A stretch of DNA of 64,000 nt. Origin: an uncultured Ignavibacteriota bacterium. GTDB lineage: Bacteria; Bacteroidota; Ignavibacteria; Palsa-1295. The stretch covers positions 98,686 through 162,685 of the forward strand of contig CAIUMP010000044.1 of NCBI GenBank assembly GCA_903900335.1, read 5' to 3'. This document shows, in pieces, positions 1-64,000 of the stretch. A program made the position numbers and the translations under genes. Positions within the stretch are counted from its first letter, which is position 1; each line of letters opens with the position of its first letter. The notes below the pieces were generated by a model. It had not been told where the DNA came from and did no database searches. It saw only the letters and a list, made by a program, of their open reading frames with translations.

Positions 1-32
1 TTGAATAGATTGAAGTTATTAACGTCGAACCT

Positions 33-1298
33 ATGAAGAGCTTCTCGCGATCAACCGTAAAAGCGTGGCTGCGGCGCAACAGCCACATGATGTTCCTGTT
101 GTTTGTCGGCATCGTTGCCGTCCGCGAGGCGGGCTGCGGGTATCGTGTCGACTCCCCAGTCACTGGCTCAACGCCAAGCCTGAGGATCACTGTAACTCCA
201 AAGGCCGCAACGATCGCGACCGGAGCCACACTGAATCTCTCCGCCTCCGTCACCGGATGGAAGAGTGATAGCACAGTACAATGGTCTATTTCCGGCACAA
301 ACGTGGGTGCGTTGACTGCGGCAGGCTCAAGTGCAACCTACACTGCACCGGCGACACTCGTATCGAGTCCAGTGATCGTAACGGTCATGGTCCGCTCGAA
401 CGAAGACACTTCACGAGTTGCGTATTCATCAATCACGATCGCAAAGCCGGTTGACACAACGCAGCAGGTTCAAATCCTGTTGACGCCGCTCACCGTTTCG
501 TTACAGGTTGGCAAGACGCAACCTTTCACGGCCACCGTCACGGGAAGCTCCAACACGGCTGTTACGTGGGCGCTTATCAGCGGTCCGGGTTCGATCTCCA
601 GCACTGGCCTTTACACAACGCCCGCATCGATTACAGGCACTTCGGCTGTTGCGGTCATCAAGGCGACTGCCGCAGCGAACGTCTTGGTCTCAGCTCAAGC
701 AACGATCACTATTCTTCCTCCGCCGGACACGACACCGTGTTTCACTCGCGACATACAGCCCATCATCAACAGCAATTGCACGATGGCTGGATGTCACGTA
801 AGCGGTGGCGGTGAAGCACGCGACCTGACAACATATAATGGCATCATGAGCTATGTGCGCGCTGGAACGGCAACGTCGAGCAAGCTCTATACCGTGCTCA
901 GTGCGTCGGGCGAAAACTTTATGCCCCGCGGTAAGGCTTCCCTCACTGCGGCGCAGAAATCACTTATCGCTCGATGGATCAACGCTGGTGCCAAGAACAC
1001 TGCGTGTCCGGTCGATACGAGCGGTGGCTGCGACACCAGCACGGTGTTATACTCCGGCTTCGTTGCGCCAACGCTTCAGAACTACTGCCTCGGATGTCAC
1101 TCGGGCACGAACCCATCCGGTGGGATCAACCTAGCCACCTATTCTGGTGTGCAAACGGTTGCGCTAAATGGACAATTGGTTGGCAGCCTGAATGGGACCC
1201 CGCCAAACTTCATCATGCCACAGACCGGTGCACCGCTTGACGCTTGTACGATCGCGAAGATCCGGGCGTGGGTAAATCACGGCGCTCTCAACAATTGA
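33..1298 (+). CDS. Secreted/lipoprotein c-type cytochrome: two Ig-like (Big_2) domains followed by two PSCyt1-like haem-binding domains
   Basis: N-terminal hydrophobic signal (MMFLLFVGIVAV..AGC). Two Big_2-like repeats (ITVTPKAATIATGATLNLSASVTG; TVSLQVGKTQPFTATVTGSS). Two repeats of the pattern C-x(2-4)-CH ... MP ... W(I/V)NxGA (CTMAGCH...NFMPRG...ARWINAGA; CLGCHSG...NFIMPQ...RAWVNHGA), typical of planctomycete-type cytochrome c domains. Confidence 0.5.
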   Translation: MKSFSRSTVKAWLRRNSHMMFLLFVGIVAVREAGCGYRVDSPVTGSTPSLRITVTPKAATIATGATLNLSASVTGWKSDSTVQWSISGTNVGALTAAGSSATYTAPATLVSSPVIVTVMVRSNEDTSRVAYSSITIAKPVDTTQQVQILLTPLTVSLQVGKTQPFTATVTGSSNTAVTWALISGPGSISSTGLYTTPASITGTSAVAVIKATAAANVLVSAQATITILPPPDTTPCFTRDIQPIINSNCTMAGCHVSGGGEARDLTTYNGIMSYVRAGTATSSKLYTVLSASGENFMPRGKASLTAAQKSLIARWINAGAKNTACPVDTSGGCDTSTVLYSGFVAPTLQNYCLGCHSGTNPSGGINLATYSGVQTVALNGQLVGSLNGTPPNFIMPQTGAPLDACTIAKIRAWVNHGALNN

Positions 1299-1307
1299 AA
1301 TACCACT

Positions 1308-1961
1308 GTGATGGGCACGCTGTACAAGGTTGTAACCGGCTTCACTCACCTCCCGGGACACCCCCGGGCAGGCGCGTACGAAGCGCTCGGCAGCCGTCTT
1401 CTGGAAATTTGCGGAGGGTACAATTTTTATCGGGGAGAGCTTGAAGATACCTGGTTATTCCAAATGCTTCGCGAGATCGGCGGAGAATTCACGCATTCCG
1501 TTTCAGACAACCCTCAAAAGAATACCATCGAGTACCAATGCGTGACTCATGAGAAGTTCCGCTGGCTTGCCAGAGCACGTGAGGAGGATAGCCAATCCGA
1601 GGTGTTCATCTGGATCGACTACGGTGTCCTACACAATCCTCGAATCACCCCGGAGCACATCCAAACCTTCCTGAACAGAATAACAGATCAGCGGTTTGCC
1701 ATTCCCGGTTGTTGGGCAGAGAAATATGTTGATTATGAGCAGCACCCAAATTGGCGCTTTTGCGGCGCAGTGATGGTTGTTCCCAGGGCCTGGGTGCTGC
1801 CGTTCTATGAAGCGGCCCGTGAAAGCGTACGGGAATACATCCTTCGAACGCGCAACATTTCCTGGGACGTCAACACCATGGCACGGGTGGAACTTGCTGG
1901 AAAAATTCCAATAGAGTGGTATCAGGCCGACCATGACGAAACGATGTTCACCGCATACTGA
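1308..1961 (+). CDS. Hypothetical protein (217 aa), translationally coupled to the downstream Cyc2-like gene
   Basis: Clean ORF with no recognisable motifs. Its stop overlaps the next start (TGATG at 1959-1963). Lies inside the cytochrome cluster. Confidence 0.3.
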   Translation: MMGTLYKVVTGFTHLPGHPRAGAYEALGSRLLEICGGYNFYRGELEDTWLFQMLREIGGEFTHSVSDNPQKNTIEYQCVTHEKFRWLARAREEDSQSEVFIWIDYGVLHNPRITPEHIQTFLNRITDQRFAIPGCWAEKYVDYEQHPNWRFCGAVMVVPRAWVLPFYEAARESVREYILRTRNISWDVNTMARVELAGKIPIEWYQADHDETMFTAY

Positions 1962-3247
1962 TGGCCACCTCCTTCCCACAATCGGAGCCTCCCACCCGAC
2001 TCCGCTCTACTACTCCCCTTCCTATGATTCATTCCTCGTGTAACTCTCTCTCCAAGCAGCATACTGCGAAAATTGGCGTAGTCTGGTTTGCTCTTATGCT
2101 CTTCGCACTCGGAGCGTCAACGGCAGCCGCGATCCCCCGCTTCTCCCTGTTGACGGGCACGCGTTGCTCTGTCTGCCACTTCAACCCGCAAGGCAGCGGG
2201 TTGCGCACGCAACTTGGGTGGGAGATGATGAACGAGACCGGGCTACTCAAGTGGCATGATGTTTCGCTGGATACGTCAGGCATTAGCCCGACGAACGGGC
2301 TATTCGGCAACGTGCTCTTCCCGGGGTTTGATGGAAGATTGCAGCAGGTGCGGCTATCGCGTACAGGTGAGTCGAAGTTGATACCGATGCAGATGTCGGT
2401 AGGCCTTGGGTTGCAGTTTGGGCAGCAGCTTTCGCTCTCGACGAATGTCAACATCGCGAGTGTTGCGGAGCGCGCACGTGGTGGATCGCTCTATCCCGGT
2501 GAGACGGATTACGATCTCGCGTTGCAGTATCAGCCGGATGTCACACTTCCCTCTATCCGCGCCGGTATGATCGAACCAAGCTTTGGCGTGCGGCAGGATG
2601 ACCACACCATCTTCACCAACGAGGAGGCTGCGATACAAGGCACCGAGCTAATCCCCCCATACTACAACGAACTTGGTGTCGAAGTAACGTACGAAGGGAT
2701 GCGCTGGATAACGGTCAATGCCGGTGTCTTCAACTCATACAATCTCGCGCTGATCGACCCGACGATCGGCACGGTGAATTCCATGACGGACTTTTCGCAC
2801 CCGACGCTCGCGGCGCGCGTGATGTTCTGGCCGCAGTTGTTAGAGCAAGGGATCAATATGGAAGTCGGTGGTTCGGTTATTTCGAACGGCTCTTTCCGAT
2901 TGCTCAACGGCTTCGCCGGCTTCGGGCTGGCGGACAAGTCCTCCCTGTTCTTCGAAACGCTGTATGGCACGAACTCCGACCAGCGTATCATCCGCAATTT
3001 CAGTGTGATCGGCAGCTATGAACTTGCCGCGTGGCTGGCCGCCGAGTGGCGCTATGACTGGGGACAGACCGAACTCTATCCGAACATCGGGCTAAGCTTT
3101 GCGCAAGGCTTTCTTATTGGGTTGGAGTTCTTCCCCGCACCGTTTATCGAGATCCGCCCCGAGTATCGCGTCCTCCACAAAACGCCATACGGGTCGGACG
3201 GCACTTTCACCGGCCAATGGACCGGACAGATCCATGTGTTTTATTGA
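1961..3247 (+). CDS. Cyc2-like fused cytochrome-porin (outer-membrane beta-barrel with an N-terminal CXXCH haem motif)
   Basis: Signal peptide (VVWFALMLFALGASTAAA). Single CSVCH about 11 residues into the mature protein. About 400 aa with alternating hydrophobic beta-strand pattern and an aromatic girdle. C-terminal ...QIHVFY matches the OMP terminal signature. At 428 aa it is the right size for Cyc2 family iron oxidases. Alternative start at 2024 (MIHSS). Confidence 0.5.
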   Translation: MATSFPQSEPPTRLRSTTPLPMIHSSCNSLSKQHTAKIGVVWFALMLFALGASTAAAIPRFSLLTGTRCSVCHFNPQGSGLRTQLGWEMMNETGLLKWHDVSLDTSGISPTNGLFGNVLFPGFDGRLQQVRLSRTGESKLIPMQMSVGLGLQFGQQLSLSTNVNIASVAERARGGSLYPGETDYDLALQYQPDVTLPSIRAGMIEPSFGVRQDDHTIFTNEEAAIQGTELIPPYYNELGVEVTYEGMRWITVNAGVFNSYNLALIDPTIGTVNSMTDFSHPTLAARVMFWPQLLEQGINMEVGGSVISNGSFRLLNGFAGFGLADKSSLFFETLYGTNSDQRIIRNFSVIGSYELAAWLAAEWRYDWGQTELYPNIGLSFAQGFLIGLEFFPAPFIEIRPEYRVLHKTPYGSDGTFTGQWTGQIHVFY

Positions 3248-3253
3248 TCGCGG

Positions 3254-3469
3254 ATGAGCAGAGCATTTGTAAAGGAATCAGAGGGTGAATGGCTCGGAGA
3301 TGTTGCTCCGGAAATTGCCGCACTCGAGCGCTTCCTCACGCGTGAGAGTGGTGAGAAGATCTACCAACTTGAGTTGACCATCGAAACCGCAACAGGCCGC
3401 GAGATTCACGAGATGAACAACGGTGATCGCTATGCGCTGGATATGGATCGGCGGTGGCGGAAGCTTTAA
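3254..3469 (+). CDS. Small hypothetical protein (71 aa)
   Basis: ORF begins 7 nt after the Cyc2-like stop. No recognisable motifs. Confidence 0.25.
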   Translation: MSRAFVKESEGEWLGDVAPEIAALERFLTRESGEKIYQLELTIETATGREIHEMNNGDRYALDMDRRWRKL

Positions 3470-3625
3470 GAGCGCAGGGTTTGGGAAGCAGGCGCTTCCC
3501 GAACCCTGTCCAAAGCGCGGGGACGTCTGTCACGGGGATGATTGTCGAACTCCTCAGTCCCGATACGCACGAAGTGGAGTTGAGCGACGCGTCGTGCGAG
3601 GAGACTCGACCAATGCACTGCATCC

Positions 3626-3826
3626 TTATCTCAGGCCTGCGGGTTCGCTGAGATTAGCGGGTTTTGAATCGGATTGACGTCGTTGCTCTCGGGCGTATTT
3701 CTCACGGTTCGCTTTGATAATTTGGCTCAATCGCTTATGCTCCTCTTCGGTAAGGGGCGTACTTTGGACATAGATATCGAAATCGTCGAGTCGAGCAAAA
3801 TCAGGTGTTTTTTTGTGTCCCATCAA
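3626..3826 (-). CDS. Small hypothetical protein (66 aa), lysine/arginine-rich
   Basis: ORF overlaps the upstream 187-aa ORF by 26 nt, suggesting a two-gene unit. Local GC is lower than in the flanks. Confidence 0.3.
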   Translation of the reverse strand: MMGHKKTPDFARLDDFDIYVQSTPLTEEEHKRLSQIIKANREKYAREQRRQSDSKPANLSEPAGLR

Positions 3827-4364
3827 AATTCTCGCTATCGAAATCGTTGAAATATTGCCGTGTTAGAATAAGCGCTTCCGGTGTGTTTATCAACATCCGA
3901 ATGCCCCATAATAGTTGTGCTCCTATCGTCTCTTGGTAGTGAGGAATCAGAGCGGTTTTAGATTCGAATGCCACTGTGCCTCCATACCCGTTTTCGAAGG
4001 CCAGTTTAGATGCGAATGCAAAAAGATTACCGGGTACTCCGACAAAGAGCTTTTGTTGGCCTTTGTTGAATTCCGAACTCTCGATGAGGTGAACGAAGAC
4101 GTGATCCCCGAGGTCTTCGATGCTGATCAACCCCTGAATAATAGTCGGGTTCTCGCGGGTCGTCAATTTATAGACCTCCCGTTGCTGTTGGCGGAGTTCA
4201 AACGTCCAATCGAATTGCCACGCACCGTCGTCCAGCAATTTTGAGTCCGATGGATAAATTTGTTCGATAATCGTGTCGAATCTCTCACCGGAGATGCGGA
4301 GTTCGATAGACCTCGTGAGCTTATCGATTTTGACATTGAGACGGCTCGTTCGGGTGGTCTTCAT
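3801..4364 (-). CDS. Hypothetical protein (187 aa), possible acyltransferase-like fold
   Basis: ORF sits in a lower-GC stretch. Weak GNAT-like central segment (VGVPGNLFAFASKLAFENGYGG). No confident family call. Confidence 0.3.
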   Translation of the reverse strand: MKTTRTSRLNVKIDKLTRSIELRISGERFDTIIEQIYPSDSKLLDDGAWQFDWTFELRQQQREVYKLTTRENPTIIQGLISIEDLGDHVFVHLIESSEFNKGQQKLFVGVPGNLFAFASKLAFENGYGGTVAFESKTALIPHYQETIGAQLLWGIRMLINTPEALILTRQYFNDFDSENFDGTQKNT

Positions 4365-4716
4365 TGTTCAAAGTTAATATTTCTTGCCGGAAACCTTGTG
4401 AAATCCTTTCCATGCGTACCTGTCGCGGAATGCGAGCGGGATGTCGAGCGAGGTCGCTCGACTTACTCCAGCAATTCCGGGTCTTTGGAAATTGGGGGAA
4501 CCGCAAAATAATTATGGAAATCGCTTTCTGTCCCAAAGACAAAATTCCGTAAGTTATTGATTTCATTGAAGAGTTCATGAAGCACAAACCGCACAAACGA
4601 ATCGTGCACGTAATTTCAGGAGAGTGAGCACGGGTTTGCACAAAGACAACTTTCCAAGAAAACGTGTGCCTTTATCAAGCCCAAATCAAAAACACACGAA
4701 TTATAGCTTTCTCCCT

Positions 4717-4790
4717 GTCATTCCGAGCTGGCGAGGAATAGCGCGCGGAGGTGCTCCTTGACGAGGGATTCCTCGCAGGCTCGGAATGAC
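4717..4790. repeat. 74-bp imperfect palindrome (GTCATTCCGAGC-TGG-CGAGGAAT ... ATTCCTCG-CAG-GCTCGGAATGAC) in the atpD upstream region
   Basis: Arms are exact reverse complements (12+8 bp each side) around a GC-rich centre containing a smaller ggag/ctcc hairpin. Confidence 0.8.
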
Positions 4791-4810
4791 GTTTTCTGCG
4801 AGCGGCATGA

Positions 4811-6358
<1,548 letters not shown>

Positions 6359-6387
6359 GAGCGTTGTTGAAAGTTGCTTGCAAGGGA

Positions 6388-6420
6388 GCCGCTTCAGAAA
6401 TGAGGCGGCTTTTGAGTTTT
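6388..6420 (+). terminator. Rho-independent terminator after atpD
   Basis: 10-bp stem agccgcttca/tgaggcggct with GAAA loop, followed by TTTGAGTTTT. Confidence 0.7.
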
Positions 6421-6715
6421 GGGGAACTCGCCTCGGATCGATCTTAAGGTCACAAATATTTCCCCTTTGGTTTGTATTGGGTTGATTTGAGTAGGGACAG
6501 ATTTGTGCATAGTTTGTCGCGAACAATTGAGTTACGCCAACTGTCCGTTGAACATGCGGTGCTGTGGTGGCATCGTCTTAGGGTCAAGCGATTCTCGTAC
6601 GCTCCTCTATGAGCTTGGTGATCGGACATTAGGTCATGAGATACCCCTCCGTTGCATTGTAGCGCTGGGCTACATCTCATCGTCCATTCTATCAGCTATT
6701 GCGACTTGAGTACGC

Positions 6716-8026
6716 TTGCCCATCCACTCGAATGAAGTCAACGTCGATATTCAATACTTGGGGGGTGGAAGAGACATGGGAACTCGTAACTCGTTCATCG
6801 CGCATACCATCGGACTCGAACGGCAAGTGCCGACAATCCGACAAAGCGCAAGATCAGAATCTTTCCTCTATGCAAATCGGTACATAGCCTCCACAGCGGT
6901 GGGGGCGATCGTGTTCGCACCGATGGCATGGCACGTCGTGCTTGATCCTGTGCCGGGTTCGGACTTTAGCATGCATCTCGGCCTGGCAACGCGCATGTGG
7001 CAGGAAGGAGCCATCGGCCTTCCTCATTTCCTGTATCATTTTCTCATTCTGCTCATGTCCAACTGCATGGGCATGACTCTGAAACTGGCAAGTCTATTGC
7101 TGACAACGGCAGGGTTGGCTGCCATCCTGCCACTGTCCCAGCTTGTGATCTTCCGGGAGCGTGGCGGCCTGTCAGCCTTGTCAATTGTGCTCGTTACTTC
7201 TATCGCCTCATCCATCACAATTTGGACGATCCCGTCGCATCACCTCTATTTCGGCTATATCCCGCTTGCCGTTTACCACAGCCCAACGATGACACTCATG
7301 AAACCGCTGGCGCTGTGGAATTTCCTTCTCCTATCAAGAGGATTGACCGTGCGGATCAGCTCCGCCAGGGTACAAAGGTGGAGTGTTATTTCCCTCATTC
7401 TCTGTGGGCTTGCTAAACCAAGCTACGTCTTGATACTTTTGCCAGCTGCCATCGTGTTCGTCTGTATTCGAAAACTTCTCCGGGCGGAAGCTTCGTGGTG
7501 GTTCTTGCTTCACTGTGTGGTTGTTCCGAGTCTCGCTCTGTTGATATGGCAGTACTGTTTCACGTATCTTTCAAATTCCGCCTTCTATTGCGAGAGGGGT
7601 GAGACGGGAATCGAGTTTGCACCGTTGCTGGCAGTCAGGACGGTTAGTGGCAATCTGCTGATCAAACTCCTTGGTTCCATCGCCTTCCCGCTCAGCGTGT
7701 CCTGCGTGCATTGGAATCGGCTACGTGCGTATCCTGAATACAACTTTGCTCTGCTGCTCTTCAGCTTCGGTGCGCTGTGCTTTTACCTACTTGCCGAACG
7801 AGGCATGCATTTGACCCATCTAAATTTTCTTTGGAGCGCTTCAATCGGCCTGTTGCTCTGGTTTTTGTGCTGTGTTCGAATTCTTGTTGTAGAGACCAGA
7901 AACTCGGAGCGCGAGATGGGGTCGATGGGTACCCTCATTTGCTGTTTCGTGCTAGCCCTGCATATTATCTGCGGGGCGCTATGGTACGCGGTCGAAGTTA
8001 CCCGCTCGTTTGCTGCTGGATGGTGA
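6716..8026 (+). CDS. Polytopic membrane protein of unknown function (about 10 or more TM helices)
   Basis: Long ORF dominated by hydrophobic helices. Start uncertain; internal Met candidates at 6776 and 6929. Confidence 0.35.
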   Translation: MPIHSNEVNVDIQYLGGGRDMGTRNSFIAHTIGLERQVPTIRQSARSESFLYANRYIASTAVGAIVFAPMAWHVVLDPVPGSDFSMHLGLATRMWQEGAIGLPHFLYHFLILLMSNCMGMTLKLASLLLTTAGLAAILPLSQLVIFRERGGLSALSIVLVTSIASSITIWTIPSHHLYFGYIPLAVYHSPTMTLMKPLALWNFLLLSRGLTVRISSARVQRWSVISLILCGLAKPSYVLILLPAAIVFVCIRKLLRAEASWWFLLHCVVVPSLALLIWQYCFTYLSNSAFYCERGETGIEFAPLLAVRTVSGNLLIKLLGSIAFPLSVSCVHWNRLRAYPEYNFALLLFSFGALCFYLLAERGMHLTHLNFLWSASIGLLLWFLCCVRILVVETRNSEREMGSMGTLICCFVLALHIICGALWYAVEVTRSFAAGW

Positions 8027-9819
8027 GGATGCGTGCTCGGCATGAGGAGTGCCCTGATTGCTTTGCTGCACGGAGCAAATCCACTACCCAAACGGAACTG
8101 ACAACACAGCTCGAAAATCCATGCGGCGTGATCGTTGATGTGCACTCTCGCGCCGGCGACAAACTGTTCTTCATTCGTGTTGAAGTTGGTATGCCATCAT
8201 TTGCTACTAGCCCATCTTACCAGAATCCCGCTCTCCACCGCTTCGCAAGTGAGCTGACTCATCAGCTTGGGCTGAGTAAGGAGTTGGAGCGCCTCCATAC
8301 TCAAGTAGCCAGGATCCCACTCTTCGTCACATTGTACTCGGATGAGACGCTCTATGATGTGCTCGCCTACTGGAAGACACTTCGGGAGTCGTACGATATC
8401 CAATCCACATATATCACCGCGTTGAGTGCCTGGAATTCACGCGACTCCATTAAACGTACCGTTGCTTCCTTGAGGGTTGCCGATCTGCTGGAGCGGGTTA
8501 GTTGCTGGGAAGGGGCCATTGAAGTGCTCCGCGAACAGATCGCTGATTGCGTTGAGCGTGGAGATAGAATTGTTGAGGCCAAGTCACGAGCCGCTCTTGC
8601 AAAGTTATTCGGTCGGCGAGCGCAGCATAAACTAGCGCTGATCGAATATGAGTTGGCAAAGCAAGTCTTCCAGGAGTTTGGCGACAACGAAGGGATCAGA
8701 GCGGTTCTTGAGGGCATGGCAAACGTCCGGTTGAATCTCGGACAGATGGAAGAGGCGCAAGCGCACTGGCGTCAGTTGAAGGTCCTTTGCACGGATGCGG
8801 GTGATGAGAGCGGCCTTGCGTCGCTCTATCACAACAGTGCTACTCTGGACTTGTATCAGGGCAAGTTTGAGGTAGCTTTAGAGAATCTCGATCGAGCCAT
8901 GGAGATAAATAGGCGGACTGGCAATCGTACTTGGCTCGGCAATAATGCCAGCTCCCTCGCTTCCGCTTACTACTTTCAAGGTGACTTCCGAAAGTCCTTA
9001 ATCGAATTCACCCGCAGCAAAGAGATTCGAGAAGGTCTTGGAGACCGTCAAGGAGCCGCTGCAGCGATGGGAAATATTGCAGGGGTGTACTACGAATTGG
9101 GTGAGTTCGATTTGGCGCTTGAGAGTTCACGAAAGAACTACGCTATCCGAGTTGAGATCGGTGATCGTGATGGCGCGTCTAGCGCGATACTAAATATGGG
9201 CAACATCCTCACGGAACTTGGTGACTGGGAAGCAGCGATAAAGAGCATTGTCATCGCCGAGGCGGAAAATCGGGACACGGGCGCACGTGTCTCACTTGCG
9301 TATAGCTTATTTGGGGCTGCCTTATCGTTTTACAAGGTTGTTCCCAACCACACTGCAATGCCTGAATGGCTGCCACTTCATGTAACCGGTGCGAATCCCG
9401 ACAATTGGCGTGTGCGGACTCTCGCGCTTTCAGAAGCAAAGGCACGGGAATGCGTCGAACTCTCCAAGGAGATGAACCTGAGCGGCCCTCTCTTTTCTGC
9501 TCAAGTCCATTTGGCGACCATTGCCAATGAGGAAGCAGACTATCCTGGTGCATACGCAATGTTGGAGGCACTGCTCCACGGCAACTCCGACGAAGCCCAA
9601 CTTGCCAACATACACTTTGAGCTTTGGGGTACTTTTTCCAGGGCTGCTGAACGAGCGGTGCTATTGCTCGACGATCATGAAGCAGATGCGGCAGCGAAAT
9701 TGCATCATTTCGACGAAGCTCTTTCACGCTACACCCAACTTTGTGAGAACTCGGCAAGCATCGAGCATAGGAGACGACTCAATGAGCTGGAGAGCAAGCG
9801 TCATATGTTCGCAGAGTAA
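8020..9819 (+). CDS. TPR-repeat protein
   Basis: Multiple 34-aa TPR-like repeats (e.g. ...ASAYYFQGDFRKSLIEF..., ...AGVYYELGEFDLALES...). The track ORF starts at 7777 inside the upstream gene. Start chosen at the first Met after the membrane-protein stop (8020/8029). Confidence 0.45.
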   Translation: MVRMRARHEECPDCFAARSKSTTQTELTTQLENPCGVIVDVHSRAGDKLFFIRVEVGMPSFATSPSYQNPALHRFASELTHQLGLSKELERLHTQVARIPLFVTLYSDETLYDVLAYWKTLRESYDIQSTYITALSAWNSRDSIKRTVASLRVADLLERVSCWEGAIEVLREQIADCVERGDRIVEAKSRAALAKLFGRRAQHKLALIEYELAKQVFQEFGDNEGIRAVLEGMANVRLNLGQMEEAQAHWRQLKVLCTDAGDESGLASLYHNSATLDLYQGKFEVALENLDRAMEINRRTGNRTWLGNNASSLASAYYFQGDFRKSLIEFTRSKEIREGLGDRQGAAAAMGNIAGVYYELGEFDLALESSRKNYAIRVEIGDRDGASSAILNMGNILTELGDWEAAIKSIVIAEAENRDTGARVSLAYSLFGAALSFYKVVPNHTAMPEWLPLHVTGANPDNWRVRTLALSEAKARECVELSKEMNLSGPLFSAQVHLATIANEEADYPGAYAMLEALLHGNSDEAQLANIHFELWGTFSRAAERAVLLLDDHEADAAAKLHHFDEALSRYTQLCENSASIEHRRRLNELESKRHMFAE

Positions 9820-9913
9820 ATAAACCTTACCTGTTCCGTGAGAAGAGCGGAAAATTAGCCGCCTGACCGTCAATAAATCTTACGATTGGGCAATTGGGTC
9901 AATTGATTGAGTA

Positions 9914-10606
9914 TTGGAATTCCGCGGAATCGAGCGAAATTCCGTAGCTGGCAAGAATCTGGTACTTCGCGCGGGTATGTTTGAAATCCGCATACATGGT
10001 CGCGGCGGACAGGGTGTTGTCACTGCGGCTGAACTACTATCTATTGCAGCCTTTCGCGAGGGCCGACACGCGCAGGCATTCCCGAGTTTCGGTTCCGAAC
10101 GTACCGGTGCGCCGGTCATGGCCTTCTGCCGCATAGACGAGAAGCCCATCCGTTCCCGCGAGCCGATCGCTCGGCCCGACGCGCTCATCATCCAGGATCC
10201 AACCTTGCTTCTAATGGAGGGATTGTTCACGGGCCTCCGCAGTGATGGATACGTTCTGATCAATTCGAAGAAGACCCCTACCGAGCTTGGACTGGCCAGT
10301 CTGGAGCACAAACTTCCCGCCGGACATATCATCACCGTTCCAGCCACCGACCTGGCGATGAAATTCATTGGCAGGCCCATCCCGAATGCCGCGTTGCTTG
10401 GAGCCTTTGCCGCCCTGACCGAAGTGGTTAGCATCAATGCCGTATCGCTTGCCATTCGGGAGAAATTCAAGGGTGATATAGCCGAGAAAAATATTCTCGC
10501 AGCGACCGCAGCGAGTGAAGCTGCACGGCAGGAGCGGGTGCAGGAGATTGAAATGCTTCAAGACGAACAACGAGAATCCACTATGCTGCAGGAGGAAATT
10601 TGCTGA
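9914..10606 (+). CDS. porG: 2-oxoacid:ferredoxin oxidoreductase subunit gamma
   Basis: IHGRGGQGVVTAAELLS motif typical of POR/KOR gamma. Likely true start at 9977 (MFEIRIHG). Overlaps next gene by 7 nt. Confidence 0.75.
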   Translation: MEFRGIERNSVAGKNLVLRAGMFEIRIHGRGGQGVVTAAELLSIAAFREGRHAQAFPSFGSERTGAPVMAFCRIDEKPIRSREPIARPDALIIQDPTLLLMEGLFTGLRSDGYVLINSKKTPTELGLASLEHKLPAGHIITVPATDLAMKFIGRPIPNAALLGAFAALTEVVSINAVSLAIREKFKGDIAEKNILAATAASEAARQERVQEIEMLQDEQRESTMLQEEIC

Positions 10607-11817
10607 AACAGATCGAAGGCTCTCGCGCTGTCGCCGAGGCCGTTGGGCTGTGCAGACCCAAAGTCATCTGCGCCTATCCAATCACTCCGCAAACGCATAT
10701 CGTCGAAGGGCTCGGCGAGATGGTGCGAATGGAAGAGCTTGTGGACTGCGAGTTTATCAATGTCGAAAGTGAGTTCGCCGCGATGAGCGTGGCTATCGGC
10801 TCCTCGGCAACAGGCGTGCGAACGTACACGGCTACTTCCTCACAAGGTTTGCTCTATATGACCGAAGCGGTTTATAATGCAAGCGGCATGGGGCTTCCAA
10901 TCGTAATGACGCTTGGTACCCGGGCCATCGGTGCTCCAATCAATATTTGGAATGACCACTCGGACGCAATGGCCATTCGCGACGCCGGATGGATAATGCT
11001 CTTTGCGCAATCGAATCAGGAAGCGATCGATCTGCACATTCAAGCCTTCAGGATTGCGGAGACGCTTGGCGCTCCGGTTATGGTTTGTGTAGATGGCTTC
11101 ATCCTCACACACGCCTATGAACGCCTTGATATACCAGAACAAGCACAGGTTGATGCATTCGTTGGGCAGTTCATGCCTGCGTACGAACTCGACCCCAAGC
11201 ACCCAGTAACCATCGGTGCGCTTGTTGGGCCGGAGGCATACAGCGAAGTTCGCTATCTCGCACATCGCAAGCAGTTGGAAGCGCTGGAGCTTGTGCCGCA
11301 GGTTGCGGTCGAATTCGAAGCCATGTTTGCCCGCGATTCTGGCGGTCTCGTTCACACGTTTGCAACCGAAGGCGCGAAGACGATCGTCGTCGCGATGGGC
11401 TCCGTGATCGGGACCATACTCGATGTTGTCGAGGAATTGCAGCAGGACGGGCACCCCATCGGCACAATGGCTATCGCCTGTTATCGCCCATTCCCAGTAG
11501 AGGCCGTACGAGATGCGCTACTCCACGCCGAGCGCGTAATCATCATTGAAAAGAGCATCACACCTGGAATGGGTGGGCCGCTAACGGCGGATGTTCGCCT
11601 CGCACTGCATGACACTCCGATCAACATCGTGAGCGTCGTGGCGGGGCTTGGAGGTCGAGCCATCATGAAGGACTCGCTCCGTGCGCTTCTGTTACGGGCG
11701 CAGCATGACGAACAACCGGACATCACATTTCTCGATCTTAACTGGGACATGATCAGCAGCCCTCTCAATGATCTGGAATCGCGTGCTAATTACAAACGAT
11801 TGGGAACCGCGTCATGA
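10600..11817 (+). CDS. porA: 2-oxoacid:ferredoxin oxidoreductase subunit alpha
   Basis: N-terminal GSRAVAEAV...VICAYPITPQT and overall POR alpha domain architecture. 4-nt overlap with the beta subunit gene. Confidence 0.8.
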   Translation: MLKQIEGSRAVAEAVGLCRPKVICAYPITPQTHIVEGLGEMVRMEELVDCEFINVESEFAAMSVAIGSSATGVRTYTATSSQGLLYMTEAVYNASGMGLPIVMTLGTRAIGAPINIWNDHSDAMAIRDAGWIMLFAQSNQEAIDLHIQAFRIAETLGAPVMVCVDGFILTHAYERLDIPEQAQVDAFVGQFMPAYELDPKHPVTIGALVGPEAYSEVRYLAHRKQLEALELVPQVAVEFEAMFARDSGGLVHTFATEGAKTIVVAMGSVIGTILDVVEELQQDGHPIGTMAIACYRPFPVEAVRDALLHAERVIIIEKSITPGMGGPLTADVRLALHDTPINIVSVVAGLGGRAIMKDSLRALLLRAQHDEQPDITFLDLNWDMISSPLNDLESRANYKRLGTAS

Positions 11818-12824
11818 TCGAATCAACACAGAAGATCAAGTTCTATCAGACCGGCACATTCACTGCCGGAAACCGTCTCCTGGATCTCGAACAGCGCACC
11901 GTTCAATCTTCCGACGAACGAACGAACGCCATCACGTGCGGACACCGCGCGTGTCAGGGATGCGGCGAAGCACTCGGCGCACGATACGCGCTTGATGCGG
12001 CGATGCGTGCGACGAATGGCAACGTGATCGCTGTCAATGCGACGGGATGTCTGGAGGTGTTTTCGACCCCCTACCCGGAAACATCCTGGCAATTGCCGTG
12101 GCTGCACTCGCTCTTTGGCAATGCGGCTGCCGTTGCCTCCGGTGTTGCGGCGGCCTTGCGCCGTCAAGGCCGAGAGGATGTCCGTGTTATCGCACAAGGC
12201 GGTGACGGCGGCACGACGGACATCGGTTTTGCCTGCCTGAGCGGAATGTTCGAGCGCAACGACGACGTGCTCTATATCTGCTATGATAATCAGGGCTACA
12301 TGAACACTGGCGTGCAGCGATCCAGCGCGACACCACCTGCCGCACGAACAGCGACGACACCTGCCATGGGCTCGGCTCCAGGCAACCCATTCGGAATTGG
12401 CAAAGATGTTCCGCGCATCGCGATGGCGCACGAAATTCCCTATGTAGCAACAGCGACCGTGGCAGATCTGCACGATCTTGAAGAGAAAGTTACTCGTGCG
12501 ATGTCCATGCGAGGTGCGCGGTACATCCACATTTTTGTGCCATGTCCTCTTGGATGGGCACATGCGACACGGGACACGATTCGTGTTGCGCGGCTCGCTG
12601 TGGAGTCCGGCACATTTCCTGTATTCGAGGCCGAGCATGGCGAGATCGTGCGGTCGAATCCGATCCGCCGCCAAATACCCGTTGAAGAATATCTTAAGAC
12701 GCAAGGGCGCTTTGCGCATTTGTTCAAACCGACGCGCGATGACGTTCGCCTGGAAGCTCTCCAAGCCATCGCCGACAAGAATATCAAGAAGTTCAATCTT
12801 ATCCGAGAGGAGGCTGCAATATGA
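11814..12824 (+). CDS. porB: 2-oxoacid:ferredoxin oxidoreductase subunit beta (TPP-binding)
   Basis: CxGCG...GGDGG TPP-binding signature (HRACQGCGE; AQGGDGGTTDIGF). 4-nt overlap with the downstream gene. Confidence 0.8.
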   Translation: MIESTQKIKFYQTGTFTAGNRLLDLEQRTVQSSDERTNAITCGHRACQGCGEALGARYALDAAMRATNGNVIAVNATGCLEVFSTPYPETSWQLPWLHSLFGNAAAVASGVAAALRRQGREDVRVIAQGGDGGTTDIGFACLSGMFERNDDVLYICYDNQGYMNTGVQRSSATPPAARTATTPAMGSAPGNPFGIGKDVPRIAMAHEIPYVATATVADLHDLEEKVTRAMSMRGARYIHIFVPCPLGWAHATRDTIRVARLAVESGTFPVFEAEHGEIVRSNPIRRQIPVEEYLKTQGRFAHLFKPTRDDVRLEALQAIADKNIKKFNLIREEAAI

Positions 12825-14446
12825 ACGAGCATTTTGCCGTTTCGCTACCTGTCGGGACAAGCCTTGCCAATCACACCGGCGCGTGGCGCACGGAACGACC
12901 GAACTACATTGACCGACTGCCACCATGCAACAACGCGTGTCCTGCCGGTGAGAATATCCAGCAGTGGCTGTATCATGCTGAGGAAGGAAACTATCAGGCG
13001 GCATGGGAAGAGATCATGAAGAACAATCCCTTCCCCGCGATCATGGGACGGGCCTGTTATCATCCGTGCGAGACCTCCTGTAACCGCGCGCAACTTGACG
13101 AACCGGTCAGCATTCACGCGGTGGAGCGTTTCCTTGGTGACCGAGCACTCTCTGAAGGGTGGCGCGTATCGGTTAGCGCAGAGGCGAGCGGCAAGAAGGT
13201 GTTAGTGGTTGGCGCAGGCCCGAGTGGGCTTTCCGCGGCATATCATCTTGCGCGAAAGGGCCATGCAGTTACAATCGTCGAGGCGGGGCCTGTTGCCGGT
13301 GGCATGATGCGATTTGGAATTCCCGCGTATCGACTTCCGCGCAATGTTGTCAATGCTGAGATCGAGCGCATTCTTTCGCTTGGCGTGACACTTCGCTTGA
13401 ACGAGAAAGTTGAGGACATTCCTGCGCTCATGCAGCGCGAAGGCTTCGACGCTTGCTTCGTCGCGATCGGTGCCCATCTTTCCAAGCGCGTTGACATCCC
13501 CTCCCCTGATGCTGGCCGCATTCTCGATGCGCTTGGTGTGCTCCGAACGATGGAAAGTGATGCCCCAGCGCAGCTTGGACGACGCGTGATCGTTTATGGC
13601 GGCGGCAATACCGCGCTGGATGTTGCACGCACGGCGCGACGCATGGGCAACGAGGCGATCATCGTCTATCGGAGAACGCGAGACAAGATGCCCGCGCATG
13701 ATTTCGAAGTAGAAGAAGCTGTCGAAGAAGGTATCCAATTCCGATGGCTGGAGACGATCAAACACATGTCGGGAGAGTCCATCACTGTCGAGAAGATGGC
13801 ACTTGATGAGAAGGGTTTCCCGCAACCAACCGGGGAGTTCGAGGTGATCGAAGGCGACATGGTCGTGCTCGCGCTTGGGCAGGATGTGGATACTGCCGTG
13901 CTGGACACCATACCAGGGATCGAGCATGATAAGTCAGGCGTGGTGAAGGTTGGCACCAACATGATGACGGGACATCCTGGCATCTTCGCCGGAGGCGATA
14001 TGGTGCCATCAGAGCGAACCATCACCGTAGCAGTCGGTCACGGCAAAAAGGCGGCATCTAATATTGACGCTTACCTCAAAGGGATCACGATCGCACCGAA
14101 GGAAAAGCATCCTGTTGCAACAGCCGACAAACTCAATACGTGGTACTATTCGGACGCAGACAAAACCGTCCAGCCGATGCTGGATATGCTGCGCCGAAAG
14201 ACGACATTCGGCGAGGTTGTTGGCGGACTCGACGAAACGAATGCGCTTTTCGAGGCTCGGCGCTGCATGTCCTGCGGGAATTGCTTTGAGTGCGACAACT
14301 GCTTCGCCGTCTGCCCGGATAACGCGGTAATCAAACTTGGTGCTGGAAATAGATTCAAATTCAATTACGATTACTGCAAAGGATGTGGCGTTTGCGTCGC
14401 CGAGTGCCCCTGCGGGGCGATCGAAATGGTTTTGGAAGATATCTGA
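12821..14446 (+). CDS. GltD-like NAD(P)H-dependent FAD/Fe-S oxidoreductase fused to a C-terminal delta-type 2x[4Fe-4S] ferredoxin
   Basis: N-terminal Cys-rich region (CNNACPAGENIQ; CYHPCETSC). Two Rossmann GxGxxG motifs (VVGAGPSGLSAAYHLA; VYGGGNTALDVA). C-terminal CMSCGNCFECDNC...CKGCGVCVAECPCG. Sits where porD normally does. Confidence 0.7.
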   Translation: MNEHFAVSLPVGTSLANHTGAWRTERPNYIDRLPPCNNACPAGENIQQWLYHAEEGNYQAAWEEIMKNNPFPAIMGRACYHPCETSCNRAQLDEPVSIHAVERFLGDRALSEGWRVSVSAEASGKKVLVVGAGPSGLSAAYHLARKGHAVTIVEAGPVAGGMMRFGIPAYRLPRNVVNAEIERILSLGVTLRLNEKVEDIPALMQREGFDACFVAIGAHLSKRVDIPSPDAGRILDALGVLRTMESDAPAQLGRRVIVYGGGNTALDVARTARRMGNEAIIVYRRTRDKMPAHDFEVEEAVEEGIQFRWLETIKHMSGESITVEKMALDEKGFPQPTGEFEVIEGDMVVLALGQDVDTAVLDTIPGIEHDKSGVVKVGTNMMTGHPGIFAGGDMVPSERTITVAVGHGKKAASNIDAYLKGITIAPKEKHPVATADKLNTWYYSDADKTVQPMLDMLRRKTTFGEVVGGLDETNALFEARRCMSCGNCFECDNCFAVCPDNAVIKLGAGNRFKFNYDYCKGCGVCVAECPCGAIEMVLEDI

Positions 14447-14475
14447 AGTAAGAAGAATGAAGTGACTGACAGGAG

Positions 14476-14510
14476 GCCGCCTCGGGATGAGGCGGCTTTC
14501 GTGCTTTTGG
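14476..14510 (+). terminator. Rho-independent terminator after the POR/KOR operon
   Basis: gccgcctc-gggat-gaggcggc stem-loop followed by TTTCGTGCTTTTGG. Stem sequence nearly identical to the atpD terminator. Confidence 0.7.
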
Positions 14511-14599
14511 GTTGTATATTTGCACGGGAGTGGTTGAAATGTCGCCCTCGAAATTCAACCACGGTGTACGATCAACAATGACTAACATCTAATATTATT

Positions 14600-15106
14600 A
14601 TGTCCAAGATCATCAAGCAACGAATGCACGCGAAGATCGAAGGGGATTTTGTCGTCTTCATCATTGGAATGCGCGTGAACAAGCTTTGGAAGATTCACAA
14701 ATGGCTTCCGGTTGCAACCGCGATGCCGAAGATGATCGCGGAGCTTTCGAAGAATCCGGAGTCGGGGTTCCTCGGTGCTCGGCAGTCAGGGCTTTGGCTT
14801 GTACAGTACTGGCGAAGTTTCGAGCATCTCGTCGCTTATGCACGCAACCGCGACTCAAAGCACTTCCCTGCATGGGTGAAATTCAACAAGCGCGTTGGTT
14901 CGTCCGGCGATGTAGGCATCTGGCACGAGACGTTCCTTATCAAGGATGGGCAGTACGAAACCGTCTATAACAACATGCCACCCGGCGGACTCGGTAAGAT
15001 AGGTACACTCATTCCTGCAAGTGGCAAGTACGGCAGTGCCATGAGCAGAGCCGGGAGAGTGCAGAACGACGACGCGCCGATTACACCGGATGGCAGCGTT
15101 TCATAG
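14600..15106 (+). CDS. DUF4188-family protein
   Basis: 168-aa ORF. Pattern (FIIGMRVNKLW...WLVQYWRSFEHL...) recalled as DUF4188. Confidence 0.45.
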   Translation: MSKIIKQRMHAKIEGDFVVFIIGMRVNKLWKIHKWLPVATAMPKMIAELSKNPESGFLGARQSGLWLVQYWRSFEHLVAYARNRDSKHFPAWVKFNKRVGSSGDVGIWHETFLIKDGQYETVYNNMPPGGLGKIGTLIPASGKYGSAMSRAGRVQNDDAPITPDGSVS

Positions 15107-15143
15107 TGGAGCAATCTGGACACGAGTTTCGTTTGAGGCCACA

Positions 15144-16106
15144 ATGAAAACTTACCTCACCCTACTTCTCGCCATCCTTCTCGTTTCGTGCTCATCGAAG
15201 GATAATCCGAATGAGATCACCGCGTCCGGCACCATCGAGGCGACAGACGTAAACGTTGCTGCGAAAGTACCAGCTCAAATTGCCGTACTTTACGTAGATG
15301 AAGGCGCGAAGGTGGATTCCGGGAGCCTCATTGCGCTGCAGGATCATAGTTCGCTGGATATTCAGCTTCGCGAAGCAGATGCGGCAGTAAACGCTGCTCG
15401 CTCGCAGTTCGCACTGACCGAAAAAGGGGCGCGCTCGGAGGATATCAAGCAATCAGAAGAGGCTGTCAGCCAAGCACAATCGAATCGCAAGCTTGCCGCA
15501 GACGATCTTGAGCGAACGCGCAATCTCGTTAAAGGCAACGCAGCACCCACACAGCAGTTGGATATGGCGGAGAACCGCTTCCGTGTCGCGCAGAGCCAGT
15601 TGGATCAGGCGGAACAGAACGTCGAGAAGGTAAAACATCTCGCGCGCCCCGAGGACATCTCCACCGCTAGCGCTCACGTCCAGCAACTCGAAGCTACGCG
15701 AGACCGTGTGAGAAAGATGATCGATGATTCGTATATTACTTCCCCAGTGAAGGGCACGATCACCCACCGCGTTCTGGAGCAAGGGGAGCTCGCTGGCGCG
15801 GGGTCAAATGTCGTGACCGTCACCGATCTCTCGAAGGTCTATCTCATGATCTATGTTGCTGAAGGAGAACTTCCGCACATTCACCTTGGGGAGAAGGTAG
15901 ATGTAAAGGTGGATGGGTTGCCGAATAAGTCGTTCATAGGTTCGGTAACATACATCTCGCCGGAAGCCGAGTTCACGCCGAAGAATATCCAAACGAAGGA
16001 TGACCGTGTGAAGCTGGTGTTTGGTGTGAAAGTAGAGATCCCGAATCCGACGGGAGAATTGAAGAAGGGTCTACCTGCGGATGCAACAATCCATTTGAAG
16101 GGATAA
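15144..16106 (+). CDS. HlyD-family membrane-fusion lipoprotein
   Basis: Lipoprotein signal (LLAILLVSCSS). Long coiled-coil (QLREADAAVNAARSQF...). C-terminal beta-barrel/lipoyl-like segment typical of membrane fusion proteins. Track ORF starts at 15090. Confidence 0.6.
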   Translation: MKTYLTLLLAILLVSCSSKDNPNEITASGTIEATDVNVAAKVPAQIAVLYVDEGAKVDSGSLIALQDHSSLDIQLREADAAVNAARSQFALTEKGARSEDIKQSEEAVSQAQSNRKLAADDLERTRNLVKGNAAPTQQLDMAENRFRVAQSQLDQAEQNVEKVKHLARPEDISTASAHVQQLEATRDRVRKMIDDSYITSPVKGTITHRVLEQGELAGAGSNVVTVTDLSKVYLMIYVAEGELPHIHLGEKVDVKVDGLPNKSFIGSVTYISPEAEFTPKNIQTKDDRVKLVFGVKVEIPNPTGELKKGLPADATIHLKG

Positions 16107-16114
16107 GTGACGTC

Positions 16115-16576
16115 ATGATCCGGTCTGTTACTGAGGCGGATGCTGATGTTTGGGAACACCTGCGCGAGTTGTTCTGGCCGACTGATGCAGGAGAGCATGG
16201 CAGGGAGAAAGGCGAACATTCAAGAGACATTGCGAAGTACTTTAATGGGGATCGAAGAGAGCCCGCCGAGGTGCTGCTCGCCATCAATCATGCGGGGCGG
16301 GTCGTTGGGTTCACAGAACTATCGATTCGGAATATTGTCGATGGGTGCTCGACTGGGCGTGTTGCATATCTGGAAGGTTGGTTCGTTGAGGAAGAGGAGC
16401 GCGGAAAGGGATTCGGCGCAGCTCTGATGCGCGCAAGTGAGGATTGGGGACGAGCGCAAGGCTGTACGGAATTCGCATCGGATACGGAGATCACAAACGA
16501 GTTGAGTATTTCGATGCACACACGTCTGGGTTTTGAAGAGACGGGTCGCGTTGCGCAGTTTAGGAAAGAACTCTGA
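16115..16576 (+). CDS. GNAT N-acetyltransferase, AAC(6')-like
   Basis: N-terminal ...VWEHLRELFWP... and GNAT motif A (EEERGKGFGAALM), reminiscent of aminoglycoside 6'-N-acetyltransferases. Confidence 0.6.
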   Translation: MIRSVTEADADVWEHLRELFWPTDAGEHGREKGEHSRDIAKYFNGDRREPAEVLLAINHAGRVVGFTELSIRNIVDGCSTGRVAYLEGWFVEEEERGKGFGAALMRASEDWGRAQGCTEFASDTEITNELSISMHTRLGFEETGRVAQFRKEL

Positions 16577-16679
16577 GGGATCTACAAACGGGGAAGCGCT
16601 CTGGTGGGCGCGCCGAACGCGCCACATCTTGGGATTTGTCATCCCTCGTTACTCGTTACCCGTCCACCTAACGCAGAGT

Positions 16680-18410
16680 ATGCCCGACATCTTTATTTCC
16701 TACTCCCGCAAAGACTCCGCGCAAGCACTTGGGCTTGCTGATCGACTGCGTGCATCTGGGATGGATGTGTGGATCGATCAACATGGTATTGAAGCGGCAA
16801 CCGCCTGGTCGAAGGAGATCGTTGACGCGATCGACACTGCCAATGTGTTCATCCTGCTGCTCTCGGCTTCCTCGATCGGGAGTGTTAATGTCGTGCGTGA
16901 GCTTGCCATCGCCAGTGAGTCCGATAAGCCCATTTTGCCCATCGAACTCGAATCGGTTGTGCTGCCAAGCGAGTTCAAGTACCAACTTTCGGGTGTGCAG
17001 CGCGCACACTATTCTGATTTTGCGGGAATACTTCGAGCCGTAACAAGACTCATTACCTCGCAGAGGAATCCGTCAGATTCCCCTATACCGTCCCAGCATG
17101 AACCGAGTCTCGAGCCTAATGATACGCGAAAGAGCCTCATGGTTCTTCCTTTCGAAGATCTCTCCCCCGGTGCCGACAATGCCTGGTTCGCAGATGGATT
17201 GATGGGCGAGTTGATTTCATCACTCTCTCACATCAAATCCTTACGTCTCATAGACCAGCGCACATCGAGAGACTTTAAGGATGTAAAAGTTAAGCTTACT
17301 GATATTGCGAAGGAGTACGCTATTCGATACTTCATCGAAGGCTCTGTTCGCAAATTTGGTGACCAGATCAAGGTCTCTCTGACACTCCTCGATATAATAA
17401 CGGGGGATCATCTCTGGCAGTACTCTCATCGCGGGGATTTCTCTGACATCTTCGATGTGCAGGAGCAGCTTGCAGCGAAGACGGTAGAGGGGTTGCGACT
17501 TCATCTCACGTCTGACGAAGAAGTAAAACTAAAGGAGCGCGGGACAGACAATGCCGAAGCATACGAGCTGTACCTCAAAGGCAATGAGTATTATGATCGG
17601 CATACGAAAGCGACGTTTGGATATGCACTCTCCGTCTTTCGTGATGCTATTGATCTCGATCCGAAATTCGCTGAAGCCTACGTCGGCGCGGCGGACACAC
17701 TTTCAGAGACCTGGCGTGTATATGACCGTAATCCAGCCATGCTCGAAGAGGCTGAGCAACTCCTTGAGACTGCTCGAGGGCTTAAGCCATCGCTGACACG
17801 TATCCTTGATATTCTCGCTCACATTCGGCTTCGGCAGGGGCGATTTGAAGAAGCGGAGGAGTTGGCGAAGAAGTTTGTCGAGTTGGAGCCGGAGAGTCGT
17901 CTCAGCCATTTTACCCTCGGCTTTTTGTACATGGAAATCGGGCAACCCACCCGCGCGATTCCCGCCTTCGAGGCGTGTATTCGTGTTCAGCCCGACTACC
18001 TCACCGCGCGCTGGAATCTCGTGCTAACGTTCGATCGCGCTGGTGATACTGCGGGACGAATTCGAGCGGCCGAAGAAGCGATTCCACTCTTCGAAAAGCG
18101 ACTCCGCCAATTCCCGGATGACGAGGACACGCGATGCCAACTACCGAATCTACTTTTCCACGCTGGACGCAAGGTGGAGGCAAGCGTGGCGCTGGCGACC
18201 GTCACGGGACTAAAAGACGCGGGTTCATTCTATAATCTTGCGTGTCTGGCGTCGAATCTCGGAAAACACGAACTTGCAGTTCGCTACCTCAGGAACGCAC
18301 TGGAAGGTGGGTTCGCCCACAAAGAGATCTTTCGTGTAGATCCTGATCTTGAGGCGATTCGGAATCGGGATGACTTTCGAGAACTAATGGCAGAATTTCA
18401 CGTACACTAG
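16680..18410 (+). CDS. TIR-domain protein with central TolB-N-like domain and C-terminal TPR repeats
   Basis: Begins MPDIFISYSRKDS...WIDQ (bacterial TIR_2). Central LMVLPFEDLSP...WFADGLMGEL...RYFIEGSVRKFGDQIKVSLTLLDIITGDHLW block. Then TPRs. Track ORF starts at 16533, but the paralogue at 60977..62752 starts at the equivalent MPDIF. Confidence 0.65.
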   Translation: MPDIFISYSRKDSAQALGLADRLRASGMDVWIDQHGIEAATAWSKEIVDAIDTANVFILLLSASSIGSVNVVRELAIASESDKPILPIELESVVLPSEFKYQLSGVQRAHYSDFAGILRAVTRLITSQRNPSDSPIPSQHEPSLEPNDTRKSLMVLPFEDLSPGADNAWFADGLMGELISSLSHIKSLRLIDQRTSRDFKDVKVKLTDIAKEYAIRYFIEGSVRKFGDQIKVSLTLLDIITGDHLWQYSHRGDFSDIFDVQEQLAAKTVEGLRLHLTSDEEVKLKERGTDNAEAYELYLKGNEYYDRHTKATFGYALSVFRDAIDLDPKFAEAYVGAADTLSETWRVYDRNPAMLEEAEQLLETARGLKPSLTRILDILAHIRLRQGRFEEAEELAKKFVELEPESRLSHFTLGFLYMEIGQPTRAIPAFEACIRVQPDYLTARWNLVLTFDRAGDTAGRIRAAEEAIPLFEKRLRQFPDDEDTRCQLPNLLFHAGRKVEASVALATVTGLKDAGSFYNLACLASNLGKHELAVRYLRNALEGGFAHKEIFRVDPDLEAIRNRDDFRELMAEFHVH

Positions 18411-18508
18411 GTAAATGCTGGCGCGGAACTCCATGATTCCTCATGAGCCGCGAATCACAATCTCCTCCCGAAAGCCAGTTGTTCTGAGATTCTCATTGAC
18501 ACACCACT

Positions 18509-18955
18509 ATGAAAGAATTTACCTTTAGCGCATCGCTCTGGTTGCCGGCTCCCTTGGAGCAAGTCTTCGAATTCTTCTCAGACGCCAAGAATCTCCAGCG
18601 CATCACTCCACCCTGGGTGGGCTTCGAGGTCCTGACGCCAGCTCCAATCACGTTGCAGGTGGGCACGATAATTGACTATCGAATTAAGATTCACGGCTTT
18701 CCAGTCCGTTGGCGGACAGAGATCCGTAACTGGGCTCCTCCCCACCGATTCTCGGACGTTCAACTTCGTGGACCGTATCGATTGTGGGATCATACGCACA
18801 CATTCGAGGCGGTCGACGGAGGAACATTGTGCAAGGATGAAGTTCGCTACAGACCACTCGGAGGCGCGCTGGTAAACGCACTCTTCGTGCGGCGAGATGT
18901 GGAAAAGATCTTTGCCTACCGTACAGAAGCACTTTCAAAGATCTTCAAGAATTGA
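18509..18955 (+). CDS. SRPBCC-superfamily (cyclase/dehydrase-like) ligand-binding protein
   Basis: 148 aa. N-terminal FTFSASLWLPAPLEQVFEFFSDAKNL typical of the Bet v1-like fold. Confidence 0.5.
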   Translation: MKEFTFSASLWLPAPLEQVFEFFSDAKNLQRITPPWVGFEVLTPAPITLQVGTIIDYRIKIHGFPVRWRTEIRNWAPPHRFSDVQLRGPYRLWDHTHTFEAVDGGTLCKDEVRYRPLGGALVNALFVRRDVEKIFAYRTEALSKIFKN

Positions 18956-19040
18956 ACGGGGCGGCCCATACGCGTAACAGGTACGAAGGCGTTGAGGTAC
19001 CCACGTCAGGTATTGCTGGTACCACATTCTGATCACACTT

Positions 19041-19577
19041 ATGGCAACCATTCCGGGCACACTTCTCGTGAGTTGCATCGTAGTTCTTACGTTTTGGGGC
19101 TGCTCTACGTCGAACAGGGCGCTCCCCGTCGTGCCGTCAGTAGACCTTGAGAAGTACTCCGGGCAGTGGTACGAAATCATGCGGCTACCGCACGGTTTCG
19201 AATCAGGTTTGAAGTGCGTAACTGCAACTTACTCCCTCAAGCCCAACGGTGACATCAACGTGTTGAACTCAGGGCACAAGATCTACGAACCTTCGCAAGT
19301 TAAGACCGCGACCGGGACAGCATGGATACCCGACGCTTCCGAGCCAGCAAAATTAAAAGTACGATTCTTTTGGCCGTTCTCGGGCAATTACTGGATCATT
19401 GCGCTCGACCCTAATTACCGCCATGTTATGATCGGGGATCCATCGAGAGAGTACCTCTGGATCTTATGTCGAGAGAAAATGCTCCCAGACTCAACTCTTC
19501 AGTTGCTACTCTCACAGGCAACCGCGCAGGGTTTCGACGTCTCCAAGCTCGAACGCGTCTCCCAAGATTGCAATTGA
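19041..19577 (+). CDS. blc: Bacterial lipocalin (Blc-like) lipoprotein
   Basis: Lipobox FWGCS. Lipocalin SCR1 motif YSGQWYEIMRLP. Confidence 0.7.
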   Translation: MATIPGTLLVSCIVVLTFWGCSTSNRALPVVPSVDLEKYSGQWYEIMRLPHGFESGLKCVTATYSLKPNGDINVLNSGHKIYEPSQVKTATGTAWIPDASEPAKLKVRFFWPFSGNYWIIALDPNYRHVMIGDPSREYLWILCREKMLPDSTLQLLLSQATAQGFDVSKLERVSQDCN

Positions 19578-19740
19578 CTCTCCACGGGAGCCCATTTGAG
19601 TACTCGGCGGGGTGTAATCCAAGGATCCGTGTCTGGCGCGGCGCACTTATTACGGTCGAAACATTGTTCGTCGAAACGAGCAGTGATCGGCGTTCGTCGC
19701 CGTGACATTCATACAAATAACTAAAAGAACGTAAGATAAA

Positions 19741-20691
19741 ATGGCCGATAAGAAGATAATCGTGGTTTTTGGAGCTACTGGAGCTCAAGGCGGAGGGCTG
19801 GTGCGAGCTATTTTGAATGATAAGGAGAGTGAGTTCGCCGTACGCGCTGTAACGCGCGAGCCGAACTCGGACAAAGCAAAGGCGCTCGCCTCGATGGGTG
19901 CCGAGATCATCACTGCAGATATTGATGACGTCGATAGCATAAAGCGCGCGCTGCAGGGCGCCTACGGCGCATACGTCGTGACATTTTTCTGGTCCCATTT
20001 TTCGCCCGAGAGGGAAATGGCGGAAGTGGCGAACATGGCCGAAGCTGCGAAGGCTACTGGGCTGAAGCACGCAATCTGGTCAACGTTGGAGGATGTTCGT
20101 AAGACGGTGCCGTTGACAGACAGCTCGATTCCGACTATTGGAGACAAGTGGAAAGTCCCGCACTTCGATGGCAAGGGCGCATCGGATCGTTACTTTGAGG
20201 ACGCTGGAGTGCCCGTAACCTATTTACTCGCATCATACTACTGGGACAATCTCATCTACTTCGGGATGGGACCAAAGCGCGGTCCAGATGGCAAACTCGC
20301 CATCACATTCCCTATGGGAAAGAAGAAAATGGCAGGTATCGGCGCAGAAGATATCGGAAAGTGTGCGTACGGAATCTTCAAGAAGGGCACGTCAATGGTC
20401 GGGAAGCGCGTGGGTATTGCCGGTGATCAGCTCACGCTTTCCGAAATGGCGACTGCGATGGGTAAGGCACTCGGAGAAGAAGTGGGCTACAACGAGATCA
20501 CACCAGATATCTATCGGAGCTTTGGATTCCCCGGGGCAGATGATCTGGCTAACATGTTCCAATTCTATCGCGACTACGACGAACTGTGCAACAACACTCG
20601 CGACGTGAAGTTCTCACGTGAGTTGAATCCGGAATTGCAGTCCTTCGAGATGTGGCTTGGTGACAATGCCAAGCGTATACCGCTTCAGTAG
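19741..20691 (+). CDS. NmrA-family NAD(P)-binding protein
   Basis: KIIVVFGATGAQGGGLV Rossmann N-terminus and NmrA-like length. Confidence 0.65.
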   Translation: MADKKIIVVFGATGAQGGGLVRAILNDKESEFAVRAVTREPNSDKAKALASMGAEIITADIDDVDSIKRALQGAYGAYVVTFFWSHFSPEREMAEVANMAEAAKATGLKHAIWSTLEDVRKTVPLTDSSIPTIGDKWKVPHFDGKGASDRYFEDAGVPVTYLLASYYWDNLIYFGMGPKRGPDGKLAITFPMGKKKMAGIGAEDIGKCAYGIFKKGTSMVGKRVGIAGDQLTLSEMATAMGKALGEEVGYNEITPDIYRSFGFPGADDLANMFQFYRDYDELCNNTRDVKFSRELNPELQSFEMWLGDNAKRIPLQ

Positions 20692-20778
20692 ACCCTGTAA
20701 GGGTTTCAATTTGAATGCCGCAAGCTCAAGATTGAGTTTGCGGCGTTCTGATTCTTGCAGGTTGAATTCGTCCTGACA

Positions 20779-21219
20779 TCATTTCGAAGTCCCTTCTGCT
20801 CTCATTTTCAAATGCAGATTCATCGCCTCGAACCCAGCCCGAGTCTGCTTTCCGATGAGCGCGAGCACCAGTGCCACAAGCGCTCCCGTGAAACGCTCTC
20901 GATGAATGAACCGAGTAGCACCGCTTCCATCTGGTTCCAGTTCGAAGATGTGCTCTCCATCGAAGAGTCCTTTTACGCCTAACGATCCCCGCCATCGAAC
21001 TATGCGAAGCTCTGCTCGCTCCAGGCAGGTGGGCCGAACGATCATTGGTCGGCTGTTGGGGGCCTGAATAGTTACGGCGAGTCTTGCACCTGCTTCGAAC
21101 GCACCTTCGATCCGGATCAAGAATGGATTCCAGTCCGGATAAAACCCGGTATCGGTGAGGATGCGCCAAACCGCTTCGGGGGAAGCGTTGATCATGATTT
21201 CCGTTCTAATTTCTCGCAT
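20779..21219 (-). CDS. SRPBCC-superfamily protein
   Basis: INASPEAVWRILTDTGFYPDWNP, a typical SRPBCC/polyketide-cyclase-like N-terminus. Confidence 0.55.
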   Translation of the reverse strand: MREIRTEIMINASPEAVWRILTDTGFYPDWNPFLIRIEGAFEAGARLAVTIQAPNSRPMIVRPTCLERAELRIVRWRGSLGVKGLFDGEHIFELEPDGSGATRFIHRERFTGALVALVLALIGKQTRAGFEAMNLHLKMRAEGTSK

Positions 21220-21393
21220 ATGTTTTGAAGACGATTAGGAGCCCAGGAAATTGCCACACTAAACCTTAACGAAGGGAAATACTCGACCTTGCCACGCACC
21301 GGCAAGACCCTCGAAGCTGGCTACTATCACACGGCCGCGCGGTGACATATTTCACCCGTTGCTCGTTACCTCGGAATCATCCATTTCCACTCC

Positions 21394-22356
21394 ATGAAAA
21401 GCGCGATACATGTCACGGGCCTTACCAAAACCTTCGGGGAAACAAAAGCGCTTCGCGGTGTAGATCTCTCGATCTCTACCGGGGAGATGTTTGGTATCGT
21501 GGGCCCGGATGGTGCTGGGAAGACAACGCTTATTCGCATCCTGTGTGGCATCATCAAGCCCGACGCCGGCGCGGCAACAATTCTCGGTCTCGATCTCGCA
21601 ACGGAGAAGGAGAAGATCAAGCCACGCATTGGCTATCTTTCACAGCGATTCAGCCTGTATCCTGATCTTTCGATCGACGAGAATATCGAGTTCTTTGCTG
21701 AGATACATGAAGTTGAGGGCTACAAAGCGCGGCGAGACGAGCTTCTTGAATTTACTCGACTAACACCTTTTAGGACGAGACTTGCGGACAAGCTCTCCGG
21801 CGGGATGAAGCAAAAGCTGGCGCTTGCTTGTACACTCATTCACAAGCCCGAAATCATATTCCTGGACGAACCCACAACCGGTGTCGATCCGGTTTCCCGC
21901 CGAGATTTTTGGAAGATCCTCTCGTCGCTTCTAAAAGAAGGGATCACTATCGTGATGACCACCCCCTATCTCGACGAAGCCGAACGATGCTCCCGCGTAG
22001 CCTTGATGGAACACGGCGCGCTCCTCGTGGTCGATGAGCCTCGAAACCTGAAAATGCAGATGAGTGGGACGGTGATCGAGGTCATTCCAACCGATTTGCA
22101 GGCAATGTACGCTGCTCTTCAACAGGAGCCGTGGGTGCTTGATGTGCAGGCTTTCGGCGACCGGCTAAATGTAATTGTCGGAACTGAGAGTGCCGCCGGC
22201 GGAAGAACTGGTACTGCCCGTGGCGTTGATACAGAGCTTCGGCGATTGGGGCTTGGGGTGAAGAATTTACGAATTGTCCAGCCTTCTCTTGAGAACGTCT
22301 TTATTTCCTTGTTGAAGCGGGAAAATGCTGAAATCACGGAAGCGGTGTCCCGCTGA
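21394..22356 (+). CDS. ABC transporter ATP-binding protein (ABC-2/GldA-like, no adjacent permease)
   Basis: Walker A GPDGAGKTT, signature LSGGMKQKLALA, Walker B IIFLDEPTTGVD, plus about 100-aa C-terminal extension. Confidence 0.85.
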   Translation: MKSAIHVTGLTKTFGETKALRGVDLSISTGEMFGIVGPDGAGKTTLIRILCGIIKPDAGAATILGLDLATEKEKIKPRIGYLSQRFSLYPDLSIDENIEFFAEIHEVEGYKARRDELLEFTRLTPFRTRLADKLSGGMKQKLALACTLIHKPEIIFLDEPTTGVDPVSRRDFWKILSSLLKEGITIVMTTPYLDEAERCSRVALMEHGALLVVDEPRNLKMQMSGTVIEVIPTDLQAMYAALQQEPWVLDVQAFGDRLNVIVGTESAAGGRTGTARGVDTELRRLGLGVKNLRIVQPSLENVFISLLKRENAEITEAVSR

Positions 22357-22470
22357 ACGGAATGGGGTGAACGGGGTTTATGTTCATCAAACAAGAAGCG
22401 GATTTTTAATCCGCCTTTACCTTGTGTTTTTAGCAATTTGTAATTACACCACCGGTACGTTCGAGAGACT

Positions 22471-22968
22471 ATGGCTTCTGAAATGAAACTCTCCATCACC
22501 CTGATCGATGACGATGTGGCACTCTGTGAGATGCAGAAGGACTCGTTGCTGAGAAAATTCCCCGATGCACAGATCGCGATGTACCACACCGGCGAGGATG
22601 CCCTGGCACGTATCGTGGATCAGCCGGACATCGTCGTGCTCGATTATCAGCTGGATTCCGTCCGTGCGGACGCGATGAACGGTATCCAGATCCTCAGCAA
22701 GTTGAAGGAGAAGTTTCCCGAGTTGCCGGTAATCTTCATGAGCAGTCAGGACCGCATGGAGGTGGCTTCAAACACCATCAAGTATGGTGCGTATGACTAC
22801 ATCGTCAAGAACGAAACGGCATTCCACAAGTTGCAACTCGCCGTTACGCAGCTCGCCGCGCTGCATGAGATCAAGAAGTCGCATGGCTTCCAGAAGTCCC
22901 TCAACCTATTCTTCTGGGCACTTGTGTTCGCACTGATCGGATACGTGATCTACCTGCGCGTGCATTAG
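22471..22968 (+). CDS. Receiver-domain response regulator with C-terminal transmembrane anchor
   Basis: CheY-like receiver (ITLIDDD...DIVVLDYQLD). Ends in hydrophobic helix LNLFFWALVFALIGYVIYL. Confidence 0.6.
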   Translation: MASEMKLSITLIDDDVALCEMQKDSLLRKFPDAQIAMYHTGEDALARIVDQPDIVVLDYQLDSVRADAMNGIQILSKLKEKFPELPVIFMSSQDRMEVASNTIKYGAYDYIVKNETAFHKLQLAVTQLAALHEIKKSHGFQKSLNLFFWALVFALIGYVIYLRVH

Positions 22969-22992
22969 CGCAGGCCCTACGAGGGCCTGCTG

Positions 22993-25900
22993 ATGCGATT
23001 GCCAAAACACCTAATGAGCGATGAACGGGAACGTGTGCGTGTGTATATTATGATGAAACGAGTAGTTTGTCTTTGCCTTGTCTTTCTGCTTCAGCAATGG
23101 TCGTTCTCTCGCTCCGCTCACGCACAGGATCAGCACCTGTTCGATAGTCTTCATGCAGCCTTCGCGTTTGCAACCCAGGACACCACCCGCAGTGACATTC
23201 TCGGCAAGCTCGCTGGTGCGTTAGAGGACATCGATACGGCGACCGCGATGAGCTACGCGACGCAGTCGATGCATTTCGCCGAAGCTGCGCACGACAGTCG
23301 CCGCATTGCACGATTCGACTTGTTCCTTGCACATCGTTACTCGAACGCGGGCCTTTATGATAGCGCTCGCTCACGTTTACTCGATGCGCTGAAGCATGCC
23401 GAAGAGCTGAACGACTCCACTATCATGGCGACGGTCTTCAGTCAATTGGGTCGGAATGACATGGAGGTTGGGAAGTATCAGGAAGCCCTCAACTACTTCC
23501 TAAAGGATCTTGACTTTGCATTGCATCGTCGAGACGCCGCAGCGATCGGAAATGCCTACAACGATCTCGGCTGCATCTACTTGTATCAGTTCATGCCGAC
23601 AAATGCATTACGCTATCTCCGGCTTGCATTGCAATACGCAGAGCGCACGAAAGACACGCGCTTGGCCGCCCACATTTACAACAATATCGGGCTTAGCTTC
23701 AACGATACGATCGGCGTCATTCTGCATTACAAAGAGAATCTAGACAGTTCTCTGCTCTATTTCCGCAAGGCGGTTGCACTGTATTCTGAGACAGACGAGC
23801 ATTACACTCGTGCCCGCGTACTCGGAAATATGGGCGATATTTTCGAAAGGCAACACCTGCTGGACAGTGCCCTCTCGTATGATCGGCAGGCGATCTACAT
23901 GCACGAGAGTGTTGGGATCGCATCTACCTACATGGCAGCAGCGTATGCACAGCTGGGCAACCTATTCCTACGAATTCGCCATACCGATAGCGCATTCCAC
24001 TACTTGCTATTGGCCCGTGACATTGACCAACGGATCGGAGCGCGTCGGGGGTTATACTACCATTATATTGATCTTTCGAGAGCCTACGCTCAATCGGGCG
24101 ACTATAAGCAGGCATACGAGTACCTCGGGCTCGGTGCATCGCTGCACGACTCTCTATACAATGTAGATAAGAGCCGTGTGTTCTCCGAGATGGAGACAAA
24201 GTACCAGACCAGCAAGAAGGAGAAGGAAATTGCCGCCCAGGATCAGGAGATCCGTCAGCAGCGAGTAGTAAACTACGCGGTGATGGGAATCGCCGGGGTG
24301 TTGTGTCTTGTCGCACTCATCATTTATCGTAATGATCGGCACAAGCAGCGGGTCAACCGTGAGCTTGCCAAGGCAAAGGAACGCGCGGAAGCTAGCGAGT
24401 TGCTCGAGAAGCAATTCCTCGCGAATATGAGTCACGAGATTCGAACGCCGATGAACGCCGTGCTGGGGATGACTACGCTCCTGCTCGAAACCACTCTGAC
24501 CACAAAGCAACGCGATTATCTGGAAGCAATTGCCGCTTCGGCCGATAACCTGCTCATCATTATTAACGACATTCTTGATCTCTCCAAACTTCAAGCTGGA
24601 AAAATGGAGTTGGAGCGTATCCCATTCCGATTACACGACGTAACTCGTCATGTCGTGGACATGATGCATTTCAAAGCGGAGGCCAAGCACCTCGATCTCA
24701 CAGAGGATTTTGACGAGTCCATGCCAGCTGTTGTTATCGGTGATCCCGCGAGACTCACTCAGATACTGGTGAATTTGGCAGGCAATGCGATCAAATTCAC
24801 CCCGAATGGCTCCGTGACGATCCACATATCAGCAACCGCGGTAGGCGCAGATCGTAAAATGAATGTCCGAATCGCCGTTCGCGACACTGGTATCGGTATT
24901 GCTGCCGAGAAGCTCTCCACCATTTTCGACTCCTTCTCACAGGCGGATGCCGAGACTTCGCGAAAGTACGGCGGTACCGGCCTGGGTCTCGCAATATCCA
25001 GAACGCTCGTTGAGCTGCAGGGCGGAAGCATCGGCGTGACCAGCGAACTCGGCAAAGGATCGGAATTCGCGTTCACAATACCTTACGAGGTTACCAGCGA
25101 GGAAGTGCTGACGGAGAGTGAAACACCACCTGTTACCGAGACCATCTCATTAGAGGGCCTCCGCGTCCTACTGGTGGAGGACAACGAGTATAATCAGATC
25201 GTCCTTGCGGACACGCTCCGCAATGTCATTCCTGACGTCGCGCTAGAGATCGCATCAAACGGCCGCGAAGCCATCGCGATCATTCACACGCTTCCATTCG
25301 ACATCGTCCTCATGGATGTTCAGATGCCGGAAATGGATGGAATCGAAGCAACGAAGTATATCCGGGCCCATTTGGGCCGCGGCAAACGGGATGTGCCTAT
25401 CATTGCGCTAACCGCGAGCGTGATTAAGTCCGAAATCGACCGCTGCTTCGAAGCGGGAATGAATGATTACGTTCCTAAGCCTTTCCGAAAGGATGAACTT
25501 TTGAGCGTCATCGCGAAATATTACAAGGGGCAGCCTGGGCGTGCTCCTGCAATCCCTGCGCATGCACCCGCACCTGCCGGTCCGACGGTAGTTCCGGAGG
25601 CGAAACCGGAGACTCCTAAGGCGAAGCCGGAGACTCCTAAGGCGAAACCCGTGAGCTCGGAGCCCGTACCAATTTCAGCTGCGCCGGCACCAAAGCCACC
25701 AGAACCGACCGAAACTACTTCAGCTATGCCACAACCGGAGAAGCCATCCAGTCCTGTCGCCGATCTTACTGCACTCTCAGACATCACTGGTGGTGATGCG
25801 CAGCAGTTAAAGAAGTACATTAAGATGTTCTTGGATGGCGTTCCAGGGCAACTCGAGACGGTCGCGGTCGCGCTTGAGGCTAACGATTACGATAGTGCTC

Positions 25901-26085
25901 GAAGAAGGATGCATGCAATGAAACCGCATCTGAAATTTATGGGTATGAAGGTCGCTGCCGGATTTGCCGACTCGATCGAGCAACTCTGCGCTGAGCAACG
26001 CGAACCGGAACGCATCAATCATGAATTTGCGCAGGTCAAGCAACAGTGTGAGTGGGCGTTCGAGGAATTGAAGGCGAAGCTGTAG
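22993..26085 (+). CDS. Hybrid sensor histidine kinase/response regulator with TPR sensor region, Pro/Lys-rich linker and C-terminal Hpt domain
   Basis: TPR-like N-terminus. TM helix (VMGIAGVLCLVALIIY). H-box SHEIRTPMNAVLGM. HATPase (DTGIGI...GGTGLGLAIS). Receiver (VLLVEDNEYNQ...DIVLMDVQMPEMDG). Hpt (HAMKPHLKFMGM). Probable start at 23050 (MMKRVV). Confidence 0.85.
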   Translation: MRLPKHLMSDERERVRVYIMMKRVVCLCLVFLLQQWSFSRSAHAQDQHLFDSLHAAFAFATQDTTRSDILGKLAGALEDIDTATAMSYATQSMHFAEAAHDSRRIARFDLFLAHRYSNAGLYDSARSRLLDALKHAEELNDSTIMATVFSQLGRNDMEVGKYQEALNYFLKDLDFALHRRDAAAIGNAYNDLGCIYLYQFMPTNALRYLRLALQYAERTKDTRLAAHIYNNIGLSFNDTIGVILHYKENLDSSLLYFRKAVALYSETDEHYTRARVLGNMGDIFERQHLLDSALSYDRQAIYMHESVGIASTYMAAAYAQLGNLFLRIRHTDSAFHYLLLARDIDQRIGARRGLYYHYIDLSRAYAQSGDYKQAYEYLGLGASLHDSLYNVDKSRVFSEMETKYQTSKKEKEIAAQDQEIRQQRVVNYAVMGIAGVLCLVALIIYRNDRHKQRVNRELAKAKERAEASELLEKQFLANMSHEIRTPMNAVLGMTTLLLETTLTTKQRDYLEAIAASADNLLIIINDILDLSKLQAGKMELERIPFRLHDVTRHVVDMMHFKAEAKHLDLTEDFDESMPAVVIGDPARLTQILVNLAGNAIKFTPNGSVTIHISATAVGADRKMNVRIAVRDTGIGIAAEKLSTIFDSFSQADAETSRKYGGTGLGLAISRTLVELQGGSIGVTSELGKGSEFAFTIPYEVTSEEVLTESETPPVTETISLEGLRVLLVEDNEYNQIVLADTLRNVIPDVALEIASNGREAIAIIHTLPFDIVLMDVQMPEMDGIEATKYIRAHLGRGKRDVPIIALTASVIKSEIDRCFEAGMNDYVPKPFRKDELLSVIAKYYKGQPGRAPAIPAHAPAPAGPTVVPEAKPETPKAKPETPKAKPVSSEPVPISAAPAPKPPEPTETTSAMPQPEKPSSPVADLTALSDITGGDAQQLKKYIKMFLDGVPGQLETVAVALEANDYDSARRRMHAMKPHLKFMGMKVAAGFADSIEQLCAEQREPERINHEFAQVKQQCEWAFEELKAKL
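25600..25641 (+). repeat. Tandem 21-bp coding repeat (gcgaa[ag]ccggagactcctaag x2) encoding (AKPETPK)x2 in the kinase linker
   Basis: Two adjacent near-identical 21-mers in the sequence. Confidence 0.8.
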
Positions 26086-26221
26086 TAGCCAAGTGCGGTG
26101 CTGGGGAATCGGATTGCTGTAGTCTGATCCGCCGACGAACAGTGATGAATTCTTACTGCTTATTCAGGCCGACAACCTCCGGGACAAACCCACTCCCTAA
26201 TACGTTTCGGTCATCCAACAG

Positions 26222-28114
26222 ATGCCGAATATCGCCGTATCCCCCGACACCCAACCCCACGAAGGCCGCTTCAGCGCGCGCCTTCGTGACGCCGTATCGC
26301 GCCCAATCCTGACGGACGGCTCCATGTCCGCCACGCTCCATGCGGCGGGACTGACCGAGCAGCCCATCGAGCGCTACAATCTCACGCAGCCAATCGCCGT
26401 AGAGCATGTTCACCGCAGCTTCGCCGATGCCGGCGCGGAGTTGTTGATGACGAACACGGAGCACGCGAATCCGCTCACCCTTGCGCGACATTACTCGGCG
26501 GACAAAACCTACGAGATCAATCGCAAAGGCGTGTGGCTTGCACGAACTGTTGCGAACGATAACGGACTTCTCGTCGCTGCTGCGGTCGGTCCCATAGGCA
26601 AATTCCTCGCACCAATCGGCTCGCTGAAGCATGTGGATGTCCGCCGAGCATTCAACGAACAGATCCTCGCTCTCCTTGATGGCGGACCGGACTGCATCAT
26701 CCTTAAGAGCTTTATTGATCTCACCGAATTGGAGATCGCAATCGAAGAAGCACAGCGCATAGCTCCCAATCTTCCACTCATCGCACAGAAGACCTTTCCC
26801 GAGGATGGTGCTCTGCTCGCAACAGACTTCGCGCGCAAAGTTGCAGAGCGATTAAAGTCCTTCGGCTTGGCCGCCATTGGGACCAATGGCACCGTCGGTC
26901 CGAACCGGATGCTCTCGATCATTCAAGCATTCGCAATTCCCGGAATCGCAATCACCGCACAGCCGGATATTGGTATCCCGACGCTCGTTGATGGACGACC
27001 AACCTATCATGCAACGCCGGAATATCTCGGGCAGAGCACGAAGCGCCTTGTCGAGGCAGGTGTGTCGATCATCGGTGCGTATGGCGGTGCAACGCCGGAG
27101 CACATCCGCGCGATTCGTGATGCTATTGCGGGTGTGAGTGCTGGTGAGATCAAGGTGCAAGAGATTACCGTCAAAGCTGAGGTGAAGAGCGGTCACGCGA
27201 GCGCAGAGAAGTATTCGCAATTCAAGCAGAACCTCGGCAAGAAATTCTTATCTACCGTCGAACTTGATGTCCCGCGCGGACTCGATATGTCCAGCGTGCT
27301 AGAAGGCGCATCCTATCTCGCGAAGGCTGGTATTGACGCCGTGAATATCTCTGATGGTGCCCGTGCGCGTCTGCGCATGAGTCCGATAACGATCAGCCAT
27401 CTCGTGCAAACGACGTGCGGCATTGAAGCCATAAGTCACTTCGCCTGTCGCGATAGGAATATGGTCGGGCTGCAATCCGAGTTGCTGGGCGCGGAAGCAC
27501 TTGGCGTTCGCAATATCCTCTGCGTCACTGGCGACCCTGCGCAGATCGGCGATTACCCGTATGCCACAAGCGTCTATGATATCGATGCTATCGGTCTCAT
27601 CCGTGCCGTCAAGTCCATGAACGAAGGCTGCGATTTGATGGGCAACCCAATCTCCGGCGGCACTCTCAATTGCACGCACTTCATGATCGCCTGCGGATCG
27701 AATCCTGTTGCGGAAGATATGGAGCGCGAACTCAGTCGCATGGAGCGCAAGATCGGTGAAGGCTGCGAGGTTATCTTCACGCAACCTCTCTTCGAGATCG
27801 AATCGCTCGCCAAGTTTGTCGATGCTATACGTCCGTTTCGCGGATCATCGCGCATCATGCTTGGCATCCTGCCGCTTCGAAGCAAGCGCCACGCGGAATT
27901 CTTGCATTATGAAGTGCCGGGCATGTCCATCCCCGATTGGATTCACGCGCGCATTAGCAGGAAGACGAGCATTGAAGAGCAGAGCAAGGAAGGTATCGCC
28001 ATCTGTGTGGAGTTCTTGAAAGAAGCCAAGTCGCTTGTCGATGGCGTGTATCTGATGCCGCCGTTTAAGAAGTATGACATGGCGGTGGACATCCTTGAAA
28101 AGATAGGAGCATAA
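26222..28114 (+). CDS. Bifunctional homocysteine S-methyltransferase / 5,10-methylenetetrahydrofolate reductase
   Basis: N-terminal HMT/Pterin-independent methyltransferase region (ILTDGSMSATLHAAGL). C-terminal MTHFR region (...STVELDVPRGLDM...GVRNILCVTGD...). Single ORF with no internal stop. Confidence 0.7.
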   Translation: MPNIAVSPDTQPHEGRFSARLRDAVSRPILTDGSMSATLHAAGLTEQPIERYNLTQPIAVEHVHRSFADAGAELLMTNTEHANPLTLARHYSADKTYEINRKGVWLARTVANDNGLLVAAAVGPIGKFLAPIGSLKHVDVRRAFNEQILALLDGGPDCIILKSFIDLTELEIAIEEAQRIAPNLPLIAQKTFPEDGALLATDFARKVAERLKSFGLAAIGTNGTVGPNRMLSIIQAFAIPGIAITAQPDIGIPTLVDGRPTYHATPEYLGQSTKRLVEAGVSIIGAYGGATPEHIRAIRDAIAGVSAGEIKVQEITVKAEVKSGHASAEKYSQFKQNLGKKFLSTVELDVPRGLDMSSVLEGASYLAKAGIDAVNISDGARARLRMSPITISHLVQTTCGIEAISHFACRDRNMVGLQSELLGAEALGVRNILCVTGDPAQIGDYPYATSVYDIDAIGLIRAVKSMNEGCDLMGNPISGGTLNCTHFMIACGSNPVAEDMERELSRMERKIGEGCEVIFTQPLFEIESLAKFVDAIRPFRGSSRIMLGILPLRSKRHAEFLHYEVPGMSIPDWIHARISRKTSIEEQSKEGIAICVEFLKEAKSLVDGVYLMPPFKKYDMAVDILEKIGA

Positions 28115-28124
28115 ATAGATCACG

Positions 28125-29066
28125 ATGGATGCTCCGCGAATAGGGATAGTGTTAGTTAACCTCAATAGTTATGAGGATACTGCCGTTTGCCTTCGCTCGT
28201 TAGCAACGATCTCGTATTCGAACTTTGAAGTCATCGTCGTCGATAACGGCTCGAGAGATAACTCCGGCGCTCGATTGCGCGAGGAATTTCCGGCAGTCAC
28301 ACATATCCGCGCGGAAGAGAACTTGGGCTTCACTGGCGGGAATAACATTGGCGTCACCCACGCGGTAGAGAACAAGTGCGATCATGTTCTCTTGCTGAAC
28401 AATGATACAATTGTTACTCCCGGCTTCTTAGAGCCGCTGGTTGCAAGGCTTGAATCGGATAAGAAGATCGCAGCCGTTAGTGGAAAGATTTACTACGCAC
28501 CTCAAGCACGCGGCGGGCAATCGGATGTATTGTGGTACGCCGGTTGTTTCCGCAAGTGGCACATGGGGTATCATCACTATGGCGTCGAGGAGAAGGACGC
28601 AGGCAAGTATGAAACGCCGCGGGAGATTCCGTATGCCTCCGGTTGCCTGATGCTCATGCGCGGTGATGTCATTCGACAGATCGGCGCACTCTCCTCCGAG
28701 TTCTTCATCTACTGGGAAGAAGCCGATTGGTGCCACCGTGCGCGCGATGCCGGGTACATCTGCATGTACGAACCGAAGAGCATCATCTATCATAATTTCA
28801 AAAGCGCCGCGCTCGGACACGAGACGCCGTTCCACATGTACATGCAGTATCGCAACGCGTTCATCTATGCGAAGAAGCATTATCATGGACTCGAAGCGTT
28901 GCAGTATTGGCTGTTCTATCCGATCTATATCGCGAACCGCATCTACCTCGATCTCCGCGCAAGGAACTTCCGCGCCGCGCGAGCAACGCTCTGGGGCGTG
29001 ATAGATTACTTCAAAGGCTATCGCGGAATGCAAGGCCTAAAAGAGCGCGGCTTCTTGAAGGGATGA
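28125..29066 (+). CDS. Family 2 glycosyltransferase
   Basis: IGIVLVNLNSYEDTAVCLRSL...FEVIVVDNGSRDNS GT-A signature. Confidence 0.8.
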   Translation: MDAPRIGIVLVNLNSYEDTAVCLRSLATISYSNFEVIVVDNGSRDNSGARLREEFPAVTHIRAEENLGFTGGNNIGVTHAVENKCDHVLLLNNDTIVTPGFLEPLVARLESDKKIAAVSGKIYYAPQARGGQSDVLWYAGCFRKWHMGYHHYGVEEKDAGKYETPREIPYASGCLMLMRGDVIRQIGALSSEFFIYWEEADWCHRARDAGYICMYEPKSIIYHNFKSAALGHETPFHMYMQYRNAFIYAKKHYHGLEALQYWLFYPIYIANRIYLDLRARNFRAARATLWGVIDYFKGYRGMQGLKERGFLKG

Positions 29067-29072
29067 CCCCCT

Positions 29073-29100
29073 TCATCATTCATAATTCATCATTCATAAT
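29073..29100 (+). repeat. Tandem 2 x 14-bp motif TCATCATTCATAAT immediately upstream of the epimerase start codon (copy 1)
   Basis: Exact tandem duplication followed by TTCCCC, 11 nt before the ATG at 29112. Same element found inverted at 47931..47958. Confidence 0.85.
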
Positions 29101-29111
29101 TTCCCCGTTCG

Positions 29112-30107
29112 ATGCCCACAACACTCGTCACTGGCGCTGCCGGATTTATCGGTTCTCATGTCGTCGATGCACTGATCGAACGCGGACACGATGTCGTCGC
29201 GCTCGACGATCTATCCGGCGGCTTCGTCGATAATGTCAATCCGCGCGCGACGTTCGTCGAAGCGAGTTGTGTCGATCATGCGCGGCTTGCGGCGCTCTTT
29301 AACGAGCACGCGTTCGATTACGTGTATCATCTCGCCGCGTATGCCGCCGAGGGCTTGTCGCATTTTATCAAGCGATTCAATTACACGAACAACGTCATCG
29401 GCTCCGTCAATCTCATCAACGAGGCGGTGAAGCACGACGTGAAGCGGTTTATCTTCACGAGTTCGATTGCCGTCTATGGCAAAAACCAACTGCCGATGCG
29501 CGAGGACCTCGTGCCTGCGCCGGAGGATTCGTATGGCATCGCGAAGTACGCTGTCGAACTCGATCTCAAGGCATCGCACGAAATGTTCGGATTGGATTAC
29601 GTGATTTTTCGCCCGCATAATGTCTATGGCGAGCGGCAGAACACCGGCGATAAGTACCGCAACGTCATCGGCATTTTTATGAACCAGTCGCTGGCCGGTG
29701 AACCGTACACTATCTTCGGCGACGGCGAGCAAAAGCGCGCGTTCTCCTACATCGGCGACATCGCGCCTATCCTTGCTGACAGCGCAACGCACGATGGTGC
29801 GCGCAACGAAATCTTCAACGTCGGCGCGGACTCCGTCTATACCGTGAACCAACTCGCAACGGAAGTGATGACCGCGATGGGTGTGCAAACGGAGATCAAG
29901 CATCTCCCCGCCCGCAACGAAGTAGTCGATGCCTGGAGCGACCACTCGAAAGTCCAGCGCGTCTTCGGCACCAGCGCCGAAACGCCGCTCTCTGTTGGAC
30001 TCAAACGCATGGGCGATTGGGTTCGCGCCTCCGGCGTGCGCGCCTCGAAGCCCTTCGAGGGGATCGAGATTGTAAAGAATTTGCCGGGAAGTTGGAAAGT
30101 TTCATAA
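29112..30107 (+). CDS. NAD-dependent epimerase/dehydratase (UDP-sugar 4-epimerase-like)
   Basis: LVTGAAGFIGSHVVDAL Rossmann motif. YxxxK (YGIAKY) catalytic motif. Confidence 0.8.
   Translation: MPTTLVTGAAGFIGSHVVDALIERGHDVVALDDLSGGFVDNVNPRATFVEASCVDHARLAALFNEHAFDYVYHLAAYAAEGLSHFIKRFNYTNNVIGSVNLINEAVKHDVKRFIFTSSIAVYGKNQLPMREDLVPAPEDSYGIAKYAVELDLKASHEMFGLDYVIFRPHNVYGERQNTGDKYRNVIGIFMNQSLAGEPYTIFGDGEQKRAFSYIGDIAPILADSATHDGARNEIFNVGADSVYTVNQLATEVMTAMGVQTEIKHLPARNEVVDAWSDHSKVQRVFGTSAETPLSVGLKRMGDWVRASGVRASKPFEGIEIVKNLPGSWKVS
30005..30098 (+). repeat. Direct repeat DR-L: 3' end of epimerase gene, duplicated at 30705..30798
   Basis: First 36 nt identical, remainder about 88 % identical to 30705..30798. 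Brackets the BrnT/BrnA cassette. Confidence 0.85.
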
Positions 30108-30123
30108 CCACCACATTGATCGA

Positions 30124-30447
30124 GTGATGTCCGAGGCTGAATTATATCGGTTAGTTGAGCAGTGCGACGGATTCGACTGGGACGAGGGAAATTCCACGAA
30201 GAATTGGATCAAGCACCGCGTCTCGATGGACGAATGCGAACAGGCATTCGGAAACGCGCCTCTTCTCGCCCCCGATTACTCTCATTCCATCGAAGAGCGG
30301 AGACTTGTTGCACGCAGCAAAACCGATTCAGGCCGATGCCTGTTCATATCATTTACAGTGAGAGGTACGCTGATTCGCGTCATCTCCGCACGACCGATGG
30401 ATAGAAGGGAACGAGCAGACTATGAAGAAATTGAAAGAGCATCCTAA
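30124..30447 (+). CDS. brnT: BrnT-family (DUF497) type II toxin
   Basis: FDWDEGNSTKNWIKHRVSMDECEQAF...IRVISARPMDRRERADYEE matches the BrnT pattern. Confidence 0.75.
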   Translation: MMSEAELYRLVEQCDGFDWDEGNSTKNWIKHRVSMDECEQAFGNAPLLAPDYSHSIEERRLVARSKTDSGRCLFISFTVRGTLIRVISARPMDRRERADYEEIERAS

Positions 30448-30703
30448 ATTCAAGAGCGAAGACGAGGAACGGGAGTTCTGGTCCACGCACTCTTCTATGG
30501 ATTACATCGATTGGAGCAAAGCAAAACGTGCTGTGCTCCCGAAACTTGCTCGCACCGAACGTGTGATTCCCCTCCGCGTTTCCGAGAAGACGTACCAGCA
30601 GCTTACTACTCTTGCAAACCGACAAAAAAAGCCGCTCCAAAATCTCGCCAAACAACTCATTCGCGACCGCGCAAATGAGTTAGTAGCCGGAGCGAAGGCC
30701 TGA
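30422..30703 (+). CDS. brnA: BrnA-family antitoxin (ribbon-helix-helix)
   Basis: Overlaps brnT by 26 nt. EDEEREFWSTHSSMDYIDWSKAK...IPLRVSEKTYQQLTTLANRQKKPLQNLAKQLI matches the BrnA pattern. Confidence 0.7.
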   Translation: MKKLKEHPKFKSEDEEREFWSTHSSMDYIDWSKAKRAVLPKLARTERVIPLRVSEKTYQQLTTLANRQKKPLQNLAKQLIRDRANELVAGAKA

Positions 30704-30704
30704 T

Positions 30705-30798
30705 ACGCATGGGCGATTGGGTTCGCGCCTCCGGCGTGCGTGCATCGAGGCCCTTCGAGGGCATCGAGATCGAGAAGAATTTGCCGGGGAGTTGGAAG
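30705..30798 (+). repeat. Direct repeat DR-R: degenerate copy of the epimerase 3' end
   Basis: See 30005..30098. Would encode RMGDWVRASGVRASRPFEGIEIEKNLPGSWK but is not part of an ORF. Confidence 0.85.
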
Positions 30799-30853
30799 AG
30801 AACCTGAACCGGGATTTTGAGATTGATGGGATGGCTACACTTCGACACCAGCA

Positions 30854-31591
30854 ATGAACAAGACTGAAATAATATCTGAGATTAGGAGAATTGCCTCGGA
30901 GTTGGCTGCCCAAGGGAAGCCTCTCGGCAAGGCTAAGTTCGAATCCATGTCTGGGATTAAATTTCATGATTGGTACCCACACTTTTGGGTTCGTTGGGGT
31001 GACGCATTGAAGGAGGCGGGCTATACGGCCAACGCCTTCCAGGTCCGCATTGAAGACGAAGCGCTGATTCCTTTTTACGCATTGCTAATACGCGATCTTG
31101 GTCATTGGCCCGTTACTGGGGAAGTGCGTAAACGTTGTGAGGATGACTCAGCTTTTCCTTCTCACTCTGTCATGGGATTCGCACGTTTAGGAGGAAAGAG
31201 TGAGCTGGCGAGAATGCTTGTTGCCTTTTGTGAAGCCAATTCAGGGTGGAACGACGTAAGAGAAATTGCTGAGAAACAAGTTGAGGATAGAATCCAGCCT
31301 ATTGAAGACCGTTCGAATCGAACAGACGATCAAATTGATGGACACGTCTATCTGATTAAGTCAGGGAAACACTACAAGATTGGCAAAACGAACGATCTTG
31401 GGAGGAGGGGCAAAGAAATTGCATTAGAGTTACCTGAAGCCAGCAGTGTTATCCATTCCATTCAGACAGACGATCCGAGCGGAATCGAATCGTACTGGCA
31501 TCGGCGATTCAATGATCGACGGAAAAACGGAGAGTGGTTTGAATTAAGTGCGGCTGACGTTCGCGCTTTCCGACGAAGAAAGTTTATGTAG
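30854..31591 (+). CDS. Protein with two homing-endonuclease-associated (HNH_repeat-like) repeats and a C-terminal T5orf172/GIY-YIG-like domain
   Basis: N-terminal repeats ending ...WGDALKEAGY and ...ARLGGKSELARML. C-terminal GHVYLIKSGKHYKIGKTNDLGRRGKEI...GEWFELSAADV typical of T5orf172 (MUG113) domains. Confidence 0.6.
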   Translation: MNKTEIISEIRRIASELAAQGKPLGKAKFESMSGIKFHDWYPHFWVRWGDALKEAGYTANAFQVRIEDEALIPFYALLIRDLGHWPVTGEVRKRCEDDSAFPSHSVMGFARLGGKSELARMLVAFCEANSGWNDVREIAEKQVEDRIQPIEDRSNRTDDQIDGHVYLIKSGKHYKIGKTNDLGRRGKEIALELPEASSVIHSIQTDDPSGIESYWHRRFNDRRKNGEWFELSAADVRAFRRRKFM

Positions 31592-31596
31592 ACAGA

Positions 31597-32403
31597 TTAG
31601 TACCGCTCTTTTTCAAAAGTTAGATCGAAGCAATTGAATTTTGGTCGAGCCCGAAATAAGTCGACAGGGTACTTTCGGCTTCGAATTTTATTGAGTAGTA
31701 ATTCTTCATCAGCCTTGCTGATTCTCATTCCGAGGTAGATTGACTCGATTGCATTTTCCGGAATGGGGATGATCTCACTTGCTCCTTTCAGCAATATGAG
31801 CCTCCATTCCTTCTCATATGCCCAATCGGAATGTTTAACTTTGAAGGGGCCAAACCAGTCATCTATCGACAGGTTCGGATCATATGGATTGATCACGGGG
31901 CATTCCTTGTGATATTCGATTGGTGTAAGAACCACCTGCGCATGACTTCGCAAAGCCTCATAAAGGACATTCGTCCTATAGCCTATGCAGAACCCAGAAT
32001 GATTGAGCCCATAGTGGGACCACATCAGGATGTTGGACTCCTGAGCAGCGAGTGAGAATGCCCCTGTTTCTTTAGCATTCGTTTCGGCTTGCTTCTGATC
32101 GATCGCTTGGGCTTCTATCAGATTTATAGAAATCTTTTCTATAAACTTCTTCCAATCCTGCACTATCTGGCTATCCGGTCGAGGAGGAGAAAACAATACT
32201 GAGTTTTGTCTTCTCATGTGTTCAAGTATTTGATCGGGCGTACTGTTGCTACTATGGTACAATACCGGCAGTGCAGTGTCGAAGGGGTCATTGAATTTTT
32301 CAGGAGGAGTAAAATACATCTCTTCGAGCGACTTGAGATGGTAACCAGCACTATCGAAGTGCCTATACTTAAATAAGACTCGAGGTTCCTTATTCTTTCC
32401 CAT
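31597..32403 (-). CDS. DUF2971-family protein
   Basis: N-terminal VLFKYRHFDS...LEEMYFTPPEKFNDPFD matches the DUF2971 signature. Low-GC gene convergent with the T5orf172 gene. Confidence 0.55.
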   Translation of the reverse strand: MGKNKEPRVLFKYRHFDSAGYHLKSLEEMYFTPPEKFNDPFDTALPVLYHSSNSTPDQILEHMRRQNSVLFSPPRPDSQIVQDWKKFIEKISINLIEAQAIDQKQAETNAKETGAFSLAAQESNILMWSHYGLNHSGFCIGYRTNVLYEALRSHAQVVLTPIEYHKECPVINPYDPNLSIDDWFGPFKVKHSDWAYEKEWRLILLKGASEIIPIPENAIESIYLGMRISKADEELLLNKIRSRKYPVDLFRARPKFNCFDLTFEKERY

Positions 32404-32432
32404 TGCTTTCTTCCATAACTACGTGGACTGCC

Positions 32433-33193
32433 CTACACCACCACCAACTCAATCGGGCAGTGATCGCTGCCCAGGATGTCGGGGAGGATCGTGGCGTTGC
32501 GGATGCGGGGGACGAAGCCTTCGGTCACCATGAACATGTCGATGCGCCAGCCCACATTGCGATCGCGTGATTTGCTGATTTGATCCCAGTAGGTGTATTG
32601 CTCCGGCTCCTGATTGTACGTGCGGAAAATATCGACGTAGCCCATGTCGGTGATCTTGTCGAGCCACGCGCGCTCCTCCGGCAAGAAGCCGGAGGTCTTC
32701 GACCACTCCTTTGGCTTTGCCACATCAATCTCACGATGCGCGGTGTTGTAATCGCCGCAGATGACAAGCTCTCGTCCGTCGGCGCGGAGGTCCTGCCATT
32801 GCTCGAGCAGGTGATCGTACAAATCGAGTTTATACCGAACGCGCTCCGGCCCGCGACCGCCGTTGGGGAAGTAAATGTTGTAGAGAATGAAATCGCCGTA
32901 GTCGGCAGAGATAACGCGACCTTCTGAGTCGAAGCGCGTTGCGCCGCAACCAGCGGTGATACTGACGGGCTTCTGCTTCGTGTAGATCGCAACACCAGAG
33001 TAACCCTTCTTCTCAGCACTTACAAAGTGCGACTGATACCCGGCGATATCAAGCAGCTCCGGCCCGAGCTGTTCGCGCTGAGCTTTCGTCTCCTGCAAAC
33101 ACATCACATCGGGATTTTCCCGCGCGATAAAATCGAGAAACCCCTTCTTCTGAGCGGCACGAATACCGTTAACATTCCAACAGAGAATACGCA
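32433..33193 (-). CDS. xthA: Exodeoxyribonuclease III
   Basis: MRILCWNVNGIRA start and conserved ExoIII motifs (LQETK; GDYNTAHREIDV; SDHCPIE). Track ORF extends to 33284, but the conserved start Met is at 33193. Confidence 0.85.
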
Positions 33194-33261
33194 TGGGTTG
33201 GTCAACTCTCCGCCGCGCCGTTTTGTTCGAGCCTCTACTTCTTCGCCGAAACAAATCACCC

Positions 33262-34464
33262 GTGAACTTCGCACTACTCCACACGCACCCCCGGTTCCGC
33301 CGCCTTTGGCTGGCGGATATTCTGTCGCAGACGGGTTCGCAGGTGTCGTCCGTTGCGTTGCTTATCGTCGTCTTCCGCTTGCACTCTTCGACAGCGGAAG
33401 TAGCGGGCCTTGTTTTTTGCCAAACGATACCAGCGGTGATCTTTGGTCTCTATGCCGGAGCAATCATTGACAGGTTTTCGAAGAAGCCGCTTTTGGTTGG
33501 GTCCGATCTGATACGCGCTATCACCATCGCATCAATTCCATTCGTGTCGGACTTGTGGGCAATTTATCTGCTCGCGTTTCTTACCTCAACCGCAACCGCT
33601 GTTTTTCAGCCGGCGCGGCAAGCCGTCATACCAGAGTTGGTTGAGGAAAGTGAGCGCGTGAATGCCAACGCGCTTTCGAGCCTTACGTTCGGCACGATGC
33701 TCTTTCTCGGGCCAGCGATCGGGGGTGCCATTGCTGGCTTCTGGAGCGTCAGTGCAGCCTTCTACATTGATAGCATTACCTTCCTAACGAGCGCCCTGTT
33801 CCTTAGCGGGATTCCGTTGCCTCACATGAAAACAGAGAGCACATCTACGCTGAAGAGTCTGACGAAAGATATTGGCCTGGGTATGCGGTATGTTTGGGCG
33901 CACCCCGTCATCTCCTATGTCTTCCTGCTGATGTTCGTTGGGAATGTGTCGCTGGGGTTCTGGTTTCCTGTGCTCCCCTCGTTCAACGCAAGCTTTTTGC
34001 ATGGCGACAATTTCACATTTGGCCTGATCTATTCCGCCTTCGGTCTTGGAAGTCTGCTTGGCGGACCGTTTGCACCTTCGGTTGTGAAGCGTTTTACGAA
34101 GGGGCGTATCCTATACGCGACTATCGCACTCGACGCATTGTGCTTCATCGTATTCAGCAGGAGTCCTTCGCTATATTTCGCACTCGGCATCTCGGTTATC
34201 TGGGGAATGGTCGTCGTGGTGATGTTTGTGGTCTATGAAACGATGATGCAGAACATCGTCGAACCGGACTTTCGTGGACGAGTATTCAGCATGGGCTCGA
34301 TTCAATTTAACGGAGGGATCTTGAGCGCACAGTTGATAGCAATTAAGGTAGCGGGCGTGCTCCGGCCAGAGGAGATCTTTCTGTACACAGGCTCCATTTA
34401 TTTGTCGGTCGTGCTGTTGGCGTCGGCTCGGAAGAGTTTTCGGGTATTGATGGACGTCGAGTAA
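33262..34464 (+). CDS. MFS transporter
   Basis: 12-TM pattern. N-terminal FRRLWLADILSQTGSQV typical of MFS. The track's ATG at 33193 overlaps xthA, so the start is probably an alternative codon near 33262. Confidence 0.55.
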   Translation: MNFALLHTHPRFRRLWLADILSQTGSQVSSVALLIVVFRLHSSTAEVAGLVFCQTIPAVIFGLYAGAIIDRFSKKPLLVGSDLIRAITIASIPFVSDLWAIYLLAFLTSTATAVFQPARQAVIPELVEESERVNANALSSLTFGTMLFLGPAIGGAIAGFWSVSAAFYIDSITFLTSALFLSGIPLPHMKTESTSTLKSLTKDIGLGMRYVWAHPVISYVFLLMFVGNVSLGFWFPVLPSFNASFLHGDNFTFGLIYSAFGLGSLLGGPFAPSVVKRFTKGRILYATIALDALCFIVFSRSPSLYFALGISVIWGMVVVVMFVVYETMMQNIVEPDFRGRVFSMGSIQFNGGILSAQLIAIKVAGVLRPEEIFLYTGSIYLSVVLLASARKSFRVLMDVE

Positions 34465-34477
34465 GGTCTCGCACGGA

Positions 34478-35125
34478 CTATGCTGCAATTGCAAGTGCCG
34501 CAAGATCGAGGTATGCGGAACCAACTTCGCATATGTTTTCAATCCAACCCACGCGGAGCATCCACGCAAACCGAGCCTGCCAATATTTTGCTAAATCGTG
34601 ATGTGGACTCTCGCCTTCTTGCCGCGCCTTCTCGTTGCATGCGAATAGCGCCTCAGCAAGGGGCGGCAAACCAACGCCCGCACGAAGCTCATCAACGTGC
34701 GCCTCGTCTTGAATGGGACTTGTGGTGAGAACCCCGTCGGCATTCATATCCATCTGAGTGCCATAGCGTTGGCGCTTACCGGAGAATACTAATACACGGT
34801 CTTCGAGCATCGCGATGTGCGATAGGGGGACACCGCGCGAATCCGACTGCAGAAGAGCCACTACCATCCTTTGAAGTTGGGGCATCGAGATCGAATGCAT
34901 CACGATGTACCATGCCGCCCGCTGGATGGCCTCACCATCTCGATCGCGATCGGGCCATCCATGCTCATCCAATAGTCTCTCAAGGACGGCCCCATTGCGA
35001 TTGTGCAACGCTTCCATTTCGGGATCGTAGCCACCGAACAACTTGCCCGCAACCCTGAGCTTTTCCCGAAGTGCGAAATCCTCCGCGAAAAGCACAGGAA
35101 GTTCTGCAAATGGACTCACCTGCAC
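34478..35125 (-). CDS. Hypothetical protein (215 aa)
   Basis: Clean ORF with no recognised motif. Confidence 0.35.
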   Translation of the reverse strand: MQVSPFAELPVLFAEDFALREKLRVAGKLFGGYDPEMEALHNRNGAVLERLLDEHGWPDRDRDGEAIQRAAWYIVMHSISMPQLQRMVVALLQSDSRGVPLSHIAMLEDRVLVFSGKRQRYGTQMDMNADGVLTTSPIQDEAHVDELRAGVGLPPLAEALFACNEKARQEGESPHHDLAKYWQARFAWMLRVGWIENICEVGSAYLDLAALAIAA

Positions 35126-35133
35126 TTAAATTG

Positions 35134-36489
35134 TCAATGTTCCGACGATCGCTTACCGAGCACGACCGGCACATCTACCGCCACGCCAGCGCGCATCACC
35201 TTCATGATCACCTTATCTCCCGGATGATGCTTGGCAAGTGCATTCGTGTAATCGTAGATGTTCTTGATCGCCATCTCATCGAACTTGATCACGATGTCTC
35301 CCTTTTGAAGACCTGCTGCTTTGGCCGGAGAGTTGTCGCGAATTTCGTCGATGCGAAGGCCATCTCCATCATAACCGTAATCCGGAACGCCACCGACATA
35401 CACGCCAAATGACGCAGCCTTCTGTTCTGTATCACCGGCAGGGCGCGTAAATGCGATCTTATCCGGACGATTCGCGAGATTCAAAACCACTGACTCTGCG
35501 AACTGCGCAACCTTTGCTTCGCCAACCACATTGATCTTATCGCGTGTGTCGGTGGCCTTGTGATAGTCATCATGGAAGCCCGTGAAGAGGAAGAGCACAG
35601 GAACATCCTTCGCATAGAATTTCGCGTGGTCGCTTGGGCCCGTTCCGGTCTGGAAGTATTTCAAGTGAAGCGGCTTCGATTCCGGAAGCGATGTAATGAG
35701 ATCCTTCCACGAAGGCGAAGTCCCCATCCCCTGCACGATGAGCGTGTTGCTGTCATTCATTCGCCCGATCATGTCCATGTTGACCATCGCTTGAACATTC
35801 TTGAGCGGCACAAGCGGGTGTTCAGTGAAATATGCGCTGCCAAAGAGACCTTCCTCTTCGCCAGAGAAGGCGATGAAGAGAACACTTCGTTTGAGGGTAT
35901 ATCGCTCTTTCGAAAGATGTTCGGCGATCTCGAGCAACCCGGATGTTCCGCTTGCATTGTCGTCAGCGCCGTAGTGGATCGCATGGACTTTATCGAGGGC
36001 AAATGGACCTCCCATCCCCAGGTGATCGTAGTGCGCACCAATAATGACCGTTTGGTCCGCAAGCTGCGGATCTTCACCACGAATGTAGCCGACAATGTTC
36101 ATTCCATGCGTGAAGCCATGCTTGGTTGTGTCCATGGCGTGTTCGGAGAAATCGAACGGCTGCATGAACACATGTGCGGAGTCGATAGGGGAAAGCTGCA
36201 AGCGATGGAATTCGGATGCGATGTACCGCGCCGCTTTTGAAGCCCCCGGTTCACCTGTGCGTCGCCCTTCGAGCGAATCGCTGGCAAGAATGTCGAGCCT
36301 CTCGCCAATATCCTTAGCAGTAATGGACCATACGGTCTTCGCTCCTCCAGAGGATGCCGTCTCTTGCGCACGCGCTGTGAGCGTAAATCGAAGATTTAGA
36401 ATGCCTGCCGCCGCGACGACCAAGAGGATGGTGGTTCGGCGGAGAGTCCTGGTGCGCGACCGATTAGTGTTGTCCATTGTGCGCTGCAA
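35134..36489 (-). CDS. Secreted M28-family aminopeptidase with C-terminal PDZ domain
   Basis: Signal peptide. M28 motifs (IGAHYDHLG; AFSGEEEGLFGS). C-terminal PDZ-like GLQKGDIVIKFDEMAI. Confidence 0.7.
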   Translation of the reverse strand: MQRTMDNTNRSRTRTLRRTTILLVVAAAGILNLRFTLTARAQETASSGGAKTVWSITAKDIGERLDILASDSLEGRRTGEPGASKAARYIASEFHRLQLSPIDSAHVFMQPFDFSEHAMDTTKHGFTHGMNIVGYIRGEDPQLADQTVIIGAHYDHLGMGGPFALDKVHAIHYGADDNASGTSGLLEIAEHLSKERYTLKRSVLFIAFSGEEEGLFGSAYFTEHPLVPLKNVQAMVNMDMIGRMNDSNTLIVQGMGTSPSWKDLITSLPESKPLHLKYFQTGTGPSDHAKFYAKDVPVLFLFTGFHDDYHKATDTRDKINVVGEAKVAQFAESVVLNLANRPDKIAFTRPAGDTEQKAASFGVYVGGVPDYGYDGDGLRIDEIRDNSPAKAAGLQKGDIVIKFDEMAIKNIYDYTNALAKHHPGDKVIMKVMRAGVAVDVPVVLGKRSSEH

Positions 36490-36973
36490 TATCCGTGAGC
36501 AGTTCGGCGCTATGCGTGCGAGGATCGACTTTGTGGTAGATCTTCATGATCTTACCATCTTTGCCGATCAGGAAGGTCCAGCGGCGGGGCCAGGAAACAT
36601 CGATCGGCACTCCGTAGGCCTTACAAATAGTGGTGTCCGAATCAACCAGCAGGGGGAAATTCAAGCTATCCTTCTTGGTGAACTCCTCGTGCTTCTTGCG
36701 GTCATCCAAGGAGACTCCAAGCACGACCGTATTCGCAGCAATAAACTTGGGGTAATCATCGCGGAATTTGCACGCTTCGATCGTGCAGCCGTGTGTCATA
36801 TCCTCTGGATAAAAGTAGAGGACAACGTTTTGCTTGCCGAGGTACTGACTAAGCGAAATATGAGAACCATCCGTCGCTTCTGCCTTAAAATCCGGAGCCT
36901 TATCTCCTACGTGGAGTTCAACTGCTACTGCCATGAGTAATATGAGAATTGATTGAATCATTGTTGATAACAA
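36464..36973 (-). CDS. bcp: Peroxiredoxin (Bcp/thiol peroxidase-like)
   Basis: HVGDKAPDF...VVLYFYPEDMTHGCTIEAC peroxidatic Cys motif. True start possibly at 36934. Confidence 0.75.
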   Translation of the reverse strand: MLSTMIQSILILLMAVAVELHVGDKAPDFKAEATDGSHISLSQYLGKQNVVLYFYPEDMTHGCTIEACKFRDDYPKFIAANTVVLGVSLDDRKKHEEFTKKDSLNFPLLVDSDTTICKAYGVPIDVSWPRRWTFLIGKDGKIMKIYHKVDPRTHSAELLTDIAAHNGQH

Positions 36974-36984
36974 AACTTGTTGTA

Positions 36985-37566
36985 TTAGACTTCTTCCATG
37001 CCACTGACATCGATGATGCCAGCAACAATGAGTTTGGAAAACTTTGCGACATCCCCACCAAGCTTAAGTAGCCTCTCGTGCATTGGGGAGTCCGTCTCTT
37101 CGTTGATCCTTCGAAGCGCTGCGTCGGTATTCGCAATGGAGACCTGGTGCGGCACGACCCATGCGCCGACGCTTCGCATTACAATTCGCAGGTGATTGAT
37201 TGCGTTCACAGCACTGATCGCGCCACCCGCAACGCCGATGAGGCCCACCATTTTGTGTTCGAAATCTGCCCCGCTACAGAGGTCTAGCGCATTCTTGAGC
37301 GCACCCGTCATGCTGTTATGATACTCCGGCGTGCCAAGAATTATTCCATGAGCGCTGCGGATCAGTCCACGAAAGGCTTGTACCGATTCGGGGTAGGAAT
37401 CCTCATCGGAGCGACCATCGCAGAAGGGCAGCTCGATCCGACTTAGATCAAGGTACTGAGTATGGGCTCCTGCTCGTTCGGCACCCCGCAGGGCGACTTC
37501 CACTGCTTCCCCCGTCTCCGAAGGATAACGCATGCTGCCGGAAATACCGAGGACACTAACGGACAT
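36985..37566 (-). CDS. NADPH-dependent FMN reductase family protein
   Basis: VLGISGSMRYPSETGEAVEVAL flavodoxin-like N-terminus typical of NAD(P)H-dependent FMN reductases. Confidence 0.65.
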   Translation of the reverse strand: MSVSVLGISGSMRYPSETGEAVEVALRGAERAGAHTQYLDLSRIELPFCDGRSDEDSYPESVQAFRGLIRSAHGIILGTPEYHNSMTGALKNALDLCSGADFEHKMVGLIGVAGGAISAVNAINHLRIVMRSVGAWVVPHQVSIANTDAALRRINEETDSPMHERLLKLGGDVAKFSKLIVAGIIDVSGMEEV

Positions 37567-38420
37567 TACTTCGTTACAGTATAGTCGTAAAAACCCTTCC
37601 CCGTCTTTTTTCCAAGCAGATTCGCTTCGACCATCTTTTGCTGAATCAGATGCGGGCGAAAACGCGGCTCTTGAAAGTACTGATCATAAACGGACTGCGT
37701 CACGGCAAGATTCACGTCTATACCGATCAGATCCATTAGTTCGAACGGTCCCATCGCGAATCCATTCGCCTTCATGATACGATCTATCTGCGAGATATCG
37801 GCGATGCCATCATTGGCGGCCCGAAGCGATTCACCATAAAAATTTCTCGCCACGCGGTTGACGATGAACCCGGGAGTGTCCTTCGCCAGCACGGGCGTCT
37901 TTCCGAGCTGTTTGATATAGCCCTCCGCGCGATACATCATGTCGTCGGTTGTTTGCTGTCCGCGCACGATTTCTACCAACTTCATGATATGGGCCGGGTT
38001 GAAGAAATGCAGGCCGAGTACACGCTCCGGCCGTTTTGTTGCACTGGCAATAGCCGTTATGGAAAGCGATGAGGTATTGCTCGCCAGAATACATTCCTCG
38101 GAACACATTTCACTGAGCTTCGCGAATAGCTCTTGCTTCGTATCCAACTTTTCAATAGCGGCCTCAATGACAAGGTCGCACGTCTTCAGATGGTCAAAAT
38201 GTGACGTCGTGCGGATGCGCATGGCCGCCTTATTGGCCTCCTCCGTGCTGAGTTTGCCGCGTTCGATGGATTTGTCCATCGTCTCGCCAAGCTTTTTGTA
38301 GGCGATTTGTAAGTAGGCGTCGGCTACGTCGTGTAACACGACATCGTAGCCCGCGAGTGCGCTGGAAAGGGCGATGCCGGAACCCATGGTTCCAGCGCCG
38401 ATGATACCGATTGTGGTCAT
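37566..38420 (-). CDS. hbd: 3-hydroxyacyl-CoA (3-hydroxybutyryl-CoA) dehydrogenase
   Basis: IGIIGAGTMGSGIA Rossmann motif. Conserved HFFNPAHIMKLVEIV. Length about 284 aa. Confidence 0.8.
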   Translation of the reverse strand: MTTIGIIGAGTMGSGIALSSALAGYDVVLHDVADAYLQIAYKKLGETMDKSIERGKLSTEEANKAAMRIRTTSHFDHLKTCDLVIEAAIEKLDTKQELFAKLSEMCSEECILASNTSSLSITAIASATKRPERVLGLHFFNPAHIMKLVEIVRGQQTTDDMMYRAEGYIKQLGKTPVLAKDTPGFIVNRVARNFYGESLRAANDGIADISQIDRIMKANGFAMGPFELMDLIGIDVNLAVTQSVYDQYFQEPRFRPHLIQQKMVEANLLGKKTGKGFYDYTVTK

Positions 38421-38580
38421 TCGTAAGACTAATTGCGATTGTTGGGTTCAAACAGTCAGACGGGCAAAATCAGCCCCAGTGACTGAACGCGGATTCATCG
38501 GATTTGGAGGATTTCGGGGATTCAGAAGAGAAAGAGTCGCGTTTTCGCTTACTCCAATTCGAGCGCTATAACTTACGAGC

Positions 38581-38946
38581 ATGAAAAAGATCGGAATCCT
38601 CCTCCTACTCTCCTTCCTCTGTCTTGGATCAAGAGCATCCTTTGCGAATCAGCAGTTCCACGCCGCGGCACCAGTGATTCAGGCCGACACCGTAACGGAC
38701 ACGATTAAAGTGCATGACCTGCGCTGCGGACAGTGCGAGTCGCGGGTTCACCGGGCCATGAAGAAGGTTGCCGGCATCGTGGATGGGTACGCGGATGTCG
38801 AGACACAGACAGTGGTGGTGACATACCTTCCTGCCGTGACGACACGCGCAAAGATCGAGGACATGATCGTTAACACCGGCTATGGTGTTGGCAAAAGGAA
38901 CGGCGACCCCGCCTCGCGGAAGGCATTGCCTTCGTGCTGTAAGTAA
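38581..38946 (+). CDS. Secreted heavy-metal-associated (HMA) domain protein
   Basis: Signal peptide. HMA-like fold region (KVHDLRCGQCESRVHRAMKKVAGI...VVVTY). Confidence 0.55.
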   Translation: MKKIGILLLLSFLCLGSRASFANQQFHAAAPVIQADTVTDTIKVHDLRCGQCESRVHRAMKKVAGIVDGYADVETQTVVVTYLPAVTTRAKIEDMIVNTGYGVGKRNGDPASRKALPSCCK

Positions 38947-39149
38947 TATTGAAGCGCGGGGCGACGCGCGTTGCGCTGCCTGGTTTTTTCTGAGACCTAA
39001 GACCTGTGCGTCCCGCTCAGGCCGCGTTTGAGTGCGAAGTAGATGTGTTCCGCATCCGCCACTTCCATGCAACCGCGGAGCGGCCTTGTGCTGTTGTCGC
39101 ACATCGTATATTTCCTTTGGTCGTCAACAGAACTTAGCAGAATCTCCAA

Positions 39150-40979
39150 TTGAACCCATTTCGCTACTTCCGGACATGCCTTGCGACGATCGCAATGGTT
39201 TTGCTCACTAGCCTCCCCGCCGCCTCGCAGACAAAGACCTACTTCAAGGATGTCCGCGTATTTGACGGCTTGAATCTTCTTCCCTCGACCAACGTGCTTG
39301 TCGAAGGAGAGAAGATCACTCGGATGGGCCACAGCATCGATGTGCCCTCGGACGCGACGGTCATCGATGGGGCCGGAAAGACACTAATGCCCGGTCTCAT
39401 AGACGCACACTGCCATGTTTATGGCTCCGCGCTTGAAGATGCTATCGAAACTGGTGTGACAACAGAACTTGACATGTTCACTGACGCAAAGATGGCGGAG
39501 AGCGTTCGAACAGAACAGGAAGCAGGCAGGATGCTTGATCGAGCCGATCTCTACTCGGCCGGCACGCTGGTTACCGCGCCCGGTGGTCACGGCACGGAAT
39601 ATGGCTTTGCAATCCCGACTCTCTCGTCACCCGACTCCGCGCAGATCTTCGTGGATGCTCGGTTAGCAGAGGGATCGGATTATATCAAGATCGTCCTGGA
39701 CAACGGCGGAATATTTGGAAGGAAGATCCCTACACTAAGCATTGCGACGGTGCGTGCTGTTGTAGAAGCCGCGCACAAACGAGGCCGCCTCGCGGTAGCG
39801 CACATCGGGTCGCTTCAGGAGGCGCGGGAAGCAATCGAAGCGGGCGTGGATGGCCTAATGCACGCGCCGTCCGATGTCGTCCCGGATAAGGCATTCATCA
39901 AGCTTGCACGAGAGCATGGAGTCTTTGTTTGCCCAACGCTTTCCGTTATCAATTCCGCGACAGGTGGTAGCAATGCGGCGATCGTCACCGATACCAACGT
40001 CGTACGGTACGCAACGAAAGCGAACATTGAAAATCTGGAGAAGTCATTTCCCCACTCCGCCACTGCTACGGCAAATTACAATGCGGCCTCAGCAGCCACG
40101 AAGATGCTTCAGCTCGGCCACGTTCCGATCCTCGCCGGAACAGACGCCCCGAACCCGGGGACTGCACATGGTGTGGGACTTCATCGTGAGTTAGAGCTTT
40201 TGGTGCAGGCAGGCCTTACACCCGTTCATGCACTTGCGGCTGCCACCGGTAATGCGGCAGATGCCTTCCATCTGCGGGATCGAGGTCACATCGGAGTTGG
40301 ATTCCGTGCAGATCTCCTGTTGGTGAAAGGTGATCCAACAACGAACATCACGGATAGCCGGGCAATCGTTGGTGTATGGAAACGCGGACACGCACTGGAT
40401 CGAACGGCCTACCTTGCAGCCGTGGCGAACGAACAAAGTAGTGCGACACCCAAGCCCGCAGCGTCTATTCCGGCCGGCTTTGGAGATGGTCTTATCAGCA
40501 ACTTCGAGGACGGAACGACAGCCGCTCACTTTGGCGCTGGGTGGTCGGTTTCGACCGACGCCATTGCCGGCGGCAACTCTGTCGCGGTGGACACCGTCAT
40601 CAACGACGGTGCCGATGGTAGCAAGAAATCACTCTTGGTGAAGGGTGAGATCAAGACCGTGTTTCAATATCCCTGGGCAGGGGTGATGTTCTCACCTGGG
40701 ATCGGAGTCATGAAACCAGCAGACCTCTCCTCAAAGAAGAGTCTCAATTTTTGGTGCAAGGGAGACGGAGCGACCTATCGCATAATGATATACACAAAGC
40801 GAGGTGGCTATATCCCCGCGGTCAAAGGTATTCAGATGGTACCGAAGTGGAAGCAATATTCGCTGCCATTCGCGAGTTTCGACGGTGTTGATAGCAAAGA
40901 GATCATGTCGATCATTTTCTGCGCAGGCACGGACCCAGGATTGTTTCAGTTTCAACTGGATGAGGTCAAGTTGAACTGA
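39150..40979 (+). CDS. Secreted amidohydrolase-family protein with C-terminal beta-sandwich (CBM/CIA30-like) domain
   Basis: Signal peptide. Metal-binding LIDAHCHV and amidohydrolase fold. About 180-aa C-terminal extension of unknown function. Confidence 0.6.
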   Translation: MNPFRYFRTCLATIAMVLLTSLPAASQTKTYFKDVRVFDGLNLLPSTNVLVEGEKITRMGHSIDVPSDATVIDGAGKTLMPGLIDAHCHVYGSALEDAIETGVTTELDMFTDAKMAESVRTEQEAGRMLDRADLYSAGTLVTAPGGHGTEYGFAIPTLSSPDSAQIFVDARLAEGSDYIKIVLDNGGIFGRKIPTLSIATVRAVVEAAHKRGRLAVAHIGSLQEAREAIEAGVDGLMHAPSDVVPDKAFIKLAREHGVFVCPTLSVINSATGGSNAAIVTDTNVVRYATKANIENLEKSFPHSATATANYNAASAATKMLQLGHVPILAGTDAPNPGTAHGVGLHRELELLVQAGLTPVHALAAATGNAADAFHLRDRGHIGVGFRADLLLVKGDPTTNITDSRAIVGVWKRGHALDRTAYLAAVANEQSSATPKPAASIPAGFGDGLISNFEDGTTAAHFGAGWSVSTDAIAGGNSVAVDTVINDGADGSKKSLLVKGEIKTVFQYPWAGVMFSPGIGVMKPADLSSKKSLNFWCKGDGATYRIMIYTKRGGYIPAVKGIQMVPKWKQYSLPFASFDGVDSKEIMSIIFCAGTDPGLFQFQLDEVKLN

Positions 40980-41067
40980 GATGCTCGTTCATCCGAGTGG
41001 ACTTCCCCTCCAACTGGCAGAGATCATCTTCTGAAATAGTCACGCCACTTCAAACCAGAACACCATT

Positions 41068-41625
41068 ATGTTCGACGTCACACCTGCTCACCTGCATCTA
41101 CTCGTTAACCACGTGCCAGTTATCGGTAGCGTCGCGGCGCTCATGCTTTTAGTATGGGCCATGATTCGAAACAACGCCGAGCTAAAAAGGACGGCCCTGA
41201 TCGGATTCGTACTGGTTGGAATTTCTGCTTTCGTTGCGGATGCCACTGGAGATGGGGCCGCCCACATGATCAAAGGACTGCCTGAAATAGAGCGTGCGAA
41301 GGTGCATGAACACGAAGAAGCTGCGGATTATGCGAAAATGGCGTCGGGCGTACTGGCCGCAGTCTCTCTCGTTGGGCTGATCCTCGCTACGCGAAAGAAG
41401 GATGCACCTGGTGCCACTTCCGCCGACGAATACGCACGCCACCACCACGAGCCGAACAAGTGGATCATGATTATTGTACTGTTGATCGGCCTTTTCGATC
41501 TATCCGTACTCTCACGCGTAGCCTATCTCGGCGGCGCCATCCGTCATCCGGAGATCGTGAACGGCTATCAAGCCCCGCCTGCAGGGACCGCAGCGGATTC
41601 TCACCATTCGGAGGAGTCGCACTAA
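41068..41625 (+). CDS. Membrane protein of unknown function (4 TM)
   Basis: Hydropathy pattern. His-rich C-terminus. Confidence 0.4.
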   Translation: MFDVTPAHLHLLVNHVPVIGSVAALMLLVWAMIRNNAELKRTALIGFVLVGISAFVADATGDGAAHMIKGLPEIERAKVHEHEEAADYAKMASGVLAAVSLVGLILATRKKDAPGATSADEYARHHHEPNKWIMIIVLLIGLFDLSVLSRVAYLGGAIRHPEIVNGYQAPPAGTAADSHHSEESH

Positions 41626-41664
41626 GCGACCCGTTCTCGTTCGAACGTCCTCGTTTTCGCTCGA

Positions 41665-43041
41665 TTAGCTCGACATCGAGCGCATGAACTCCTTGTTGTT
41701 CTTGGTGCCGCGCATGCGATCCAAGAGGAATTCCATTGCTTCGACTGGGCGCATATCTGCCAGCAGTTTTCGGATGATCCACGTCCGGTTTAAGTCTTCA
41801 GCGCTAAGAAGAAGCTCCTCGTGGCGAGTGCCGGAGCCATTGACATTGATAGCCGGAAAAATTCTGCGATTGGACAGTTCGCGGTCGAGCTGTACTTCCA
41901 TATTGCCAGTGCCCTTGAACTCCTCGAAGATAACTTCGTCCATGCGCGAGCCTGTCTCAACAAGTGCTGTGGCGATAATGGTAAGTGATCCCCCCTCTTC
42001 GATATTTCGCGCAGCACCAAAGAAGCGCTTCGGACGGTGAAGCGCCATTGCGTCCACACCACCGGAAAGGATCTTGCCAGAGTGCGGCACTACCGTGTTG
42101 TGCGCGCGCGCAAGGCGTGTAATGGAGTCGAGCAGAATGATAACATCTACTTTTGCTTCTGTCAGGCGCTTGGCTTTCTCGATAGCCATATCAGCCACCT
42201 GCACGTGACGCTCCGGCGGTTCATCGAATGTCGATGCAACAACCTCGGCCTTGACCGAGCGCTCCATGTCGGTGACTTCTTCCGGACGCTCATCAATGAG
42301 CAGAACGATCAGCTTTGCCTCGGGATGATTGCGAGAGATCGAGTTCGCAATCTTTTGAAGGATGACCGTCTTACCTGACTTTGGAGGAGAAACGATCAAT
42401 CCGCGCTGGCCGAACCCGATCGGACATACGATGTCCATGATACGCATGGTGTACTCACCTGGCGAGGTTTCCAGCGTCAGGTGGCGGTTCGGATAGAGTG
42501 GCGTGAGATTGTCAAAGAGCGGACGATCCTTCGCAAAGTCGCTCGGCATATAGTTGAGCTTGTCCACGCGAAGCAGTGCGAAGAAACGCTCGCCTTCCTT
42601 TGGAGGGCGAACAGCGCCCTCAATGGTGTCACCCGTTCGGAGATTGAACTTCTTGACTTGCGATGGGGAGACGTAAATATCGTCGGGGGAAGGAAGATAG
42701 TTATAGTCCGGTGAACGGAGAAAGCCATAACCATCTGGAAGGAGTTCGAGAACTCCGCCGGCAGGGGTGCCACCGTCATCTTCTTTCGGCTGGGAGGTGC
42801 CGTTCATGCCGACCGGCATCGACTGCCGCTTGGTTGCGTCGGACTCAAGGATACGAAATATGAGCTCTTGCTTACGCATGTCTGCGTAACCTTCGATCCC
42901 GAGATGTTTTGCAAGATCGTTCAATTCGACGATCTTCTTGCTTTTCAGTTCAGCTGCATTGAGTGCTGCCATGGTTCTGTAAATAGACGTTGCTATAGGG
43001 ATTGGTGCCATTCGAAGGCCTGTGGAAGAGCATTCAACCAC
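41665..43041 (-). CDS. rho: Transcription termination factor Rho
   Basis: RNA-binding and ATPase motifs ([17 protein letters not shown], etc.). Extended N-terminus. Conserved start probably at 42972 ([12 protein letters not shown]). Confidence 0.9.
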
Positions 43042-43587
43042 GTTAGACTTCGAAAGCCGAAAATATCAGAGCGTCTCGTTGTCCCACGGAGCGGGGCAAG
43101 AAGGAGGCTTAGAATGAGGTAACGGTACCTAGAAACGATGAATACTAAAAATTAGCGGTGTCCCGTCCGGCGTGGTGCTAGGCACAATGCCGAATGTGAG
43201 GCGCAACCCAGTGGATTGCCGAAGAAACGTTGATCAGCCTGGACCGCACTGCCCAGGGTGCATATTCAAATGGGTGTCAGCAAAGGATTGCATTCGTAAT
43301 CAGAGAGTGGCGGTCATCTCGAAGTACGAAGGCCCGATCCGAATGATTCAAATTCCTGGCGTGCCAGCCACCGTGAATGGGATAGTCCTATAGCTACAAG
43401 GAGATTCTCTCTTTGGCTGACCACCATCAAACTGTTGGATCATCCACGAAGCGACCGGAGGTATAGGCGTATGAGCCTCAGGGGACAGAACTATGCTGTC
43501 TAGAACACAAACAGACTGCGTAATTAGCCAATATCGAGCAATTTCGCAGATTTTGGGCTTTGTGTTCCATGTTAGAACCCAGCTACT

Positions 43588-44820
43588 TTAGGTAAAGTTC
43601 TTAAGAAATTCCCCCACAACATAATGCGATCCGCTTACTAACACAACACCTCCATCGGTCGCATTGGCCAGAGCCCATGACACTCCATCCATTACACCGC
43701 CAGCGTCGACCGTACAGATCGCTTGCCGTTGTGCTGCGTCAAAGAGCTCGCGACTCGACAGCGCGCGGGGTGTCTCCGCATTGACCGCTACTAATTCGGA
43801 GACAAATTCCCCCAAAGTAACGAGAGCTGCCGTTACATCTTTATCTCGCATGATTCCGAATACCGTGATAGGACGGAGGTGCAACTCCTGAAAGAATTTC
43901 TTGACCTCTTCCAGAGCATCTGCATTGTGCCCAACATCGAGGAAGAGACGAATTCCACGAGATTCTAGATCGGGTGCGAAAAACTCCTCCATTCGACCTC
44001 GGAGTCCTGTTAAGATCGAAGTCCTTGCTATGCCATCCTGTACTGCTTTCTGGGACGGCGGATGCGGAAGGACAGAACACGCCGCGAGGACCGTCCGAAG
44101 ATTAGACTCCTGGAATTCACCAAGCAACGAAGGCCGCAGTGTGGCAAAGACTTCTGGTGCCTCAAACTCTCTCACGAACTGGATGGTGGCCCCCACTTCC
44201 GTGGCTCTCTCCGCGAATACCTTTTCCAACTCCGGTAAGCATTGCACGACGGCGGGCACGGTGGCCTTTAATATTCCGGCCTTCTCCGTAGCGATCAATG
44301 GCAGGGTATCCCCAAGTTGCTGCTGATGGTCGAGCCCGATAGATGTAATGACCGCGACCAGTGGCCGTTCAAGCACATTGGTAGCGTCGAGCCTTCCACC
44401 CAGCCCGGTCTCAATGACCGCTATGTCCACCCCGTGACGAGCAAAGTGGTCGAAAGCCATGGCTGTAGTCACTTCGAAGAAAGTTGCCTTCAGCTCCTCA
44501 ATCTTCGACCAACAACGACTCAGAAATTCCCCCACTTCGGCCTCAGTGATCACCTCACCATCAATTCGGATCCGCTCACGAAATTCAACCAAGTGAGGGG
44601 AGGTGAAGAGTCCCGTCTTTTTGCCATCTGCCGTATGAATGGCCGCCAGCATTGAGGATACGCTCCCCTTCCCATTCGTGCCTGCAACGTGGATGGATGG
44701 GACTTTTCGGTCGGGTCTTCCAAGGAATTCGAGCAGGCTCGAAATATTTTCCAGCCCGAGCTTCATTCCGAAGAACTCGAGTTGGAAGAGATCGTGGAGA
44801 CGGGAGGAGTAAGGATTCAT
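43588..44820 (-). CDS. folC: Bifunctional folylpolyglutamate synthase / dihydrofolate synthase
   Basis: P-loop VAGTNGKGS and Mur-ligase family architecture. Confidence 0.75.
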   Translation of the reverse strand: MNPYSSRLHDLFQLEFFGMKLGLENISSLLEFLGRPDRKVPSIHVAGTNGKGSVSSMLAAIHTADGKKTGLFTSPHLVEFRERIRIDGEVITEAEVGEFLSRCWSKIEELKATFFEVTTAMAFDHFARHGVDIAVIETGLGGRLDATNVLERPLVAVITSIGLDHQQQLGDTLPLIATEKAGILKATVPAVVQCLPELEKVFAERATEVGATIQFVREFEAPEVFATLRPSLLGEFQESNLRTVLAACSVLPHPPSQKAVQDGIARTSILTGLRGRMEEFFAPDLESRGIRLFLDVGHNADALEEVKKFFQELHLRPITVFGIMRDKDVTAALVTLGEFVSELVAVNAETPRALSSRELFDAAQRQAICTVDAGGVMDGVSWALANATDGGVVLVSGSHYVVGEFLKNFT

Positions 44821-45245
44821 GAGTTTGGGTCGATAGCTTCGGTTTCGAAAGCGACTTCGTAAGTCCTCGCGTATAGCCTGGAAAACATTAATCCCAGAAC
44901 GGATCCCATCACGAGTATCAAGAGGAATTCGAAATTATCGAACGCGTCCTTTAGTCCAATTGTCGCTTTTGCCATTAACCAAAATGCGAACGCCTCGACT
45001 ACACCGGTGATTGCACTCTGGACAATTAACGCCCTTCTCGAAGTGGGTTGCAAAACTCTCCGGATGCCTTCACACCCAAATGTAGCCAACATGTATAGTG
45101 GGACCATGACAAGAAGTATCACCTGCCATCCCCATATCAGCATAAGCATGAGATCTCCCCAAGAACCAACGATGACCCAAGAGATAATTAGAGAAAGCAG
45201 GGTCATGCGAATAGCCACCTTACATGCTAATTCGAGCATATTCAA
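44817..45245 (-). CDS. Small membrane protein (4 TM) of unknown function
   Basis: Hydrophobic ORF overlapping the folC start by 4 nt. Confidence 0.35.
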   Translation of the reverse strand: MNMLELACKVAIRMTLLSLIISWVIVGSWGDLMLMLIWGWQVILLVMVPLYMLATFGCEGIRRVLQPTSRRALIVQSAITGVVEAFAFWLMAKATIGLKDAFDNFEFLLILVMGSVLGLMFSRLYARTYEVAFETEAIDPNS

Positions 45246-45457
45246 AGATCGTCCGTCAATTGATTTGCGAAAATTTCAGCCATTATGTCCCCTTCCCCAT
45301 CACCGCTTCGATCCAAGCAGCCTAACGATATTGCAGAGCATCGTCCTCCAACTGGAGTGGGATCCATTGGGCCGAGTCTCCAAAAGCTAGGGTCACGGGC
45401 TACGCGCTCATTTGGGGCTCCTGGCGCTGTTGAAGTACCGCGCGTCGGTCGGCAGAG

Positions 45458-46168
45458 TCAATCCCATGACAGTTTCCTACGCCTGGCGAGCGTCCAACCG
45501 CCCTCAGAGAAGTTGCCGCCTTCCACCTTGTCGTTGAAATACTCGGAATTTGCCGGATAGCTGTGGCGGTTGCGTGCCGCGTAACCGCCAGCGGCGAGTG
45601 TGCTGGAGTTGTCGTGTCGCACCGGGATCTCGGTGCGCTCGATGCGTGCGTCGGCTTTTTCGCAGCGACGTTGGTAGTCGTTGTCCTCAAAGTAGGCTGG
45701 GTGGAAAGCCTCGTCAAACAGACCGACGGTGTCCACGATCTTGTCCCCGATCGTAAAGGCCGACCACGCGGGCTCGCAAGCCGTCAAAGTAAGAGCTGAC
45801 GAGCTGCTGGCCTCGGCCAAACGTTGCAGACTGCCAGCAGGCCAGACCAGGTCAAAGTTGGCAATTAGCCACCACGGCGCGAACGGCGTGGACTTGATTC
45901 CCAGATTCCAAGACCCCGCCACGCCAAAGTTCACGGGCATCGATAGGAGGTGCCTGGTCCGCGCGTAAGGGGTCTGCGCTTGCCGCGGATCCACGACGCG
46001 GCCGTTGTCAATGATCACCAGCTGCTCGACAGGAAAGTCTATGCTGTCAATCATTCTGTAGAGTAGCTCGGGGCGAGCCAGCACCGGCACGATCATCACT
46101 GGGATCACAGGGACGCCTGCGTCTCGGGTAGGAACGTCCTCGTACTTGTCAATCAATTTCATGTACAT
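45458..46168 (-). CDS. GT-A fold (family 2-like) glycosyltransferase
   Basis: VIPVMIVPVLARPELLYRMIDSI...QLVIIDNG resembles the GT2 N-terminal motif. Locally higher GC. Confidence 0.45.
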   Translation of the reverse strand: MYMKLIDKYEDVPTRDAGVPVIPVMIVPVLARPELLYRMIDSIDFPVEQLVIIDNGRVVDPRQAQTPYARTRHLLSMPVNFGVAGSWNLGIKSTPFAPWWLIANFDLVWPAGSLQRLAEASSSSALTLTACEPAWSAFTIGDKIVDTVGLFDEAFHPAYFEDNDYQRRCEKADARIERTEIPVRHDNSSTLAAGGYAARNRHSYPANSEYFNDKVEGGNFSEGGWTLARRRKLSWD

Positions 46169-46209
46169 CGAACATCACATTTTCCCCCTCTGGTTCAAGT
46201 TCAGACCTC

Positions 46210-47925
46210 CTACCCCATCGCCTCATCAATCAACGCCCGCGCGTTTTGCAGTGAACTCCTCGAGACCTCCGCACCAGAAATTAAGCGAGCCACCTCCTCA
46301 GCATGTTCCTTCTCGCTTAGTCTGCGAAGTCGTGACGAAGTGGAGCCCTTATCTGAGAGTTTCTCCGCAAGAAAATGAGCATCTCCAAAGGCAGCGATCT
46401 GTGCAAGATGCGTGATGGAGATGATCTGATGATCGGCGGCGAGGTTCTTCATTGCACGCCCGACACGCTGCGCGACGCGGCCCGATATGCCAATATCTAT
46501 CTCGTCAAAGACGAGTAGCGGAAGTTTGTCCGACTTTGCGAGAATAGTTTTGAGAGCAAGCATGATGCGGGAGATCTCTCCGCCGGAGGCCACTCGTGCG
46601 AGCGGCTTTGGCTTCTCTCCGGCATTTGTGGAAATGAAGAACTCGATATCATCAACACCTCGCGAGTTTGCGGCGAAGTTCGTTCCGTTAATAGCAAGCG
46701 CAATGTCGCTGCTTTCGGATGCAACAGCGCGTTCGATCTTCACCTCAAACGCAGAGTGCTCAATTCCGAGTGTCTTTAGTATCTCCACGATCTGTGGCCC
46801 GATCTGCTCCGAGACTTTCGCGCGTGCCTTCGAGAGCTTCTTCGCAATCCCGGCAAGCGCCGTTCGTCGCTTTTCGATCTCGCGCTGCTTCTCCGAGATG
46901 ATGGCATCGAATTCCTCTTCGAAAGATAACTTCGCTTCAAGCTCCGATTTCTTAAGAAGCACAGCATCCAGCGTTCCACCGAATTTCTTCTTGAGTCGCT
47001 GAATTTGATGGGCGCGATCTCGGAATCCGTCCAGCTTTTCGGGATCAAGTTCCACGCGTTCGGCATAGCGGCTGATCCATGTCGATAGTTCGGCAACAAT
47101 TGCGAGCGCGGATTGCGCCTCTGTGAGTGGCTCCGTTAACGTTGCATCAATATCCCGAAGCTTCGTAAGCTGCTCTTTGACAAGACCGAGCCGCTCATAC
47201 GCCGAACCATCAATCTCGTATAGCGCCTCGTGAATCTTGAGCGCGGAGTCACGCAACTCCTCGGCATTCTCCAGAACGAGAAGCTCCTGCTCGATCTTCG
47301 TGTCTTCGTCTGCTTCTGGATCAATTGTGAGGATCTCCTGCAATTGAAACTCATACAGATCGTGCTCCTCGCTGAGCTTCGCTTCTCTGCTCTTCAATTC
47401 TCTAAGCTCACTAACAAGAGAAAGCAAGACCGTGCGTTCAACTTGGTAGCGTTCGACATCAGCAACCAATCCCCCGAACTCATCGAGCATTCGAATGTGA
47501 TGGTGGGGATGTAGCAGTGATTGGTGCTCGTGTTGGCCATGAAGATCAACGAGATAATTACCCAGCTCTTTAAGCAGAGTAGTGCTTGCGGGTGAATCGT
47601 TGACATATCCGCGCGAAGACGCCTTCGTTGTAACCTCACGCCGCAGGACAATTGCATCGCCGTTAGGCTCGATCTCTTTCTCGGCGAGGAATTTTACCAG
47701 GTTAGGATTTCCGGCAATATCAAACTCCGCTTCAACGATCGCCTTATCCGCGCCAGTGCGAATGAAATCCGGGACCGCCCGCTCGCCGATGAGCAACCCA
47801 AACGCGCCCAGTACAATGGACTTGCCCGCTCCGGTCTCACCGGTAATAATATTGAGTCCACGCTCGAAGGTGACGGTGAACTCCTCGATGAGCGCGTAGT
47901 TCTTGATGTAGAGCGAGCGGAGCAC
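46210..47925 (-). CDS. recN: DNA repair protein RecN
   Basis: Walker A GETGAGKSI. Long coiled coil. C-terminal signature/Walker B region. GTG start at 47925. Confidence 0.85.
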   Translation of the reverse strand: MLRSLYIKNYALIEEFTVTFERGLNIITGETGAGKSIVLGAFGLLIGERAVPDFIRTGADKAIVEAEFDIAGNPNLVKFLAEKEIEPNGDAIVLRREVTTKASSRGYVNDSPASTTLLKELGNYLVDLHGQHEHQSLLHPHHHIRMLDEFGGLVADVERYQVERTVLLSLVSELRELKSREAKLSEEHDLYEFQLQEILTIDPEADEDTKIEQELLVLENAEELRDSALKIHEALYEIDGSAYERLGLVKEQLTKLRDIDATLTEPLTEAQSALAIVAELSTWISRYAERVELDPEKLDGFRDRAHQIQRLKKKFGGTLDAVLLKKSELEAKLSFEEEFDAIISEKQREIEKRRTALAGIAKKLSKARAKVSEQIGPQIVEILKTLGIEHSAFEVKIERAVASESSDIALAINGTNFAANSRGVDDIEFFISTNAGEKPKPLARVASGGEISRIMLALKTILAKSDKLPLLVFDEIDIGISGRVAQRVGRAMKNLAADHQIISITHLAQIAAFGDAHFLAEKLSDKGSTSSRLRRLSEKEHAEEVARLISGAEVSRSSLQNARALIDEAMG

Positions 47926-47930
47926 GGGGA

Positions 47931-47958
47931 ATTATGAATGATGAATTATGAATGATGA
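47931..47958 (-). repeat. Tandem 2 x 14-bp motif TCATCATTCATAAT (copy 2, minus orientation) immediately upstream of the recN GTG start
   Basis: Reverse complement of the 29073..29100 element, again followed by (T)CCCC and then the start codon. Confidence 0.85.
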
Positions 47959-48067
47959 GAAGAAAGAGGATTGCCACATCACTTCGTTCCGAATTTAATT
48001 CTACAATGCGAAGAAGGGAAGCTTTCGCCTCCCTTCATAACCCAAAATTCCTAATTCATCATTTCCC

Positions 48068-48409
48068 TTAGGTTGTCTTGCGACGCACGTCCTTCGAACC
48101 GAGGGCGCGGAGATGATAGAGTTTCGCGCGGCGAACCTTACCAGCCTTCACGAAATCGAGCTTTGCGATGCGTGGCGAGTGAAGCGGGAAGATACGCTCA
48201 ACCCCTACACCATTGGAGATCTTGCGAACGGTAAACGTCTCGTTGACGCCCGAACCACGGCGGGAAATGACGATTCCTTCGAAATGCTGGATACGCTCCT
48301 TGTCACCCTCAACGACGCGAACGGAGACGTTCACGGTGTCACCGGCGCGGAATTGCGGTACGTCCTGACGTAACTGGGCGCTCGTAAGAGCATTGATGAT
48401 CTGTTCCAT
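48068..48409 (-). CDS. rplS: 50S ribosomal protein L19
   Basis: Conserved L19 sequence (…[22 protein letters not shown]…). Confidence 0.85.
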
Positions 48410-48533
48410 ATTATTTGTCGTTTCTTTGCGTTTTCTATGTCAGGATAGCGATTTCGCTTTTGATTTGAGTGGGCCGATAACCACGAGCGGGGTTAAGAAG
48501 TTCGCAAATTTGGTTAGAATGTCGGTTGCGCGG

Positions 48534-49352
48534 CTAATACCTCAGTTTCAAGCTCTTTGTCGTCTTATAGACATCACTGCCTCGATGCGTTTCGGTTGTG
48601 GCCTCATACCCAGCGATCATTCCAGTCGCTTCCTCGAAGGAGTAATAGCCCTTAGTTGTCTCTGAGAAGTCTTTCCCGTCTGGCTTACCATTGCGGGCCA
48701 TGTCGTAGTTCAAGCTCCAAATGATCTTAGGATCAGCATCGGTGCCAGCGGACACTACGTAGTTCGCGATCGTCTGCATTTGTTGGGTCTGCGGAGCGCC
48801 GGGTCTAGAGTTCTTTGCTGCGCTTACCGGGCGACCCTGCACAGGAATCGTATCGTGCCAGGAGTAGCCGTCATAGAATGATTCACGCTGTGGGAAGCGA
48901 TAAAGAGTTTGTCGTAACGTGCGTTCAAGGATTTGCTCTTGATTAAGCTTCTGAACACTCGCGTCATAGCTGGTGTCATCTCGGATAATTTTACCGGAGA
49001 TCATCGCGCCCGTTGGATCAACGGTTATCTCACACTCGGGCACCAAAATTACGTGAGCCGGGGACCAATCTCCTTGCTTCTTGAACGTCGAAAGAATATT
49101 CGAGGCCTTTAACGCGAGTACGAAATTCCCCTGCTTTTCAATGCGTGTTACCGTGACCACAACATCCGCATCGAACGTCTGCTCCATGCCAGAGTTCGGT
49201 GTTCCGGCCTTTGCCTCGGACTTGTACGAAAAATGGTATGCATAACTTTTACCCTGCGGAAGATGATAGCTCCACTTCGGCGATGGCTTTGCTGGGAAGA
49301 GCAACAGTAGTGAAAGCAGTGTGGGAAGAAGGGAAACGCAAAGGCTTATCAT
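48534..49352 (-). CDS. Secreted hypothetical protein
   Basis: Signal peptide at internal Met (MISLCVSLLPTLLSLLLLFPA). Track ORF extends to 49442. Confidence 0.4.
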   Translation of the reverse strand: MISLCVSLLPTLLSLLLLFPAKPSPKWSYHLPQGKSYAYHFSYKSEAKAGTPNSGMEQTFDADVVVTVTRIEKQGNFVLALKASNILSTFKKQGDWSPAHVILVPECEITVDPTGAMISGKIIRDDTSYDASVQKLNQEQILERTLRQTLYRFPQRESFYDGYSWHDTIPVQGRPVSAAKNSRPGAPQTQQMQTIANYVVSAGTDADPKIIWSLNYDMARNGKPDGKDFSETTKGYYSFEEATGMIAGYEATTETHRGSDVYKTTKSLKLRY

Positions 49353-49649
49353 GGGAATTATGACGTTGGATGTAGGCGCCGTACAGTCACGATCGCCAAC
49401 AATTATCTTGCCTAAACCACAACGGTATGTTCTGAGCAACAAGCGGACATGAATATTGTTCCAGACCTTGAGTGGAGGCGGGAGGGCAGGTGCGGTACAG
49501 ATTTTTCATGCGACCCGATTTTTCGTGTTATATTCGTAGTGACGATTTGATACAGGTGGTCTATTCCCTTCAAAAACAGTGATTCTCGAAGTTTTTGAGA
49601 AAATATTGTCAAAGCACTTGCATCTCGAAGATTTATTGCTTAATTTTGA

Positions 49650-49920
49650 AGGAATCGAAACCAACCCGTTTTGAGCGGCTGTTATGCCAAGCGAATTGAT
49701 GAACGCAGGTTCACATTCGCATAGGATTGAAAACTGATTTTAGCCTGATGCCGATTGTAGTACCGAACGGTTCTATTGCGGCGAGAAGCTACCTGAGTTG
49801 CCCCACTGACCATGGGGCATATTGAACGAGAGGGGCGCTTCGGAGGTCTCGCGATGTTTCACAAAAAGGGAGGACCAATTTCTCTTGCCACATCCGACGA
49901 CGCCGAAGCGCTTTTTTTTG
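49650..49920 (+). ncRNA. Candidate small structured RNA (promoter-like TTG..N20..TAATTTTG upstream, strong U8-tailed terminator at the 3' end)
   Basis: TTG at 49618-20 and TAATTTTG at 49641-48, a Bacteroidota-type -33/-7 arrangement. Several internal hairpins (e.g. gcgaat..tgaac-gcag-gttca..attcgc). Closing stem ggcgcttcgg (49834-43) / ccgaagcgc (49903-11) followed by TTTTTTTT. The only ORF in the interval runs through the terminator. Confidence 0.3.
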
Positions 49921-50081
49921 CCCTGACCGAATTTTGGCTGTATTCGAATCCAACACTATCAACTCCTTTCGCAAACACCGTACTATCACCGAACTAACCG
50001 CCCCCCAGTCCAGTTATACGGCCCGCTTACCTGATTTCCCGACACACGCGTCAGGGCCAAGCTAGTTTGATGGATAGTAAT

Positions 50082-50156
<75 letters not shown>

Positions 50157-50167
50157 ATACGTAGGAG

Positions 50168-50222
50168 TAACGGGTAATGAGTACCGAGTAACGAGCGCGT
50201 TACCGTTCTTCATTACCCGTTA
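50168..50222. repeat. Nested inverted repeat downstream of tRNA-Pro (TAACGGGTAATGA ... TCATTACCCGTTA with inner GTAACG/CGTTAC) and flanking GTAACG/TACCCGT short repeats
   Basis: 13-bp perfect inverted repeat plus inner 6-bp inverted repeat. Tandem tacccgt x2 immediately after. Confidence 0.7.
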
Positions 50223-50273
50223 CCCGTTTATACCAGCCAACTTCGTTTCTGATCACTCGTAATCCTCCCGCGA

Positions 50274-53171
50274 ATGAACCACCTGCTTACGAACTCTGAG
50301 CAATTCCAGAACCGCCACAATGGTCCAGATGAAGCGGACCAATTGCTGATGCTTAAGGCACTCGGCGTACAGTCGCTTGATGACCTCGTTGCCGAGACAG
50401 TGCCCCGCTCCATACGGTTGAAGGAGCCGATGCTGATGAAGCCTGCGATGTCAGAGTCGGAGTTCCTCGATCATGCGGCCGCACTTGCTTCGAAGAACAA
50501 GCTCTTCAAGTCCTACATCGGTATGGGCTACTACGATACGGTGACGCCGCCGGTCATCCTTCGCAACGTGCTGGAGAACCCGGGTTGGTACACTCAGTAC
50601 ACGCCGTATCAAGCGGAGATCTCCCAGGGTCGGCTTGAATCGCTTTTGAACTTTCAAACGGTAATTGTTGACCTGACGGGTTTAGAGATCGCGAATGCAT
50701 CCCTTCTCGACGAAGGCACTGCGGCAGCCGAGGCGATGCACCTAATGCACGCGGTTCACAGGAAGGCGAACAAAGCGGCTCGCACGCTCTTTGTTGACGA
50801 GAATATCTTTCCGCAAACGCTCGATGTGCTTCGCACACGCGCAGCAGTGCTCAACATCCATGTGATGGTTGGTGACCACCGCACTATGGAATGGAATGAT
50901 GACATCTTCGGGGCCGTGGTTCAGTATCCGGCGGGCGATGGAGAAATTTACGATTACAAGAATTTCTGCGAAGCGGCGCACAGTTGCGGCGCATTAGTAA
51001 CTGTTGCGTGCGATCTCATGAGTTTGCTTCTACTGACACCTCCCGGTGAGTTTGGAGCGGATGTGGCGGTCGGATCAGCACAGCGGTTTGGCGTGCCGCT
51101 TGGATATGGTGGACCACATGCTGCCTTCTTTGCAACACGCGACGAGTTCAAACGCTCGATGCCTGGCCGCATCATCGGTCTTTCCATTGATAGCCACGGA
51201 AACCCTGCCTATCGGATGGCACTGCAAACACGCGAGCAGCACATACGCCGCGACAAAGCGACAAGCAACATCTGCACGGCGCAGGCACTGCTTGCGAACA
51301 TCACCGCGATGTTCGCCGTCTATCACGGGCCACGCGGGCTCCGTGCGATCGCCGAACGTATTCATGCAATGACCTGCCTGCTGGCGGAAGGCCTTAAGGA
51401 CATCGGCTTTGCAACGCAGAACGAGCGTTACTTCGACACGTTGAAGGTGGAAGTAAGCAGCATCGCGATGCTGGAAGGTATCCGACGTGAAGCACTGGCC
51501 GCGAATATCAATTTCCGATACTTCGATGAACGAGCTGTTGGCATCTCGCTCGACGAGACAACAACGATCCACCATGTCACCGCGATTCTCAATGTCTTCC
51601 ACCGTGCGAACTCAAGCAAGGCCGTCGAGAGCTATATTCCTCTTCTTGAAAAGAAGATCACAACAGAGTTCGACGCGCCATTTGCACGGCACTCATCCTA
51701 TCTAACACATCCCGTATTCAACAAGCACCACTCCGAGACAGAGATGCTTCGCTATCTGAAGTTCTTGGAGAACAAGGATTTCTCGCTTGCACACGGCATG
51801 ATCCCGCTCGGCTCCTGCACGATGAAGCTCAACGCAACGGCGGAGATGATCCCGATCACGATGCCGAACTTCGGGAAGTTGCATCCCTTTGTACCGCTCG
51901 ATCAGGCCGAGGGCTATTTGGAGATGTTCGCAGAGTTAGAGGGAATGCTCAAGACGGTCACGGGCTTCCACGCGATCTCGCTTCAACCAAATGCGGGTGC
52001 GCAAGGAGAGTACGCTGGACTGCTTGTCATTCGCGAGTATCATAAGAATCGCGGCGAGAACCATCGCGATGTCGTGCTTATTCCGGCCTCTGCTCATGGC
52101 ACAAACCCGGCAAGCGCAGTGATGGCAGGCATGAAGGTCGTCGTCGTGAAGACGGATGAGAAGGGCAATGTGGATATGGCAGATCTTCACGCCAAAGTTG
52201 AAGAGTATAAGGCTTCGCTCGGCGCGTTCATGGTGACCTACCCTTCCACTCACGGTGTGTTCGAGGAGAGCATCAAAGATATTTGCAAACTCATTCACGA
52301 GGCGGGTGGGCAAGTCTATATGGACGGTGCGAACATGAATGCGCAGGTTGGCCTCACGAGTCCGGCCTCCATCGGTGCTGACGTGTGCCACCTCAATTTG
52401 CACAAGACATTCTGCATTCCGCATGGCGGCGGCGGCCCTGGAATGGGACCGATCGGTGTTGCACAGCATCTCGCGCCATTTCTTCCGGGACATACTGTCA
52501 TCCGCACCGGGGGCGATCGCGCTATAGGCGCCGTTAGCGCAGCACCCTGGGGAAGCGCGAGTATTCTGCTCATCTCCTATGCGTACATTGCTATGATGGG
52601 CGCAGAGGGTTTGACGCTCGCAACGAAGATCGCAATACTCAATGCCAATTACATCGCTGCGGCACTGGAGGAATATTATCCTACTCTTTATCGTGGTACG
52701 CATGGTAGGGTCGCTCATGAGATGATCCTCGACATGCGCGGCTTCAAGACGCTGGGCGTTGAAGTCGAAGACATTGCGAAGCGCCTGATGGATTACGGCT
52801 TCCACGCGCCGACGCTTTCCTTCCCTGTCGCGGGCACGCTGATGGTTGAGCCAACCGAGAGCGAGCCAAAGGAAGAACTTGACCGCTTCATTGACGCGAT
52901 GATTGCAATTCGTCAGGAGATCGAGGAGATCGCCTCCGGCGCGACGGACGCGAAGGATAACGTCCTGAAGAATGCGCCGCACACTGCGGAGTCGGTCATC
53001 GCGGATAACTGGGCGCATCCATACTCACGAGAAAAGGCGGCATACCCCGTTCGCTCATTGCGCACCAACAAATTCTGGCCGAGCATTGGCCGCGTCAACA
53101 ACGCCGTTGGAGACCGCACGCTCATCTGCACCTGTCCGCCAATGGAGGCGTATGAGCATCACGCGGTTTAA
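50274..53171 (+). CDS. gcvP: Glycine dehydrogenase (decarboxylating), single-chain P protein
   Basis: 965 aa. Conserved GcvP N- and C-terminal halves. PLP-Lys region ([19 protein letters not shown]). Confidence 0.9.
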
Positions 53172-53386
53172 TCGCAGCGCAATTGACAGCACCTTAGTCG
53201 CGGCCCGCTTGTAGCAACGACAAAATGGTTTAATGTCCTCAAGCTCCTTAGGCGTGGCCCGTTCACCAATCAACGGACCGCGCCTACCACGCAGTCATTC
53301 TCACCTCCTCAGACTGCTCGTCGCATACCCACAAGAATTACCCCACCACCCCGGAACGAGACTGCCGCGCGTTTTGCTGTTCTGGC

Positions 53387-55504
53387 ATGGTGAAACGGGC
53401 TTCGCGCAGGGGTTCTGTCAGGCTCTCGTGGATGCGCGGGAGAGTTACTGTTTTTGTGGCGGTGGTTGGGATGATGGTGGCGGGTGCGGAGAGGAGTGAG
53501 GCGCAGTGGGTCAAGCTGACTGGACAAGGCGGATTTGAAGTGACTTCCTTCGCAGGGAGCGGCTCAATGTTCTTTGCTGGGACCTATGGAGGAGGCGTTG
53601 TTCGTAGCACCGACAGTGGGGCAAGTTGGAAGTCTGTAAATAGCGGATTGGCTAACAGGCTGGTTCTGTCTCTTTTGGGAAACGGGAATAACCTCTATGC
53701 CGGGACTGACAGCGGGCTTTATCTTTCAACAGACAACGCATCCTCTTGGCATCCTATTAATTTTGGCCTGCAGTACCTTCACATTGAGGCTCTTGCATTA
53801 CGGGGCACAACTCTATTTCTTGGAACATATGGTGGAGTCTTTCTCTCATCCGACAGTGGTACAAGTTGGACTCCGGCGAACAACGGTCTCACAAACCAAG
53901 CTGTTCGAACCCTCGCAGTAAGTGGTAACAATTTATTCGCGGGTACTACTGGTAGCGGAAATGGTGGCGTCTTTCTATCCACTAACAATGGCGCTTCGTG
54001 GACACGTGTAAACACTGGGTTAACGAATACTTTTGTCAACACGCTCGTTGCAAGCGGCTCTACAGTTTTCGCTGGGACTGAGGGCGATGGTGTGTTTCGG
54101 TCCACCGATAATGGAACCAGTTGGAAGATGGTCAGCTCTTCACTTAGAGGTGATCTCATCTATACCATGGCAGCGCGCGGCACAGAGGTATTCGTAGGTT
54201 GCGATTATGGGATTTATCGGACTACAAATAATGGTGCGACATGGCAGGATGTTAATAATGCTCTTGGTATGCCATACGTCTTCGCGTTGGCTACATTTGG
54301 CACAAACCTCTATGCTGGCGTTCTCGGAGGAATCGTTCGCTCGTTGGACACATGCAAGACTTGGTCTGAAGTCACTCCTCCTCTCCCTGAATACACATTT
54401 GGTCGCGCACTTGCCGTGAGTGGAGGCACTCTAATTGCCGGCACAACCCGTGGCCTGTTTCGTACCACAGACGATGGACAGAGTTGGAATACTGAAGCAC
54501 AAGACTTAGCGGTATCGGACGTCAATACGCTCCTCTTTAGAGGCAAGAATTTGTTGGCTGGCACTGCAAACGGCATATTGTTATCACCTGACGACGGCAT
54601 GCATTGGTTCTCTTTGGATACGAGTTTCCATGCGTCTGTCCAGACTCTTGTCATGGGTAACTCAAATTTGATAGCCGGAGCCAAAGAAGGCATTTATCTA
54701 TCCAGCAATGACGGTAAAAACTGGAAGCTGGCCAAAACGGGGGTTTTCAATGCAAGTGTTACTGCATTGGCCGTCAACGGTAGTATTATTTACGCAGGGA
54801 CTACCCGCAACGTCGTATATCGCTCCACTGATGATGGTGATACTTGGGAAGCTATCCACACTTTCACTGAGTTAAATGGGCTTACTGCCTATTCTCTCTG
54901 TCTTTACGGCACAAAGCTTTATCTCGGGACGAACGGGGGTGTTTTTCGAACGGACGATAGCGGCACAACTTGGAATCCGGTCAACACTGGTATGGCGGGA
55001 AATCATATCCTAACATTTTTGCCCAGCGGCAAGAAATTGTTTGCTGGTGGGTACGTCGGTGTCTCACTTTCAATAGACAGCGGTTCAAACTGGACACCCG
55101 TTAATAATGGCTTGCCTTACACGGCTGTGTATGCCCTCGCTGCAGCGGGCGCTTACTTCTTTGCAGGAACCGATACTGGCATCTGGCGTCGTCCCCTCTC
55201 CGAAATGATCCCCACCAACGCCGTCGCACCCGCACGGCCTGTTGCGCGGAGCATCGCCGCCTATCCCAACCCCTTCACATCATCCGCGACGATCAGCTTC
55301 ACAGCCACCGAGAGCGGCGCGGCGCAGGTGCGGGTGGTGAATATGCTTGGGGAGGAAGTTGCGCGGTTGTTCGAGGGGGAGATTGCGGTGGGGGAGAGGC
55401 AACTCACATGGAATGCCAAGCTCATGCCACCGGGAATCTACTGGAGCGAGGTGTGGACAAATGGGCAAGCGCCGGAGAGGGTTGCATTGAGATTGGAGCG
55501 GTAG
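53387..55504 (+). CDS. Secreted BNR/Asp-box repeat (Ycf48/sortilin-like beta-propeller) protein with T9SS C-terminal sorting domain
   Basis: Many S-x-D-x-G-x-(S/T)-W repeats (STDSGASW, STDNASSW, SSDSGTSW ...). C-terminal YPNPFTSSATISF...VVNMLGEEV...LMPPGIYWSEV typical of Por/T9SS CTD. Likely start 53432. Confidence 0.55.
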   Translation: MVKRASRRGSVRLSWMRGRVTVFVAVVGMMVAGAERSEAQWVKLTGQGGFEVTSFAGSGSMFFAGTYGGGVVRSTDSGASWKSVNSGLANRLVLSLLGNGNNLYAGTDSGLYLSTDNASSWHPINFGLQYLHIEALALRGTTLFLGTYGGVFLSSDSGTSWTPANNGLTNQAVRTLAVSGNNLFAGTTGSGNGGVFLSTNNGASWTRVNTGLTNTFVNTLVASGSTVFAGTEGDGVFRSTDNGTSWKMVSSSLRGDLIYTMAARGTEVFVGCDYGIYRTTNNGATWQDVNNALGMPYVFALATFGTNLYAGVLGGIVRSLDTCKTWSEVTPPLPEYTFGRALAVSGGTLIAGTTRGLFRTTDDGQSWNTEAQDLAVSDVNTLLFRGKNLLAGTANGILLSPDDGMHWFSLDTSFHASVQTLVMGNSNLIAGAKEGIYLSSNDGKNWKLAKTGVFNASVTALAVNGSIIYAGTTRNVVYRSTDDGDTWEAIHTFTELNGLTAYSLCLYGTKLYLGTNGGVFRTDDSGTTWNPVNTGMAGNHILTFLPSGKKLFAGGYVGVSLSIDSGSNWTPVNNGLPYTAVYALAAAGAYFFAGTDTGIWRRPLSEMIPTNAVAPARPVARSIAAYPNPFTSSATISFTATESGAAQVRVVNMLGEEVARLFEGEIAVGERQLTWNAKLMPPGIYWSEVWTNGQAPERVALRLER

Positions 55505-55965
55505 GTTCCTCGCATTAACACCGCAACTACTGCGCTACAGAAAGTGCTCTCCCTAAGAAGCGGTAAGGATGCTTAACTCAACCGAACATTCTTGTTTACT
55601 ACAACCAAAATGCAACTGGCACTTGCATGCATTAGGAGTGAAAAACGCGGTTGGCGCGTGACTTGCAATCGGAACCAGTACCTGGGATAATCTTAGCCGA
55701 CAGAATATTTCATCCCACATCAACCGCATCAACTCCGGCGCGTGAGTGCATGATCGTTATGGCATTCCGATCACAGGTTGCCACTCTCACAGAGTCACAG
55801 ATACGATGAAGCACGCGAAAAGCTGAAGCTCTACGGTGGCAAGAATTCGGGGAGTATTCTTTGCCAGAACTTTCACTGTGGGATGCATCTCGGTGCAGAC
55901 ACAGCGGGGAGTTCTTTGCCTTCCCTCATTGCAGACAGTTACTTCACCTTATTTGAATTACTCTC

Positions 55966-57723
55966 ATGCACACACTCAACAATTCCACTTCAGGCCACAT
56001 CACGCCGATGAGTCATCATCTGCATCGTGGAATGGCCATCATGCTCGGTACTTTACTGAGCATTCTCATTCATAGCGGTTCAGCTCTTGCACAACTGCCG
56101 CGGACGATCTCCTATCAGGGCACTCTGAAGCAAGGTCAAAACGCCATGACCGGCACCGTTGACCTGCGAGTGAATTATTACTTGTCCGGTTCGACTACCG
56201 CTGTATACGACGAGACATTCAGCAGTGTGCCGGTGGTAAATGGTGTGTTCTCGATCGAACTCGGATCGGTGATGGGTTCGCTGCCAGCGGCAGTGGATCT
56301 GAGCCGAGCGGTTGAGATCGGCGTGCAAGTCAACGGAAGTGCGGAGCTAACACCACATGCAAAGTTGATGGCAGCACCATATGCATTCACCGCGTACTCG
56401 CTGAATGGCGTACGGGGCAGTCTCGTGCCAGTCAATAATACCATCTTCCCTATTCCGTTGGATGCAAATGGAAAGATCGCAGCATCGATACTACCTCCGA
56501 ACCCGATCTCTGGAATACTCGCGGGTCCTGGCCTCATGGGCGGCGGCGTGGCGGGGATGCTCACGATGGGAATTGCCGATGGTGGTATTACCGGGAACAT
56601 GATTCGAGCCGGGACCATCACAGGAAGCATGATCACTGGTCTGGCTGGCACAGCGCTGAATCAGGATGGAAGTGGCTTACTCCATCTTTCGTATGACCCG
56701 GCGAAGTTTGCCATCACGAACAACAAGCTCATGCTTCGCACCGATGTTCCAGTCGTCGGCTCGGAGGCTGCATTCAGTGGCCGGGTTGCTCTTGGTTCTT
56801 CGCCGGATGCGACGGACAACTATTTCGGCACAGCCGACAATGCCAACTACGTCGTGAACTTCATCGGTAGCGCGGGCTACGGTAGTGTGACGATATTCAA
56901 TGGTCAGCTCTACATGGGTGGTCCGCTCGACGCTGGCGGTAACGTGATAAGTGATCTGGCATTTCCAAACTCCCCGACGGATGCAGCGACGAAGGACTAC
57001 GTCGATCAGCGCATTGGGGTCACAGCGCCACTCGGACATGATCTGACGGGGACAATAGGAACTGCAACGCTCGACCCAACAAATCCAGGCATCGGCGACA
57101 GACTGATCCAGGGTATCAATGCAAGCGTTGGCGAGACGGTCATCAGCGGATTGCATGTGGGACGCGTAGCCTGGGCTGACAACGCAGACTTCGCAGGGTC
57201 ATTCCTCGGCCAGCTCGCCGGTGATGTCACCGGACAACAGGCCACGACCGTGGTTGGAGCGATACAGGGAATCGCAGTGAACCCGCAACTTCCACTTGAT
57301 AACCAGGTGCTCGCATTCGAAGGAGAGATGAATCGCTGGACTCCACGAGCACTTCCGCCAGCGGTGACGGCTATCAGCGCGGGCCCTGGAATAACTGTCA
57401 CGGGAGACGATCCGGCACGGCCCATGGTCGAAGTTACTCCTCCGTCTACGATGGGGACATCTGGAAAGGTGTCTCTCTATAACTCTGGTAGCGGATACGC
57501 GGAGGTGGTAGGCGCAACGATCAATAACTCCAACGTGACCTCGAACAGCATCATCATGTGCACCGTCGAAGTGGATGCGCATAGCAATACGGCCGACGAG
57601 TACGTGGTCTATCTTTCCGGTATCACCAATGGCTCCTTTAGGATCAATCTCCATCAGGCGAACGGATTCCTGGGGTTAGGCGTAAACGAGGGAGCGACGG
57701 TGCACTACGTCATCTTCAACTGA
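55966..57723 (+). CDS. Secreted hypothetical protein with tail-fibre-like N-terminal region
   Basis: Signal peptide at internal Met (56032). N-terminus ISYQGTLKQGQNAMTGTVDLRVNYYL...YDETF...VVNGVFSIELG resembles the conserved N-termini of Bacteroidota 'tail fiber domain' proteins. Gly-rich central region. Confidence 0.35.
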   Translation: MHTLNNSTSGHITPMSHHLHRGMAIMLGTLLSILIHSGSALAQLPRTISYQGTLKQGQNAMTGTVDLRVNYYLSGSTTAVYDETFSSVPVVNGVFSIELGSVMGSLPAAVDLSRAVEIGVQVNGSAELTPHAKLMAAPYAFTAYSLNGVRGSLVPVNNTIFPIPLDANGKIAASILPPNPISGILAGPGLMGGGVAGMLTMGIADGGITGNMIRAGTITGSMITGLAGTALNQDGSGLLHLSYDPAKFAITNNKLMLRTDVPVVGSEAAFSGRVALGSSPDATDNYFGTADNANYVVNFIGSAGYGSVTIFNGQLYMGGPLDAGGNVISDLAFPNSPTDAATKDYVDQRIGVTAPLGHDLTGTIGTATLDPTNPGIGDRLIQGINASVGETVISGLHVGRVAWADNADFAGSFLGQLAGDVTGQQATTVVGAIQGIAVNPQLPLDNQVLAFEGEMNRWTPRALPPAVTAISAGPGITVTGDDPARPMVEVTPPSTMGTSGKVSLYNSGSGYAEVVGATINNSNVTSNSIIMCTVEVDAHSNTADEYVVYLSGITNGSFRINLHQANGFLGLGVNEGATVHYVIFN

Positions 57724-57856
57724 CACCATCGCCTTCTCCGAAGCAGGCACAATAGAATATTTTACACTAGCGCAAGAGAGAGTTCAACGCAATCGGGCCT
57801 CAAGATGCAATACACATCTTGGGGCCGATTGACTTTGGGAAGATCAAGATCTGCGC

Positions 57857-60232
57857 TTAGAACTCCACACGGAAGCCACCGTACGGGAACAGCCCGAGTT
57901 GATTGATGTGCGTGATCGAATGTGTTCGGGGGTCGTAAGAATAGATCAGTACATTCGAGTGGTTGATGGCATTTTCAGCAGTGAAGAATCCGACGATGGA
58001 CACGGCTCCGAGGTTCTGCCGGAATTCTACTTTCACGTCGAGCCGCTGATAGGTCGGGTAACGCTCGGAGAATGGCTTTGAGTCATCGAAGTACTGTGGT
58101 CCGAATTCGCCGGAGCTGTTGAACATGCGCGCTCGAACGGTATCAATGGGAGTGTACGGTGCCCCACCAGCGAGGGTGAACTTGCTGGAGAACTCGATGG
58201 AGAACGTCGGCGAGAGTTTCCACTCGTAGCCTGCCAATAGGTTCACGATGTACTGGTTATCGAATGCGCCGTCGTGCCAGATGCCATCAGAGCCTGTGAA
58301 CTGCTGGCGGAAGAGTGAGCCCGTTGCCGTGAAGTAGTAGCCATCCGAGAAGTGCTTCATGAGTGTCAACTCAACACCATAGGATTTTCCGAGACCGTTG
58401 CTGGCAAGAGTCCGATCCGTCGAAACACCACCGAAATTTGCACCAGCGTTCAAGTAACTGAAGCTTGTGGCTGAATCACGATCGACCGGTGCATGGGAGA
58501 TGTCTTTGTAGTATCCTTCCGCTTTGAAGAGGAGATCGGACGCGAAGTGATTCGTGTAACCGAGGATGTAATGGATAGACTGCGTGAAATCGAGTGTACT
58601 GTTCGCAGGATTGCCGAAATAGACTACGAGTGGCTGTGCTTGACGGTGAACACCGAAGCCTACATTTAGCGATTGATCGTCGGCAAACGACCATTGCGCA
58701 CCGAAGCGAGGCTCTAGCGAAGACTTCCCGCTGATGGCGAGATAGTGATAGTGCAGACCCGTGTTGAATGCCAGATCGTTCGTCGGGCGCCATTGCCAAT
58801 TGAGGAAACTGAGCGCCTCCTCCGAAGAACCTGATGCATGGATCGAGAATGGAATTGTCCGGGCATCGCGTGTGGTGGTGCGGGATTCGTTCAGATCATA
58901 ATACGGCAGTCTTACTTCAATGCCTCCGCTAAAGTCATGCGATGTGCTTGCCGAGTAGTTTAGTGAGTACTTGAGGGAATGCGCCGCTTCTTTCGAATCG
59001 CTCGTGTAGAAGAGGTTCTTGTCGAGAAGCTTGTAATCAGGTGTTGAGGTGAGCGAATCTACGGTAGTCTGATAGGTTTGATATACTGTGCTGAGGGCCA
59101 GTGTCCCGATCGCGCGTTCGTTGAATATATGCTTCCATGTTGCTCCGAGCACACCAAGCTCGGAGCCGTTAGTGATATCGAAGTCACCCGTTAGGACAGT
59201 GTCCTGCGTGCTTTGATTGATGGCGATGGTACTGCGTCCACCCAGTCCGATGATACCGAGAGCATCGCTTTGGCCAAGCGGTACATCCGCCTTGATGCTC
59301 AGATCGTCATACTTCGGTACGCCAGCGAAGCCAAAGTCTATGCCGAGTGCATTGAAAATTTGCAGCGTCGATTTACGATAACTAACGATGAACGAACTGC
59401 CCGGAACGAAGAGCGGTCCTTCTGCCATGCCTTCGAACCCAGCGAAGCCCATCTGCGCGACGTATTCAAATCGCTCGGAATTCCCTTTTCGCGTTCGTAA
59501 GTCGAAGACTCCGGAGATCTTGTTGCCGTACTCGGCTGGGAATGCACCAGTAAGAAAATCGCTGTTGCTCAGCAGATTCATATTGATCGCATTGACGGGA
59601 CCGCCAGTAGCCCCTTGCGTTGCGAAGTGGTTCGGGTTCGGGATGTCAATGCCATCGAGCCGCCATAGCAACTCCATTGGTGAGCCACCACGAATGATGA
59701 TGTCATTGCGCTGATCATTTGCGCCAACGACACCGGCGAACGTCTGTGCCATTCGTGCGGGATCTTCCCGGCTTCCAGCAAAGCGCTTGGCCTCATCCAC
59801 ACTGAACGTTGTCGCGCTGACGAGCGCCGCCTCGTTGATCGGGGTAAAGTTATCACCTGAGGTAACTACCACTTCCCCACCCTGCACAACCTTCGCTCGT
59901 ATGCGGAGCTCGATGACAACCTGCTTTCCGCTGGTGACCAAAATATCTTGTCCGGTGGTCTCGTACCCAAAGAGCGAGGCTTCCAATTGATGTCGGCCGA
60001 CCGGTACTCCTTCGATTCGAAATGTGCCATCTGCTTTGGATTTGCCGCCGAGTTTGCTCCCGAGGAGGCGCACCTTCGCCCCAGCCACCGGCTGCTGATC
60101 GTCGAAGTCAATGACAGTACCTTTGACTGTCTGCACAGGTCCCGTGGTCTCCTGAGCCTTAAGCAGCAAAGGAGGCGCGATTGCGGAGATGCACAGTGCG
60201 CATACAACGGTGAGTAGAAAATGAGCTTTCAT
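57857..60232 (-). CDS. TonB-dependent receptor with N-terminal carboxypeptidase-regulatory-like domain
   Basis: Signal peptide. CarbopepD_reg-like segment (VKGTVIDFDDQQPVAGAKVRL...). Plug domain. C-terminal ...YGGFRVEF barrel terminus. Confidence 0.7.
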   Translation of the reverse strand: MKAHFLLTVVCALCISAIAPPLLLKAQETTGPVQTVKGTVIDFDDQQPVAGAKVRLLGSKLGGKSKADGTFRIEGVPVGRHQLEASLFGYETTGQDILVTSGKQVVIELRIRAKVVQGGEVVVTSGDNFTPINEAALVSATTFSVDEAKRFAGSREDPARMAQTFAGVVGANDQRNDIIIRGGSPMELLWRLDGIDIPNPNHFATQGATGGPVNAINMNLLSNSDFLTGAFPAEYGNKISGVFDLRTRKGNSERFEYVAQMGFAGFEGMAEGPLFVPGSSFIVSYRKSTLQIFNALGIDFGFAGVPKYDDLSIKADVPLGQSDALGIIGLGGRSTIAINQSTQDTVLTGDFDITNGSELGVLGATWKHIFNERAIGTLALSTVYQTYQTTVDSLTSTPDYKLLDKNLFYTSDSKEAAHSLKYSLNYSASTSHDFSGGIEVRLPYYDLNESRTTTRDARTIPFSIHASGSSEEALSFLNWQWRPTNDLAFNTGLHYHYLAISGKSSLEPRFGAQWSFADDQSLNVGFGVHRQAQPLVVYFGNPANSTLDFTQSIHYILGYTNHFASDLLFKAEGYYKDISHAPVDRDSATSFSYLNAGANFGGVSTDRTLASNGLGKSYGVELTLMKHFSDGYYFTATGSLFRQQFTGSDGIWHDGAFDNQYIVNLLAGYEWKLSPTFSIEFSSKFTLAGGAPYTPIDTVRARMFNSSGEFGPQYFDDSKPFSERYPTYQRLDVKVEFRQNLGAVSIVGFFTAENAINHSNVLIYSYDPRTHSITHINQLGLFPYGGFRVEF

Positions 60233-60282
60233 TGATTACGATGACTATCTAATGAACAGTGTTAAGTTGACAAGAAAAAAAA

Positions 60283-60897
60283 TTATCGTCTGAGCAGGAG
60301 CAGAAAATTATCCAGGAGGGCTTTGCTCATCCCGTCCGCTACTTCCTCCGGTACGAGCACTCGCTGCTTGATTATCAGGGAGACGATCCCATGGAGCATA
60401 TTCCATATCATCAGCGAGCCGAGCTCTACGTCCTTAACGCGGAGCTTGCCTTCGGAAACGCAGGCGCTGACCACCTGACGGAGGACGTCAAACGACTGGA
60501 GCCCGGTATCCTTGCATTGTTCCTCCGCGATCACCGTCATTGGTACCTCTAGGATAAACATCAGGTCATAGAGCTTTGGGTTAGCCAATCCCCACTCGAT
60601 ATACTGTTTACAACCTGCGTAGAGGCGTTCATACGGATCGAGAATACCGCTGAGTTTGTGCTGCTCCGCTAGGAATTGGCCGAAGGCAAGGCTGTAAAGA
60701 TCGTAGAAGATCTCGTCCTTGTCACGGTAATAGAGGTATATCGTTGCTGGGCTGAACTCTATTTTCTCAGCAATGTTGCGTATGGAAAGGCTCCCCAATC
60801 CCTCAGATAGGTACAACTGCATTGCAGCATCGAGGATCATTCCTCGCATGGACTCCCGTTCTCGCGTCTTTCGTTCTTGAATTCCCATACGGCGCAC
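60283..60897 (-). CDS. TetR/AcrR-family transcriptional regulator
   Basis: TetR HTH (LSIRNIAEKIEFSPATIYLYYRDKDEIF). Confidence 0.75.
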   Translation of the reverse strand: MRRMGIQERKTRERESMRGMILDAAMQLYLSEGLGSLSIRNIAEKIEFSPATIYLYYRDKDEIFYDLYSLAFGQFLAEQHKLSGILDPYERLYAGCKQYIEWGLANPKLYDLMFILEVPMTVIAEEQCKDTGLQSFDVLRQVVSACVSEGKLRVKDVELGSLMIWNMLHGIVSLIIKQRVLVPEEVADGMSKALLDNFLLLLRR

Positions 60898-60976
60898 ATT
60901 AACTAAACGGTGTTCAGTTTGGTTTCGCTTCTACAAATCTTTGCTAGGTCTCTAGCTGATTCTCTTATATTCTGGG

Positions 60977-62752
60977 TTAAGCCTGGGGAAGCTCCACGAC
61001 AGAAGCTTCACGCCTTTCAATATCCTCGATCAGTTGCTTGTACTCCGGCATTTCGAGAATAGGGCCTTCGAACATCCGGAAGAGATCATAGCGTTGGAAT
61101 CCCAAGTCAAAGGCCTTGCGGACGGCCATGATCGCTTCATCCGGGCGATCCATTTGCACCCAGAGGCAACCGATGTTGAATTCCGTCATCGCGTCGCGGA
61201 TGTTGTGCAGCGAGCGAAGGTAGGTTGTCGCCCGCTCTACGTCCCCGGACCAATGCAACAGAACCGCGTAGTCTACTTTTCCTCGCTCATCGTCGGGTCG
61301 CAGACGCAGAAGGCGTTCGTATTTTGGCAACCCCGCGTTCGACCAGAACTTTAACTTGTCCCACTCCTGCGCCTTTTCGCAGCATTGACAAAGATTGAAG
61401 TAGGTGCGCGCTGCGTTGGGATCGAGCGCCAAGCACGCTTCGAACGGTGGGATCGCCAGATCGAACTGAAAACTCTCCGCATAGACAAAACCCAGGACGC
61501 TGTGACCATCCGCGCTCGTTGGCTCGCGCCGTATATACTCGTTCGCATGCGTGACAGCAGCGGCGATGTCCCCTCGGGCAAGCGCGATACGACTGCGCGT
61601 TGCTAGTGCCTCCGAGAGTGAAGGCTTCAGCGTGAGTGCCGTTCGCACCAACGCTTCTGCGTCATCGAGCAGCACGTTGCTATGATCATACGAACGGTAA
61701 AGCAACGCGAGGCAATTTGCTTTATGATTATACGCTTCAGCAAAGTCAACATCCAACTTGAGCGCTTCGGACTCCAGCGCGATAGCGTGTTCCAATCCTT
61801 CCTTCGAACCACCGCGTTGATATTCGCGGGCCTTGAGGTAGAGCTCGTAGGCTTCCGCATTTTCGGTCGACTTTGCGTTGAGAAGCGATCTACGCTCCTC
61901 GGAGCTAAGCGTAAGCGTTAGCCCGTCCACTACTTTTGCCGCAACTGCCTCCTGAATTTCGAAGATCTCCGAAAAGACGCCTTTGTGAGAGTCCTGCCAG
62001 AGATACTCGCCGCGCTCGATGTCGAGCAATGCTGCAGAGATCTTGATCTGTTCGCCGAATTTTCGAACGGAGCCTTCGATGAAGTAACGGACGTCCAGCT
62101 CGCGAGCAATCTCTGAAGTCTTCAGACTTATGTTCTTGAACTCTCGAGATGTTTTTTGGTCTATGAGCCGAAGCGATTTGATACGGCTGAGCGCACCAAT
62201 CAGCTCGGACATGAGTCCATCTGCAAACCACTCATTGTCCTTCGTAGGAGACAGATCTTCGAATGGAAGCACCATGAGCGATTTCCGCTGGTCAGACGAA
62301 CGTGCGCTGTTAGGATATTGGGTTTGTTTTGCGCTGCGATCTGAGTCCGTTGCCGGAGTTGGAGCGAAGCTTCCGACGCCGAGCTTCGTTAATGCTCGTA
62401 GGATTCCATCGAAGTTCTCGATCTTGACCCGTTGAAGGCCTGCGAGTTGGTAGTGGAAGTCATCTGTTACTTCGACTTTTTCCAATTCGATCGGGACAAT
62501 CGAACGCCTGAACTGGCTTGCTAGAGAAACTTCCTTTATGACATTCCGCGATGCGAGCGAGCGCGAGGAAAGCAAAAGACAAAACGCCCAGCACTCCTTG
62601 ATCGCACCCACGATCTCTTTGCCCCAATTCGTGGCCGCCTCGATGCCGGTCTGATCCATCCATATCTCCATTCCAGCAGCACGTAGTTTCTCGGCAAGCG
62701 CGATGGCGTGCGGAGAATCTTTGCGGGAATAGGAGATAAAAATGTCAGGCAT
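60977..62752 (-). CDS. TIR-domain protein with TolB-N-like domain and TPR repeats (paralogue of 16680..18410)
   Basis: MPDIFISYSRKDS...WMDQ TIR N-terminus. SLMVLPFEDLSP...WFADGLMSEL...RYFIEGSVRKFGEQIKISAALLDIERGEYLW block. C-terminal TPRs. About 45-50 % identity by eye to the first copy across domains. Confidence 0.65.
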   Translation of the reverse strand: MPDIFISYSRKDSPHAIALAEKLRAAGMEIWMDQTGIEAATNWGKEIVGAIKECWAFCLLLSSRSLASRNVIKEVSLASQFRRSIVPIELEKVEVTDDFHYQLAGLQRVKIENFDGILRALTKLGVGSFAPTPATDSDRSAKQTQYPNSARSSDQRKSLMVLPFEDLSPTKDNEWFADGLMSELIGALSRIKSLRLIDQKTSREFKNISLKTSEIARELDVRYFIEGSVRKFGEQIKISAALLDIERGEYLWQDSHKGVFSEIFEIQEAVAAKVVDGLTLTLSSEERRSLLNAKSTENAEAYELYLKAREYQRGGSKEGLEHAIALESEALKLDVDFAEAYNHKANCLALLYRSYDHSNVLLDDAEALVRTALTLKPSLSEALATRSRIALARGDIAAAVTHANEYIRREPTSADGHSVLGFVYAESFQFDLAIPPFEACLALDPNAARTYFNLCQCCEKAQEWDKLKFWSNAGLPKYERLLRLRPDDERGKVDYAVLLHWSGDVERATTYLRSLHNIRDAMTEFNIGCLWVQMDRPDEAIMAVRKAFDLGFQRYDLFRMFEGPILEMPEYKQLIEDIERREASVVELPQA

Positions 62753-63164
62753 CAGTTGAGAGTAGAAGAGACCGGATATCGCTCCGAAATCCTGTTGCGA
62801 TTCTCAGAGCGGCGACGGCGTCCTTTTCATTGGCCCATTCACCGGGGTACCGAAACTCTGCGGCGTACTGTGTTAGGCCGGCGAATGAGCTTCGCCACGC
62901 CTCCCATATCGGTTGCTTGTCAATGGCGAGATCGAGCAGGTCTTCGAGGTCGTGAGTTTTAGGAAACCGAATATCGTGCTCCTGCAAATAGCCTTTGAGA
63001 TATTTCTCCACACACTGCTGTGAAAGAAAGCAGACCAAATCTACGCTCAATCGTTCGGCATGTGCGTCGGAAAAATCGGACTCCGCCTTCTTAATCCACT
63101 CTTCGGTGATCTGCTTCATACAGTGTGCTGCCTCGATGAAGGATGTCTCCAATGAATGAATCAC
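62745..63164 (-). CDS. HEPN-domain protein (putative toxin of a HEPN/MNT pair)
   Basis: All-alpha roughly 130-aa protein downstream of and overlapping a minimal nucleotidyltransferase gene. Probable start at 63119 (MKQITEEW). Confidence 0.5.
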   Translation of the reverse strand: MIHSLETSFIEAAHCMKQITEEWIKKAESDFSDAHAERLSVDLVCFLSQQCVEKYLKGYLQEHDIRFPKTHDLEDLLDLAIDKQPIWEAWRSSFAGLTQYAAEFRYPGEWANEKDAVAALRIATGFRSDIRSLLLSTDA

Positions 63165-63420
63165 CGATTTCTAAACGGTGAGCGATGTCCACCGGTCTTC
63201 TGACGAACAGGTCGAGCGGAAATGGGCGACGGATCGCGCTGCGGATTTCGATCGCCTTCTCCACATTACGCTCGGCGTGATCCATAATGACTAAAAGATC
63301 CACATCGGAATCGGGGGTAGGCGTCCCATAGGCATACGAGCCGAAGAGGATGATCTTCCGCGGGGAGAATTGCTGCGCAACTGCACGGACGAATGTGTCG
63401 ATGTCGGCTCTGCTGGTCAT
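63091..63420 (-). CDS. Minimal nucleotidyltransferase (MNT) domain protein (putative antitoxin)
   Basis: ILFGSYAYGTPTPDSDVDLLVI matches the GSx9-13Dx(D/E) NTase motif. Confidence 0.65.
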   Translation of the reverse strand: MTSRADIDTFVRAVAQQFSPRKIILFGSYAYGTPTPDSDVDLLVIMDHAERNVEKAIEIRSAIRRPFPLDLFVRRPVDIAHRLEIGDSFIGDILHRGSTLYEADHRRVD

Positions 63421-63503
63421 GCTAATTCAACGAATCGAGTGGAGTGAAAATTTCACCGCAAACACGTAGATTGGGATAGTCGCTTGAATATGAGACCGAG
63501 ATG

Positions 63504-64000
63504 TCAGGCATGCGCAGTCGCCTCCTCCGTGTTTGACGCAGCCGCCGCGAGTTGCTCGGCTTCAATCTTCTCCACCATCAGTTTTACTTCTTCGTATTCG
63601 GGGGTTTGTCTCAACTTGCCGATTCCGGTATTATCCTCATCATTGAGGAACGAGCGCATCCCCTCAAGATTTACGAAACCTGATTCAATAGCTTTGCGGA
63701 ATGTCTTTAGTGATGATTCATAGTCCTTCAGTTCAGCTCGCAAGACTGCCATGTTAAATAGAGAATTCCCGTCCCGGACATTTGACAACAAACCCAATAC
63801 TTTGAGCGCATCTTCATCTCGCCCGAGCCAATGCAGAAGCATTGCTTGACAAACAATCCATGCTTCCTCGTCAGGATGAATCTTGATGTACCGCTCAAGC
63901 ACTGGGAGCGCAACCGAAGCCCAGTAAATAACGCGTTGTGGTTCATTAGCCGTATGGCAGGAAAGTGCTACGTTCACGAGGCTTGGCAAATAGTCTGACT
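63504..64000 (-). CDS. TPR-containing C-terminal fragment related to the TIR/TPR paralogues (gene continues beyond window edge)
   Basis: C-terminus (FNMAVLRAELKDYESSLKTFRKAIESGFVNLEGMRSFLNDED...) parallels the C-terminus of 16680..18410 (YNLACLASNLGKHELAVRYLRNALEGGFAHKEIFRVDPDLEAIRNRDDF). N-terminus would lie past position 64000. Confidence 0.4.
   Translation of the reverse strand, partial: SDYLPSLVNVALSCHTANEPQRVIYWASVALPVLERYIKIHPDEEAWIVCQAMLLHWLGRDEDALKVLGLLSNVRDGNSLFNMAVLRAELKDYESSLKTFRKAIESGFVNLEGMRSFLNDEDNTGIGKLRQTPEYEEVKLMVEKIEAEQLAAAASNTEEATAHA

Follow-up and report, generated by a model that had tools for sequence, protein, structure and literature searches.

A 64,000-nucleotide stretch of DNA (the window) encodes three paralogous proteins, P1–P3, that join an N-terminal TIR domain to a TolB-N-like domain and a TPR solenoid, and that belong to a large, lineage-specific, tandemly amplified family. 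We tentatively propose, at a little under even chances, that P1–P3 are ligand-activated NADase sensor-effectors, probably immune in role. The MNT/HEPN pair lying within their array is a later insertion, probably a selfish cassette, and the adjoining TetR gene is unrelated.

Three TIR/TPR paralogues

The paralogues, the domains of P2 and the TetR gene lie in the window as follows.

16680-18410, plus strand: P1, first paralogue, 576 aa, TIR/TolB-N-like/TPR with a C-terminal TPR_END_plus cap
60283-60897, minus strand: TetR-family regulator (TetR_N and TetR_C_33, Pfam), adjoining P2, outside the system
60977-62752, minus strand: P2, complete TIR/TolB-N-like/TPR protein, 591 aa (ORF, Pfam TIR_2 and TPR, AlphaFold model)
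62378-62752, minus strand: P2 TIR domain, residues 1-125, putative catalytic Glu74 (Pfam TIR_2, PDB sequence matches, alignments)
61907-62287, minus strand: P2 TolB-N-terminal-like alpha/beta domain, residues 156-282 (Foldseek of domain model)
60995-61870, minus strand: P2 TPR solenoid, residues 295-586, the variable part (Pfam TPR families, helical repeats of the model, Foldseek)
63504-64000, minus strand: P3, third paralogue, C-terminal 164 codons in the window (611 aa in full), open at the window end

Every open reading frame listed in the original prediction proved real and correctly placed. Its second full TIR-TPR paralogue, put at about 43 kb from the first, is P2, which is complete with TIR_2 and TPRs, lies 42.6 kb from P1 and shares 46% identity with it across 560 aa (E 3e-166). 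The ORF at the window edge had been read as a repeat of the paralogue C-terminus and possibly the end of a third family member. Its product aligns with the last 140 aa of P2 at 30% identity (E 7e-21) and likewise with the end of P1 (E 2e-14). A metagenome contig (L001, Logan ERR4195047), 100% identical to window positions 50977-64000 over 13,024 bp, reaches 2,974 bp past the window end and carries the full P3 gene (L001:1636-3471), with its N-terminal TIR outside the window, followed by divergently transcribed miaB. The resulting 611-aa TIR/TPR protein is complete, spanning positions 2-578 of the 580-position family HMM.

Domain architecture and the TIR active site

TIR_2 matches P2 over residues 4-112 (E 5.5e-19, 69 bits), and P2 and P1 score 69-74 bits against a Pfam cut-off of 28, which places both in the TIR sequence family. 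Residues 4-123 of P2 show a flavodoxin-like beta-alpha pattern in the AlphaFold model (pLDDT 86), and a disordered linker leads from the TIR to the central domain. A Pfam search matched no family, TolB_N included, to residues 150-295, so "TolB-like" is used here as a fold-level label only. The AlphaFold model of residues 150-300 (pLDDT 85) matches GNA1162, the TolB N-terminal domain, PelC and LpoB (Foldseek E 2e-7 to 1e-5, TM ~0.6). Among PDB entries, GNA1162 is matched at E 2e-7, TolB 4PWZ at E 4e-7 (TMq 0.63) and PelC at E 9e-7, and FlgT and CsgG are also found. Judged by this predicted fold, the central domain, which carries the motif LPFxDxSxxxDNxWFADGxxxExI ... VRKFG, is TolB-N-like. The TPR region resembles TPR proteins and the CadC periplasmic domain 3LY7 (Foldseek, the latter E 1e-7). 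The TIR/TolB-N/TPR architecture originally read from the translations is thereby retained, with TIR and TPR supported by Pfam and TolB-N at the level of fold (AlphaFold/Foldseek). Neither TM segments nor signal peptides are predicted in P1, P2 or P3.

The best PDB sequence matches of the P2 TIR are to SPARTA TIR-APAZ, with E74 of P2 opposite E77 at an E-value of only ~1e-3. SPARTA NADase activity is lost in E77A (PMC9097488). E74 is unchanged in both family alignments (32 and 44 sequences) and, together with ~20 further TIR positions, is invariant among paralogues that are only 45% identical. The SPARTA E77 position is presumably that of the SARM1 catalytic glutamate E642. The nearest sequence relatives of the TIR, SPARTA and Cat1, are active NADases. 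The family TIR domain, keeping the putative catalytic glutamate, is probably NAD-cleaving. Both this invariance and these relatives argue against a TIR that serves only as a non-catalytic interaction or scaffold domain, assembling multi-paralogue complexes, perhaps rings, in a role unrelated to NAD+. Such a role would suit a TolB-N-like fold family that includes the ring-forming PelC and CsgG, and the coupled 8-nt junctions described below would suggest stoichiometric co-production of paralogues; animal TIR adaptors also act through assembly alone. We regard it as distinctly improbable.

A tandemly amplified family in Kapaibacteria

Outside Kapaibacteria MAGs, full-length members are almost absent, and every sampled Kapaibacteria-type MAG has the family. 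Within the fetched loci, 104 family genes were found in 22 such MAGs, and single MAGs carry at least 17 and at least 13 copies. The genes form same-strand arrays of up to 6, and in other genomes 29 of 53 tandem pairs meet in the 8-nt overlap ATGnCTGA. The same arrays contain a TM-bearing variant (TIR-TM-TolB-like-TPR). Mean pairwise identity among 86 members is 58% for the TIR, 58% for the TolB-like domain and 37% and 33% for the TPR parts, a sequence pattern of conserved effector end and variable sensor (TPR) end. No recurrent partner gene was found beside family genes, and the system is on this ground self-contained. No member was found on phages, viral contigs or plasmids.

Two genomic positions of the family, adjacent to miaB and to SRPBCC/lipocalin genes, are conserved across genomes. 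At the miaB locus, MiaB is 81% and 73% identical while family copies number 2, 5 and 1; a relative carries a 75% identical P2 orthologue there. The closest relative of P3 among the fetched loci is the miaB-adjacent gene of L013, only 54% identical, and the miaB-proximal copy of L003 is absent from the best matches of P3, themselves only 50-54%. The P1 locus is syntenic with L020 and L007 (SRPBCC 70-71%, lipocalin 66%), while the best matches of P1 reach only 49-52% and none is the family gene of either syntenic locus. Positional counterparts diverge far faster than flanking genes, and copy number shifts too. Paralogues at conserved loci in relatives would, by the original prediction, have pointed to core genes. 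The miaB- and SRPBCC/lipocalin-adjacent positions are indeed kept, yet the number of copies there (1, 2 or 5) and their sequences change much faster than the flanks.

An MNT/HEPN cassette at the P3-P2 junction

Between P3 and P2 lie the following features.

63091-63420, minus strand: MNT, minimal nucleotidyltransferase, antitoxin-type, 109 aa (Pfam NTP_transf_2 and Polbeta)
62745-63164, minus strand: HEPN protein, PF05168 type, 139 aa from GTG or 124 aa from the ATG at 63119 (Pfam)
63486-63511, minus strand: relic of a family gene's 5' end (ATGCCTGACATCTCGGTCTCATATTC, translating to MPDISVSYS...), directly repeated at the P2 start

The MNT matches NTP_transf_2 (Pfam, E 1e-13), carries a GSX10DXD motif (GSYAYGTPTPDSDVD, read from the translation), scores 46.9 bits against the cut-off of 60 for NCBIfam MntA_antitoxin, and matches PADLOC candidate PDC-S09. 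The HEPN protein (PF05168, E 4e-22), for which alternative gene calls give 135 and 124 aa, has RFPKTH as its Rx4H motif in translation; NCBIfam gives it no match, and its type is PF05168, not HepT. The two genes adjoin, and their overlap is 29-74 nt, according to which start is taken. With both motifs in place they have the features of an MNT-HEPN pair, which looks intact.

At one end of this cassette the HEPN stop overlaps the P2 ATG by 8 nt, and at the other the relic overlaps the P3 stop, also by 8 nt. Relic and P2 start (62727-62752) form a direct repeat, 81% identical over 26 nt (repeat search). Because the cassette is flanked by two copies of the 8-nt family junction, it reads as a later, secondary insertion into an existing P3-P2 tandem and not as a partner of the TIR genes. 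Other genomes carry different TA types at the same position (HicAB, ParE, DUF4926). Four loci have TA-like genes immediately upstream of family genes, with four TA types, and most family arrays are without TA genes.

These observations bear on a further reading of the neighbourhood, in which MNT/HEPN, the TIR proteins and TetR make up one defence operon or island and the TA pair works together with the TIR effectors. MNT, HEPN and P2 are co-directional, with the HEPN stop overlapping the P2 start, and this, the upstream TA-like genes of the four loci and the PDC-S09 match would fit it. We consider it most improbable, given the duplicated junction, the change of TA type from locus to locus and the many arrays with none. 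TetR, moreover, recurs nowhere: no homologue was found at 54 related loci, and the orthologous locus L003 lacks it. Around P1 there is no TA pair and no TetR.

The original prediction that P2 adjoins a TetR regulator and a HEPN/MNT pair agrees with Pfam for all domains, whereas its suggestion of defence-island organisation does not hold. The neighbours are ordinary: miaB, a TonB-dependent receptor, a T9SS cargo protein and gcvP flank P2/P3, and GNAT, HlyD, SRPBCC, lipocalin and NmrA genes surround P1. PADLOC gave no system-level defence match in the region, its matches being at the level of the TIR domain, and the TA pair appears to be a later arrival. Only TA cassettes recur around family genes, and GC content is unremarkable (0.51-0.53). 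TetR and the flanking genes are unrelated to the TIR family. The duplicated 8-nt junction cleanly illustrates how a TA module can settle in an operon, and it warns against inferring functional linkage from TA adjacency alone.

Proposed function

In the sensor-effector reading that we favour, P1–P3 would be soluble, cytoplasmic, single-chain proteins in which the fast-diverging TPR solenoid and the TolB-N-like domain form a ligand-sensing and oligomerisation module controlling the N-terminal TIR. A ligand, most likely foreign, such as a phage protein or peptide, would on binding cause TIR domains to assemble into an active NADase, and these assemblies may deplete NAD+ or produce an ADPR-derived signal. 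The diverged arrays, presumably co-transcribed and translationally coupled via the 8-nt ATGnCTGA overlap, could supply a germline repertoire of specificities; the MNT/HEPN pair would be a selfish cassette that landed in the P3-P2 junction. An immune role is favoured by the single-protein TIR+TPR system TIR-II, which guards E. coli from phage (PMC11350192), and by the four TA types directly upstream of family genes, as expected at variable, island-like loci. Weighing against it are the clade-wide presence at conserved chromosomal sites among housekeeping genes, unusual for accessory defence; the lack of a known defence system nearby, with PADLOC and NCBIfam defence models matching only the TIR, far below cut-off; the absence from phages, viral contigs and plasmids; the missing NTPase switch of STAND/NLR sensors; and the sensor relatives (cyclases, CadC, HilA), which are signal-transduction proteins.

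A serious rival, which we judge somewhat unlikely, is non-immune one-component signalling. Here the TolB-like/TPR module would respond to cues from the cell or its environment, as in CadC, HilA and the multi-copy rhizobial cyclases, and the TIR would be an alternative output that regulates physiology through an NAD-derived messenger or a tuning of NAD+. Over residues 140-548 the module aligns with a Microvirga Guanylate_cyc protein at 31% identity over 418 aa (BLASTP, E 5e-49), and it matches 529 plasmid records at no more than 30% identity. NCBIfam models of HilA/EilA (E 2e-8) and CadC (E 3e-5) also match it, both sub-threshold. On these alignments the TolB-like + TPR module is homologous to the rhizobial cyclase module and appears weakly so to CadC/HilA. 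Homologous modules of equal length thus bear a TIR in one case and a class III cyclase domain in the other, a one-for-one exchange of output, and rhizobial replicons likewise hold many copies, with up to 10 places per record. The weak CadC and HilA homology, the clade-wide occurrence at conserved loci amid housekeeping genes, the lack of any mobile-element association found and the TM-bearing variant, which recalls CadC topology with its extracytoplasmic sensor, all point the same way. Against signalling, no SLOG, Macro or ThsA-like receptor for a TIR product recurs beside the genes; divergence is fast relative to the flanks and copy number changes, as in arms-race families; and TA cassettes pile up at family loci. 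Every bacterial TIR enzyme characterised to date works, to our knowledge, in a conflict system.

Two wider pictures are speculative, and we rate them unlikely. The TIR may be a routine output interchangeable with a cyclase domain, giving Kapaibacteria a large non-immune network of NAD-derived nucleotide messengers in which coupled paralogues may form hetero-oligomeric TolB-N-type rings; or else the arrays may be a germline set of invader sensors that resembles NLRs but works without an NTPase. TIR enzymes hold a central place in the immunity of bacteria, plants and animals, and TIR-sensor coupling without an NTPase switch is little explored. The family presents a compact TIR-sensor design on a module otherwise wired to cyclases and transcription factors, and permits a direct test of whether TIR products are general second messengers or only immune or suicide signals. 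Its arrays are a natural library of related sensors, presumably with different ligands.

Comparison with known systems

The rhizobial class III adenylate/guanylate cyclases (Microvirga ossetica WP_237050945) share the ~420-aa sensor module, a length of ~600 aa, solubility and many copies per genome. They differ in having a nucleotide cyclase output, not TIR, and are found in Alphaproteobacteria, often on megaplasmids, where overlapping tandem arrays were not seen. In the ToxR-type regulators CadC (E. coli) and HilA/EilA (Salmonella), the C-terminal alpha/beta and helical-repeat sensor resembles TolB-like + TPR, but the output is a winged-helix DNA-binding domain, and the similarity lies far below family cut-offs. 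P1–P3 also lack a TM helix such as the one behind which the CadC sensor sits in the periplasm.

The MNT-then-HEPN order and overlapping genes of the window pair are those of HI0073/HI0074-type and type VII MntA/HepT pairs. Its HEPN differs from type VII in being of PF05168 type, not HepT/DUF86, and its MntA score is under the cut-off. Unlike known MNT-HEPN pairs, this one appears as a passenger within an array of TIR genes that it entered by insertion.

Among TIR systems, Thoeris (ThsB + ThsA) was rejected, as NCBIfam ThcB4 scores 23-34 bits against a cut-off of 220, PADLOC ThsB matches the TIR domain only, and no neighbour gene recurs. SPARTA TIR-APAZ, the closest solved TIR by sequence (E77 versus family E74), is activated by oligomerisation; it shares only the TIR domain with the family, which lacks APAZ and the Argonaute partner. 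TIR-II of E. coli is a single-protein TIR+TPR antiphage system that needs its TIR active site (PMC11350192). Like the family, it is one gene whose product begins with a TIR, ends in TPRs and has no obligatory partner; the likeness is one of architecture, and the putative catalytic Glu is kept in the family. About 30% of TIR-II systems include an ATPase (PMC11350192), which the family lacks, and the text of that paper is silent on a TolB-N-like domain, tandem arrays or clade-wide expansion.

Avs and other bacterial NLR-like STAND sensors, and plant TNL clusters, likewise couple a TIR effector to a repeat sensor with a variable sensor end, and NLR clusters also hold diverged paralogues in tandem at conserved loci. 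STAND/NLR sensors have a central NTPase where the family has its TolB-N-like domain; Pfam and NCBIfam found no NTPase domain (NACHT, NB-ARC, STAND) in family proteins. With a conserved effector, diverging TPRs and turnover at fixed loci, the clade-wide arrays are a bacterial parallel to NLR gene clusters.

A third paralogue and the gene row at 60-64 kb

The ORF table for 58-64 kb holds five consecutive genes, all on the minus strand, listed below with the more distant paralogue P1. P1, P2 and P3 are TIR / TolB-N-like / TPR proteins, and MNT/HEPN is a minimal nucleotidyltransferase and HEPN toxin-antitoxin (TA) pair.

Genes of the row, with P1 (window coordinates)
60283-60897, minus strand: TetR-family gene, 204 aa (Pfam TetR_N and TetR_C_33)
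60977-62752, minus strand: P2, 591 aa (Pfam TIR_2 at residues 4-112, E 5.5e-19, and several TPR families)
62745-63164, minus strand: HEPN, 139 aa (Pfam PF05168, E 4e-22)
63091-63420, minus strand: MNT, 109 aa (Pfam NTP_transf_2, E 1e-13)
stop at 63504, start beyond the window end, minus strand: edge ORF, the C-terminus of P3 (ORF table)
16680-18410, plus strand: P1, from an ATG inside ORF 16533-18410

Pfam bears out the labels of the original prediction for P2 (TIR and TPR), HEPN, the nucleotidyltransferase and TetR. P2 was also correctly called a second full paralogue, being 46% identical to P1 across 560 residues (E 3e-166). The edge ORF can be aligned to the final ~140 residues of both P2 (30%, E 7e-21) and P1 (E 2e-14), and similarities of this strength would not be expected by chance. 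An exact-protein look-up with P2 led to a 16.8-kb metagenome contig (L001, Logan ERR4195047), which covers window 50977-64000 (13,024 bp) at 100% identity and runs 2,974 bp past the window end. On this extension the edge ORF becomes the complete 611-aa P3 (N-terminus MATDIFISYSRKD), with Pfam matches to TIR and TPR, and the third TIR domain that had been anticipated there is thus present. Against the family HMM (580 positions), P3 aligns from position 2 to 578.

Divergently transcribed miaB adjoins P3 on L001. The MiaB it encodes (L001:2-1513, just past the window end) carries a ~40-aa insertion in its conserved part, PLPPLPLGEGNWPASPLTPLPLGEGNNSPSPNGRGGWGERQ, which is proline/glycine-rich, internally repeated and absent from the orthologue in L013, a relative with its own miaB-adjacent family gene.

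Protein architecture

The AlphaFold model of P2 (44 homologues aligned, with the L001 row left out of the input; mean pLDDT 86) has a TIR-type beta/alpha domain at residues 1-125, a disordered linker at 129-153, an alpha/beta domain at 157-280 and a long helical-repeat solenoid at 299-586. The middle domain lies outside every Pfam match. As a PDB profile search with the whole protein and a Foldseek search with the whole model were dominated by TPR proteins, residues 150-300 were modelled alone (pLDDT 85), and Foldseek then returned the TolB N-terminal domain, GNA1162, PelC, LpoB, FlgT and CsgG (E 2e-7 to 1e-4, TM about 0.6). The earlier 'TolB-N' label therefore holds for the modelled fold but not as membership of a sequence family.

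By sequence, the nearest solved TIRs are those of SPARTA TIR-APAZ, a short pAgo-associated NADase. P2 E74 aligns on its catalytic E77, whose replacement by alanine abolishes NADase activity (PMC9097488). Paralogues that share only about 45% identity all keep E74 and about 20 further TIR positions unchanged. P2-type proteins are self-contained, joining TIR, TolB-N-like and TPR parts, and their catalytic signature is intact. Apart from the TIR core strand, P1-P3 lack hydrophobic segments, and they begin straight at the TIR betaA strand; they are therefore soluble cytoplasmic proteins.

Relatives of the sensor module

A total of 529 plasmid records, nearly all rhizobial, match P2 over residues ~126-548; the annotated matches are 'adenylate/guanylate cyclase domain-containing protein', at up to 10 places per replicon. 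In Microvirga ossetica WP_237050945 (604 aa), Guanylate_cyc at 24-147 precedes a stretch that shares 31% identity with P2 140-548 (E 5e-49), and the TIR of P2 stands exactly where this protein has its cyclase catalytic domain. Sub-threshold NCBIfam matches of the sensor region were to HilA/EilA (E 2e-8), CadC (E 3e-5) and 'peptide modification system cyclase', while Foldseek with the whole P2 model found the CadC periplasmic sensor 3LY7 (E 1e-7). The same cyclase/TolB-like kinship presumably lies behind the JGI names 'adenylate cyclase' and 'TolB-like protein' given to many of the family's proteins. The module has been exchanged, in one direction or the other, with cyclases and ToxR-type regulators. 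Its kinship with cyclases, CadC and HilA speaks for the main alternative to an immune role, ordinary signal transduction with the TIR as a second-messenger output, which we rate as somewhat less likely than immunity.

One Kapaibacterium array includes a member whose TIR and TolB-like domains are separated by a TM helix, a CadC-like topology (L032:2798-4702), as well as a 1,077-aa fusion reading TIR-TolB-TPR-TM-TolB-TPR (L032:6447-9677). These two proteins show that the family explores extracytoplasmic sensing too. Giant proteins with 3-7 tandem TolB-like domains, some with a TIR too, were also seen (P0124, of 2,837 aa, P0129, P0158 and others).

Distribution, divergence and arrays

The homologue search returned 4,546 proteins at E<=1e-5; the best 120 of these all have lengths of ~570-620 aa and identities of 44-75%, and the named ones are Candidatus Kapabacteria. 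A one-genome-per-species scan gave 454 confirmed matches, with full-length ones essentially all in Kapaibacterium, Ignavibacteriota or 'Bacteroidota' MAGs; Rhodanobacter and one myxobacterium have a few weaker TIR-TolB-like-TPR proteins. Among 1.84 billion representatives, query residues 1-295 matched 440 clusters (50% identity) at E<=1e-30. Within the fetched loci, an HMM search identified 104 family ORFs across 22 MAGs of the same three labels, with at least 17 and at least 13 copies in single MAGs and same-strand arrays of up to six genes; these copy numbers are lower bounds. They come from related MAGs, as the scanned genome contigs did not include the source genome (best match 48%). In 86 full-length members, the TIR and the TolB-like domain each average 58% pairwise identity, whereas the two halves of the TPR region average just 37% and 33%. 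Tandem amplification is clade-wide, and the copies are conserved at the effector end but variable at the sensor end.

Carriage on mobile elements was rejected, since no full-length member was found in phage genomes or viral contigs and the plasmid searches gave cyclase relatives only. Both this absence from the mobile elements searched and the ubiquity of the family in its clade favour signal transduction.

Neighbouring family genes share an exact 8-nt overlap, ATGnCTGA, in 29 of 53 pairs, the upstream TGA falling within codons 2-3 (Ser/Ala/Pro-Asp) of the next gene. The junction occurs in the window (62745-62752 and 63504-63511) and in L005, L024, L044, L034 and other related loci. So conserved an arrangement implies translational coupling of the paralogues. 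A promoter/terminator scan gave signals at background level.

Conserved positions with changing content

In L003, a relative with a 75%-identical P2 orthologue, miaB is 81% identical to that of the source genome and is followed by HicB/HicA and five tandem family genes; the locus has neither TetR nor MNT/HEPN. In L013, miaB (73% identical) has a single family gene beside it, which at 54% is the closest relative of P3 among the fetched loci. L020 and L007 share synteny with the locus of P1 (SRPBCC 70-71%, lipocalin 66%), and none of the best matches of P1 (only 49-52%) is a family gene from either. These comparisons show that locus positions are kept while the number and sequence of family genes change much faster than the flanks. 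Conserved chromosomal positions are a further point for signalling.

A LexA-like repressor gene lies a few hundred bp or less from family genes at five related loci (L027:7989-8666, L016:4914-5591, L017:3184-3861 and two more). Shared synteny probably explains this, but the proximity could hint at SOS-linked expression.

The TA pair and its neighbourhood

The MNT/HEPN pair looks intact by its motifs, GSX10DXD in MNT (GSYAYGTPTPDSDVD) and Rx4H in HEPN (RFPKTH). The P3 stop sits inside ATGCCTGA. Behind it comes a relic, MPDISVSYSSDYP, which over 26 nt directly repeats (81%) the genuine start of P2; that start, at the HEPN stop, likewise sits inside ATGCCTGA. Both sites are canonical array junctions, so the cassette was inserted where a tandem junction already existed, be it P3-P2 or a P3-Px-P2 arrangement that has since lost Px.

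Elsewhere, same-strand TA-type genes lie directly upstream of a family gene: DUF4926 at a distance of 1 bp, HicBA at 82 bp, and ParE, itself preceded by a small ORF, at 7 bp. Some arrays have a DUF5618 or DUF6883 gene at their side; most arrays have no TA-type gene. ParE with its small upstream ORF, DUF6883, DUF4926 and DUF5618 genes flank or interrupt arrays at L010:3757-4244, L010:7722-8012, L008:2557-2805 and L016:7907-8314. Several different TA-like cassettes seem to favour family loci. A dedicated TA partner was rejected, given the variation in TA type, the many arrays lacking one and the insertion into an existing junction; the pattern fits selfish cassettes colonising variable operons.

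The suggested defence-island organisation did not hold up. PADLOC matched at the level of the TIR domain only, P1-P3 are flanked by housekeeping or envelope genes, no related locus has a TetR homologue, and TetR and TA genes are both missing from the P1 locus. When 357 flanking ORFs were clustered all against all, no recurrent partner emerged; the groups were housekeeping families, none present in more than 5 loci, and a two-gene system was rejected on this ground.

Two other features were noted in the window. A 585-aa ORF (55966-57723, plus strand), between a T9SS-sorted BNR protein and a TonB-dependent receptor, has no Pfam match and a weak NCBIfam match to the Bdellovibrio 'mosaic adhesive trimer' fibre domain. 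The sole tRNA gene, tRNA-Pro (CGG; 50082-50156, plus strand), is just upstream of gcvP, with no integrase or island boundary noted beside it.

Proposed role and comparison with known systems

We tentatively favour an immune role for the family. It is suggested by the antiphage precedent of TIR-II, by a pattern of divergence and turnover like that of arms-race receptor families, and by the accumulation of TA cassettes at family loci. A ligand would bind the TPR/TolB-like module, which would then drive TIR assembly, and the assembled TIRs would cleave NAD+. The family is a good experimental lead, each functional step of which we infer.

In the searchable literature we came across no account of a central TolB-N-like domain in TIR+TPR proteins, of a one-for-one TIR/cyclase output swap, of Kapaibacteria-wide arrays with the ATGnCTGA junction or of the NTPase-less state of TIR / TolB-N-like / TPR proteins; searches on TIR+TolB-like+TPR, Kapabacteria+TIR and COG5616 returned nothing relevant. 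TIR+TPR proteins and MNT/HEPN pairs are themselves of known kinds. The rhizobial cyclases typified by WP_237050945 share a homologous C-terminal module but have a cyclase output in place of the TIR of P2, and the sensor of CadC is periplasmic (3LY7), whereas P1-P3 are cytoplasmic. In E. coli, the single-protein system TIR-II defends against phage (PMC11350192) and, as in P1-P3, unites TIR and TPR in one protein.
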